Virus record (IMG/VR): IMGVR_UViG_3300022697_000076
Location: 1-49,270 of that record
Source of the DNA: a virus
Taxonomy: Duplodnaviria > Caudoviricetes
Length of the DNA stretch: 49,270 nucleotides
Strand: one strand, 5' to 3'
This document shows, in pieces, positions 1 through 49,270 of the stretch (positions are counted from its first letter, which is position 1; each line of letters opens with the position of its first letter). The position numbers were made by a program, and so were the translations under genes. Below the pieces are notes generated by a model, which made no database searches, had not been told where the DNA came from, and saw only the letters and a program-made list of their open reading frames with translations.

Positions 1-99
1 ATTGCTTAATTTTTAACCCATAAACTATAAAATAGGAGTAAGTTATGAGTGATGTTTGGAAACCAGTATCTTATACGATACGAAAAGGTAGGCCTGAAG
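1..99. repeat. 99-bp terminal direct repeat (copy 1), most likely assembly overlap of a circular contig
   Basis: Bases 1-99 are identical to 49172-49270 and ORFs run continuously across the join. Confidence 0.95.
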
Positions 100-482
100 G
101 GTTTAAATTTACTATTGATATTGATGGTAAATCTGAAATGGTAGTATTTAAAAATAACCTCTATGCATGTCCTACTGCTGAACATGAAGCTGCAATTGGG
201 GCTTTAATGCATAAACCACAATTTACGCAAAATATCCAAAAAGTAGATTTGGCGTCTGGTGAAGCAATTGCAAGAGCTCATATGCAAGCTCAGAAAGTTT
301 CTGCTGCAAAAGGGGGATTAACTTCTGAACTTGCAAAAGGGTTAGAGAACCAAATTGCAGCTGAGGATTTAACTGCAATTAAAGAAGCTACTGATGCTCT
401 TGAAAAAGAAAATCTTGTTGTGACTGAAACTGTAGTGCCCCCTGCAGCTGGTGGTGTATCTTTAAAACTAGGCGGTAATTAG
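45..482 (+). CDS. Hypothetical protein in virion gene cluster
   Basis: 145-aa ORF with AGGAG RBS, located between capsid and tail genes. Confidence 0.75.
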   Translation: MSDVWKPVSYTIRKGRPEGFKFTIDIDGKSEMVVFKNNLYACPTAEHEAAIGALMHKPQFTQNIQKVDLASGEAIARAHMQAQKVSAAKGGLTSELAKGLENQIAAEDLTAIKEATDALEKENLVVTETVVPPAAGGVSLKLGGN

Positions 483-484
483 AA

Positions 485-1168
485 ATGGCAGTTGAGACTA
501 GTACATTCTCTGCATTAATAGATGAGGCTCGTTTACGTTCTGGACGTGTAGATAGAACTTCAGATATAGTATCTTATGCAAGAACTACAATGCGTGAATG
601 TACAGTCTTAGCTGAATTTTCTCAAAATACAATTGAAGGCACTTTTACTGTAACTGCTGTACCTCATATACTAACAAGATTTGCAAATTTTCGTAAATGG
701 GAAGCTCTGCAATATCCGTATTTTGATAGGCAAAAAGGCTTCCCTATTTATGCTAAAGAGAAAAAACCAGGATTTGCACAAAATACAGATAATACATATT
801 GGTTTTATCGCGCAGGCAATTCTTTTGTTTTTAATGGACTTGCAATAGGTGATATAGTTAAGTATGCCTTCCAAGGGTATTTACCTAAATTAGCCTACTA
901 TTTGCAAGTTGCAGATAGACCTGCAACTTATGATTTAGAAACAGAGCTTTGGAGTTACCATGCAGATTATACAGGTAATGCTACACTTAATCAGCAAGGT
1001 GAAGATAAAGTAACTAATTGGATGTTGTTTAATTGGTATGATTTAGTATTAGAAGGCACTCTTGCAAAGTTATATAAAACTGTTGCTGATGAAAGACAGA
1101 GAGCTAGTTTTGCACTTTATAAGCAACAACAAAAAGACCTTTTGCAAGGTGAGAGTATGTCTATTTAA
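485..1168 (+). CDS. Probable head-tail adaptor / tail tubular protein A
   Basis: 227 aa; size and position after capsid genes and before nozzle gene fit podovirus synteny. Confidence 0.55.
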   Translation: MAVETSTFSALIDEARLRSGRVDRTSDIVSYARTTMRECTVLAEFSQNTIEGTFTVTAVPHILTRFANFRKWEALQYPYFDRQKGFPIYAKEKKPGFAQNTDNTYWFYRAGNSFVFNGLAIGDIVKYAFQGYLPKLAYYLQVADRPATYDLETELWSYHADYTGNATLNQQGEDKVTNWMLFNWYDLVLEGTLAKLYKTVADERQRASFALYKQQQKDLLQGESMSI

Positions 1169-1413
1169 TGGCAACTGCAAATGATATAGATGTAGATTTT
1201 AGCGTTGATAAAGATCAGCAAGAATTGCATCTGGAAAGAAATTTTAGATTAATACGTGGTATACTTACAGCTCATTTTGATGATGATAATATAGTTGCCG
1301 GTAATACTAGATTTTTATTATATGATGTAGATAATGCTCAATTTGAACGTGTAACTGTAGGTATTGCAGATTCTGGTGGTGTAGGATTTAAACTTTTAAG
1401 GATACCAAATTAA
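1168..1413 (+). CDS. Hypothetical virion-associated protein
   Basis: 81 aa, coupled to both neighbours by TAATG overlaps. Confidence 0.6.
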   Translation: MATANDIDVDFSVDKDQQELHLERNFRLIRGILTAHFDDDNIVAGNTRFLLYDVDNAQFERVTVGIADSGGVGFKLLRIPN

Positions 1414-1889
1414 TGAGTTTATGTGGTGAATATTTAGAGTATAACAAGGGAGGATTGATAAAGAATATCATACCTAATACTGTTGTGCAACAAGGGCAAA
1501 TACGCTTTTATGAGGCAGTCTTTCAAAATGCTTCTGCAGGTAGACCTATGGGTACTCTTGAGATTGCATTAATTGATGAAGTTCCCGGTTATAGTGGTTT
1601 AATAGCTGCAATTACAACTGAACCCACTGTAACTAATGGGTATGCACGGCAATCATTAACTGCTGTAATTGCAAATTGGACTGTAGATACTATTAATGGT
1701 GAGGGCAGAGTTACATCTGCAATTGTTACATTTACGGCTGCCGGGGGTAATTTTTCTCGTACATATTCAAGATACATGTTAAGTGAAGTTGGAGCTGAGA
1801 TTATATCCTACTCTTCCCCAATTACTGCTCCACGTTTAGTCTTAGACACAGAGTCAGTTAATGTTGCATATAGGATGTTTAATGCCTAA
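1413..1889 (+). CDS. Putative tail-associated structural protein
   Basis: 158 aa; EPTVTNGYARQ...VTFTAAGG motif resembles small phage tail proteins. Confidence 0.55.
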   Translation: MSLCGEYLEYNKGGLIKNIIPNTVVQQGQIRFYEAVFQNASAGRPMGTLEIALIDEVPGYSGLIAAITTEPTVTNGYARQSLTAVIANWTVDTINGEGRVTSAIVTFTAAGGNFSRTYSRYMLSEVGAEIISYSSPITAPRLVLDTESVNVAYRMFNA

Positions 1890-3844
1890 TGCCTAGAGTT
1901 GCTCCACAAAAAATTGATGGATTGACATTTGCAATCGATAGAAAGACTGTTGATAAAGTGGTTACAGTTGAAGGTAAAAACTTCATTGTAGATTTAGATG
2001 GGCCAAGAAGTGTATTTGCACATTCACGTTCTGGCAGACAAACTAGTTTTTTCTCTTTTCCAGAAAGCTTTACCATTGGTTTAGAGACTTTTCAATTTAT
2101 GCGAGATTTAAATACCAATACATTTGGTATATTTCAATTTAATTGGATTAAGCGTCAATGGGAATTGATTTTAGATTTTGCAATGACACCAGCTTACAAT
2201 ACGTATAAAACAACTCATGCGTTAGTTGGAGGGAAACAGTATTTTGCAAATAGAGCCTGGGGAGTTTATGAAAGAAATCCTGTTACTAATGTATGGACTA
2301 ATGTTACATCCAATTTTCCAACAAATGTGTTTTTTATAACTGAATCTGCAGGGCGTTGTATTGCACTTGCAGAGGGAATTTCAGCTTGGAGTGCATTAGA
2401 TAATGCAAATGATTTTGTACCAAGTACATCTACAGGTGCAGGATTTCAAAGTTTAAGTTTAATTGGGTTTCCTGAAAATGATTTTGATTATCGTGGATTA
2501 GAGAAAGTTGCAGATGGGTTTTTAACATTTATGCGACAAGGCATTATGAAGTCAACTTCGATTGATAGTATTATACAGTTTAGGCATAGAGTTATTGATA
2601 CAGATAGAATAGTTTTTAACCCTTGGTGTATTGTAAGATTAGAAACTAATACGTTAGTTTTTTTAACTGCGCAGGGATTTTATCTAACTAATGGTCAAGA
2701 GTTTCAACCATGGCAACCACTTATTAGTGAAGAATTAAAGCTAAATATATTACCTAGATTAAAACAGGATGTTAATGGGCAAATACAGTTATATTATAGT
2801 AAAGAACGTAATTGGTTTTTTATGTCTATAACTGAAAATACATCTAGTAATATATTCGAGTCTGCATTTGTATCTTATCTACCTCGTGGAGAATGGGGCA
2901 AATTTAATGCTTTACATGCGGGATTTATAAATATAGATATATTAGGTGATGGTAGTGGATTCCAGCAAGAACAGTTAGCCTATATAACAGTTGATGGTGA
3001 AGTTGCACTTTTTCAAGAAAATATTAATCATGTTGAGATTGCAGCTGCCGCAGATAGTTCTGCAAGTGGCATACAAAACTCAGTTTATTATTCAGATGAA
3101 CTTTATGATGTACCCCTAGTTAAATTGAGTGCAAATGAAATTGCAAATTGTAATCAACGTATGACAGCTGATTGGTTTGTTCATGATAATCTTGCAGCAG
3201 AGCATAGACCTGTACCTGCAGTCCCTGGCTTTTATGAGGTAAACGGACTACAGCAATTAATAACAGATGCTGATACTGTAATACCTGCATATAAATTTTA
3301 TGATGATATAAATGAGATTGCAATATCACAACAAACTAACATAAGAGATGAGGCTTTAGTATATGGGCACTTAAAGCAGGATTTAGTTTTTAAATCTCTT
3401 GATGCAAGATTAGTTATAGGGTTATTTAGATTAACAGATGAACAACAAAGTGACCAACTAAGTTTTATTAGTAATGTAGCTATATCAATGACAGATGCAG
3501 ATACAGCAGGTTCTACATTTGAAGATTATTTAAATGGCTTTACCCCAGATTTAATTACTGATTGGTTAAATGATTTTACTACAGATATAATTGAAGACTG
3601 GGGTTTAAATGCAAGTAGTTCATCTAACTATGAGGCATCTATATTTGGAAGTTTAGATGGATATAAAGAGTTTTCTGCCAATAAGCTTGCTTTAGATTTA
3701 GCAAAAACTGAAGGCAGAACTAGATTTTATTCTACTAGTGTGCAAGGTATATACATATTGGTAGAGATTAATGCAAATGCAATTGATGATTATGTACATT
3801 TGCATCATATAGAATTAACTGGTATTTTGTCTGGGAGATTATAG
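1889..3844 (+). CDS. Probable tail nozzle / tail tubular protein B
   Basis: 651 aa, beta-rich, positioned between adaptor and fibre genes. Confidence 0.6.
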   Translation: MPRVAPQKIDGLTFAIDRKTVDKVVTVEGKNFIVDLDGPRSVFAHSRSGRQTSFFSFPESFTIGLETFQFMRDLNTNTFGIFQFNWIKRQWELILDFAMTPAYNTYKTTHALVGGKQYFANRAWGVYERNPVTNVWTNVTSNFPTNVFFITESAGRCIALAEGISAWSALDNANDFVPSTSTGAGFQSLSLIGFPENDFDYRGLEKVADGFLTFMRQGIMKSTSIDSIIQFRHRVIDTDRIVFNPWCIVRLETNTLVFLTAQGFYLTNGQEFQPWQPLISEELKLNILPRLKQDVNGQIQLYYSKERNWFFMSITENTSSNIFESAFVSYLPRGEWGKFNALHAGFINIDILGDGSGFQQEQLAYITVDGEVALFQENINHVEIAAAADSSASGIQNSVYYSDELYDVPLVKLSANEIANCNQRMTADWFVHDNLAAEHRPVPAVPGFYEVNGLQQLITDADTVIPAYKFYDDINEIAISQQTNIRDEALVYGHLKQDLVFKSLDARLVIGLFRLTDEQQSDQLSFISNVAISMTDADTAGSTFEDYLNGFTPDLITDWLNDFTTDIIEDWGLNASSSSNYEASIFGSLDGYKEFSANKLALDLAKTEGRTRFYSTSVQGIYILVEINANAIDDYVHLHHIELTGILSGRL

Positions 3845-3847
3845 ATT

Positions 3848-5038
3848 ATGGCAAAGCGGGTACAAAGGGTAGGGCATGAAACTGCAGCTGCTAATGCATT
3901 TACAGGTTTAGAGCGGGAGATTACAGTTGATTTAGGTAAAAAGTCTGTACGTGTTCATGATGGTTTGACACCCGGAGGTGTTATTGTAGCTAGAGAGGAT
4001 TTGTCTACAAGTCCTGCAGCTATAGGTGGCACTAATGATGGCAAAATGACAGCTGCACAAGCTACTGAACTTGCAAATGCAACTGCAAAAGATGCAGTGC
4101 AAGATGCTAATATAGCTACAAATGTTACTGGCATAGCAACTAATGTTACTAATATAGCAACTAATACAGGCAATATAGCTACAAATACAACTAATATAGC
4201 TACAAATACGTCTGGAATATCTACTAATACGGGTAACATTGCAACTAATACTAGTGGTATAGCTACAAATGTTGTTAACATTGCAACTAATACAGCTAAT
4301 ATATTAACTAATACTAGTGGTATTTCTACTAATACTGGTAATATAGTAACTAATACTAATTCTATAGCCACTTTAACTAATGGCATAATAACTGCTATAC
4401 CTTTAACAGCAGGAACTGCACTTGCATACACTGCTGTTTTAGGGATAAATAGTTATGTAACTGGAACTGTTTATAAAGTTAGGATACATGCTACTAATAC
4501 AGGGCCTGCATTTATATCTTTAGATGGACTTCCATCAACACAGATTAGATTTGCAAGACTTTCAGGTGAACACACTTTAATTGCAGGTGAATTACCAGTG
4601 AACTCTATAGCAGAGCTTTTGTACTTAGGAGGGTTTTTTTATTTACAAAATGTTGCAGAGGTTACAGGCACTTATACAGCAGTTCTAACTACTGGAGCTG
4701 GGAGTATAACTTTAGGTAATGATCAATTAGACTATAGAGTAAAGGAATCTCTATGTACTATATTAGGTAGAATAACGGTATCTGCTATATCTGCTCCTAG
4801 CGGGGTTTTAAATATTAATACCCCTATACTTAAACTTGGTGCAGCTAATGATAGTACATCACAAATTATGCATCAATCTTTAGGTACAGCTACAGCTTTA
4901 GGTCTTGTGATGAGAGATGTAGGTATTAGTACAATAGAGATAGCAGAACTTACAACTACATCTATTAATCTGTCGATAGCTAATTTTTTAATCGTGAATT
5001 CAGCACTTACCTTTTCTCATACTTATAGGATTAGATAG
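3848..5038 (+). CDS. Tail fibre with Mtd_N-like anchor, coiled-coil heptads and C-terminal head
   Basis: N-terminus FTGLEREITVDLGKKSVRVHDGLTPGG resembles the Bordetella phage BPP-1 Mtd N-terminal domain; followed by NIATNT heptads. Confidence 0.8.
   Translation: MAKRVQRVGHETAAANAFTGLEREITVDLGKKSVRVHDGLTPGGVIVAREDLSTSPAAIGGTNDGKMTAAQATELANATAKDAVQDANIATNVTGIATNVTNIATNTGNIATNTTNIATNTSGISTNTGNIATNTSGIATNVVNIATNTANILTNTSGISTNTGNIVTNTNSIATLTNGIITAIPLTAGTALAYTAVLGINSYVTGTVYKVRIHATNTGPAFISLDGLPSTQIRFARLSGEHTLIAGELPVNSIAELLYLGGFFYLQNVAEVTGTYTAVLTTGAGSITLGNDQLDYRVKESLCTILGRITVSAISAPSGVLNINTPILKLGAANDSTSQIMHQSLGTATALGLVMRDVGISTIEIAELTTTSINLSIANFLIVNSALTFSHTYRIR
4109..4381 (+). repeat. 13 degenerate 21-bp repeats encoding (N/G)IATNTx heptads
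   Basis: NIATNVT GIATNVT NIATNTG ... SIATLTN visible in translation. Confidence 0.9.
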
Positions 5039-5048
5039 TAAAACTATT

Positions 5049-5432
5049 ATGCCATCACACACAAAAAACAAAGCTGCAGAGGCTCAAGCAAGGTTTGACC
5101 AATTAAGAGGTCAATCATTTGCAAAACAGCAGGATGCAACTCTACGTAAAAGGATGAACCTTTTTGAAGAAAATAAGAAGTTTAATTCTCAAATATCTTC
5201 TAATAGTAGCTCTACAGAATCACCTTTTAGTCCTGCAAATATACCACAAAACACAGCTGCAAATGCTCAGTTTGCTAATCAATCAGTGCAGGATAATGAA
5301 AAAACTAATAATAGTAAAAAGCAACTAGCTGCAACTAATCGTTCCAAAGCTGATGCAGTTAGAAAGGCAAATACACCTGCAATTAAACAAGCAGATATAC
5401 GGCAACAACCTTTATTTAATCTAGGATTTTAA
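5049..5432 (+). CDS. Putative small internal virion protein
   Basis: 127 aa, polar, low complexity, directly before ejection-protein genes. Confidence 0.5.
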   Translation: MPSHTKNKAAEAQARFDQLRGQSFAKQQDATLRKRMNLFEENKKFNSQISSNSSSTESPFSPANIPQNTAANAQFANQSVQDNEKTNNSKKQLAATNRSKADAVRKANTPAIKQADIRQQPLFNLGF

Positions 5433-5434
5433 TC

Positions 5435-6625
5435 ATGTTTAAATTTAAGTTTATAAAGCAATTTGGTGGCTCAGTTGGTGGAGGCACTAGTTCTGGTACT
5501 AATGAAAGTCGAGGTACAAGAAAGGGTCAAGCTACAGATAAAACTAATACTAAACAAACTGGCACTCAAACAGGGCGTAATGAAAGTACTGGGCAAACTT
5601 CACAGCAACGAGATTCAACTACTAGTGCTACAGGCTCAAAAACTGGTACTTCTGCAACACAACAGGATTCAAGAACTCGTGGTAGTACTGCTACACAAGG
5701 TAATGTTAATACAACAGGTGCGACTACAACGGCTCAAAATAATCGACAACAAGCTAATGTGTCTGGTGCTACAAGAGGGGCTACAAGTGGTAGTACTGCT
5801 AGCACTGCTCAGAGTCAATTGCAGCAAACATTATCATCTCTTGATGCAGGTACACAAGAGCAGTTAGGTAATTTAATAGGAGCTATAGGTTCACCGGGAG
5901 ATGCAGGGACTTTACAATCTCTATTAACAAATAGAGCATTATCTGCTGATGCGAGTTTATCTGCAGATACAGATGCAATTGTGGCTGCATCAAGACGTTC
6001 TGGTGGTAAGGAGATTGCTAAAAGTTCTACAGCTTTAGCTAAATCAGCTGGCAGTACTCAAAATTCGTTAGTTGCACAGATAGGTTTAGAGGCACAAGTT
6101 GATTTGGAAACTGAATTAGCAGCACTAAAAGGGTCTTTAAATACACAAAATAGACAGACTGCTACTTCTGAACTGCAAGGGGCTTTAGATAGTTCTATAG
6201 GTGGCGTATCTAATATAGCAAATATACTTAAAGGTGCAACACAAACTACAGAGCAAACTTCTGCACAAAGTAATGCACAAAATAACTCTCAAATAAATAA
6301 CCAAAATAACAGTCAAGCTACAACTACTGTAGGAGCTACTACTGGCAGTGCAACATCAAGACAAAATCAAGTTAATCAATCTACACAGTTAGTAGATCAA
6401 TCAACTCAAAGTCAAACTGCAACTCAAACGCAAGAACAAACGCAACAATTAACTTCTGCACTTGAGAGTATATTAGGAACTTCAAGCTCAGTTGATATAA
6501 GTAAGCTAGTTAATGATTTAGTTTCATCTACAGATAGGCAAAGGACAATTGAAGAAGCTTTTCAATCTAGTGGTAATACACAAGGTCAAAAAATTGGTGG
6601 TGGTATTTCAGCGGGGTTTAGTTAA
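5435..6625 (+). CDS. Putative internal virion (ejection) protein, T/Q/S/G-rich
   Basis: 396 aa low-complexity protein with GG-rich ends; podovirus ejection-gene position. Confidence 0.6.
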   Translation: MFKFKFIKQFGGSVGGGTSSGTNESRGTRKGQATDKTNTKQTGTQTGRNESTGQTSQQRDSTTSATGSKTGTSATQQDSRTRGSTATQGNVNTTGATTTAQNNRQQANVSGATRGATSGSTASTAQSQLQQTLSSLDAGTQEQLGNLIGAIGSPGDAGTLQSLLTNRALSADASLSADTDAIVAASRRSGGKEIAKSSTALAKSAGSTQNSLVAQIGLEAQVDLETELAALKGSLNTQNRQTATSELQGALDSSIGGVSNIANILKGATQTTEQTSAQSNAQNNSQINNQNNSQATTTVGATTGSATSRQNQVNQSTQLVDQSTQSQTATQTQEQTQQLTSALESILGTSSSVDISKLVNDLVSSTDRQRTIEEAFQSSGNTQGQKIGGGISAGFS

Positions 6626-8761
6626 ATGGCAAGACATACAGACAAAGGTACAGAAAGATCACTGGATATATTTACAGCTGCACAGCCAAAATTAAGCTCA
6701 AACGTTGTGCAAACTGCTGAAAGTAATCAGCTAGACGCAAATATGTTTGTTGAATTTACACAAAAAAGGGATGGCTTGCAGAAGTCAATAGAAGCCTCAG
6801 AAACCTCTTATGGTAGAATGTCGTCTGACTTATTAGATCAAAATGATAATCTACAAGGAGAAATTAATAAAGCTTTTAATAATCCATTTTATGATTTAAT
6901 GGCTGCATTTAGTGACGACCGTAGTACTGATGAGTTGCTTCAAGAGCAGCGTAGATTAGCTATGCAGTTATCAAGAGTAAATACACAAAATATAAAAGCT
7001 ACTGCAACTATACAAAGTGATATTGATCGTGAAAGTCAAAAGTTTCAAGACCAAATAGGTTTATCTAAGCTACTGGAAGAAGGTGCAGATAAGCAAGTTA
7101 CTGCTTTAGAAAATGTAACTAAGTTAGAAGAGGCTGCAACTGCATTTGAAATTAGTAAGCTAGAAAGAAAATCTGTTAATATGTTGCAGTTAGAATTGCA
7201 AGACTCTAATTCAATATTTAGCCCAGGTTTAACTCGTAGTGTACTTAATGCAAAAATTAATGATAATCTACTAACACAGACTGCACAATTAAAACTAAAA
7301 TTTGGTAGTGTTACAAAAGCTCAAGTGCTTGGCAGTATATCAAAAGACCAAATGGTTGAAATAGTAAAGAATATGAAAAATTTAGGTGTAACATCCCAGC
7401 CGTTTAATGGAGTAATTATACCTATAGGAGATTTTACAAAAGCTATTGCAGTAAAACAAAAAGATTTTGAGCGCGATATTAATATATTTAATACACTTAG
7501 TAGTGATGCTTTAGCCTCAATAGATTTGCAGCCTGATGCTCAAGCATTTGCAGATACAATTGATTCAAAGAGTTTAAGTTTAGAGTCTCAAGTCCAAATG
7601 CAAGCTGCTGCTGTAACTATAGAGTTCAATCAAAAAATACAAAGACGTAATGCAGATATCCTCGCAAATGGAGGCGAATTATCAGATAGGGATAAATTAA
7701 TGATGATTCGTTCAGGTAAACAAGCCGCTGAGTTATTAAGTGTAACTAAAGATAGAGCGGCTACTGAAAAAGCAAATGCAATTAGTAGCAATCCAGATAC
7801 ACAAAAGGCGCTCAAAAACTATTATATGGCAAATGGCAGGTTTAATAGTGCTAGAGAAGCTCAAACTGTAGGAATAGAGCTTTTAGCGACAAGTACTCCT
7901 GAAGCTGTAGGCTCTCAGGCAGGAGGAGTATTTCAACAAACTGTAACTGAGTTTGCTACACTCATGCAAGATAGGATTGATAGCAATTTTGATAATAATT
8001 TTAATCCTGATAAGCCATCAACAAGTAAAACAGGTACTAAATTAAACGTAAATATAGAAGATTTTTTTAAAGGTCAGCCAGCGAATAAAAAATTAAGCTC
8101 TGTAGAGTGGCTAAGGGCGCTACGTGAACCCGCCGTAGATAAAGAAGGTAAACCTATATTGCCGGGTACAGGTCTGGAAACAAACAAATGGAAATCTGGA
8201 TTTGTTAATTCAGCTTTTGCATTACAGATAGACCAAGGGATATCAGAGTTTATAACATCAGATGCAATTAAGTTACAGCCAAAAATAATAGACTTACTTA
8301 CAACAAGTGGTGGCAGATTAAAAGATAAATATTTAAATTCAAGTGATACACTTAAGTCTATTATATCAGACCTTGCAACTCTTAATGCTACTGATATAGT
8401 AGATGAGAAAGTTAATGGAGAAACAGACTATGCTGCAATGTTTATACAAACTATGAAATCCGCCTCTATAATGAATATTGGTGTTAATGCATTTACTAGA
8501 AGTAAAGACCCATTTTTAAATTCAATGTTTAGAAATTTATATGGCGATAGGGATTTAAGTACAATTGCTGGGGGGTATTTAAAGAAGTATGAAAACAAAT
8601 TAAGCTCTATATCAACTAAAGAGTTAGTTAACAATAAGGTACTTAAATTGATTGATACTTCAGAGCAAAATTCAGGTTTATCTTCTCTAGTTCCAGAAAA
8701 AGTAGGACAGTTCTTTAATAATGAAGTTGATATACTTGGACGTACATTAAATATAGAATAA
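6626..8761 (+). CDS. Putative internal virion (ejection) protein
   Basis: 711 aa, helical/coiled-coil character, precedes the largest gene. Confidence 0.55.
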   Translation: MARHTDKGTERSLDIFTAAQPKLSSNVVQTAESNQLDANMFVEFTQKRDGLQKSIEASETSYGRMSSDLLDQNDNLQGEINKAFNNPFYDLMAAFSDDRSTDELLQEQRRLAMQLSRVNTQNIKATATIQSDIDRESQKFQDQIGLSKLLEEGADKQVTALENVTKLEEAATAFEISKLERKSVNMLQLELQDSNSIFSPGLTRSVLNAKINDNLLTQTAQLKLKFGSVTKAQVLGSISKDQMVEIVKNMKNLGVTSQPFNGVIIPIGDFTKAIAVKQKDFERDINIFNTLSSDALASIDLQPDAQAFADTIDSKSLSLESQVQMQAAAVTIEFNQKIQRRNADILANGGELSDRDKLMMIRSGKQAAELLSVTKDRAATEKANAISSNPDTQKALKNYYMANGRFNSAREAQTVGIELLATSTPEAVGSQAGGVFQQTVTEFATLMQDRIDSNFDNNFNPDKPSTSKTGTKLNVNIEDFFKGQPANKKLSSVEWLRALREPAVDKEGKPILPGTGLETNKWKSGFVNSAFALQIDQGISEFITSDAIKLQPKIIDLLTTSGGRLKDKYLNSSDTLKSIISDLATLNATDIVDEKVNGETDYAAMFIQTMKSASIMNIGVNAFTRSKDPFLNSMFRNLYGDRDLSTIAGGYLKKYENKLSSISTKELVNNKVLKLIDTSEQNSGLSSLVPEKVGQFFNNEVDILGRTLNIE

Positions 8762-8778
8762 ATTAAAGGAAATTTATT

Positions 8779-11700
8779 ATGGCTTTTGGTGACATTCCTG
8801 CAGAGTTTAATGGTATAGACCCTGCAACACAAGATGATAGAGACATTGCTGAGTTTCAAAATTATAAGAGTTCAAGTGCAGAGCTTTTAGGTTATGGTAT
8901 TCCATTAACTCTTGCAGGTGTATTTGATGAAGTAGGGCAAAGTGTTGGGTTTCTTGATGAGGGGGATATACCAAAAGCTATTAATGCTATATCAACTGAT
9001 GCAGGTAGAGTATATGGACAAAATACAGAAGGTTTTAAAACTGTTGGTGCTTTGGCAACCACACTTGTTCCTATACTTGCAGTGCCTAAAATTTTACGTG
9101 CAGGTAAATTGATTGATAACGTACTTAAAACTACTAAAATTGGTACTGCTGTTAGTAAAGCATTAATAACCTCTGGCAAACAGAATCAAGATAGAATTAG
9201 GTCTTTAGGTAAAGAGCTATCAGTTATGAAAGAAGCAGGCTCTCGTGATATAGCACAAATACCCGGTCTCATTGCAGCAATTAAAAAAGAAAAACTTGGT
9301 GCTTTATCTGATAGTCTACGTGAAAATGTCGCTATTGACGCTGCAATATATGGCCTACTTAATGAAAATAACGTTTTGTTCCCTTCTGATTCTCCTTATA
9401 CAAATCTAGCTTTATATACAGTACCTACAGCTTTAATGGGAGCGGGTGCTTACGCATTTACTGGCAGAGCTATTATGCGTCATATATCATCTGTAGATGG
9501 TTTCGCTGGAGAATTACAAAAAGCTCGTAGTGTTAAGGGGTTAAAGACAACAGAAGTTTTATCTATCAAAACTAATAGAGGTGTTGATATAGCAGATGCA
9601 AGTGAACAATTAAAGCAGGCAAGATTAGACAAAAATGAATCTACTATACAAGCTGGTAAAGATAATGCACTTGCAAATGAAAAGGTGCAAGAACAAAGAA
9701 TACAAGCTGGTGTACAAAAATTAGGTGAAGACTCTATATATCCAGCTGGTATTGGAGGTAAATTTAATTTTAAACCTGAAAGTGGTGAAAATTTAACTGC
9801 AACATCCGCGTATAAAAATGAGCCTTCACTTGCAGTAGGTGCTATGGAGTTAATACCTTTAACTAAAAATACTGAAGTGGATTTAATTAAAAGGCAAACA
9901 AATACAGTTGTAGGTATAGAAAAAGATATAGGTGTCATGCAACGTAAGATAGATAGGATGGGATTTGGCAGTCCAGAAAAGATTAAACTGCAAGATGAAA
10001 TAGATCAATTGCAGACATCAAAGCAGCTAAATAAGGATATGACATCCGAAGTTATTGAGACTGACGGTAGTATTGTCCCTGTAGATCAAAAACGATTTAC
10101 CATATTAGACGATACAAACTCATTAGGTTTTAGAGATATAAAAGAGGGCATAGAACTGTCAAGTAAGGATGCAAGTTCCATAGGGCAAGAGATTGGAATT
10201 ACTAGAACAGGAGCTTTAATTTTAAGTGATACAGGCAAACAGAGCTTAAAAAATAAAACAGATGAGATTATACATGGTATAAATGCAACTGAGATTATAC
10301 CTAAACAATCTTTAAGTGAAGAAAGCCTTTTACGTTCAAGTTCTGGTTTAGAAGATATTGTAGTAGACTATTCTACCACTACCAAAGTAGGAACAGATTT
10401 ATTTAACTCACTTGATGATGATGTATTAACTAAGTTATCCACTAAGAGTGGATTTACTGATATGACTGATGATCAGATAAAACGAATGTCAGCTTCATTT
10501 AATAAAACTGGTTTAGCTAGTAGATTAAGAAATGATGTTGCAGATGCAAATGGAATGATTCCTTTGTATACACAGGTAAAAGACCCACTAAAATCTTTTA
10601 ATAAACTAACTAAGTTTAGCATAAAACCTTTTGCAGTTGAAGGCACTGAAGTTATTCGTAAGATGGTATTTGTTGATGATATTGCAGGTATACATAATGG
10701 CAGCCTTTTAGTTAAGCCTTTAGATAATACAGAAATAATTAATGGTAAAATAAGCCAACTACGTTTAGATGAAAAAAATAAACTATTTGAATCACAAACT
10801 ATAGATCAACGGGCAACTTCTTATGCAACTGCACAAAAATTTATAGACTCTTTTAATCCTGAAGGTGCAGAAAAACTTATTGCAAATGAGGCTAGGACAC
10901 ATTTAGAATTAGATATGCAAGTTGCTATACTTAAAAAGTTTCCTGAAAATGACACAGTTAACTATACGCCAAATATGAGTTTAAAAGGTAAAGACCTTAT
11001 AGATGTTTTAGAATACCAAAGTATAGTTAAAAAATCTAAAGAGTTAGGTAAATTAAATCAAATCCAAACAGCTGGTAGACGAGGGATTTTAAACGTGTCT
11101 GAAAAGCAAAAACAAAATGCTTATACTAAAGCACTAACAATGAATTTACCCAATCCAACAGGTTTTGGAAATCATCCTATAGTTGACTTACTAGATGCAC
11201 TAACACCTTCCATAGGTAATTTAGTTCCATCATTACGTAATATAGGAAAAGATTTGCAAGAAGTTAAACAGCAAATGGTTAATATGGTTAAAGAGGGAGG
11301 TGAAATTGCTGATGGTATATCATTAACTGGTAATAGTTTAAGGTTTGATAAAAATCCTAAAATGAAACCTGTTGTACAGTTATCACAAAATAGGGCTAAG
11401 AATAGACTTGCTCCTGATGCTATAAATGACTTAATAAGGTCTGAACAAATTAATAGGTATTCCATGTTAGATAGAGCTGAGGAAATGGGAGCGCCTATGG
11501 TTAAAATTATATGGGATTCTGTATTAGAAAATCCTGCTTTATTTGCAACAGCTAAAAAAGTTGATTTTATAAATGAAGGTACACAGGCAGGTAAGGGTGT
11601 AATTACTTCAGCAGCATTTGCTAATAGGAATTCTGAAGTTATACGTGCAATGGATACTATACAAGATATAGTATCAAGAAAAGCTACACAGTATATTGCA

Positions 11701-14397
11701 AATGTATTTAATCCACATAATTTAAACTTTAGTCGACTTGGGTCAATCGGCAACCAAGGAAGTTTAACAAGCTATAATCAGGCTGTAAATGAATTACAAA
11801 ATGGTTGGGATGTATTAGAAGCACCTATGCGGCTTGTAGAAGGTAAAAAATTTGGTCTATCATTAGATGGAAATAGTAAACGTAATACAGATATGTATAA
11901 ACAGTTTTTTGGTAGAAATTTAAAAGATGATATTGAAAATAGTGCAGAAGGTTTAATTGCTATGCCAGTTAGAGCTAGTACAAAAGAGGGTGATGGATTA
12001 GTTCCTAAACCAGCTGTATTAGATCAACTTGCATTTGATGCATTAAACTCAACAACCCAGTTATCACATCAATATTTAGATAACTTAAATCATATAAGAA
12101 GAGTTAAAAACTTAACTCCTATTAATAAAAGAAATTGGCATGTACCATTTTATGACTTACGTGGAGAGAATATATTACATATAACAGATATGGAAGGTAA
12201 AACACTTAATATGGTATCTGGTTCTACAGCAGGAGAAGCTTTGCGTAAAGCAAATAACCATGTAAAAGCTTTTGGAGATAATAATATACGGAGTACTATA
12301 CAAACACCTGATTTTACTGAAAGGCATGTTATAAATGCAGGAGGTATATTTGAAGCTCCAACCAATAATTTTGGTGCATCTGGTAGACAGACAGGTGGTA
12401 GAGGAGGTTTAACAGCAAGCCCAGACCAAACTATAGGTATTGATGTAGTACAAAATAGAATTAAACAATTGCAAAGTAATTTTAATTCTATAACTAGATA
12501 TACTAATACTGCAATTTTTGAGGGTGAATTAAACTACGCAGCAAGAACTGCTAAAGCTTTACCTGCAAGCTCAGCTAATAATAAAATTGCAGGTACAACT
12601 CAATTAGATGAGTACGCTAGAGTTACAATGCAAACTGCAGGTTTAACTGAAAAAACAGGTTTAGGTAAATTAGCTTATGGTGTTGAATCTGCAGCTGACA
12701 TGGCATTAGCTAAATTATGGGATGGTTATCACGATTTTATTCCATCAACTACAAGTGCAAGCAAGCGAGAGTTTGATAAGTTTAATGATGCAGTTGGTGG
12801 TAGTGAATATAATCCATTTAAAACTTTTGGTGAGTTTTTAGAGAGAACCACAAAAATTAAAACTCCACCAAAGCTTAGGAATATACAAAGCAAGATGGCT
12901 AATTTTACAACTGCAATGGTATTAAGAATATTTGATGCAGGTATGCCACTATTAAATTTTGCTTCAGTTGCAGCAGTTACTCCAGCAGTTGTAAGGGCTC
13001 TTCAAAGAGTTGATGGTGAAAGTATGGCTCAACATCAACGGCGTATTGGCATTATGGGGACTGCTATGTCTAATGGCACTGCAATACCTAGTACAGGACG
13101 TATGGTTTCAACTGGCCTGCATGGCATGTTTGATAAAGAAACTCGTGAAGCTATTAAAATAATGAAAGAGCAAGGAATGTTTAAACAGGAAGTTGCAGAA
13201 AAGATTGAACTAATAACGTCACCTATACAAGGGTATATGGGACGTATGACAGATAAGACTGTAGAGTGGCTATCTAAACCTACAGATTGGTCTGAAACTA
13301 TGAGTAGGCAAATATCATTTTCTATGTTTTATTCTATAGGAAGAAAAAGTATGCAGCTAGATAAAGGTGCTGCAATATCATTTGCTCAAAAACTTGCAAA
13401 TGATGTAGTTGGTGACTATAGATCAAGTAACCGGCCACAAATATTTCAGGGAAGCATGATGCCATTTGGAGCTTTTACTACTTGGTCATGGAATTTTATG
13501 CAAAGAGTCTATGGTGATTTAGAAGGTGGAAGGCTTGGAGCTGTAGCTGTACAAGCAGGCACACACGCATTTTTATTTGGTACAGAAGCACTACCCGGAT
13601 ATGAATCTGCAACCGAATTATTAAGTAGAAGCTATGATGGTAAAACTAATCTTGCAGATAGTTTAGATAATGCATTTGGCCCAGAGGCTATGGATATAAT
13701 TGGGGCAGGTGCTATAGGGCAAATACCTAAACTTTTTGGTGGGGAAGCTATTAATGTAGGTGGTAGAGGTTCTGTAGGACTACCTGCAATATTAACAGCT
13801 AACAGCCTTGCAGATATGGTTCCTAGTATTAAGGTTGCAAAGGATTTAACTCAAGGAGCTGTAGATACATTTAATTCAGTTAAACAAAATTCTGGGGTTA
13901 ATTTTAGAGAGCTAGCTGAAGTTTGGAGTAACCAAGCAGTTAATGGTGCTATTAAATCTGGGTTAAATGGCATGTTGGGGTATAAAGTTGATAAAGCGGG
14001 ACAGTTAATTAATGCTGATACTAGAAGAATGAGTGATGTGCTTGCAATGACATTTGAACTTAAAACTGTTAGTGAGAATAATAAAAGAAAAGAGGTTAGG
14101 CGTGATAGGTTAATGCAAGAACAGAAGGCTGAAAGAGCAAGAGCTTTAAACAAGCAGTTACGGTCATTTGCTAGGAGTCCGGATGGTATGGATGATGACA
14201 CATTTGAATCTATTTTACAGGAAGGTGTTAAACAAGGTATGACATTTGAGAGTTTACGCAACTCAATGAAGTCAGCTGCAATTATAGGTCAAGTTGAAAT
14301 TACTGATAGAAACTTAGTTCAAGCTTTAAAAAAGAACTTAGATGCAGGTAGAACTGCTAGGTTATTACGATTTCAAGAAAATGATGCAATTGAATAG
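8779..14397 (+). CDS. Large internal virion (ejection) protein
   Basis: 1872 aa, last gene of the structural operon, hydrophobic Gly/Ala-rich segments near both ends. Confidence 0.65.
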   Translation: MAFGDIPAEFNGIDPATQDDRDIAEFQNYKSSSAELLGYGIPLTLAGVFDEVGQSVGFLDEGDIPKAINAISTDAGRVYGQNTEGFKTVGALATTLVPILAVPKILRAGKLIDNVLKTTKIGTAVSKALITSGKQNQDRIRSLGKELSVMKEAGSRDIAQIPGLIAAIKKEKLGALSDSLRENVAIDAAIYGLLNENNVLFPSDSPYTNLALYTVPTALMGAGAYAFTGRAIMRHISSVDGFAGELQKARSVKGLKTTEVLSIKTNRGVDIADASEQLKQARLDKNESTIQAGKDNALANEKVQEQRIQAGVQKLGEDSIYPAGIGGKFNFKPESGENLTATSAYKNEPSLAVGAMELIPLTKNTEVDLIKRQTNTVVGIEKDIGVMQRKIDRMGFGSPEKIKLQDEIDQLQTSKQLNKDMTSEVIETDGSIVPVDQKRFTILDDTNSLGFRDIKEGIELSSKDASSIGQEIGITRTGALILSDTGKQSLKNKTDEIIHGINATEIIPKQSLSEESLLRSSSGLEDIVVDYSTTTKVGTDLFNSLDDDVLTKLSTKSGFTDMTDDQIKRMSASFNKTGLASRLRNDVADANGMIPLYTQVKDPLKSFNKLTKFSIKPFAVEGTEVIRKMVFVDDIAGIHNGSLLVKPLDNTEIINGKISQLRLDEKNKLFESQTIDQRATSYATAQKFIDSFNPEGAEKLIANEARTHLELDMQVAILKKFPENDTVNYTPNMSLKGKDLIDVLEYQSIVKKSKELGKLNQIQTAGRRGILNVSEKQKQNAYTKALTMNLPNPTGFGNHPIVDLLDALTPSIGNLVPSLRNIGKDLQEVKQQMVNMVKEGGEIADGISLTGNSLRFDKNPKMKPVVQLSQNRAKNRLAPDAINDLIRSEQINRYSMLDRAEEMGAPMVKIIWDSVLENPALFATAKKVDFINEGTQAGKGVITSAAFANRNSEVIRAMDTIQDIVSRKATQYIANVFNPHNLNFSRLGSIGNQGSLTSYNQAVNELQNGWDVLEAPMRLVEGKKFGLSLDGNSKRNTDMYKQFFGRNLKDDIENSAEGLIAMPVRASTKEGDGLVPKPAVLDQLAFDALNSTTQLSHQYLDNLNHIRRVKNLTPINKRNWHVPFYDLRGENILHITDMEGKTLNMVSGSTAGEALRKANNHVKAFGDNNIRSTIQTPDFTERHVINAGGIFEAPTNNFGASGRQTGGRGGLTASPDQTIGIDVVQNRIKQLQSNFNSITRYTNTAIFEGELNYAARTAKALPASSANNKIAGTTQLDEYARVTMQTAGLTEKTGLGKLAYGVESAADMALAKLWDGYHDFIPSTTSASKREFDKFNDAVGGSEYNPFKTFGEFLERTTKIKTPPKLRNIQSKMANFTTAMVLRIFDAGMPLLNFASVAAVTPAVVRALQRVDGESMAQHQRRIGIMGTAMSNGTAIPSTGRMVSTGLHGMFDKETREAIKIMKEQGMFKQEVAEKIELITSPIQGYMGRMTDKTVEWLSKPTDWSETMSRQISFSMFYSIGRKSMQLDKGAAISFAQKLANDVVGDYRSSNRPQIFQGSMMPFGAFTTWSWNFMQRVYGDLEGGRLGAVAVQAGTHAFLFGTEALPGYESATELLSRSYDGKTNLADSLDNAFGPEAMDIIGAGAIGQIPKLFGGEAINVGGRGSVGLPAILTANSLADMVPSIKVAKDLTQGAVDTFNSVKQNSGVNFRELAEVWSNQAVNGAIKSGLNGMLGYKVDKAGQLINADTRRMSDVLAMTFELKTVSENNKRKEVRRDRLMQEQKAERARALNKQLRSFARSPDGMDDDTFESILQEGVKQGMTFESLRNSMKSAAIIGQVEITDRNLVQALKKNLDAGRTARLLRFQENDAIE

Positions 14398-14437
14398 GGT
14401 TCTGGATGCAGGGAAGCTTACTCGAAAGGGTACTTGT

Positions 14438-14480
14438 AATGGTGTGAGTTACTGATATAGCCCACACCATTTTTTTATTT
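14438..14480 (+). terminator. Rho-independent terminator ending the structural operon
   Basis: ATGGTGTG...CACACCAT stem followed by a T run. Confidence 0.75.
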
Positions 14481-14609
14481 AAGTTTAACACCAAATAACT
14501 TACCTAAACCCTCTTTGCAATGAAGATTTTTTACCCCTTTGTACTTAGACCTAACTTTAAATATTTCCTGCATAAACCTCTGATGTTTAGTTAAGCGTTT
14601 AATCCTCAT
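14475..14609 (-). CDS. Small basic hypothetical protein (44 aa; not in ORF track)
   Basis: MRIKRLTKHQ...LFGVKLK; ATG overlaps the endolysin stop (ATGA). Confidence 0.45.
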   Translation of the reverse strand: MRIKRLTKHQRFMQEIFKVRSKYKGVKNLHCKEGLGKLFGVKLK

Positions 14610-15250
14610 CCCTCAAACCATGCTGCAATCTCTCTTTCTGCAACTCCAATCATATCTCCATATCTCCTTGCCTGCCCACTTCCATTATAACCTCTTGCAA
14701 ATGCTTCAAAGTTTCTACTACGTAGACCGTGCAACATAGGATAGTCCATAAATTTAAACATACCTTCAATTTGATTTACAACGCCCATATTAAAATTGTA
14801 ATACATTTCCATAGGAGTTGTGAATTCTAACCTTAAGTAGTTAAATCCCATTATTTGAGGCAATCCCATAGATATGCTTTTAAATGCTGCAAGTTCATCG
14901 ACTTCTATACAGAAATTAAATACATCATTTTCTTTACTTTGATTGCCATGATAAGACATAAATGTATCTACATTAAGTGCGCGAAATTGCTGCTCTTTCC
15001 AAGGCTTCTCTGCATTGTAACGAAACATACTATCTGCAATATGCTTTACACTATCACCGCAATACTTGATAAATTTATGCGCCTCAAAACGTATAATTAA
15101 CCTCCCTGTTTTATTATCAAACCCATCATCGTCATTAGTTTCTACTTGAAGTACTGCAAGAATGGTTGGTATAGGCACTTTATAAGCAAGACTTAAATCC
15201 ATAAATTCAGCTTCGTATTTTTTGTATAACTCTTTAACTTGTAGGCTCAT
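14606..15250 (-). CDS. Endolysin, N-acetylmuramidase (DUF3380-type)
   Basis: Motifs AVLQVE, IRFEAHKF, SMGLPQIMGFNY, FARGYNG. Confidence 0.9.
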   Translation of the reverse strand: MSLQVKELYKKYEAEFMDLSLAYKVPIPTILAVLQVETNDDDGFDNKTGRLIIRFEAHKFIKYCGDSVKHIADSMFRYNAEKPWKEQQFRALNVDTFMSYHGNQSKENDVFNFCIEVDELAAFKSISMGLPQIMGFNYLRLEFTTPMEMYYNFNMGVVNQIEGMFKFMDYPMLHGLRSRNFEAFARGYNGSGQARRYGDMIGVAEREIAAWFEG

Positions 15251-15483
15251 GATTTAGACCTCTCATCTGTAAATGCAGCTTTAGCAGTTGTAATAAAGTA
15301 TGCTAAATGACTTTTTGTTTTAGCGTGATAGGTAAGCCTCCAGTATAATATATGTGCTGCAATTTCAACGTGACTATCGTCGAACACATCCATCTCTACA
15401 CCCTCAAGTACATATAGGTTGCCTATATTTGCTAAAGTAAACCCTAAATCTTTTGCTTCCTGTATTAGTGCAATACTCATCAA
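15247..15483 (-). CDS. Hypothetical protein
   Basis: 78 aa, ATGA-coupled to both neighbours. Confidence 0.65.
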   Translation of the reverse strand: MMSIALIQEAKDLGFTLANIGNLYVLEGVEMDVFDDSHVEIAAHILYWRLTYHAKTKSHLAYFITTAKAAFTDERSKS

Positions 15484-16781
15484 ATTATCCTCACCTTATT
15501 ATCTTGTAAAATTAAATCTTCCCAATCATCGGAAAGGTCATCGATATAACTATATGCAGTACCAGCAGTTATAGTTAATTTTGCAATCTTCTTTTTATTA
15601 ACCAACTCTGTTAATGTATTTTGAAAGTCAATTAACTTCATATCCTTCCCCATGACATTCCAAAGTACTTGTGTAGTAACAGCTTCACCAACGTGCATTA
15701 AGAACTCTAATAACTTTTGTTTTGCAGCACTGATTGGTGATAGTCCAAATTCTCCAAGCGCATCTGGCATACCTGCCTCTGTCATTTCTAATAGTACATT
15801 TGCCATCTCAATATCTATAACTTCAATCATCTGCTTCTTACCTAACACAGCTAATAACATTGCAGTTTTTAATAAATGTGTATGTCTTCTTTCTAAATAG
15901 TAGATAAACCTAGTGTCTTCAATAGTAGCTTTATCCTTCATATAAATATCTCTTTGCATATCATTTGCTGACTTTGAAAATAGTATATCACCTCTTAACT
16001 CATGATATAGCCAAGAGAATATACTGCCAATTGCAGGCTCTATATCCTTATCTACCCTTGCCTCATCTATTGGAACTCTCTTGCCTCGCTTGGGAGAAAA
16101 ACAAAGTATCCATCGACTCATAAAACCCTGCCCTATACTTTCGGCTGGCAAGATACGTGCAATTTCGCTTTGAGTAGTGCAGCCAATGATAGTCATTAAC
16201 GCCTCACTTAAAGTTTTTCTTTCATTCTTTAATCTGTAATCGTAACTCTCACCATCCCATACCTTATTTAAAAGTGCTGCCATTAATGAATCTCCATTGC
16301 CCATGAACGTACTAAACTCACTTGCAGCAGCAAACAAACAATGTGCATCCGTGCTGTTTAAATTAAGCTTTATATTGCCAAGTGTATCAATGTCAGTTGC
16401 ATCGAGAGCACTTTTAGCGGCATCCAATTCGGGTATACTTCCATCCTCTAGTATATCATCTCCTGCAAGTGCCATTAATAAGCCTTGACGTTGACTGCCT
16501 GTATCATCAGGTGCATATCTAACTTGAGTATACTTCTTTACTAACTCACTGGAGTACTTCATAGCCTGTGATTTTCTAGTTCCTGGTGGCCCAACCAAAA
16601 GCGTAAATATATTTGGATATATATTACCTATGCCAGTTGGTAAATATGCGTGTCTGCCAATACAAGCACTTGCACTAGCTAAGGAACTCCATATATGCAT
16701 AATGGTAGGGCTTTCTGTATGGTAGACATACTGTAAATATGTATCAATAAACTCATGCTGTTTTAGTTTTTTTAAGCTCAT
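15480..16781 (-). CDS. DUF3987-like P-loop ATPase, probable replicative helicase
   Basis: Walker A GPPGTRKS, Walker B-like AASEF, GFMSRW arginine motif; adjacent to DNA polymerase. Confidence 0.75.
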   Translation of the reverse strand: MSLKKLKQHEFIDTYLQYVYHTESPTIMHIWSSLASASACIGRHAYLPTGIGNIYPNIFTLLVGPPGTRKSQAMKYSSELVKKYTQVRYAPDDTGSQRQGLLMALAGDDILEDGSIPELDAAKSALDATDIDTLGNIKLNLNSTDAHCLFAAASEFSTFMGNGDSLMAALLNKVWDGESYDYRLKNERKTLSEALMTIIGCTTQSEIARILPAESIGQGFMSRWILCFSPKRGKRVPIDEARVDKDIEPAIGSIFSWLYHELRGDILFSKSANDMQRDIYMKDKATIEDTRFIYYLERRHTHLLKTAMLLAVLGKKQMIEVIDIEMANVLLEMTEAGMPDALGEFGLSPISAAKQKLLEFLMHVGEAVTTQVLWNVMGKDMKLIDFQNTLTELVNKKKIAKLTITAGTAYSYIDDLSDDWEDLILQDNKVRII

Positions 16782-16917
16782 TTATTCTACGTTCCAAGTC
16801 TTTAATTGCTTTTTTATAAAGTGAGAATAGGTTAAGTGTATCTACGCCTTGTAGTCTTGCATTTAGTTTTTTAATACAGATTTGCATTTCTTTTTCTGTG
16901 CTAGTTTCATACCTCAT
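16753..16917 (-). CDS. Small coiled-coil hypothetical protein (54 aa; not in ORF track)
   Basis: MRYETSTEKE...KKTKTA fills the gap in a packed operon. Confidence 0.45.
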   Translation of the reverse strand: MRYETSTEKEMQICIKKLNARLQGVDTLNLFSLYKKAIKDLERRINELKKTKTA

Positions 16918-16919
16918 AA

Positions 16920-17144
16920 TCATCCCCCACTAGTATACGTTAATAATTTAAACCCTACTTCAAACTGCAATTTGCTAATTTGATGAATGTCTGCAATTGA
17001 CTGTTTATCAGGTGAAGGCTTTTCGTACATTGATATTAAACCTTTGCTGCTAGCAAGCTCACCGAGGTAAAAGAATATCTCCCCGGTGGCTTTAAGTTGG
17101 CAGAGTCTAAGTTGCAACTCTATTACTCCACCAACTGTCCTCAT
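16920..17144 (-). CDS. Hypothetical protein
   Basis: 74 aa, fills the gap after the polymerase; start uncertain. Confidence 0.5.
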   Translation of the reverse strand: MRTVGGVIELQLRLCQLKATGEIFFYLGELASSKGLISMYEKPSPDKQSIADIHQISKLQFEVGFKLLTYTSGG

Positions 17145-19572
17145 AGTTTTGTATATCTTCTATAGTTAACTTTGTATTAAAGTCTTGCATTCGTTTTCCC
17201 CAACCCATGCCAATTTGCGCATCACATGGAACTACAAACTTGTGCCCGTTTAATTCACATTTGTTCTCCATAGACTTTCTTATTTGTTCCACCATGAGTA
17301 ATCCCTTTTGAGTTGCTGGTACCTGTCCAACAAGTGAATCGTGGACTTGGAACAACATTCTGTGCCCTTCTTGTTCCATTCTCTTGCCAAAATCATTCCA
17401 ATAGAGATTGTGCAATGACTTGTTTATGTTTTCTGCTGTGCCACCTTGACCAAAGAAGGATGCAAAAATTCTTTGTATACTCTCATCTTTTAAACTCCCA
17501 AAAAACATTCTAGTTCTGCCACCATAACAAGTGGCAATGTTACCATTTTGAATTGCAATCTCTGCCTTAGCACTTAATGCAGGTAATAGCTTTGGATACA
17601 TCTTAAAGTAACTTGCTAAAAATGCATCACATAATTTGATTAATTTATTGTCATTCCAATTCTCTGCATCTTTGTAACCTCTCGCAATTGCAGCTGCTAC
17701 TACTCGTTCACGTTCCATTGTTATGAACAAAGTCCCTCCGCCCATCATGTAGTTAGCCCCATGCGATACTTTCTTGGAAATACTTCGTAATCCAGTTAAT
17801 TTATGGCTAACCCAAGGTTCATGGTTTTTGTGTGCAGCTGCAATTTCAACGTAATCGCGCCCAAAGAAAAACGCTGTATGCAAGCAATGAGTATCCTTAT
17901 CTGAGAGGACGTTTTCCATAAATTGCTTGTCTTCTAAATCAAACGCTACAAAGTAACTGTCACTTTGCGCGTAATCTATATCATATAACATATACCCTTC
18001 ATCGGGTTCAATCATAATTCTCATATCTTCTGGCATGTTTTGAATATTAACTCCAGTCCAGAAGTCATGACCCTTACTTGCATAGCGTCCTGTATCAGTA
18101 ACACCAGCACCTAATTTATAAAGTATCCTGCCAAACATACCTATATTCTCACCATACTTACTTATGTTATTTTCTGGTTTCTTGCAAGCCCATAACTGTT
18201 CCATAGTCCATGAGGTCATTGCATTTTGGCTGTATAGCATTTTTAAAACTGGCTCTGCTGAAGTCCTACCTTTTCTGCCATAAGGTTTAAGTTTAAATAC
18301 ATCGTATAATATTTCAGGCACATCCTTACTACTGTTGGGGTTAAAATCATCTCCAAATGCAATTCTAAGGTTTTCGCGCGCCACATTGGAACCAGTTTTC
18401 AATTCCTTAACTACACTTTTTAATAAGCCCTTATTATAGTTAACCCCTCTCATTGTCATTGCAAACGCAGGTCCAAATTGCTGCTGGAATTCCTTTGTAT
18501 AATTTACTAATGCCCATTGTAATTTAGGTACGCTATAATGAGCGAGTACAAACCTCCACACACCAAAAGTGGAATGACAATCAAGAGCATTATATCTCCA
18601 ATAATTCTCCATTCCATTTGCTGTCTTAGGTATTCGTGTATTGTTAGTATCTTCTTTCGCATCCTCTTTCCCCTCATCTTTCCAGTAAGTGTATGTATCT
18701 AATGCAATACTTGCAATAAAATCTAATCTCTTTGGCAATTCACACCATATAGACCTAAACCCATGCATTGTATCACATATAAAATTGTGCATTGGCATTC
18801 CCATAGAGAGTAGCCAAGCCGCGTCATAGGAACCATTTTGTAATATCTTGTATGCTTTGTTTGCATTTACTTCTTTAATAGCTTGCCAAGCCGAGATTTC
18901 ATCCATTTCAGAAGCCCAAAAACATCCCGTTTCCTTACTGCCGTCAATAATGGGAACAACAAAAGTGCGCAACTTGCCAGTGGCATGTAAACACGTATAA
19001 CCAACACAGCTAATATGCCCGATACTAGTCTCGATATCAATTGCAATTGCAATAGAATTACTTGCAAAGGAAGTAAAACTAGCAAGCTCGCCCACGCTTT
19101 TACATACTGTATAATTAAAACTTGGCTCATTTCTTAGCTCCCCTGTTATCCATCTCTTAAGTTTTTTAAAGTCATTTAACAATACCCACATTGCAGTCTT
19201 TACAAAACGAGTATTATTAACATTATCTACTACTAAGCATGGTATGTTTCTACCATCTAATTCATACACATAAATGCTGCCCCTACATAACGCTGTAGAA
19301 AGATATTTGCCATTAGTTATATAACTAAGTGCAGCTTTATCATTTATGACTATAAACTCTGGTTGCATTACACGTAATTTCTTTATAAATATCTCTTCTT
19401 TTTCTGGTACAGCTTCGAACTTTGTTTTAGTTCGTTTCCTTAAACAGTTTGCAGGCATATTTATAAACTGAACGTCAAGTAGTTTAATAGCAGCACTTCT
19501 CATAGCTCCTTGCACTATCTTCATAGAACCTGCTGAGAAAGTACTTGGTGCAACATACAAGACGTTCGTCAT
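17107..19572 (-). CDS. Family A DNA polymerase with N-terminal degenerate UDG-like domain and 3'-5' exonuclease
   Basis: ExoI DIET, ExoII QNGSYD, ExoIII YNALD; TDTGRYAS; motif A DYAQSD; motif B RSISKKVSHGANY; motif C QVHDS. Confidence 0.93.
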   Translation of the reverse strand: MTNVLYVAPSTFSAGSMKIVQGAMRSAAIKLLDVQFINMPANCLRKRTKTKFEAVPEKEEIFIKKLRVMQPEFIVINDKAALSYITNGKYLSTALCRGSIYVYELDGRNIPCLVVDNVNNTRFVKTAMWVLLNDFKKLKRWITGELRNEPSFNYTVCKSVGELASFTSFASNSIAIAIDIETSIGHISCVGYTCLHATGKLRTFVVPIIDGSKETGCFWASEMDEISAWQAIKEVNANKAYKILQNGSYDAAWLLSMGMPMHNFICDTMHGFRSIWCELPKRLDFIASIALDTYTYWKDEGKEDAKEDTNNTRIPKTANGMENYWRYNALDCHSTFGVWRFVLAHYSVPKLQWALVNYTKEFQQQFGPAFAMTMRGVNYNKGLLKSVVKELKTGSNVARENLRIAFGDDFNPNSSKDVPEILYDVFKLKPYGRKGRTSAEPVLKMLYSQNAMTSWTMEQLWACKKPENNISKYGENIGMFGRILYKLGAGVTDTGRYASKGHDFWTGVNIQNMPEDMRIMIEPDEGYMLYDIDYAQSDSYFVAFDLEDKQFMENVLSDKDTHCLHTAFFFGRDYVEIAAAHKNHEPWVSHKLTGLRSISKKVSHGANYMMGGGTLFITMERERVVAAAIARGYKDAENWNDNKLIKLCDAFLASYFKMYPKLLPALSAKAEIAIQNGNIATCYGGRTRMFFGSLKDESIQRIFASFFGQGGTAENINKSLHNLYWNDFGKRMEQEGHRMLFQVHDSLVGQVPATQKGLLMVEQIRKSMENKCELNGHKFVVPCDAQIGMGWGKRMQDFNTKLTIEDIQNYEDSWWSNRVAT

Positions 19573-19588
19573 ATAATTATATCCTTAG

Positions 19589-19777
19589 TTAATCTAACCT
19601 AGTTCTTCTAGTAAGAACTGTTTTTTCTTTTCTTAAGCTTGGATGTCTACTCTTTCCACAAATACAATGCCTACCTAGAAGAAATTCCTTACTACAACTA
19701 TCACAAATACATACATTACATAGGTATTCATCTTTACGTAAAGTATCTGCACTATTGTGTTTAGTTATGGTTTGCAT
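19589..19777 (-). CDS. Small Cys-rich hypothetical protein
   Basis: 62 aa with CxxC and CxC motifs. Confidence 0.5.
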   Translation of the reverse strand: MQTITKHNSADTLRKDEYLCNVCICDSCSKEFLLGRHCICGKSRHPSLRKEKTVLTRRTRLD

Positions 19778-20421
19778 TTATATGGACAATTTGGTAATGG
19801 GTTTTCATTAACCACAGGTTCTAGTAACTCTGGATCAAATGTCATTCTAATACCAGCGCATTTTCTTTCACCACCAAACCAAGTCATTGTAAACTTCCAG
19901 CCGGGTGCAAATTCTTTCTCAATGCCAGTACTTAAAACCCACTGTAGTGTAAGTGAATCAGTAGGTAGCTGGCAATAGAAGTAATTAGGTGTACCTCTTA
20001 CACCTGCATAAATATAGGTCTCATTAAAATCAATCGAACTTTCTTTTACTGTAAAAAATGTACCTATCATTGCAGAAGACGCAAATGCTACATTACCAGT
20101 TGTGATACTATTAGTAGACCTACTTGGGTTAATATAAGGTATAGTAATTTTATCTGCAATATCAGTTTTAATATTAAAACACTTTACATTGTTACCAACT
20201 TTATATGTGGTTAGTGAATAAGAGCTTATACCTTCGAAAAACTCTTTAACCCTATAAGCTTTATCACCTCCCCAATTGTAACTACATTTACCTAAAAAGA
20301 AGCTATTGCCGGGCGTAAATATCATACCTGTATCTTTTGTTATGTTTGTCACATTGAATTGAGCTGCATTTGATATGCTGTATGTGAATAGTAAAAGTAT
20401 TGATAGTAAGAATTGTCTCAT
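19765..20421 (-). CDS. Putative exported protein with signal peptide
   Basis: MRQFLLSILLLFTYSISNA signal-like N-terminus; six Cys in mature part; AAGGA RBS. Confidence 0.7.
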   Translation of the reverse strand: MRQFLLSILLLFTYSISNAAQFNVTNITKDTGMIFTPGNSFFLGKCSYNWGGDKAYRVKEFFEGISSYSLTTYKVGNNVKCFNIKTDIADKITIPYINPSRSTNSITTGNVAFASSAMIGTFFTVKESSIDFNETYIYAGVRGTPNYFYCQLPTDSLTLQWVLSTGIEKEFAPGWKFTMTWFGGERKCAGIRMTFDPELLEPVVNENPLPNCPYKCKP

Positions 20422-20470
20422 ATATAGTTCCTTTGATTAAAGTATTCCATTGAACCCCAATGGTAGAGTA

Positions 20471-21082
20471 TTAAAATGGTATAGATACTATTTCTATTTG
20501 ATTTACCAGTTCAAGATATGAATACATTGCATCATCAATTGCTCTGTGTTTAACTAGTGAATCAGCTTCTTTATTTTGCAACTTACTGTAATCTGGATGA
20601 AATTGCATAAACATGTTAATATCACTTGTATCAAATCTATCACGGAACGTAAAAGGGTAGTGCAAGTCAGCATATTCATACATACGAATAAGTATATCAA
20701 CATCAAAATCAGTATGATTGGCTACAATTAAACTATTATGTATATCGTAGCTTGCAAACATAAAATTATTTACCTGTCTCATAGTAGTTGCTATTGGCAA
20801 TGTTTGTTTCATACATCGATATAGATAGTCTTTAAATAGTGCTTCACGTTCTGAGCTTGACCACCATTCAACTGTATTATCATTACCTTTATATTCTGCA
20901 TATGCATTCATAAGGTTAAACTGCTCTGATAAGTTGAATATAAACTCTCGCTTACCAAAAATTCTGCCCTCTGTATTTCCTATTACAATACCTAATGCCA
21001 TTACAGGGCAAGATTCTGTATTAACTCCTAGCGTTTCCCAATCAATTACAATTAAGGTTTTATCTTTCATATCATTCTCCAT
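20471..21082 (-). CDS. DEDDh 3'-5' exonuclease (Rv2179c/DUF5051-like)
   Basis: IDWETLG, TVEWW, NHTDFDVDIL, HRAIDDA motifs. Confidence 0.85.
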   Translation of the reverse strand: MENDMKDKTLIVIDWETLGVNTESCPVMALGIVIGNTEGRIFGKREFIFNLSEQFNLMNAYAEYKGNDNTVEWWSSSEREALFKDYLYRCMKQTLPIATTMRQVNNFMFASYDIHNSLIVANHTDFDVDILIRMYEYADLHYPFTFRDRFDTSDINMFMQFHPDYSKLQNKEADSLVKHRAIDDAMYSYLELVNQIEIVSIPF

Positions 21083-21091
21083 ATTATTAAA

Positions 21092-21180
21092 TGGTGGACT
21101 TGGAAGGAGTCGAACCTTCTGTGGAGATCAGGCCACTACCTTCAAGGAAGGCACGTATCGTCCGGAATTGCATCAAGCCC
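21092..21180 (-). tRNA. Non-canonical tRNA-like gene (89 nt, encoded CCA; Ala-type acceptor, nominal anticodon CUU)
   Basis: Acceptor GGGCUUG/CAAGUCC-A-CCA; T arm GAAGG-UUCGACU-CCUUC; anticodon stem UGCCU/AGGUA; variable stem GUGG/CCAC; GG in D loop. Confidence 0.8.
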
Positions 21181-21188
21181 TTATACCC

Positions 21189-21221
21189 AAAAAGGGAACT
21201 ACAATTTAACTCGTAGTTCCC
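21189..21221 (-). terminator. Rho-independent terminator after the SSB-like gene
   Basis: GGGAACTAC/GTAGTTCCC stem followed by T5 on the - strand. Confidence 0.75.
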
Positions 21222-21248
21222 ATTTGTACCTCACTTTGCTTTCTGGTC

Positions 21249-21755
21249 TTATGCAATCATAGCTTCATATGCTTCCTGCAACATAATACCTTTAATATCC
21301 ATATTTACATATGGCTTATCTGGATCATCCTTATTACGCGCATGAGCTATTTTTGCAACATACTTCATGCCTGTAGCTCTATCCATACCTTCTGATAGTT
21401 TACTAACACCAGTAATGCCTATTTTTTCTAAAAAGCCTTTAACCTGACCAATGTCTTTTACAATGTCTTTAATAAAAATACTTTCATTGTGTTTAGTACC
21501 AATCATTGTATTTTCATCAAATTCATCACTTTTAACTGCATAGCATTTTTCACATTCATTTTCAATTTGAACAACTGTATGCTCACCAAATGATTTAAAC
21601 TCCATACTTAATACTTTCCATAATGCAACTGATGGAGGTGTTGTAGAAAATCCACCATATGATATTTCAACATCTGATATATCAACATCTGCAAGTTCAG
21701 CTAATGATATCTCTACTTCTACACCACCGTTTAATATTTTAACTTCATCTGACAT
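21249..21755 (-). CDS. Putative single-stranded DNA-binding protein
   Basis: 168 aa, acidic, beta-rich, directly downstream of the Sak4-like ATPase. Confidence 0.55.
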   Translation of the reverse strand: MSDEVKILNGGVEVEISLAELADVDISDVEISYGGFSTTPPSVALWKVLSMEFKSFGEHTVVQIENECEKCYAVKSDEFDENTMIGTKHNESIFIKDIVKDIGQVKGFLEKIGITGVSKLSEGMDRATGMKYVAKIAHARNKDDPDKPYVNMDIKGIMLQEAYEAMIA

Positions 21756-21766
21756 TTTAATGTCTC

Positions 21767-22723
21767 CTATTTATTTAATTTAAGATTTAAACTATTACTA
21801 CTTACGTTTGGTAATACATTACTTGCAACTGGTTTTGCGCCCCCTGTTTTAAGTTCTAAATCCCATAATGGATTATCTTTAGTTGGTAATTCAATCTTTG
21901 ATTGTCTACATATATCTGCAAACTGCAATTTCTCCCAATCATACATACCGGGTTTAATAGTCCTAGACCCACCCTCCTTTTCTTCATTACCAGATACATC
22001 TATCTTATTAACACTATCTGATAGCTGTTTAAAAGTTAATATATCAGAAAATAATGCACCTATCATCATAGAGTGTGGATTGCTGGTTGAGATTAATAGG
22101 TCCCTTGTGTAGTCTATTTCTTTAGATTCTTTTTTTGAATTACTTTTTTTCATTTTTACGTAGGTAGTTACATGCCCTATTACAACTACATGGCATGGAA
22201 TTGTTTGCAATTGCTTTAAAAAGAAAGTTGCTAATCTACCACCCCAACCATAAAAATCCCATTCACCCTTTTCAGCTTCCGACAGGTCTATATTATTTTC
22301 ATTTGCAAACTCAAATTGCAATGACCAACAAAGCGCCGTCCATGAATCAATTACTAGGATATCCCTTGCTGTACGATTTAGCAAATCTATCTGGATGCAG
22401 TTTGAATCGGGGTTTAATGTCTGGGCTTTCTTTTCTACTTCGTTCCAAGTTATCGAGCCTTTCTTTAATAGGTGAGTTAGGAAACGGGCAAATACAGCTT
22501 TCTTTGTTTGCTCTTGTAATGAAACTACCTGTACACGTTGTTGTGCATCTGCACTTAAATTTTTTGCGATTTGCCACCCATCTTCCCCATCTAATAATAA
22601 TACATTAAAGTTAGCTTCGGCTGCTGCACAAGCCCACCAAGTCTTTTTAGTTTTTTGTCTACCAAATGCAAGCACACGTAATAATTGATTACCTGCATTT
22701 ATTTTGTCTGTTACTGATGCCAT
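21767..22723 (-). CDS. AAA_24 / Sak4-like ATPase
   Basis: Variant Walker A GRQKTKKT, LLLDGEDG, Walker B LVIDSWT, VVVIGH. Confidence 0.75.
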   Translation of the reverse strand: MASVTDKINAGNQLLRVLAFGRQKTKKTWWACAAAEANFNVLLLDGEDGWQIAKNLSADAQQRVQVVSLQEQTKKAVFARFLTHLLKKGSITWNEVEKKAQTLNPDSNCIQIDLLNRTARDILVIDSWTALCWSLQFEFANENNIDLSEAEKGEWDFYGWGGRLATFFLKQLQTIPCHVVVIGHVTTYVKMKKSNSKKESKEIDYTRDLLISTSNPHSMMIGALFSDILTFKQLSDSVNKIDVSGNEEKEGGSRTIKPGMYDWEKLQFADICRQSKIELPTKDNPLWDLELKTGGAKPVASNVLPNVSSNSLNLKLNK

Positions 22724-23175
22724 TAATTCATATCTCCTGATAATGGTGGGGTAAATTCATTTGCAGAACCATGCTTATGAACTGGTTTACATTCTAAAAT
22801 AAATTCACGAAAACGTTCTGCAAGTAGAGTCTTTCTTAGCTTAATTAGAAAGTCTAAACAGTCTTGTGCTGCTACTTTTAATTCAACTGTAAGTTCCCAA
22901 TTATTATTAATCTTATAGTGCCAAAATAAATCACTATAAGCATTTATTGGTGTATTAACGCACATAGCCCCACTTGTTTGTTCTACAATATAGCAACCAT
23001 TACAGGCATTATCTTGAAACAAATACTTTTTACATGCTGGGCAATCAATTGTAGTGCGATAATGCAATTTACCTGCAACTACATCTTGCCAATGACCTGT
23101 GGATATAACTGCCATATCATTTATTTCATTATACCTTTCTTTTGTCATTTTAATTTTGGTCATAATCAACTCCAA
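22723..23175 (-). CDS. Cys-rich hypothetical protein
   Basis: CPAC...CNGC...C pattern; start probably at an internal Met. Confidence 0.65.
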   Translation of the reverse strand: MELIMTKIKMTKERYNEINDMAVISTGHWQDVVAGKLHYRTTIDCPACKKYLFQDNACNGCYIVEQTSGAMCVNTPINAYSDLFWHYKINNNWELTVELKVAAQDCLDFLIKLRKTLLAERFREFILECKPVHKHGSANEFTPPLSGDMN

Positions 23176-23356
23176 TTATTCTTGCCGATGGAAAGTATTC
23201 CTGTACATTAGGCAATATACTTTCTGCAAAATCCTTTGACATATTCATTGCTCTAGCTTTACTTTTAACTGTATGCCAATATATGTTTGCTGTAGGCTCT
23301 GCTATACTAATAGCTATATATTCATCTTCAACTTTGATTATGTAACTAAAGGGCAT
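23150..23356 (-). CDS. Hypothetical protein
   Basis: 68 aa, TAATG-coupled to upstream gene. Confidence 0.6.
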   Translation of the reverse strand: MPFSYIIKVEDEYIAISIAEPTANIYWHTVKSKARAMNMSKDFAESILPNVQEYFPSARIIGVDYDQN

Positions 23357-23739
23357 TATTCTGGCATCCTATATTTGTTAGGCAACTTCGGCAAATCGTG
23401 CATTAAACAATTTAAATCTACAGCCTTCCAAGCATTTACCATATGATGTACATCGACGGTATACCATCTAGCCACGCTTTTAAGTATCTGCATGTGATTG
23501 AATTCCGGGTCTTTATCTCCTTCGTAAACAATCGCATCCTTTTCTTCTTCATATGCTTTACGCGCAAGGAGATAATAATAAAATAAAGCATGTGTTTCTT
23601 TCTGAGAGTCCAATCCGCCATTAGGTGCAATGTACTGTGTAAAGACGGGGTATGGTGCGTTGAGGCCACACATAAAGTCATTGCAATTGGCTTTCCTACA
23701 ATGACTGTTTTTGCAGCCGGTTCCATGTTTGAAGCCCAT
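23356..23739 (-). CDS. Hypothetical protein with Cys/His-rich N-terminus
   Basis: 127 aa, GAGGA RBS. Confidence 0.65.
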   Translation of the reverse strand: MGFKHGTGCKNSHCRKANCNDFMCGLNAPYPVFTQYIAPNGGLDSQKETHALFYYYLLARKAYEEEKDAIVYEGDKDPEFNHMQILKSVARWYTVDVHHMVNAWKAVDLNCLMHDLPKLPNKYRMPE

Positions 23740-23745
23740 TTTAGT

Positions 23746-23937
23746 TTAATCCTCATTACTTTTAAGACTAGTTTGTATATCAAAAGCAAATGCAATGCAC
23801 TGCTCTAAATCAAAGTGAGTTATCTTTTGATTTTCATATTTAGACATGGCATAATAAATTTTATCCCCTGCAACACATACATAAGATAAATTCCATCTAT
23901 GGTCAAGTAAAAACTTTAATTCATCTATTGATTTCAT
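23746..23937 (-). CDS. Hypothetical protein, paralog of 23939-24151
   Basis: Start moved to MKSIDELK behind GAGGA RBS; shares LLxxxWxLxY..YYxMxK..IxHxDL pattern. Confidence 0.6.
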   Translation of the reverse strand: MKSIDELKFLLDHRWNLSYVCVAGDKIYYAMSKYENQKITHFDLEQCIAFAFDIQTSLKSNED

Positions 23938-23938
23938 T

Positions 23939-24151
23939 TTAATCCTCACCCTGCAAATCCATATGCACAATATGAACAAGCTTATCTAGGTCTATATGAG
24001 ATATACTTATAGGATGCTTATCCATTATATAGTATTCATCATCATAGAATAATGTCCAACCCTTCTTTAATAATTCAATTAATTTTTCTTGTACATACAT
24101 TAATTGTTTAGCTAACTTATCATTAGCTTCTAGCTCTTCTCTAGTTTCCAT
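23939..24151 (-). CDS. Hypothetical protein, paralog of 23746-23937
   Basis: 70 aa, GAGGTG RBS. Confidence 0.65.
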   Translation of the reverse strand: METREELEANDKLAKQLMYVQEKLIELLKKGWTLFYDDEYYIMDKHPISISHIDLDKLVHIVHMDLQGED

Positions 24152-24152
24152 A

Positions 24153-25130
24153 TTAATATTTCACCTCTTGCCATTGGTCTGTTTCTAATTTAATTTCAAT
24201 CCAAGGTTTAACTCGTGGATTGCCGTTCGGTTTTCTACTTGCATTTTCCATCTTAACAAACTGGCTAATGCTTTTAGTATCCCTGCTATCACATAAATCA
24301 AAGAAGTTGCAAGGTCGTTTCCATGAAAAACATGCTTTTGAGCGCCTACGAAACCAGCCTGCATTATAACTACGTTTAATCGTATTCATATCTTCCATAA
24401 AACCTACAACCCAATCTTGTATATCTGTTTTGGTTTTAATAAATGGGAACAGTGTATTAGTTGCATCTAGTGGATGGATGAATTGCATCCAATAATAAAC
24501 CTCAAACCCACGAGATATGTCTTGACCTAATAGAGTTTCTAATACTAACCCATAGGGGAGACATTGGTCTGCAAATGTAAATTCATAAACTTTTGAATCT
24601 AAGCTTGCAGTAGTTGTTTTAATATCACATACTGCATACTCACCAGTTACTTTGTTATGTAGTATTAAATCAATATAACCTATATACTTTAGAGTTATAG
24701 TCCTGCCATCGGCGTAAAAAGGGTAATTTTCTATTACTAATGCAAAAGGTACTTCATACGCTGGAATTGGTGCTCCAGTGGAGTCGTTTATCATGGCGAT
24801 TTCCCAATCGTCCATATCTAAATCCCAAAACTTCATAGCTTCATCTAACATATGAACGCAAGATTGCCATGAACGTACATGCATCGCACCTTCATCATAT
24901 TGGAATGGGAATTCCATTAAAAACTCAAACATAGCTTTGTCTTTATCACTAGTAAAACAGTATTCTTGTGTACCTGCATGTAGTGCGGAACCTGCACTTG
25001 CTGCCAATGAGTTTTCAAAACGGTCAGACATAAACATTTTACGAAATTCAAATTTGCGCGGGCAGGAATGCAATAGACCTAATGATGAGTCAGAAACTTC
25101 TAAGACTTCTATGTCACGATAGGAAGTCAT
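24153..25130 (-). CDS. PD-(D/E)XK exonuclease, Cas4/AddB-like
   Basis: SCPRK, GSALHAG, GYIDL, CDIKT, C-terminal CxxxxxxCxxxxxC (four Cys in total, Fe-S-like arrangement). Confidence 0.85.
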   Translation of the reverse strand: MTSYRDIEVLEVSDSSLGLLHSCPRKFEFRKMFMSDRFENSLAASAGSALHAGTQEYCFTSDKDKAMFEFLMEFPFQYDEGAMHVRSWQSCVHMLDEAMKFWDLDMDDWEIAMINDSTGAPIPAYEVPFALVIENYPFYADGRTITLKYIGYIDLILHNKVTGEYAVCDIKTTTASLDSKVYEFTFADQCLPYGLVLETLLGQDISRGFEVYYWMQFIHPLDATNTLFPFIKTKTDIQDWVVGFMEDMNTIKRSYNAGWFRRRSKACFSWKRPCNFFDLCDSRDTKSISQFVKMENASRKPNGNPRVKPWIEIKLETDQWQEVKY

Positions 25131-25426
25131 TATAATCTAGCCTTTGGAGTTAAAGTTACAACAGATATTTTTTTATTATGAAATGCGTAATGAAGAAAAT
25201 CATCTATCTCATCAATTAAATAAGTATCTTTTGTATTATCCTTTAAAATTATAAAGTCACTATAGGTTATAGGTTTAGGTATACTTAATTTTAGATTAAC
25301 AGCTCTTGCTTTAATGCTTTTACATGTAGCAGTATTTACACAAACTATAATTGCTTTAATTGCATAAGATTCAATAATAAGCCTAGTTGTTTTACCACTA
25401 GCCCTACTTGCTATAAGCCATCTCAT
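25130..25426 (-). CDS. Small P-loop protein
   Basis: RASGKTT Walker A and YLIDEID Walker B within only 98 aa. Confidence 0.65.
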   Translation of the reverse strand: MRWLIASRASGKTTRLIIESYAIKAIIVCVNTATCKSIKARAVNLKLSIPKPITYSDFIILKDNTKDTYLIDEIDDFLHYAFHNKKISVVTLTPKARL

Positions 25427-25968
25427 AAGTCTATCTCAATATCACCAAGTGATTCCATTATATCAGCCTCCAATACGGCATTTTTACTTAACTTCTTGCG
25501 GTTCTTAATTTTAACCTCTGCAACTCTTGCATAACTGCTTCTTGCACCACGAACAAAAAGTCCAATATCTTCAGCCCGAAGAAAAGGGCGTAATTCTTGG
25601 TGCTCTTGGCAGTACTCCATTACACGTTGCATTGCATCTGGTAGTTCAGTGTTATCAAAGGCAGCTTCTAAATACTGCATACGTTGATTGAATTGGTCAA
25701 TTGTTTTTTGTGGCAGAGTGTCTGTACTGTCTACAAGGAGAGAGTATTTTGTATTAGTAACAGGAGGGATTGTTGATTCTGCCATGGGCATTCCATCCAT
25801 TTGTGTATCTTGAGTATTTACTTTCTTTAATACTTCCAATGACATTTTAAGTGGTGATGCAATTGTAGACATATCTTTTTGCTCACTAGGTGTTGCAGAT
25901 ACTTTCAATTGGTCTGCAAGTGATTTTGTAGGCTCTTTAGGTTTGCCTATGTTTAATTTAATTGTCAT
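25423..25968 (-). CDS. Hypothetical protein with acidic C-terminal tail
   Basis: 181 aa, coupled to both neighbours. Confidence 0.75.
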   Translation of the reverse strand: MTIKLNIGKPKEPTKSLADQLKVSATPSEQKDMSTIASPLKMSLEVLKKVNTQDTQMDGMPMAESTIPPVTNTKYSLLVDSTDTLPQKTIDQFNQRMQYLEAAFDNTELPDAMQRVMEYCQEHQELRPFLRAEDIGLFVRGARSSYARVAEVKIKNRKKLSKNAVLEADIMESLGDIEIDL

Positions 25969-26168
25969 TAAGAGCCGCCACCATTTGTATATTGAGTATC
26001 AAGAACTTCTTGCATTTCAGCTTTAAGGCTAGTGAGCATATCAGTAGCATTATATGTGTTTTTATCATATTCTACATCTATAGATAAATCAATTTGACAC
26101 ACTTCCTCACTAATCGCATCCACCTGCTCTATCCAACCTTTAATAATTTTATCATCTTTTAACATCAT
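25968..26168 (-). CDS. Hypothetical protein
   Basis: 66 aa, GAGGGA RBS. Confidence 0.6.
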   Translation of the reverse strand: MMLKDDKIIKGWIEQVDAISEEVCQIDLSIDVEYDKNTYNATDMLTSLKAEMQEVLDTQYTNGGGS

Positions 26169-26520
26169 TCAATCCCTCATTTTTAAATACATCGTTAACA
26201 TCCCTTTCTGCATCTGCAATTGGAGCTGTTTTTGTTAATGTAATTACGCTTGTATTAGTTTCAGGGTCATATGAGATATCTTTTAATATCATTTTAAAGT
26301 CATTTAAATTTAACCCACGCCTTCTTACTTCACCTCTCATACGAGATAGTTTAACACGCATAGAACTAACTAATCTTCTAGCTCTATCAATACCTTCTTT
26401 ATTAGGAAATTGCATTTCTTTATTTGAATCCATTTTAATGAATGCAATTACTAGCTCTTTTATCCTACGAGTTAATACCTTTTCTTTTGCAAGTTTACGT
26501 TGAGCATCTGTAAGTGGCAT
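26152..26520 (-). CDS. Basic hypothetical protein, possibly DNA-binding
   Basis: 122 aa, Arg/Lys-rich, first gene behind a sigma70-like promoter. Confidence 0.7.
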   Translation of the reverse strand: MPLTDAQRKLAKEKVLTRRIKELVIAFIKMDSNKEMQFPNKEGIDRARRLVSSMRVKLSRMRGEVRRRGLNLNDFKMILKDISYDPETNTSVITLTKTAPIADAERDVNDVFKNEGLNDVKR

Positions 26521-26547
26521 GAGTAAAATTTCCTGTATTTTTATTTT

Positions 26548-26575
26548 AGTATAGTATATTTTTAGTAATTGTCAA
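26548..26575 (-). promoter_or_regulatory. Sigma70-like promoter
   Basis: TTGACA-16 bp-TATACT on the - strand. Confidence 0.6.
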
Positions 26576-26790
26576 GTTTTTATGGGTACTGCAAGATATT
26601 TAACTTTTTTATCTTGATAATTATATGAATATGAATGTTGGTGCTGTAATTTCTTATAATAAAGTATTTTAGCTTTTATACGATTAATTGTGCAATACAT
26701 ACTATACCAATAACCTAATGGTGGGTATATTGCTTGATAGTTATGCAATGTGACTCTATAATACTTTAATATATGTGCGTTTTGATTCAT
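26572..26790 (-). CDS. Hypothetical protein
   Basis: 72-aa ORF co-oriented with the early genes. Confidence 0.4.
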   Translation of the reverse strand: MNQNAHILKYYRVTLHNYQAIYPPLGYWYSMYCTINRIKAKILYYKKLQHQHSYSYNYQDKKVKYLAVPIKT

Positions 26791-26923
26791 TAATTTAATT
26801 CCATTTCTATAGCGACTTGTAGACCAATTTTTTTAGTCATATGTGAATCATTCCAAGAATCATAGTTAGTATTAAGTTTTAATAATAAATAATTTAATAA
26901 AGATATAACATGAGCATTATGTT

Positions 26924-27169
26924 TCATTTCTTTAACCCCTCAATTAGTTTCATGCATTTAACCCTTATAGGCTGTGCATTTGTAGAGCCTTCATGTGATG
27001 CTGTATAAACATCGTATATATCAGGTAAATTATCTGCACCTAATAACATAGAAAACTCTGCAAATGAACACATACAAGTAAAGCAACGAGATTTGGTTTC
27101 TACTTTAGTTAATGAGTAGGATAAAATCTCGTTGCAATCAATGCAATTATTTGTATAGATTTTTGGCAT
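26924..27169 (-). CDS. Hypothetical zinc-finger-like protein
   Basis: CIDC...CFTC. Confidence 0.55.
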   Translation of the reverse strand: MPKIYTNNCIDCNEILSYSLTKVETKSRCFTCMCSFAEFSMLLGADNLPDIYDVYTASHEGSTNAQPIRVKCMKLIEGLKK

Positions 27170-27180
27170 TATTATATTAA

Positions 27181-27504
27181 TTAATATTCAATACCTACAA
27201 AGTAATCTATATTTTGTTTAAATTTATCTAATATAGATATAGAGCTACCAGTTAAATACTCATGCTTTATGCCATCTATAGTATATATATTTATACACTT
27301 ATGGCATATAAAATTTATCTTGTACGAATTATCAAAACTAACTTCTAATATTATTAAATCAATTGGAATATCTACAGGAAAGTCAAAATAATAATGTAAG
27401 CTGTTACTACATATAGATAAAGTTACTTCTTCTTCTTCTTGTAGTTCATTATAAATATAAAATGCAGAACCTTTATATCTTGGTTTTAATGGAAATTTAA
27501 TCAT
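27181..27504 (-). CDS. Hypothetical protein
   Basis: 107 aa, AAGGGG RBS. Confidence 0.55.
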   Translation of the reverse strand: MIKFPLKPRYKGSAFYIYNELQEEEEVTLSICSNSLHYYFDFPVDIPIDLIILEVSFDNSYKINFICHKCINIYTIDGIKHEYLTGSSISILDKFKQNIDYFVGIEY

Positions 27505-27576
27505 AAAATGCCCCTTTAATATAAATACAAATTAAATACGTAAGTGTTATACAGTTACAAACAATAACTATTGGTA

Positions 27577-28335
27577 TTAAATTCTCCATCTATACTTCAA
27601 CCCAACAAATTCAACTGCACTTTTGCTAAAACTTGGCATTGCAACTAAGTTAAGTTCATGTGTTTTAGTTATCTTCCAAGTAACATTTGGCATTACCAAA
27701 AACTGTATTGCATTGAGATTCTTAGGATGGCTGTGGGAGCTATCGCGTATCTTATACTTTGACCCATCTTCGTCGTGTTCTTCGCCGTGCTGCTCTCTCT
27801 CGCTGCTGCTTTTTTGTTCATTTGGTAATCTCGATTGCATTGGCTTACTTTTGCTTTCAATATCATCATAACCTGTTACAAAGCCAAATGCAACCCCCCA
27901 ATTCCAACCATACATTTCATGCTTTAAATTAGCTAATGCGTATAAGCTCTGTTTATTGTAGCTGTTTTCATAGAATCCACCCTCTAATTCTAAATGGCGA
28001 TTTATATTTTTAAGATAACCAAGACCCCAATTTTTTGTATTGTAGTTATATGTAGTATCTGTATGTATTGAGGTTAAGTTAACTACAATTGCATCCTTTT
28101 GTGTAGCGGCTTGTGCTAGTTGTGGTGTTAGTAAAAGTGTTAATCCAGATGCAAATAATGCGCCTAATAATATTGATTTAAAATCCCATTTGTGTTCTTG
28201 TTTTTTATCATTTAAAGGTAATTGATTTAATAAGTCTATACTTAATCCACGTAGTTTAATTCTTAATTCTGTATCTCTACAGTTATCAGCATAAAAAGAT
28301 ATTCTTTCTTGAGTTTGTTGTAATGTTAATGGCAT
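27577..28335 (-). CDS. PagP-like outer-membrane beta-barrel protein
   Basis: Internal signal-like segment ending AQA; SIH, NTKNWGLGY, GFYENSYNK, GFVTGY; terminal amphipathic strand VGLKYRWRI. Confidence 0.65.
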   Translation of the reverse strand: MPLTLQQTQERISFYADNCRDTELRIKLRGLSIDLLNQLPLNDKKQEHKWDFKSILLGALFASGLTLLLTPQLAQAATQKDAIVVNLTSIHTDTTYNYNTKNWGLGYLKNINRHLELEGGFYENSYNKQSLYALANLKHEMYGWNWGVAFGFVTGYDDIESKSKPMQSRLPNEQKSSSEREQHGEEHDEDGSKYKIRDSSHSHPKNLNAIQFLVMPNVTWKITKTHELNLVAMPSFSKSAVEFVGLKYRWRI

Positions 28336-28338
28336 TTA

Positions 28339-30075
28339 TTATTCTCCTAGTTTAAATTTGGGTTTAATTTGAGGTATATTAACTGCCTCTGGCAATCTAA
28401 CTTCTTTGTCTTCGCCTTTATTGCTTTTAGTCATTGATATAAACATCTGTGCTTTTTCTTGTATTGTGACTCCTTTAATTCGTTGAGTTGCAACTGCATG
28501 CGATAAACCTCTATTGTTACATAGTATTAAAAGGTTTGATTTGGCACGTGTCATTGCAGTATATAACCATTCGCGTGATAATAGTCTTCTTGCAGCACTG
28601 TGGCATAATACAATTACAAAACGGTATTCAGAGCCTTGTGCTTTATGGCAAGTAAATACATATGATAGTGTTATATTTGCAAGGTCGCCTACTGTATGTA
28701 ATACTTGTGGGGTAGATATGTCTTGGAATTGCACCGTAACTATATGGGATGCAGCACGTTCGCTTTCTTTTACTGTTTCATCAGGGTTTACAGGCGTATC
28801 TGGTATACTATCTATGTGTGAGTCAAAATCATTAAGGTCTAATGTTAGTAGTGCATTTGCTTTACTATCAGATAAATGATTACCTGCAAAATTGTTGTTT
28901 GGTGTTATCTCTGTTATAATACCTTGCATTCCATTTGTTAAACCTGTCTGTGTGTTGTTCTTTAAAAGCATAACTTTGTCGCCAACACCAAATACTTTTA
29001 TTTCTACACCTGCTTTTATTGATACTCGTTTTGCATCTGGGTTAAATTGGTTTACTAGTATTTCGTTTAAATGTTCTTGCCCGAGAGTGTCTACGTTTTG
29101 AGGTACAATTATAGCGTCTTGCATTGGGTCAAATTTACCGGCCTCATGGAGGTATTTTACTATAGATAGTAATTCTTTTTTAGCCCCAGTTGAACCGTCG
29201 GCTATTTTTTTAACTGTAACTTTACGAGTTTCTGAATCTGTAATTGGTTTAAAACCGTTTATAACTCTATGGGCATTTTCTGCAATTGTGCCTGCGTTGC
29301 GGTGGAGTGTTTTTAATTCAAATGTAGGCCATTGTAGCATTGCAAATCCTAGTATAGAATGTCCTGCAACTGGGGGTAATTGATTAAGGTCACCTAGGAT
29401 AAATACACGGCATTCTGGTAGTAATGCGTCTAAAAGGTAATGCCAAAGTGTTGTTGGTATAGTCCCACCTTCATCTATTGTAATACATTCATAAGGGAGT
29501 TTATTATATTCTGTAAATTCTGGCAAAAATTGCATTTTAGTTTGTATATCACTATTTTCATCAAAGTAATCTACTTGTTCAGGTTTAAAACCTAAGAGTG
29601 CATGGATAGTCATACACAGTGGGTGATATTTTGCGGGTAATGCACGTTTCATTTGTTGTACTGCTTTGCCCATAAATGAACAAAAGGCAATTGAGGGGAT
29701 TTTTTCTTCCCCATTTACTGTATAGGATAAAGATTTCTCTGCTTGTGATACAAGTGCTTTTAAAGTAGTTGTTTTACCTGTACCAGCAGAGCCTATTAAA
29801 CAGGCATACTTTTCTGGTAACATACCATCAAGTGCATATTGTTGGTCAGTATCTAAGACTATATCTGTAGACATAAGGGCAGAAGGCAGTGTTGTTGTGC
29901 TTATAGGCGGCTCTATTTGTTTCTTAACTGCAAGATTTAATTTAAATGCCTCTTTTTTGGGCGTAATAGTGGATTTAACTTGCTTAATTGCAATGGCTTT
30001 TGTAAGTCCAGTACCATGTAGTATGGAGGTGGATTTAGGATTAGCTGGAGGTTTTATGTTTAGTTTAAATGTCAT
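28339..30075 (-). CDS. RecD/Dda-like SF1B helicase
   Basis: GSAGTGKTT, IDEGG, GDLNQLPPV, TCHKAQGSEY, LYTAMTRAK. Confidence 0.92.
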   Translation of the reverse strand: MTFKLNIKPPANPKSTSILHGTGLTKAIAIKQVKSTITPKKEAFKLNLAVKKQIEPPISTTTLPSALMSTDIVLDTDQQYALDGMLPEKYACLIGSAGTGKTTTLKALVSQAEKSLSYTVNGEEKIPSIAFCSFMGKAVQQMKRALPAKYHPLCMTIHALLGFKPEQVDYFDENSDIQTKMQFLPEFTEYNKLPYECITIDEGGTIPTTLWHYLLDALLPECRVFILGDLNQLPPVAGHSILGFAMLQWPTFELKTLHRNAGTIAENAHRVINGFKPITDSETRKVTVKKIADGSTGAKKELLSIVKYLHEAGKFDPMQDAIIVPQNVDTLGQEHLNEILVNQFNPDAKRVSIKAGVEIKVFGVGDKVMLLKNNTQTGLTNGMQGIITEITPNNNFAGNHLSDSKANALLTLDLNDFDSHIDSIPDTPVNPDETVKESERAASHIVTVQFQDISTPQVLHTVGDLANITLSYVFTCHKAQGSEYRFVIVLCHSAARRLLSREWLYTAMTRAKSNLLILCNNRGLSHAVATQRIKGVTIQEKAQMFISMTKSNKGEDKEVRLPEAVNIPQIKPKFKLGE

Positions 30076-30132
30076 ATTATTTATCTTCTTTATTTGTAAA
30101 TAAATTAATCCAATTTGTATTATATTTAATCC

Positions 30133-30369
30133 CTATTTTTTATCCTCTAGTGATTTATTTAATTTATATATGTTTTCACGTAGAATATACTGAGGTGGAA
30201 TTGCAGGCAATTCATAAATATAATCCATTAATTGTTTTAACTCAAGTAAACCATAATGCCATGCTGAATAATATTCATTATAAGGTTTTGCATCTGCAAC
30301 TACATTAGTTTTATTAGATAATTGATGTTCAATATATCTTGCAACTTCAATTCTAGATTTCATTATCAA
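30133..30369 (-). CDS. Hypothetical protein
   Basis: 78-aa ORF in the early cluster. Confidence 0.6.
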   Translation of the reverse strand: MIMKSRIEVARYIEHQLSNKTNVVADAKPYNEYYSAWHYGLLELKQLMDYIYELPAIPPQYILRENIYKLNKSLEDKK

Positions 30370-30676
30370 TACCTATATCTTTATTAAATCGTTTAAACTT
30401 ATTTATTATGCTAATTAAATATTCCTGTTTAGCATTAGTTACCTTATAAATATACTCAACTGTTATCATTTGCATATGGTTTCTATTTTTAGTTAGTTTA
30501 ATTTTCTTGCAAACTCTATCAAGATATTTAACTAATGTTTTTAGGTATAAAGGCTCTGGCATACATTTATCAGGCCATTCACTGTAAGATAAGAATTTAT
30601 CCATATCTGCAATGTAGGTGTCTACCATACGATTGCATTTGTTTAATGTATACCAATCTGTTGTTTTTAAATTCAT
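30353..30676 (-). CDS. Hypothetical protein
   Basis: 107 aa, GGAG RBS, ATGA overlap. Confidence 0.6.
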   Translation of the reverse strand: MNLKTTDWYTLNKCNRMVDTYIADMDKFLSYSEWPDKCMPEPLYLKTLVKYLDRVCKKIKLTKNRNHMQMITVEYIYKVTNAKQEYLISIINKFKRFNKDIGIDNEI

Positions 30677-31182
30677 AAGTTTAACTCCAATTGAACCATA
30701 TTACTATTAAAAGATAGTTTTTTATCCTTAATTGCAATTGATGTTTTAATTGCTTTCTTTGCAGCTTTGATAGAATCGCCCCAAGGGAGAGAATAGTTTG
30801 ATGCACAAATCGGGCCATATCCATGCAAAATGCTTTCTGAGGCTGTTAATGGGTGATTGCAATACATACATTTGTGTTCTGCATCACCGTACTTTTTGGC
30901 ATAAAGAGCCGGGTCATTTAAATATAAATTTAAGATATATTTTATACCCGCCTGTATATTTTTATCTTTAGCCGCTTTGCAATAACCTATTTCTATTTCA
31001 CCTTTTTTAATTAATCCATAAACTAATTTACCATTTGAAGCAGGTTTATTATTAGTTATCCAAATATCATTATTTTTACGGTTTAAACTAAATGCAATGT
31101 CTTGTTTGAACTTGTTTTGTAAAACCAATTTAGGCCAAGCTTTAGGGTTGTTTGTTAGTATTTGCAATAGTTTAGTATACAT
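30673..31182 (-). CDS. DUF6011-like zinc-binding protein
   Basis: CMYCNHPLT..ESILHGYGPIC signature; ends in QLELNL. Confidence 0.8.
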   Translation of the reverse strand: MYTKLLQILTNNPKAWPKLVLQNKFKQDIAFSLNRKNNDIWITNNKPASNGKLVYGLIKKGEIEIGYCKAAKDKNIQAGIKYILNLYLNDPALYAKKYGDAEHKCMYCNHPLTASESILHGYGPICASNYSLPWGDSIKAAKKAIKTSIAIKDKKLSFNSNMVQLELNL

Positions 31183-31360
31183 TATATTATATCCTTTAAG
31201 TCTATTCTAAAAGCAAGTAAAAGAAAACTTATTAATTCAATAGCTTCATCTTTATCTATATCATCTTCAGATTCATACTTAGATTCTATATTCATATAAG
31301 GCATGTTTTTATCACTTTCATTTAATCGGAAACTCAACGAACCTATACTTAAATTATACA

Positions 31361-31630
31361 TTATTTATCTCCTTTATTATCATAACTTGAAATCATCTTT
31401 TTAATTGCAATATTAGCTTGTAATTTAGCAACATTTGCACACTCTTTAAATAATATCTTGCGTTCTGGTATTAATAACATATTTATAGATGTTTTATACA
31501 AATGAGATGAATATTTTTGTATTATACTCATATCCATTACTTTATAATTAAATACCCGTCTATTAGGCACCCAAGGTAAGTTAAATTGATTTTTATAGTA
31601 TGAATGGCTCATGATTTTATTGTGCCCCAA
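31361..31630 (-). CDS. Hypothetical protein
   Basis: ORF in the early cluster; start probably at an internal Met. Confidence 0.5.
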   Translation of the reverse strand: MGHNKIMSHSYYKNQFNLPWVPNRRVFNYKVMDMSIIQKYSSHLYKTSINMLLIPERKILFKECANVAKLQANIAIKKMISSYDNKGDK

Positions 31631-31860
31631 ACTTCTCTAGATGTTGTATATGAATTACCATTCATTATTTTAAATCCACAATAAGATTGAACACTTCTTA
31701 ATAATTGCATTTGTTTATGCCCTTCATCAATCATACTATTTAAATTTAATCTTGCATCTAAGGGATAAACCGAGTCACTACCTAGTGCTTCTTCCATAGA
31801 ATCTGTAATTGTATTGTAATGGATAAATTGAATATAATAGCTCATGATTTTGAACTCCAC
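31609..31860 (-). CDS. Hypothetical protein
   Basis: 83-aa ORF in the early cluster. Confidence 0.6.
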   Translation of the reverse strand: MEFKIMSYYIQFIHYNTITDSMEEALGSDSVYPLDARLNLNSMIDEGHKQMQLLRSVQSYCGFKIMNGNSYTTSREVWGTIKS

Positions 31861-32135
31861 CTATAATAAGTATCAATACCGAATGGCTTTTTTGCTTTAA
31901 TTTGAACCCGAGCTAATTTTACTATATATAATAGATTATCTAGTATGTCTAATTTATGTATTAATTCTGATATAAGATTATTATTTGTATCGCCTTTTAT
32001 AATATAACTATATAAATTTATTTCAATTATACTAATAGACCTATTATTATTATATAATATACATAATTTACAAATTGCAGTATTATTATAAGTGTCAAAT
32101 TGTTTTAAAGTTATTTTAAGATTTTTACAATTCAT
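31842..32135 (-). CDS. Hypothetical protein
   Basis: 97 aa, ATGA overlap with upstream gene. Confidence 0.5.
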   Translation of the reverse strand: MNCKNLKITLKQFDTYNNTAICKLCILYNNNRSISIIEINLYSYIIKGDTNNNLISELIHKLDILDNLLYIVKLARVQIKAKKPFGIDTYYRWSSKS

Positions 32136-32989
32136 GATTTTTTACTCCCTGCAAATTTAATCCCTACAAAACTATTTTTAATCTTAAAACTATTTAATGA
32201 AACTTTATCATTATCTATTTTTCTTTGATAATCTTTTAATGCAGTGTCTTTTAATTTAGTTCTTACAATAGATTTTTTAGTCTTCTTAACTAATTTTTGC
32301 AATTCTGTGTCTTGGTCTATTATTATATCAAAATCATTTAATGATAAACCAATTTCTTGTTCTAATTCAGTTAATGCAACTAATTGTTTTTGCTTATAAA
32401 ACAATTCCTTTCTTTGTCTTTGCCTATCATTAACCAATGTATCGTCATAATAACCGAATGTAATTTGTTTTAAACACCCTTGCAAAGTTAGTTGAAATTT
32501 AACTAAAGAATCAAATGATTTACATATATCACCCATGTTAATATTATTTAACATCTCTTGTATTGCAACTGGACGATTGCTTGCAAGTACGCGGCGGGTT
32601 AGTTCTGCTAGGTTTAGTATTAATTCATTATCAATTTCATTATGAAGATACTTATTAACTTCTATTTTTAATCTAAAATCATTTAACACTTCCAAAGTAC
32701 TATCTGGTTTTGGTTTTGTTAATATTGCACTTAGTGTATATATAAAGTATTCAACTGGTTGATGTAATGCTAGTTTATTTAAAGCTTTACTATCAGTTAA
32801 AACCCACTCTAATGCAATTGATTGTTGTAATTTGCAAATTACAAGTTTTGCTCTCTCTTCGCCATGTATTTTAATAAGATTAATAACTTCATTAAATGTT
32901 ACCGGTAAAAGCTCTTTACCTGTTTTAATACAATATCGTTTTAAATCACTAGCTTCAAAGTTTGTATAACTAATTTCTTCTGGTTGCAT
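32132..32989 (-). CDS. Hypothetical early protein
   Basis: 285 aa, AAGGA RBS. Confidence 0.8.
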   Translation of the reverse strand: MQPEEISYTNFEASDLKRYCIKTGKELLPVTFNEVINLIKIHGEERAKLVICKLQQSIALEWVLTDSKALNKLALHQPVEYFIYTLSAILTKPKPDSTLEVLNDFRLKIEVNKYLHNEIDNELILNLAELTRRVLASNRPVAIQEMLNNINMGDICKSFDSLVKFQLTLQGCLKQITFGYYDDTLVNDRQRQRKELFYKQKQLVALTELEQEIGLSLNDFDIIIDQDTELQKLVKKTKKSIVRTKLKDTALKDYQRKIDNDKVSLNSFKIKNSFVGIKFAGSKKS

Positions 32990-33028
32990 TTTGGATTATC
33001 CTTTTGCATATTGTTATATAACTATATA

Positions 33029-33292
33029 TTAATTATTATTTCTAAACTCTATTGTGATACATTTATATACAGATAATATTTCTACGTTTAATGTGGATAT
33101 AGGAAGATAGAAATTAGTTTTAGTGTTGTTCTCTAAAACTAAAAATAGTATAGTTTCATTGCCTATATCTTTAATACACATTACAATATCATGTGTATCT
33201 ACAGTTTTAGCTATTTGTCCATCTTTCATATCACACATTCTAATTATATTATTATCTACATTAACATTAGCATCTACAATTTTCATACTCAT
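33029..33292 (-). CDS. Hypothetical protein, first gene of the leftward operon
   Basis: 87 aa, AAGGAG RBS. Confidence 0.7.
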   Translation of the reverse strand: MSMKIVDANVNVDNNIIRMCDMKDGQIAKTVDTHDIVMCIKDIGNETILFLVLENNTKTNFYLPISTLNVEILSVYKCITIEFRNNN

Positions 33293-33345
33293 ATTAAACT
33301 ACTCCTTAGCTTTTAATTAATTAAAATTACTTCTATTATCTATTT

Positions 33346-33374
33346 AATATAGCCCATTTCCCCGCAAAAGTCAA
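33346..33374 (-). promoter_or_regulatory. Sigma70-like promoter for the leftward early operon
   Basis: TTGACT-17 bp-TATATT on the - strand, ~50 bp upstream of the first gene. Confidence 0.75.
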
Positions 33375-33771
33375 GCCTCTACCATTCTTGCAAGTAATTA
33401 ATTTCATTTATTTTCACTTTGCAGTAACTTACATAAAATTCAATCACCTTTGGTATTATATTAATAGTGATTGCAACTAGTGATATTAATTATTGTATTT
33501 AGTTTTAACAATAAAACTACCGGCTAAACGTGCGCTGCTGGCGTTGCAAGAGCTATTCATACGCATGTTACATGTTTTCAGTGTGTCATATGAAATGCAA
33601 TCGAGATTTCCATTTTAGACTAAAAATCAACCGCCTTAGCTGCTCTCTAATCCATTATCTAACATTACCTAACCCATTTGTGTCACTTCAAATACTTCCC
33701 TTACACGCATTATAAGAATATTAACCACAATATACTGTTCTACATATCTGCAAGGGTTTATTAGCTTTATA

Positions 33772-34126
33772 ATGCAATCTCAAGCACGTAGAATTTCTCA
33801 AAGATTTCAGATTTCAAGAATTTTCGCCCCTCAATATGCCCATTCAAATCCTAATTTGTCACTCCCCGCTCAATGCAATCCCATTATTATTATTCTGCTT
33901 GCAATATCTGTTGGTGTATTTTTTATGCCCCTTCTTCATTTTTTAAAATACTAATCATACCCCTACCCTCCTTACTACTTACTCTAAATATAGGTATTGC
34001 AAGCCTATTATATACTACCTTGCATCTCGTTGCGGAATGCACAATTAGGATTTGAGTGCCGGTATTGGAGGTCAGGAATTCTTGAAATCGGAAATCTTCT
34101 CGAAATTATAGATGTTTTCAATGCAA
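33772..34126. repeat. Long imperfect inverted repeat (arms ~33772-33910 and ~33990-34126)
   Basis: Colinear shared blocks AATTTC, AAGATTTC, GATTTCAAGAATT, CAATA, TCAAATCCTAATT, ATGCAA, GCTTGCAATA. Confidence 0.85.
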
Positions 34127-34266
34127 GTATCTAAATAAATAAACTTCAATTAAATACTAAATCCCTCTATCTTTTTACTCAAAATCATCTATAATACTTA
34201 ATATGGTTTAAGAATAATCTTAAACTAAATTAAAATATCAAAACTAACTAAATAAGGTAGAATAAA

Positions 34267-35043
34267 ATGGAACTAGCAACCGATAGTACTCAAACAAAAC
34301 AAACTCAACCAGTATCCCCTGAAGCATTTAAAAACCTCCAAGCACTTAAAAAACAATACTTCACACCAACTCAATCAGACCAAGCAAGTGAAGCTATTAA
34401 TGTAGCCGTGGCAGCTTGTGAAGCATCTAACGGTGTTGTAGTATTTAATTTTGATACATCAAAAGAAGTTACCGAAGGTTATGCTATTATAGTTGCACCA
34501 ATTAATCAACGCAATTCAGAATCAAAAAATGAAGTAGTTGGTGTATCAATTGGTGCTGTACCTACATATGACTTATTTATGACATCACCAGAAGGTACAG
34601 CATGGATTAAAGAACAAACAACTAATGCAATTCTAGCCAAGCTTGCAAATGCTGTACGACCATCTACAAAAACTGGTGAAATCAGCGCAACTCGACCATA
34701 TACAATAACTGATTTTATAACATCAAATCGCTCCGATGGTGTTCTAGTTGCATATCGTACACTTGCACCTAAATATATCAAAGCATTAAAAGCAAAAGGC
34801 ATAACAAATCTAACGGACGCTACATTCCGTCAAACTTTGCAATCAACTGCATTTGCCGAAGCTACATTTGAAAAAATCAAGCAAACTACTTGGGTATCTA
34901 TTATACATAAAATGATTGCCAGTGCTGAAAAAGAAGGTATGATTGCTGGTAGTTTAACTGAATGGATTGAAACTCGTGATAGTGCAGGTATGCCACAAGT
35001 AGTCGAAATTGATTTTGATGGTTTGGATGATTTAGAAATATAA
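34267..35043 (+). CDS. Hypothetical protein with acidic tail, apparently monocistronic
   Basis: 258 aa, TAAGGT RBS, upstream TATAAT, own terminator. Confidence 0.85.
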   Translation: MELATDSTQTKQTQPVSPEAFKNLQALKKQYFTPTQSDQASEAINVAVAACEASNGVVVFNFDTSKEVTEGYAIIVAPINQRNSESKNEVVGVSIGAVPTYDLFMTSPEGTAWIKEQTTNAILAKLANAVRPSTKTGEISATRPYTITDFITSNRSDGVLVAYRTLAPKYIKALKAKGITNLTDATFRQTLQSTAFAEATFEKIKQTTWVSIIHKMIASAEKEGMIAGSLTEWIETRDSAGMPQVVEIDFDGLDDLEI

Positions 35044-35078
35044 TCCTTTTACTAAGTAATAAATAAACTCCCCTCTTT

Positions 35079-35108
35079 TGCCGACATCCACATAGTCGGC
35101 ATTTTTTT
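35079..35108 (+). terminator. Rho-independent terminator
   Basis: TGCCGAC/GTCGGCA stem followed by T7. Confidence 0.8.
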
Positions 35109-35119
35109 GCCTGCAATAC

Positions 35120-35148
35120 TTGCATTTAATATAAAACCCTGCTAAGCT
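35120..35148 (+). promoter_or_regulatory. Sigma70-like promoter with extended -10
   Basis: TTGCAT-17 bp-TAAGCT with TGn before the -10. Confidence 0.5.
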
Positions 35149-35179
35149 TTATATTAACAAATATAAACCAACAAACAAC

Positions 35180-35446
35180 ATGGAGTATATCCAAATGCCT
35201 ACACCTAAATACAACAAACAAATACCAACATTAAACAAATCACTTATATTTAAACCTCAATTAACAGAGCATTTTATAATAGAGCTTGAAACTGATCCAA
35301 TAGAAGGTATTAAAATACCTGCTTATTTTATATCTGAATATGAATCAACTGTTAATATTCACCTTGCAACTAAGTTTCAATCAATTAACACAGCCCTACA
35401 ATTCAATCGTATAATTGAGGGTAGAATACAATCAATCTTTAATTAA
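35180..35446 (+). CDS. Hypothetical protein
   Basis: 88-aa ORF; second Met preceded by GGAG. Confidence 0.6.
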   Translation: MEYIQMPTPKYNKQIPTLNKSLIFKPQLTEHFIIELETDPIEGIKIPAYFISEYESTVNIHLATKFQSINTALQFNRIIEGRIQSIFN

Positions 35447-35473
35447 TCAAATCAAACTGGAGTTATAAAACAA

Positions 35474-35752
35474 ATGGCATCTATTAAACTATCATTAACT
35501 AAAGATAAACAACCACAACAACCACAAACAGTAAAATCATGTATATTTTGCGAGCATTGTTTATATAATGAACCAGTTTGGTATGGTACGTTAACTGGCG
35601 GAGATTCAGGTTATTTTGCTTGCTATGAAAATGATTCACAAAATATGATTGAAGAATCTGATTTATCTAATCTTGCAGGTTGGACACTTAAAGCTAATAC
35701 CTGTGAGCATTATCAATTAAGCGATGCAATCAAAAAGGAATTAAACATCTAA
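35474..35752 (+). CDS. Cys-rich hypothetical protein
   Basis: CIFCEHC...C...CEHY; GGAG RBS. Confidence 0.7.
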   Translation: MASIKLSLTKDKQPQQPQTVKSCIFCEHCLYNEPVWYGTLTGGDSGYFACYENDSQNMIEESDLSNLAGWTLKANTCEHYQLSDAIKKELNI

Positions 35753-35853
35753 TTAGGCTATTGCAAGTGATGAAATTTCATCACCGCGTTCCTAGCCTTG
35801 AACTTATTTACAGCTAACTTGCAATCAATCATCAACAACATGAGGTATTAACA

Positions 35854-35940
35854 ATGGATTTAATCACATTAGAATCAATAACCTACAGTTTAGTAGTAAT
35901 CGTAGCTATAGCATGGGCTTTATCATACCTAGAACATTAA
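35854..35940 (+). CDS. 28-aa single-transmembrane peptide (not in ORF track)
   Basis: GAGGT RBS; MDLITLESITYSLVVIVAIAWALSYLEH. Confidence 0.55.
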   Translation: MDLITLESITYSLVVIVAIAWALSYLEH

Positions 35941-35968
35941 TACTATTATAATCACTAATTGCAATGAT

Positions 35969-35992
35969 GGGGGGTATAAGCCCCCCTTTTTT
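35969..35992 (+). terminator. Rho-independent terminator
   Basis: GGGGGG-TATAAG-CCCCCC followed by T6. Confidence 0.8.
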
Positions 35993-36120
35993 AATTGGTC
36001 GCATTCGCTTATAAAAAGTCATCCTCTCATTAACAACTAAAATTTTTATAAAAAGATAGATTCCTAAATAAATATCATTGCAATTAGCTTTACTACTAAC
36101 AGAGGTAATGCAATCGAGTG

Positions 36121-36190
36121 TTGAAAATTACAACAAAGTTTAGCTATTTTGCATTCATACATTGAAATTACACAGTTTTTAGGCTATTAT
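36121..36190 (+). promoter_or_regulatory. Tandem sigma70-like promoters ahead of the packaging/structural operon
   Basis: TTGAAA-18-TATTTT (36121-36150) and TTGAAA-17-TATTAT (36162-36190) with similar spacers. Confidence 0.6.
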
Positions 36191-36241
36191 ATATAGTATG
36201 TTTATAAGTAAATGCGTTCAAAAAATAAGGAGGGTAAGAAA

Positions 36242-36784
36242 ATGATGTTAAATAAGTTGGCCAAGCTTGCCTATGACGGCGCTAGCACTAAATCGATAGC
36301 TCAATGTTTTAATGTAGAAGAAAGCCAGATACTTGAGGTTATCGATACTAAAGAGTACAAGCAGCAACTAGCTGAAATATCAGAAGAAAATGCAGAGAAA
36401 GCCCAACTTTTTGATCAAGGTTGGGATGGAGTTGAAGAATTTGCAATTAGTAATGTATTAGCTAATTTAAAAAACAACCCTGATCCAGAATTTGCATTAA
36501 AGGCGGCAAGTCTTGCAAATAAAGCAATTAGAAGGAATGGTAAAATGAAACAAAACACTCCAATACAAGTTAATCAAAACTTGCAGGCAGTTATTAATAT
36601 TCAACCTGCATTTGCTAAGACTCTTGAAGAAAACTACTTTGTTGAAGATGTTAGCAAGGTTAAGTTTGAAAAGAAGATTACAAATGCTTTAAATCCAACT
36701 GCAGTTAAGAATTTGCTAATGCCAGTAAGTAGAGCATATGCAGATGAGTTTTCTGTAGATGATGTTATACTTAATATAAACTAG
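36242..36784 (+). CDS. Probable terminase small subunit
   Basis: Start moved behind AAGGAGG; HTH-like N-terminus (TKSIAQCFNV); first gene of the late operon. Confidence 0.5.
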   Translation: MMLNKLAKLAYDGASTKSIAQCFNVEESQILEVIDTKEYKQQLAEISEENAEKAQLFDQGWDGVEEFAISNVLANLKNNPDPEFALKAASLANKAIRRNGKMKQNTPIQVNQNLQAVINIQPAFAKTLEENYFVEDVSKVKFEKKITNALNPTAVKNLLMPVSRAYADEFSVDDVILNIN

Positions 36785-36792
36785 GTTTAAGT

Positions 36793-37092
36793 ATGGCAGA
36801 TAAGGTAAAAATGAAATGGGTTACTATAAATGCAGATAATGTATTTAAGATATCCCAATCCGATGTGGTTCCCAGTGCAGAGGGGAGTATCTATTTTAGT
36901 GGAGATACCCCTGCAGGGGAGCTTACATTTGGTATTGCAGGACATGATAATAATTTTATTGCATTTCCAAATGGCAATTTTAATATAAGTAAAACATTAA
37001 AGCATGGATATGGGGTTGTTATACTTTGCAGATCAATTGGTATTGTAGCTGCAGGTAAAACTATTTACGTTGCATATGCAGGTATGAATTAA
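36793..37092 (+). CDS. Small beta-rich protein, possible capsid-vertex spike base
   Basis: 99 aa, beta-strand pattern, first gene of the inserted cassette. Confidence 0.5.
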   Translation: MADKVKMKWVTINADNVFKISQSDVVPSAEGSIYFSGDTPAGELTFGIAGHDNNFIAFPNGNFNISKTLKHGYGVVILCRSIGIVAAGKTIYVAYAGMN

Positions 37093-37116
37093 TTTAATTA
37101 TTCGGAGAGATAAAAC

Positions 37117-38754
37117 ATGGCAATTGGAGACGATTTTGCAATTAGTAGTGCAAAGATAATAAGTTATACTGGCACTACAGTTAATTACACAGTACTTGCA
37201 TTTCACAGATGGCTGCAAGATTTGGCAGATGATGCACAAGCTGTTGGTGATGACCTTGTAGATATCACATCTGATACTCCAACTGATAGAAGTACAGATA
37301 ACTTTATCACGCTTATTAATGGTTATACTATAACTGCAACTGCAATACAACATCTTTACGATGGTTCAATTGTGGAAGGCGGTGGAACTGATATTTGGGA
37401 TGGTATTGTAAATTATGGTACGCAGGGCATGCATTTTGAGATAATGCAAAATGGTGCATTGGCAACCAATTTTTGGACAACTGGATTGAATGCTGATGTA
37501 GGGCAAGGCATTAGTCATAGATTTTTAATTAAAGTTCGTTCTGGAGGCGCAGATATTGATGGCCGTAGATTGATTGGTATGAACAGAGAGTATGGTAATA
37601 CATACGGTGAGTTTAGTATTAACGGTACTGCAAGAGGAAATAACGTACTTGCATTAGTTGAGGTTAATGATTTAAATAATGCCACAATTGCAGCTACGGT
37701 TGCGACATGGACTACAATAACTAATACAGAAGGTTATAGATTAATTGATGTAAATAATGATGCCACGGATGAAGCTTATTATAGTGAATGGAATAGAGAT
37801 ACATTTACAATTAATCAATTTACAGAGCGTATGAAATGGTTGACACGGCGAGGAACGGCAAGTACTTTATACGGTCTTGCAGCTGATTTATTTAGAGGTG
37901 TCACACATGAAATCGACGTAGATACCCCTACAGGCACATTTAGTGCAGTTGAAGCTGTTAGTTGGACTGGCGGTACTGGGCAGATGTTTGCAATTAATAG
38001 CCCCACAGCAGCCACTAAAATGTGGATACAATTATTAACTGGAGTTGTTCCTACAGATGGGTTAGTTATAACTGGTGGAACATCCTCTGCAACGGTAGCT
38101 ATGAATGTTACAATAACAGACCGTACTCTATCCTATCCATTCTTTGGTCAAACAACAGGCTCTGCAATACGTGGTGCATATGGATTTGGTCTTGAATCTG
38201 CAGATTTAGCTGCAACTGACCAAGTAACTGATCTTACAGATACTGTTATTAACCCCCCAAATAATGTTACATTTACAGTTAATGGCTTAGTTAGTACAGA
38301 AGACAGATTACTATTAGGCCCAGAAGCTGCTGGCACGTTCAATAAAACACAGTTCATTTTAAGTGTAACTCTAAGTGGTGCAACTGAAACAGCTGTAGTT
38401 AGTACAACTGCAATACCTTCTGATACTCCTGCAACTGGCACTATAAGAATAATACTAGATAGCGGCATTGAGCGTAGAATTGCATATACAAGTTTTACTG
38501 GCAGCACATTTACAATTGCAAGTACTGATTTTAGTACTGATAATGCCACTAGCACAAACAATATGTATTTAGGCTATATTGATAAGCTTGCAGCAGCCAC
38601 AAGTGAGGCTGTAACTTGGGTTTATTCATCTGATAGAGCTTTATTTGTTAGAGCAAGAGATGGGGGCGGCACTCCAATTAAAACGTTTGAATCACCTGCA
38701 ACAATGGGTACAAATGGCGGCAGCATTACAATCATTCGTACACCGGATGCCTAA
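37117..38754 (+). CDS. Thr/Gly-rich putative virion appendage protein
   Basis: 545 aa, beta-rich, GGAGA RBS. Confidence 0.65.
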   Translation: MAIGDDFAISSAKIISYTGTTVNYTVLAFHRWLQDLADDAQAVGDDLVDITSDTPTDRSTDNFITLINGYTITATAIQHLYDGSIVEGGGTDIWDGIVNYGTQGMHFEIMQNGALATNFWTTGLNADVGQGISHRFLIKVRSGGADIDGRRLIGMNREYGNTYGEFSINGTARGNNVLALVEVNDLNNATIAATVATWTTITNTEGYRLIDVNNDATDEAYYSEWNRDTFTINQFTERMKWLTRRGTASTLYGLAADLFRGVTHEIDVDTPTGTFSAVEAVSWTGGTGQMFAINSPTAATKMWIQLLTGVVPTDGLVITGGTSSATVAMNVTITDRTLSYPFFGQTTGSAIRGAYGFGLESADLAATDQVTDLTDTVINPPNNVTFTVNGLVSTEDRLLLGPEAAGTFNKTQFILSVTLSGATETAVVSTTAIPSDTPATGTIRIILDSGIERRIAYTSFTGSTFTIASTDFSTDNATSTNNMYLGYIDKLAAATSEAVTWVYSSDRALFVRARDGGGTPIKTFESPATMGTNGGSITIIRTPDA

Positions 38755-40649
38755 TGGCAGGCGTACCTGTAATAAGAAGTGGTCCAGTAGCTTCTATAGT
38801 TAGTAGTGCATTTGACACTGCAACAACACCTGCAGATGACTCTTTAACTTTAGCTGGCACTGTAAAGGACGGTTTTCCAAAAGCGGCGGCATTTTTAATT
38901 TTTTCATCAGGATTCCAGTCTAATGCAGATCAATTTACATCGGCGGGGTCTATTATTGCAGGTAATACTCTTAGTGTTGCAATGTCAGATGATACAGTTA
39001 AAGGACCGTTTCATTGTAGCGCAATTAGTCAGGTTGTAGGCCCTTTAGGTGCTTCTGCAGATGCTGTGTCACTATACTTTGAAGATGGCACAAATGGAGG
39101 TTATCGTGACTTTAGAAGTAATACCGATTATAGGGGAGATTATATACAAGCTATAGGTTGCCCATCAGACACTCCAGATAATGGGTCTGCTTTATCACTC
39201 ACTGCAACTTTAACTCATGCAGGGCTATATTTTCTTGCAACTGTAGGTGGTGAATCAATGTTTGAGTCATACGCTACTGCAATCAGTTGGTGTGGTAGAG
39301 AGATTCAAGTTGATGGTGGAACTAGTACTCCAGGGAGTGAGATTGACTTTAATAGCATCTCATTGCGAGATAGATTAACAACTAGATCAACTGTTGCCCC
39401 TATCACAGGTCAATTTTATGGGCATGTAACTGCAGAATCAGGAATAATATCACTTAGAGCGCCATTGCAATTAGGTGATGATGGCAGTACCAATAATACA
39501 TACTTCTTAGATACAAATACATTTTGCTTATGGGCAGATGGCCCAGTTAATACAAAGTTTTATAGAATTGATATTACAAAGAATGGGGCTAGCTCAACTT
39601 GCACTGTAATTTGGGGGGACTCAACAACACCTGCACCTGTTACAATTGATGTTGCAGGGTCTACTTTAAGATGGGCTTTATTTACAGCTGGAGCGGCAGC
39701 AGATGAGCCAACTGAATTTTCAGCTTATGGTTGTACATTAAAGCGCGGTAGAGCATGGGAATTAGGTAGCACAACCACACTTGATGGTGGTGTATTGCAG
39801 GACATTACTGATATCACAATGGATGTGGATGCAGAAATACTTAATATGCAAATGATAGATGTAAAGTTGATCTATGGCTTGCCTCCTGTTGCAGGACAAT
39901 TGACAGGAAGTACATTTAGCAGTCCATCTACTTTTTGTATGACAGTTGCAACACAAACTGCAAATATGACTGTTGATTATGAATTTGACTCTACTTGTCG
40001 TGGAGCAGGACTTGCAATTGAATTTACACACGCATCTGGCAATATATTAATAACCGCAAGTGCAGGGTTTTATCAACCAGTTGCAGCTGATGTTACTGTT
40101 ACTGGTGCAGGCACTGTTAGTTTTCCAGCAGGGACTCCAGTTACAACAGCAGTTAAAACTATAGATAGTCTTGGGGCTAATGTAGCAAGTGTAAGGGTTA
40201 TTATAAGGGCTATTACGGGTGGTGGGTTACCTGTGAATGCAAGTGTTACTATAACTCGTGTTACAACAGTTGCCACAGTTGCTCATACAGCTCATGGTAT
40301 GATAGTGGGTGATAAATTTGATTTAGATGGTATTACAGATAAAGTTGGAGATAATACTGTACAAACAATTGTTACTGTACCAAATGCAAACAGTTATACA
40401 TATACTACAACAAATAGTGGTAGTACAAGTTATACAGGCACTATCACAAGTACATTTGTGGCATTGGATGGAGTAACAGACGCAAGTGGGGATTTAAGTG
40501 CAAGTAGAGTTTATGGAACTGCGCAGCCAATTAAAGGTGTTGCTAGAAAGAGTACTGCAACCCCATTTTTTAAAGAGTCTGGGATACCGGGTACAATAAG
40601 CACTACTGCAGGATATAATCAAACAGTAACAATGATAAGTGACGAATAA
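38754..40649 (+). CDS. Thr/Gly-rich putative virion appendage protein
   Basis: 631 aa; beta-helix-like middle; TAHGMIVGD small-barrel motif seen in phage tail proteins. Confidence 0.65.
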   Translation: MAGVPVIRSGPVASIVSSAFDTATTPADDSLTLAGTVKDGFPKAAAFLIFSSGFQSNADQFTSAGSIIAGNTLSVAMSDDTVKGPFHCSAISQVVGPLGASADAVSLYFEDGTNGGYRDFRSNTDYRGDYIQAIGCPSDTPDNGSALSLTATLTHAGLYFLATVGGESMFESYATAISWCGREIQVDGGTSTPGSEIDFNSISLRDRLTTRSTVAPITGQFYGHVTAESGIISLRAPLQLGDDGSTNNTYFLDTNTFCLWADGPVNTKFYRIDITKNGASSTCTVIWGDSTTPAPVTIDVAGSTLRWALFTAGAAADEPTEFSAYGCTLKRGRAWELGSTTTLDGGVLQDITDITMDVDAEILNMQMIDVKLIYGLPPVAGQLTGSTFSSPSTFCMTVATQTANMTVDYEFDSTCRGAGLAIEFTHASGNILITASAGFYQPVAADVTVTGAGTVSFPAGTPVTTAVKTIDSLGANVASVRVIIRAITGGGLPVNASVTITRVTTVATVAHTAHGMIVGDKFDLDGITDKVGDNTVQTIVTVPNANSYTYTTTNSGSTSYTGTITSTFVALDGVTDASGDLSASRVYGTAQPIKGVARKSTATPFFKESGIPGTISTTAGYNQTVTMISDE

Positions 40650-40676
40650 TATTAATATAAAACAGGAGAATATTAT

Positions 40677-40988
40677 ATGTTGTTAAACTTAAAAGTAGGA
40701 GATACAAATGAAGCACAGCAAACCAAAACCATCGAAAATACCGAAGCCTACAAAGCGGGGAAGGTAGAAAAACGCCCCATGGACTATGTTGAAAAAGCGT
40801 TATTGCAAAACCAAAAAGCAATTGCCCAAACAATATCTGATATGGAAAATAGGTACACAAAATCACTTGGAGAGTTTATAAACTTTAATGCAACTCTTAA
40901 TAATCGTGTTCATGCAATGGAAATGCAAATGCAGTCAATGCAAGTTAGATTAGCACAACTACAAGGTCATGGAGCTACTGCAAAATAA
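40677..40988 (+). CDS. Coiled-coil protein, possible assembly chaperone
   Basis: 103 aa, heptad C-terminal half, AGGAG RBS. Confidence 0.55.
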   Translation: MLLNLKVGDTNEAQQTKTIENTEAYKAGKVEKRPMDYVEKALLQNQKAIAQTISDMENRYTKSLGEFINFNATLNNRVHAMEMQMQSMQVRLAQLQGHGATAK

Positions 40989-42268
40989 TGGCATTAACTG
41001 TAGACTATGCAACAAAAATATTTACTATTTTAAAAGCAGATATGACTCTGTTGCAAAGTATACCGACAGTTATTTATGAGTTAGATTTAGTTGCATTACG
41101 TGCAGAAATGAAAGCCCTTACAGATAATGAGATTGGAATCAGTTATGATGATTCTCATGAATGGTTTCCGTCTCAAACTGTAGGTGGTGTTCAATTGGCT
41201 CCTGTATTTGTTATGATAAATGGATATACAGTTACATTTGAAGACGGGCAGCACGCGGTCAATTTTAGAGGTGCAAATACTAATTTGCAAGATGTTGTTA
41301 ATGTAAATCAAGTTAGTATTAGGCCAAGCAATAGTGCAGGTTTGGTTCAAACAAGTGAGATTGAATTTATATTGTTTGATGGAGCTGTAACTATTGACCA
41401 AAATAATACTACTGGTAATGCTGTTGCAGGACAGGCAAATCCAATTGGCACTCATTTGAAGCCTGTTAATAATATTACAGATGCTATTTTTATAATGAAT
41501 TTACGTGGGTTTAATAAACTACGTGTATTAGGTAATTTATCCATAGCTGCAACTGATGTATTAGATGATTTAACTATAATTGGAGATAATCCAAGTCAAA
41601 CAACTATAACATTTACTGCGGGTTGTAGCACTAAAAAGGCTAGATTTTTACAGGCTGAATTGGTAGACACTCTTGCAGGTGCATTAGAAATAGAAGATTG
41701 TCATATTGAAGGTTTAAACGGTATTGGTGGGGATTTGAGTGAAACTAATATTTCTAACTGTATATTAGAAACTGCAGGTTTGCAATTAAGCACTGTTAAT
41801 ACACAACACGTTCATATTACTAATTGCAGAACTGGCCCGCCAGATAATGTATTTGTTCCCATTGACTTTAATGGAACTGGGGGTGATGTTACTATTGCCC
41901 AGTTTAATGGTCAGATTGAAGTGCAAAATATGACTAATGGCCAGAACATGAAAATCTATATAAATAGTGGTAGAGTTAGAATTGCAGCTAGTTGTACAAG
42001 TGGAACCATACATGTTCATGGAGACGCTGATGTAACTGATTTAAGTGGCGTTGGTGTTATAGTTGTAGATAGAACTATAAGTACCATGTTAAATGTACTT
42101 AAAAAGATACTAATTAATAAGAAAATAAGTGACCCATCAACAGGTTTAGTAACTATATTTGATGATGATGATATAACAGCTTTATTTAGTGGAACTGCAT
42201 ATGAGGATATTGCGGCCTTGCAAACATACCAAGGTCAAGGTGCAGACAGACAGGATAGGTTAACTTAG
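40988..42268 (+). CDS. Putative virion appendage protein with beta-helix-like domain
   Basis: 426 aa; GTHLKPVNNITDA cap followed by IxNC/IEDC repeats. Confidence 0.65.
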   Translation: MALTVDYATKIFTILKADMTLLQSIPTVIYELDLVALRAEMKALTDNEIGISYDDSHEWFPSQTVGGVQLAPVFVMINGYTVTFEDGQHAVNFRGANTNLQDVVNVNQVSIRPSNSAGLVQTSEIEFILFDGAVTIDQNNTTGNAVAGQANPIGTHLKPVNNITDAIFIMNLRGFNKLRVLGNLSIAATDVLDDLTIIGDNPSQTTITFTAGCSTKKARFLQAELVDTLAGALEIEDCHIEGLNGIGGDLSETNISNCILETAGLQLSTVNTQHVHITNCRTGPPDNVFVPIDFNGTGGDVTIAQFNGQIEVQNMTNGQNMKIYINSGRVRIAASCTSGTIHVHGDADVTDLSGVGVIVVDRTISTMLNVLKKILINKKISDPSTGLVTIFDDDDITALFSGTAYEDIAALQTYQGQGADRQDRLT

Positions 42269-42269
42269 T

Positions 42270-42437
42270 ATGATTGCAACTAGAGGTATAGGTAGAAATA
42301 CAGCTACAGGTGAACACGGCAATATGGTGTTTTTTGGCTATGGGTTTCGTGCAGGCGTTATTATACCCCCTATATTTGGTGTTATAATAGGTAATATAGT
42401 ACGTAGTATAGTTGGTAATATAGTGAGAGATTATTAA
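42270..42437 (+). CDS. 55-aa peptide with GNIVR repeats (not in ORF track)
   Basis: MIATRGIG...IIGNIVRSIVGNIVRDY fills the gap between the 426-aa gene and TerL exactly. Confidence 0.65.
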   Translation: MIATRGIGRNTATGEHGNMVFFGYGFRAGVIIPPIFGVIIGNIVRSIVGNIVRDY

Positions 42438-42439
42438 AT

Positions 42440-43897
42440 ATGCAACCGGTTAGAATGTCTATAGAGGATATGCGCAAATCATTAAAACATGATGCAAGGT
42501 TCTTTATTAACTTCTTTTTGGGTGATTTATTAACAGTTCCTGTACCTGACTTGCACCCAGAATTATTTAACCTAATGACAGAGGATAGTATTAAGCAATT
42601 GATATTGGCTGTTCCACGAGGTCATGCAAAGACAACAATCGCAAAATTAACAGCAGTTTATTACTTTCTATTTACAGACTATAAATATATACTATACATG
42701 AGTAATACAAGTAGTGTATCCGTTCCATGTGTAAATGATGTGGTTGGATTTTTAACTTGTGATAACTTTGTTAATGTATTTGGTGAAGTTAAATTTAGTA
42801 CACAACAAGAAGGTAAGGGGAAGTATAAATTCACTTTGCCAAATGGTAAAAAATGCACCTTGCTAGCATTCTCTGCAGGTCAACAAGTTCGGGGCACGAA
42901 CATAGATAATACAAGACCTCAATTAATAATAGTTGATGATTTGGAAGATAACGATAACATCGCTACAAAGGAACTTGCAGATAAATTAAAACGTTGGTTT
43001 TACGGTCCATTTAAAAAATGTACAGACCCATTAAAGAATAAATGGATTTGGATTGGAAATTTGATATCTGAAAATAGTATGTTGTATAGTAACATTAAAT
43101 CAGATTTTTGGCATAGTAGATTATATGGGTGTATCAAAGAAGACGGGCAGCCTTTATGGGAAGGGTTATGGCCTATGGATGCATTAAAGCAAGATTATGC
43201 TGAGTACGAAGAGATTGGCATGGCAGATGTTTGGTTTGCAGAGATGATGAATATGCCTATGGCAGGTATTGATGGTATCATACAAGCTGAAGAAATCACA
43301 TATGCACCACGTATGGAAATGAATGATAGTAAGATTGGGTTTATTACAATTGATCTTGCAAATAGTGAAGAAAGTTGGGCGCACGAAACAGTCATTGCAG
43401 TTCATATGTATGACGAGGATGGAGAGTTTTGGCAGATAGTCCAAACAGAAGGTTATAAAGGAATGGATCCAGTTAAGCTGTTTCCACTTATGATGCAAGC
43501 AGCACAAGATTGGGGCATATATGTAGTAGGAATTGAAAACGTTGCATATCAAGCTACTGTAGCTCCTGTTTGGGAGCATTTTTGTTTAATAGATAATATA
43601 CAAGGAATGCAGTTTGTGGGTATACCTGCTAGGAGTCAAAAATTTGCAAGATTAGTTTTATGGTGCGGGCTTTTAAAAACTGCAGCTTATAGATTGACAC
43701 AAGGGGATTTTGCAGTAACTCAGCAGCTATTAGGTTACAACCCTAAAAAGAAAGAGAATACAGATGATACTATTGATGCCTGTGCGCATGGTATTTGGAT
43801 GATTCGCAATATGACTTATCAAATATTTAATCAAAGATTAGAAAGTAAATATGGCTTAGCTAAGATTCAAAGTAGCTATGAAACTAGTAGATATTAA
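42440..43897 (+). CDS. terL: Terminase large subunit
   Basis: Walker A PRGHAKTT, Walker B IIVDDLED, nuclease motifs TIDLA and DDTIDA. Confidence 0.93.
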   Translation: MQPVRMSIEDMRKSLKHDARFFINFFLGDLLTVPVPDLHPELFNLMTEDSIKQLILAVPRGHAKTTIAKLTAVYYFLFTDYKYILYMSNTSSVSVPCVNDVVGFLTCDNFVNVFGEVKFSTQQEGKGKYKFTLPNGKKCTLLAFSAGQQVRGTNIDNTRPQLIIVDDLEDNDNIATKELADKLKRWFYGPFKKCTDPLKNKWIWIGNLISENSMLYSNIKSDFWHSRLYGCIKEDGQPLWEGLWPMDALKQDYAEYEEIGMADVWFAEMMNMPMAGIDGIIQAEEITYAPRMEMNDSKIGFITIDLANSEESWAHETVIAVHMYDEDGEFWQIVQTEGYKGMDPVKLFPLMMQAAQDWGIYVVGIENVAYQATVAPVWEHFCLIDNIQGMQFVGIPARSQKFARLVLWCGLLKTAAYRLTQGDFAVTQQLLGYNPKKKENTDDTIDACAHGIWMIRNMTYQIFNQRLESKYGLAKIQSSYETSRY

Positions 43898-43908
43898 AGG
43901 ACATTGCA

Positions 43909-45837
43909 ATGCCTAATATTAAGATAAAAACAAAAAGCCCTGATTTAGATAAATCACCAATTAGACTAAATAAAGATTTAACTATATCAAAGGAAAATCA
44001 CAAAAAGTTATTAAGTCATTGTTTAGCTCGGATGGATGCAGCCAGAGATGCACAAAAGTCTGCATGTGATAGATATGAATCTATTGATAAAGAGCTTTAT
44101 GGGTTTATTAGATTAACAGATGAAGATAAGCAAAGGCAGTTAGATAATGAAAAAGGTATAGGTCCTAAGCCTTATGACATTAACTTGCAGACTGTTAGAA
44201 CTCAAATCCATGAAGCTATCACATACCAAATGGGAGTTTACTTCCCACCAGAAGGTCCATATAACGCAATTGCACCTAATGATAAATTAGATATTGCAAA
44301 AGGTTTATCTACGCTAATGAATCAACATGCAGAAGTTTATAAGCATTACACTGCTACTGCAAAAGGTTTGTTTGACTGCTTTAAATATAACTTAGGTTTG
44401 TGGAGTATAGATTGGGAAGAAACAAGGGGCATTGAAATAGGCTCATCTGAGGGCGGTTTATATAAAGAAACAAAGGATGCCCTTTTAAGCGCAGGTAATA
44501 GGTTAAAATACCAAGACCCTTACAATACATATTTAGACCCTAGTGTACATCCAACTTTAATTAATGAAGAGGGGGAGTTTTGGGGGCAAGTTGAGATTAA
44601 AACTGAGTTTTTTGCACGAAGATTGCAGGCAAGTGGTAAAATTTACAATCTGGATAGACGTTCAAAAGATAGATTAACTGTTAGTTATTATAAAGAAAAA
44701 CCTGACATTTTGGGTGATGCAGTTAAGGGGAGTTTTGCTAAAACTGATTGGTTGAGTTTTCTATCTGCAACTGAAGGCAGCAATGTACTTTTAAAAGATT
44801 CAGTTGAATTTGTTACTATGAATATCTGGCTGCCAGTTGATGAATTTGGCATTGCAATGAAAGATTTAGATGGAGTTAAAACTACTGGCTATCAAATATG
44901 GACTGTTATAATTGCAAATGCAAGTATAATTGTAGCTGCTGATCCAGTTGTTAATGCCCATGCGCTTTTAAACTTAATAGGTGCAATGCCTTGGGAAGAT
45001 AATTTTAACCGCGAAACTACAGGGTTTGCAGAAGTTCTATTTCCATTTCAAAGATTTGCTAGCTTCCAAATGAATGTACATCAACAAGCACAGCGTAAGA
45101 AATTAAATGGCCTTTTGTTTTATGATGAAAAGGTATTCCCAGGATTAAAGGATGCAGACTCATCTGGCAAAGTTCCATTTAATAGTCAAAACGAACAATT
45201 TGACATAAGAAAGGCACTGTTTCCAATTTTTGATGCTCCTGATACACAGAATACAATTCAAGATATGGCAAGCATGGAAGACCTAATGCAAAAAATGCTA
45301 CCAACCCAGCAAGCAAATCAAGTGGCTTCATTAGAACGTGCAACACAATATCAAGCTGCTGCAACCGTTCAAAGTGGTAATAAACGTAACTTACTATTAG
45401 CTGTAGTAATGGACGAGCAAGCTTTCTCAGTAGGACGTAGAATGCAGTTATATAACGTAATGCAATTCCAGCAAGCAGTAGATGTATTTGATAAGGAAGG
45501 CAATCGAATTGAAATTGATCCCAAAACTCTTAGAGAGCAGAAGTTTGAGTTTCTAATTGGCAGTGGGCTTCGCGGCCTAGATAAATTGGTTATTCAAGAA
45601 ACACTTTCAAATATTCTATTTGCAATTATACAATCACCACAAGCAAGTACACAAGTAGATGTGGTTGCATTAATGAACTTTATAACAACTACAATGGGTG
45701 ATTATACAGACCTTAATCAATTCAAGTTTAAAAATGAATTTGACCGTTTAACTCCTGAACAGAAACAGCAAGCATTTGGACTTTTACAAGGCGCATTGCA
45801 AGCTCAAGGGGCGGAAGAGAATGCAACTGCTCAATAG
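43909..45837 (+). CDS. Portal protein
   Basis: 642 aa directly after TerL; DPYNTYLDPS motif. Confidence 0.85.
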   Translation: MPNIKIKTKSPDLDKSPIRLNKDLTISKENHKKLLSHCLARMDAARDAQKSACDRYESIDKELYGFIRLTDEDKQRQLDNEKGIGPKPYDINLQTVRTQIHEAITYQMGVYFPPEGPYNAIAPNDKLDIAKGLSTLMNQHAEVYKHYTATAKGLFDCFKYNLGLWSIDWEETRGIEIGSSEGGLYKETKDALLSAGNRLKYQDPYNTYLDPSVHPTLINEEGEFWGQVEIKTEFFARRLQASGKIYNLDRRSKDRLTVSYYKEKPDILGDAVKGSFAKTDWLSFLSATEGSNVLLKDSVEFVTMNIWLPVDEFGIAMKDLDGVKTTGYQIWTVIIANASIIVAADPVVNAHALLNLIGAMPWEDNFNRETTGFAEVLFPFQRFASFQMNVHQQAQRKKLNGLLFYDEKVFPGLKDADSSGKVPFNSQNEQFDIRKALFPIFDAPDTQNTIQDMASMEDLMQKMLPTQQANQVASLERATQYQAAATVQSGNKRNLLLAVVMDEQAFSVGRRMQLYNVMQFQQAVDVFDKEGNRIEIDPKTLREQKFEFLIGSGLRGLDKLVIQETLSNILFAIIQSPQASTQVDVVALMNFITTTMGDYTDLNQFKFKNEFDRLTPEQKQQAFGLLQGALQAQGAEENATAQ

Positions 45838-45845
45838 AGGATTAT

Positions 45846-46145
45846 ATGAAAAAGTTAATTGATTTTGCAACAAGTTTAAAAGTTATTCTTGCATTAATAG
45901 CTTCATGTATAGCTGCAATGGCATGGGCTGTAGATTACTTGCATAAGCCGTTTGTAAAAAGAACTGATTTAATAAATATATTTATTAAAAGAGATATTAA
46001 TATGCACCAAGTTAATATAACTAAGTTAGAAATCCGCAAAGGCCTTTCTACTACCAAGATTAAAGAAAATGAATTTAATATGCTCATTGGCATTGAGAAA
46101 GTTCAAATACTACGATTAAAAGGAGAAAAACATGGATCCAATTAG
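45846..46145 (+). CDS. Membrane-anchored hypothetical protein, possibly lysis-related
   Basis: N-terminal hydrophobic helix; overlaps the holin start. Confidence 0.6.
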   Translation: MKKLIDFATSLKVILALIASCIAAMAWAVDYLHKPFVKRTDLINIFIKRDINMHQVNITKLEIRKGLSTTKIKENEFNMLIGIEKVQILRLKGEKHGSN

Positions 46146-46701
46146 TATAGCAATAAGTCTTGCAGAATTTGTGCCAAGTTTAATAGGCTGGTTTACTGGT
46201 GATGATAAGGATGCAGAGAAGGCTGAGAAAGTTCTTGCAATAGCAAAAAGTGTAACTGGTATGGGTACTAATGAAGGTGCTCTTGCAAGTTTGCGTGGAA
46301 ACTCTGAATTAGCAGTTCAGTTAAAAGAGGCGGTTATGTCTCATCAAATTGCAATGGCAAAAGAGGGTACTAAAAGGATTGAAGCTATTAATAAAACAAT
46401 GCGCAGTGAAGGTAAGTCAGAGCATTGGATACAGTGGAGTTGGAGACCTTTTAACGGGTATCTATTTGGTATAACACTGTTTTTAAATTATGTTTTACCC
46501 TCACTTGCAAATATAGTATTGTATATATTTCATATAACAGATACCATTCCTAATGGTATGATGTTTGATGAAGTTGTACGTACAGTACCAATTGGTGTAA
46601 TACCTGAATTTGTACTTGTAGCATGGGGTGCAGTATTAGGTGTAACATCATGGCAACGAGGTAAGGAAAAGTTGGCTGGCATTGCAGGTAAATTGCTGTG
46701 A
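46132..46701 (+). CDS. 3-TM holin (GTA-holin-like)
   Basis: SEHWIQWSWRPFNGY motif, hydrophobic segments, RGKEK tail. Confidence 0.8.
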   Translation: MDPISIAISLAEFVPSLIGWFTGDDKDAEKAEKVLAIAKSVTGMGTNEGALASLRGNSELAVQLKEAVMSHQIAMAKEGTKRIEAINKTMRSEGKSEHWIQWSWRPFNGYLFGITLFLNYVLPSLANIVLYIFHITDTIPNGMMFDEVVRTVPIGVIPEFVLVAWGAVLGVTSWQRGKEKLAGIAGKLL

Positions 46702-46952
46702 ATTTAGAGTACATATATACTAAATTGCCGTCTCAGCATAAAGAAGTAATAAAATCCTCTCTAGCAACAGAGGCAATACAGATATTATTCCATGATGCTA
46801 TGATTGAGTGTGAAAACCAACTTAAGCATATAGATTTAGATTTATCACCAGATAAGTTTAAATTAAAATTTTTAGAATTAAAAAAGTCCGTATTGGCATA
46901 TGAAGAAATAACCTCATTAATACACAAACTAAAACAAGGAGATTTAAAATGA
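46698..46952 (+). CDS. Hypothetical helical protein
   Basis: 84 aa, GTGA and ATGA overlaps. Confidence 0.65.
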   Translation: MNLEYIYTKLPSQHKEVIKSSLATEAIQILFHDAMIECENQLKHIDLDLSPDKFKLKFLELKKSVLAYEEITSLIHKLKQGDLK

Positions 46953-47680
46953 GAATATTCAATTGTAAACATAGATATCAAGAAGAAACCACAGGTGAAG
47001 GTGATGCAGGCTCAGCTACAAATTCAGATACTAGCACTGGCAAGCAAGAACAGGTTGACGATTTCAGTGATGTGTGGCATAATGGTAGTAGTGATCAAGG
47101 TAATCAGGGTGTACAAGAACCTCAACGGGTTACAATTACAAACCAACCTGATGTAAAAGAATTAACACCACAGGAAAAGTTATCTGCTCATATTGAATCA
47201 CTTAATCTTGCAGATGGTTTTGACATGAATGCAATGCAAAACCCTGAAACTGCGGTAAAGGAAATGCAACGTATGCAAGCTAATACATATGCAGCTGCAA
47301 TGAAAGATACTAATACTTTGATACAACAAGCGGTTGGTCAAGTACGTGAAGAACTGCAACAGGATGCCCGTGAAGTTGTTAGTGGTAATCAGACAGTTAA
47401 TGCAATGAATACGGCACTTCCTTATACAAAGAAGCCTGCATATAAACCTGTCTCAGACTCTTTATTAACACAGTTTCAGGCTAAAGGGCAAACGCCAGAA
47501 GAAGCTATTTTAAGTGTAGGTAAATATTTTACCAAGATGGCAGGTGATGTTAATGCAAATTTGCCAAAAGTACCTAACAACAGATTGAATGGAAATAATT
47601 TTAACGGCAATACTACTAACCAAAACCAAACTGATGATGCAGACAGTCAGGATTGGATGAACTTTCTGACTGCAAAATAA
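46949..47680 (+). CDS. Capsid scaffolding protein
   Basis: 243 aa, acidic disordered N-terminus, helical core, immediately before the MCP. Confidence 0.7.
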   Translation: MRIFNCKHRYQEETTGEGDAGSATNSDTSTGKQEQVDDFSDVWHNGSSDQGNQGVQEPQRVTITNQPDVKELTPQEKLSAHIESLNLADGFDMNAMQNPETAVKEMQRMQANTYAAAMKDTNTLIQQAVGQVREELQQDAREVVSGNQTVNAMNTALPYTKKPAYKPVSDSLLTQFQAKGQTPEEAILSVGKYFTKMAGDVNANLPKVPNNRLNGNNFNGNTTNQNQTDDADSQDWMNFLTAK

Positions 47681-47699
47681 CAAATCGAGGTAATTAATT

Positions 47700-48866
47700 A
47701 TGGCTGTAAAAGGTGTATTTGCATCTGACTCTGGTATTGCCGGTGGCAAGAATGGGGATTTTGCTGATGGTATTTTAATGACACAACCAACAGGGTCGGC
47801 TCCCATGCTTGCATTGACTTCTGGAATGGAATCAATGAATGCTACGGATACGATTGTAACATGGTTTGAAGAAAATCATATGTCTGGTCGTATATCTATA
47901 ACAAACAATGCTGCCGTAGGTACATCTTTTATAGTTGCAGATGCGTCTCAAATCGTCCCAGGGGCTACTGTTTTAATTGAAGCTACAGGCGAGTATGTGT
48001 TTGTTGATGCAGTTGCAGGTTTAACTTTGACTGTAACTCGTGGTTTAGGTGGAAGTACGATTACTACTATTAATGGATCTGTTACGCCTGTTCCAGCACA
48101 AAAAATTGGTACAGCGCAAGAAGAAGGTAGCGCAAAACCAGTTTCAATTGCTAATTTGGGATTCCCTGTTTTTAACTACATGCAAATCTTCCGTAATGCA
48201 TGGGATGTAACTGGGACTGCTGATGCTGTGCAATATCGTGCTGGTGATATTAAAGCCAAAAATAAACGTGATGCAGGTATTATACACGCAGAAGATATGG
48301 AACGTTCTATGATTTTTGGCATCAGAAGTATTGGTGTACAAAATGGTAAGCCTTTCCGTACAATGCATGGCATCACAAATCAGTTAGTAACTAACGTGCA
48401 AGCACAGGGCGCAAATGTAACTTGGGATATATTTAATGACTTCTTGCAAACCATTTTTGAGAAGAACATTAAAGGTAAACCAAATGAACGTATTGCATTT
48501 TGTGGTAATACAGTGATTAAAGTCCTTAACAAACTTGCCCAACTTAATGGCACTATTGATATTAAGATTGGTGAAACTGAGTTTGGTTTGAAAGTCAATA
48601 AATGGCTAACTCCTTATGGCGATGTATCTTTAATGACACATCCATTGTTTAATGAATCTCCTTTATGGACTAAAGATTTGTTGATCTTGCATCCGGGTGC
48701 TATGCGAACTCGTTATCTACGTCGTACATTCAATGACGATAATGATAAAAACGGTTCACGTGCAGGTGTTGATGCAGACTTTGGTGTGCTAACTACTGAA
48801 ATGTGTATGGAGTATCGCGCTCAACAAACTGGTGGTTACTTCACAGGTATAGATACAGCCGCGTAG
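47700..48866 (+). CDS. Major capsid protein (SU10/DUF5309-like HK97 fold with an inserted beta domain)
   Basis: NYMQIFR..WDVTGTA, EDMERSMIFG, RTMHGI, TPYG..SL..HP motifs. Confidence 0.88.
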   Translation: MAVKGVFASDSGIAGGKNGDFADGILMTQPTGSAPMLALTSGMESMNATDTIVTWFEENHMSGRISITNNAAVGTSFIVADASQIVPGATVLIEATGEYVFVDAVAGLTLTVTRGLGGSTITTINGSVTPVPAQKIGTAQEEGSAKPVSIANLGFPVFNYMQIFRNAWDVTGTADAVQYRAGDIKAKNKRDAGIIHAEDMERSMIFGIRSIGVQNGKPFRTMHGITNQLVTNVQAQGANVTWDIFNDFLQTIFEKNIKGKPNERIAFCGNTVIKVLNKLAQLNGTIDIKIGETEFGLKVNKWLTPYGDVSLMTHPLFNESPLWTKDLLILHPGAMRTRYLRRTFNDDNDKNGSRAGVDADFGVLTTEMCMEYRAQQTGGYFTGIDTAA

Positions 48867-48874
48867 TTTTTAAT

Positions 48875-48898
48875 TAACCTCCTGCAATATGGAGGTTA
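48875..48898 (+). terminator. Hairpin after the MCP (weak terminator or mRNA stabiliser)
   Basis: TAACCTCC/GGAGGTTA stem with only a poor U tract. Confidence 0.5.
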
Positions 48899-48928
48899 TA
48901 ACTTTAATTTAATAAGAGGAATTTTATC

Positions 48929-49180
48929 ATGCCTACATTTGCACCATTTGGCACTTACGTACAACCAACAGGCGTATTACTTCAAGCAGGCCAAGATGAA
49001 GTAATAGCAATGATTGACGCTTTTCTAGCTCTAATGCCAGTTATTATTGGAGGTGTTGATTCAGTTGAAAGCTCAGCAGCAGTTCCTGAGTTTATGGATA
49101 TTGACAGACATTATATTGATAAGATAACAGCAGAAATGCTGGATATCAAAACAAAAATAGATGCAATGCCAATTGCTTAA
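48929..49180 (+). CDS. Hypothetical protein, possibly capsid-associated
   Basis: 83 aa, GAGGA RBS, directly after the MCP. Confidence 0.7.
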   Translation: MPTFAPFGTYVQPTGVLLQAGQDEVIAMIDAFLALMPVIIGGVDSVESSAAVPEFMDIDRHYIDKITAEMLDIKTKIDAMPIA

Positions 49181-49270
49181 TTTTTAACCCATAAACTATA
49201 AAATAGGAGTAAGTTATGAGTGATGTTTGGAAACCAGTATCTTATACGATACGAAAAGGTAGGCCTGAAG
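49172..49270. repeat. 99-bp terminal direct repeat (copy 2)
   Basis: Identical to 1-99. Confidence 0.95.

Follow-up and report, generated by a model that had tools for sequence, protein, structure and literature searches.

The window, i.e., the whole stretch of DNA analysed here (49,270 bases), is a complete virus record with a terminal overlap of 99 bases and a GC content of approx. 34%, and it encodes a terminase, a portal, a major head protein, a family A polymerase, a primase, and a helicase. A tRNA-like RNA lies on the minus strand within the replication cluster, where it follows an AAA_24 protein, a 168-aa gene, and a terminator-like hairpin and precedes a PF16473 exonuclease, two short genes, and the polymerase (Table 1). 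The 168-aa gene is without any family match. A search for terminator-like hairpins found one (shuffle mean, 0.6), and no promoter-like site was found on the minus strand between 20300 and 22000. The first base of a GGAG motif (21080-21077) lies 11 nt past the CCA of the RNA, and the exonuclease likely starts at 21070. None of the 20 largest repeat families listed covers the element, NCBIfam gave no match for the antisense 91-aa ORF, and a role as attP was ruled out by the presence of both acceptor strands and the lack of an integrase family match among the 60 proteins scanned. Elsewhere in the window, a 396-aa gene (3848-5038) contains a tandem repeat of 21 bases (7 residues) at 4090-4398 (+), and a 252-aa gene at 27577-28335 (-) matches phrog_3600, labelled lipid A acylation protein PagP, with no match in Pfam or NCBIfam.

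Table 1. Parts of the tRNA-like RNA and its neighbours, in window coordinates.
Feature	Position	Strand	Description	Basis
Upstream 168-aa gene	21249..21755	-	putatively SSB-like	position only
Intrinsic-terminator-like hairpin with T run	21189..21221	-	ends 8 nt before RNA +1	
Whole tRNA-like gene	21092..21180	-	89 nt, CCA encoded	
Acceptor 5' strand	21174..21180	-	G1 G2 G3 ... G7	pair probabilities 0.99-1.0
D region	21154..21173	-	20 nt; A8 U9 ... U14 U15; G18 G19 at 21163-21162	no stable stem
'Anticodon' hairpin	21137..21153	-	7 bp; CUU triloop at 21146-21144	folding z -4.39
Variable hairpin and A48	21120..21136	-	4 bp, 8-nt loop	folding z -1.19, weak
T arm	21103..21119	-	5 bp, canonical loop	folding
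Acceptor 3' strand	21092..21102	-	U70 (21098), A73 (21095), CCA	sequence and folding
Downstream 3'-5' exonuclease (PF16473)	20471..21082	-		family match

The tRNA-like element is real, and its top half is beyond chance: a top half with alanine marks and CCA occurred in none of 300 dinucleotide-shuffled genomes, and a top half of any kind in two. The GC content of the RNA (53.9% vs. 34.4% for the genome) is reached by none of the 553 non-overlapping 89-nt segments. The acceptor stem of 7 bp, the T stem of 5 bp, the T-loop consensus, and the CCA end are all those of a canonical tRNA, with acceptor and T pairs at probabilities of 0.97-1.0 in folding. An earlier sequence-only reading had described G1:C72, G2:C71, G3:U70, A73, and CCA, together with G18G19 and an intact T arm, and these are indeed what the sequence holds; the T arm is perfect. 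G3:U70, G2-C71, and A73 are the alanyl-tRNA synthetase (AlaRS) marks listed in PMC9976931, in which the G3:U70 pair combined with A73 stands as the chief determinant for AlaRS; this determinant works in minihelices too (PMC5389508). The minor alanine determinants G4-C69 and G20 are missing, their places being taken by C4-G69, found in 8/34 phage tRNA-Ala calls, and A20. The T stem is shared with 4/20 phage tRNA-Lys calls vs. 4/336 others.

The middle of the molecule is far less regular. Although the letters at 21092-21180 (-) are as the sequence-only reading gave them, it had left unstated the problems of the D stem, of position 37, and of the anticodon register. In folding, no pairs form in the D region, which has C11xA24 and A13xA22 mismatches, and its best match (10/13 anchored positions) is to the phage A8/U14-type D arm, a value reached by 57 of 3000 shuffles; a Leu-type D arm was rejected owing to a negative profile score. 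In folding, the stable form is the proposed 7-bp stem capped by a CUU triloop, its loop being closed by C33-G37 and U32-A38 and its stem also containing U31-A39. The CUU anticodon preceded by C33 stands as far as the letters are concerned, and position 37 holds G in place of A37. The register is ambiguous, as the alignment from one covariance model reads the loop as CU-UGA-AG. A Ser(UGA) register was considered and rejected, since it restores a canonical loop at the cost of breaking the stem. The class II-like variable stem is present, though weak, and the 3' part of this hairpin can alternatively pair with positions 18-27 in a one-helix, TLD-like fold (-26.3 vs. -27.2 kcal/mol for the cloverleaf-like fold, a gap of 0.9 kcal/mol). 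The loop of this fold is 10 nt long, a linker of 3 nt leads to the T arm, and the outer pairs make up approx. 25% of the ensemble; the folding z of the whole molecule is only -1.31.

The RNA departs from tRNA at the D stem, U8, A14, R15:Y48, and U33, and all five departures together are found in 2/363 other phage tRNA calls, a set from fetched loci that is enriched for odd tRNA clusters; a base other than U8 occurs in 61 of these calls (61/363) and A8 in 31/363. The A8/U14 and U15/A48 letters were correctly read, and their pairing had been taken as a sign of selection. This holds in part: U15 and A48 co-occur in phage tRNAs (6/25 vs. 15/307), whereas A8:U14 is not specific (7/20 vs. 5/21 with other non-U8 bases). 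No other phage tRNA call with both A8:U14 and U15:A48 was found, and A8-U9 could just as well mark where a mini-tmRNA-type loop begins. The 'swapped' bases have precedents: A8/U14 D arms, as well as long variable arms, are found among phage tRNA-Lys genes, and in mini-tmRNA-like phage RNAs an acceptor of this type is followed by A8-U9. Two 6-mers are common to the 'anticodon' hairpin and the T arm, as is the case in 3/363 other calls, and the hairpin may have originated by local copying.

Scoring with tRNA models, suggested at the outset as a check, gave a divided result, in which ARAGORN calls the RNA and the Rfam tRNA and tmRNA models do not. The ARAGORN call, tRNA-Lys(ctt), is the sole tRNA call in the genome; it is lost at 101% of the threshold, and when the top half is fixed and the middle shuffled, the same full-length call recurs in 21/3000 cases, so that the middle resembles a tRNA more than chance would have it but passes only narrowly. 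For this RNA the 'tRNA-Lys' label misleads. RF00005 (29-bit cut-off) gave no match at E<=10 in 301 nt or at E<=1 in the window, and RF00023 (tmRNA) gave none at E<=10. The tRNA-Sec model (RF01852) scored 20 bits (E 0.13), below its 47-bit cut-off, and the UCA anticodon is lacking. A long-arm Lys/Asn model and a Ser/Leu/Tyr model gave 32.8 bits each; on these models, TLD-like RNAs reach 31.8 and 30.0 bits, real long-arm tRNAs reach 45-91, and a held-out tRNA-Lys (L108) scores 59.7 on the Lys/Asn model. Neither alignment preserves the anticodon stem called by ARAGORN. Membership in the phage long-arm tRNA-Lys/Asn group was rejected, as the score is far below that of members and near that of TLD-like RNAs. 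Two further comparisons were set aside: the better score of the body against long-arm Lys than against Ser/Leu/Tyr tRNAs (p 0.004) is circular, the set having been fetched by likeness to the top match, and the TLD-like model score (38.8 vs. 27.6-31.3 for four tRNA-Ala) comes from a training set obtained mostly with a pattern built on the RNA itself. The likeness of the variable arm to long-arm tRNA-Lys is not significant (567/2000 shuffles), and the ancestry tests of the parts of the RNA were chosen after the data had been seen.

A viral search pattern combining the acceptor, A8-U9, and the T loop gave 16 matches without a homologue. All 16 have 7/7 acceptor pairs (partly forced by the pattern), 15/16 have a full T stem, and in these short alanine-type RNAs ARAGORN calls a tRNA at that place in 0/16, which indicates that non-decoding alanine-type RNAs recur in phages. 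A8 was found in 0/43 ARAGORN tRNA-Ala top halves vs. 5/9 of the uncalled ones in which the pattern left position 8 free. Message-less alanine-type RNAs of 70-100 nt were observed at loci L140-L155, L158, L159, L175, L020, L046, L063, L124, and L128; the contig of L158 is titled as a Bathyarchaeia MAG, and the subfamily L152-L154, L159 has no RF00023 match in the member tested. Two tRNA-Ala(UGC)-like RNAs (L051:1501-1584 and L121:301-384) combine A8 with a tetraloop D hairpin and a long, A-rich variable region, and ARAGORN calls neither.

The RNA resembles the TLD-only, CDS-less tmRNA of Mycobacterium phage DS6A and mini-tmRNA-like phage RNAs akin to it (L143, L140, and L149) in its alanine acceptor marks, A8, and intact T arm and in the absence of a D stem and a message part, with a one-helix fold as an alternative within the above 0.9 kcal/mol; its acceptor is identical to that of the mini-tmRNA-like L143/L148. 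Unlike mini-tmRNAs, it carries GG at tRNA positions 18-19 rather than near the acceptor, lacks a GAC/CAC/AAC-type linker and an RF00023 match, and has two hairpins in the lowest-energy fold. RF00023 is matched by 6/8 TLD-like phage RNAs tested (E 1e-25 to 1e-11), with 2/8 failing, and a D-loop GG near the acceptor is present in 18/18 TLD-like RNAs; the RNA has the stemless D loop without this GG. Because this GG and an RF00023 match are both absent, binding of SmpB is doubtful. A molecule similar to the TLD-only form of phage DS6A is reported to inhibit tmRNA, perhaps by titrating SmpB (PMC4131195), and the TLD-only form is reported to do so in E. coli (PMC11915505).

With allo-tRNAs (Mukai et al., PMC5389517), the RNA shares a long variable arm, G3:U70, and an anticodon mismatched to the acceptor identity, but it differs from them in its 7/5 acceptor/T branch (not 8/4 or 9/3), A73, closed loop, and lack of a long D stem with a tetraloop; the same paper also describes inactive forms with stem-destabilising changes. 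The CUU triplet and the long variable region recall long-arm phage tRNA-Lys (Serratia phage BF, Xanthomonas phage BUDD, and LR745206), the A8/U14/G21 letters recall tRNA-Lys with A8/U14 D arms (Curtobacterium phage Yappy, BUDD, and L058), and the T stem is that of several phage tRNA-Lys variants. In these named variants, however, the D stem is paired, U33 and A37 are retained, and G3:U70 does not occur. G3:U70 and a Lys anticodon are also found in the C70U missense suppressor of E. coli tRNA-Lys (Prather, Murgola and Mims 1984, via PMC5389508), which is, however, a single change in a normal tRNA-Lys, whereas the RNA has no normal core and loop. The RNA would work in the manner of a TLD-only or allo-tRNA-type alanine mimic, but each of the TLD-only, allo-tRNA, and canonical tRNA-Lys families has tested defining features that it lacks. 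Its head is of the phage mini-tmRNA-like kind; its body has tRNA dimensions and a weak likeness to phage tRNA-Lys, and descent from tRNA-Lys should be taken as a hint rather than a finding. Searches of the open-licence PubMed Central/bioRxiv literature showed no natural phage RNA that combines a 7/5 branch, alanine marks, and a CUU hairpin with a closed loop.

Several other phage tRNAs came to light. L108:301-387 (-) is a tRNA-Lys(UUU) with A8-U9, a long variable arm, a canonical loop, G3:U70/A73, and a C4xU69 mismatch, and it is a better candidate than the window RNA for a natural Lys-to-Ala misacylated tRNA. L058:1501-1585 (+) is a tRNA-Tyr(GUA) with G3:U70, A73, and A8-U9, possibly of dual Tyr/Ala identity, and three Lys tRNAs of three different designs lie at the L058 locus. 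At L204:2891-3240 (+), LR745206, there are four tandem tRNA-Lys calls, three of which have long variable arms.

The search for homologues, also proposed by the sequence-only reading, was carried out in viral, GTDB, phage, and plasmid scans and yielded none, and thus nothing for covariation; these searches relied on exact patterns or blastn, by which diverged copies can be missed. A near-exact 3'-half pattern gave 0 matches in the viral scan, a viral pattern scan over 36/64 parts gave 120 loci without a homologue, a swapped-D-arm viral pattern gave 20 matches (0 with both stems), a GTDB pattern scan gave 21 matches without a homologue, and annotated phages and plasmids contained no homologue. 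A search of nine complete related records for a T loop together with a YYCA end gave 1 match, without a tRNA fold, and single-protein locus searches with the exonuclease and the AAA protein gave nothing. Protein alignments led to 14 viral and 5 metagenome related loci; 4/5 metagenome loci were examined, and 2 of these 4 end before the slot. Among the viral loci (26-45% AAA identity), 1/14 has a tRNA, namely L008, a distant relative in which a canonical tRNA-Leu(UAA) occupies the same slot directly behind the SSB-like gene. L135 (63% AAA identity) and L137 (48%) have the same order of upstream gene, terminator, and exonuclease, and their slots contain no tRNA-like RNA, only a terminator-like hairpin; the exonuclease is therefore independent of the RNA. 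The RNA is lineage-specific. The closest relative by protein shows 73% AAA and 71% upstream-gene identity, tblastn with the AAA and upstream proteins found no match among annotated phages, and polymerase identity is only 20-25% among the best 25 of 113 matching records. Elsewhere in L135, at 8317-8436 (+), lies another tRNA-like gene with a paired acceptor, a Leu-like D arm, and CCA, in which a long insert replaces the anticodon and variable arms (RF00005, 33.9 bits); it is missed by ARAGORN.

The sequence-only reading had included a Lys-to-Ala missense tRNA among its proposals, and recoding of this kind is contradicted both by the loop and by the genes of the phage. A tRNA-Lys(CUU) has an open 7-nt loop with U33 and A37, whereas the RNA has C33 and G37. 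Of 119 tRNAs with U36, 114 have A37, 0 have G37, and 114 have U33; C33 with G37 is found in 1/411 phage tRNA calls, and U32-A38 in addition in 0/411. The LysRS marks U35, U36, and A73 are present as letters, but U35 and U36 lie within the triloop and in an ambiguous register. The t6A enzyme requires U36-A37-A38 (PMC13276492), and position 37 normally holds the loop open (PMC7954030). In the phage's own genes, AAG is aligned to K at 42/71 sites and to A at 3, similar to AAA (K at 84/147 sites), and the AAG share of Lys codons (241/821, 29%) equals the GAG share of Glu codons (207/718). Since AAG aligns to Lys in homologues and is not avoided, wholesale AAG recoding is excluded. These counts leave room for low-level misreading, in which an RNA alanylated via G3:U70 would read AAG and place Ala at some Lys codons; four arms of class II dimensions, G18G19 in place, phage long-arm tRNA-Lys genes (CUU included), the C70U missense suppressors of E. 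coli tRNA-Lys cited in PMC5389508, and natural G3:U70 allo-tRNAs that put Ala into proteins in E. coli (PMC5389517) all argue for it, but with C33, G37, a stable triloop, and no D stem it is very unlikely. A chimera is more improbable still, in which a mini-tmRNA-like alanine head would sit on a long-arm tRNA-Lys(CUU) body and the alanylated RNA, its hairpin open, would read AAG as Ala at a low level.

Part of the evidence suits an RNA without any function of its own. It might be the decaying remnant of a tRNA gene captured by the phage, probably one for a long-arm tRNA-Lys in which a single transition turned G3-C70 into G3:U70, as would fit the absence of the RNA from both same-order relatives, the canonical tRNA-Leu(UAA) in the same slot of the distant L008, the two D-stem mismatches, the marginal ARAGORN call, the D-arm likeness (57/3000 shuffles), the enrichment of the T stem in Lys calls, and the existence of two phage Lys tRNAs with G1G2G3/C70C71C72 and A73. 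We nevertheless regard such a relic as unlikely: 12/12 top-half pairs are in place together with an undamaged T loop, G18G19, and CCA, the altered loop bases complement each other (C33-G37 and U32-A38), the acceptor has C4-G69 as in Ala/TLD types rather than the U4-A69 of the two Lys genes, and the long-arm Lys/Asn model is no better than the Ser/Leu/Tyr model (32.8 bits each; 59.7 for the held-out L108). tRNA-processing enzymes recognise the top half, and this is the conserved part of the RNA. The T run of the terminator-like hairpin ends 8 nt ahead of the RNA, and 11 nt separate its CCA from the probable ribosome-binding site. The RNA could be a processing signal, cut by RNase P and 3' nucleases to set the 5' end and the stability of the exonuclease-polymerase message; given that G3:U70 and A73 are unneeded for this and that L135 and L137 have the same downstream gene without the RNA, this is quite improbable. 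Still less credit can be given to a decoy for tRNA-Lys anticodon nucleases (PrrC, PARIS AriB), which the sequence-only reading had named among its examples and which is poorly supported. CUU does lie at the tip of a 17-nt hairpin, and phage tRNAs counter such nucleases (PMC11464382, PMC10264068), but the known targets are tRNA-Lys(UUU), and the published counter-defence is replacement of the cut tRNA, which requires decoding. Moreover, AriB reads U36-A-A-U-C40, U39A abolishing and U16C impairing cleavage (PMC12409363), and the RNA has G37, A39, G40, and C16, of which A39 and C16 are the changes reported to block and to impair AriB, respectively. PrrC favours a stem that is destabilised in part, and it depends on modifications of the anticodon (PMC2275089).

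A likely alanylatable tRNA mimic, as already proposed, is the best reading, judging by the identity elements. More specifically, we place about even confidence in a non-decoding, likely alanylatable mimic that would compete for host tRNA/tmRNA factors. The RNA would be cut from a read-through transcript by RNase P and 3' nucleases and then probably charged with alanine by AlaRS; charging is likely because the G3:U70 pair, together with A73, is as a rule enough for AlaRS to act, minihelices included. Owing to the closed loop, the charged RNA is predicted not to pair with codons, and it may instead compete for AlaRS, EF-Tu, and possibly SmpB. The top half is free of defects and the departures are confined to the middle, which speaks for such a mimic, although any method of detection will by itself pick out RNAs whose top half is intact. 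Against it, the RNA is a singleton, both same-order relatives are without it, G4-C69, G20, the near-acceptor GG, and an RF00023 match are missing, and a terminator-like site immediately precedes it, the search for promoter-like sites having given none.

Of the many tRNA-like RNAs of alanine type that phages carry, only the DS6A form was met in the open-licence PubMed Central/bioRxiv literature. As a singleton, the window RNA is of moderate weight: real, odd, and single, it appears to be a variant of known alanine-type mimics. Full tRNA dimensions with a closed anticodon loop are an unusual combination, which would allow alanine charging, SmpB binding, and decoding to be told apart cleanly as reasons for keeping such RNAs. 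Were the RNA to misread AAG, the laboratory missense suppressor would have its counterpart in nature, and if the chimera were to prove true, the phage would encode a mistranslating tRNA directed against host proteins.
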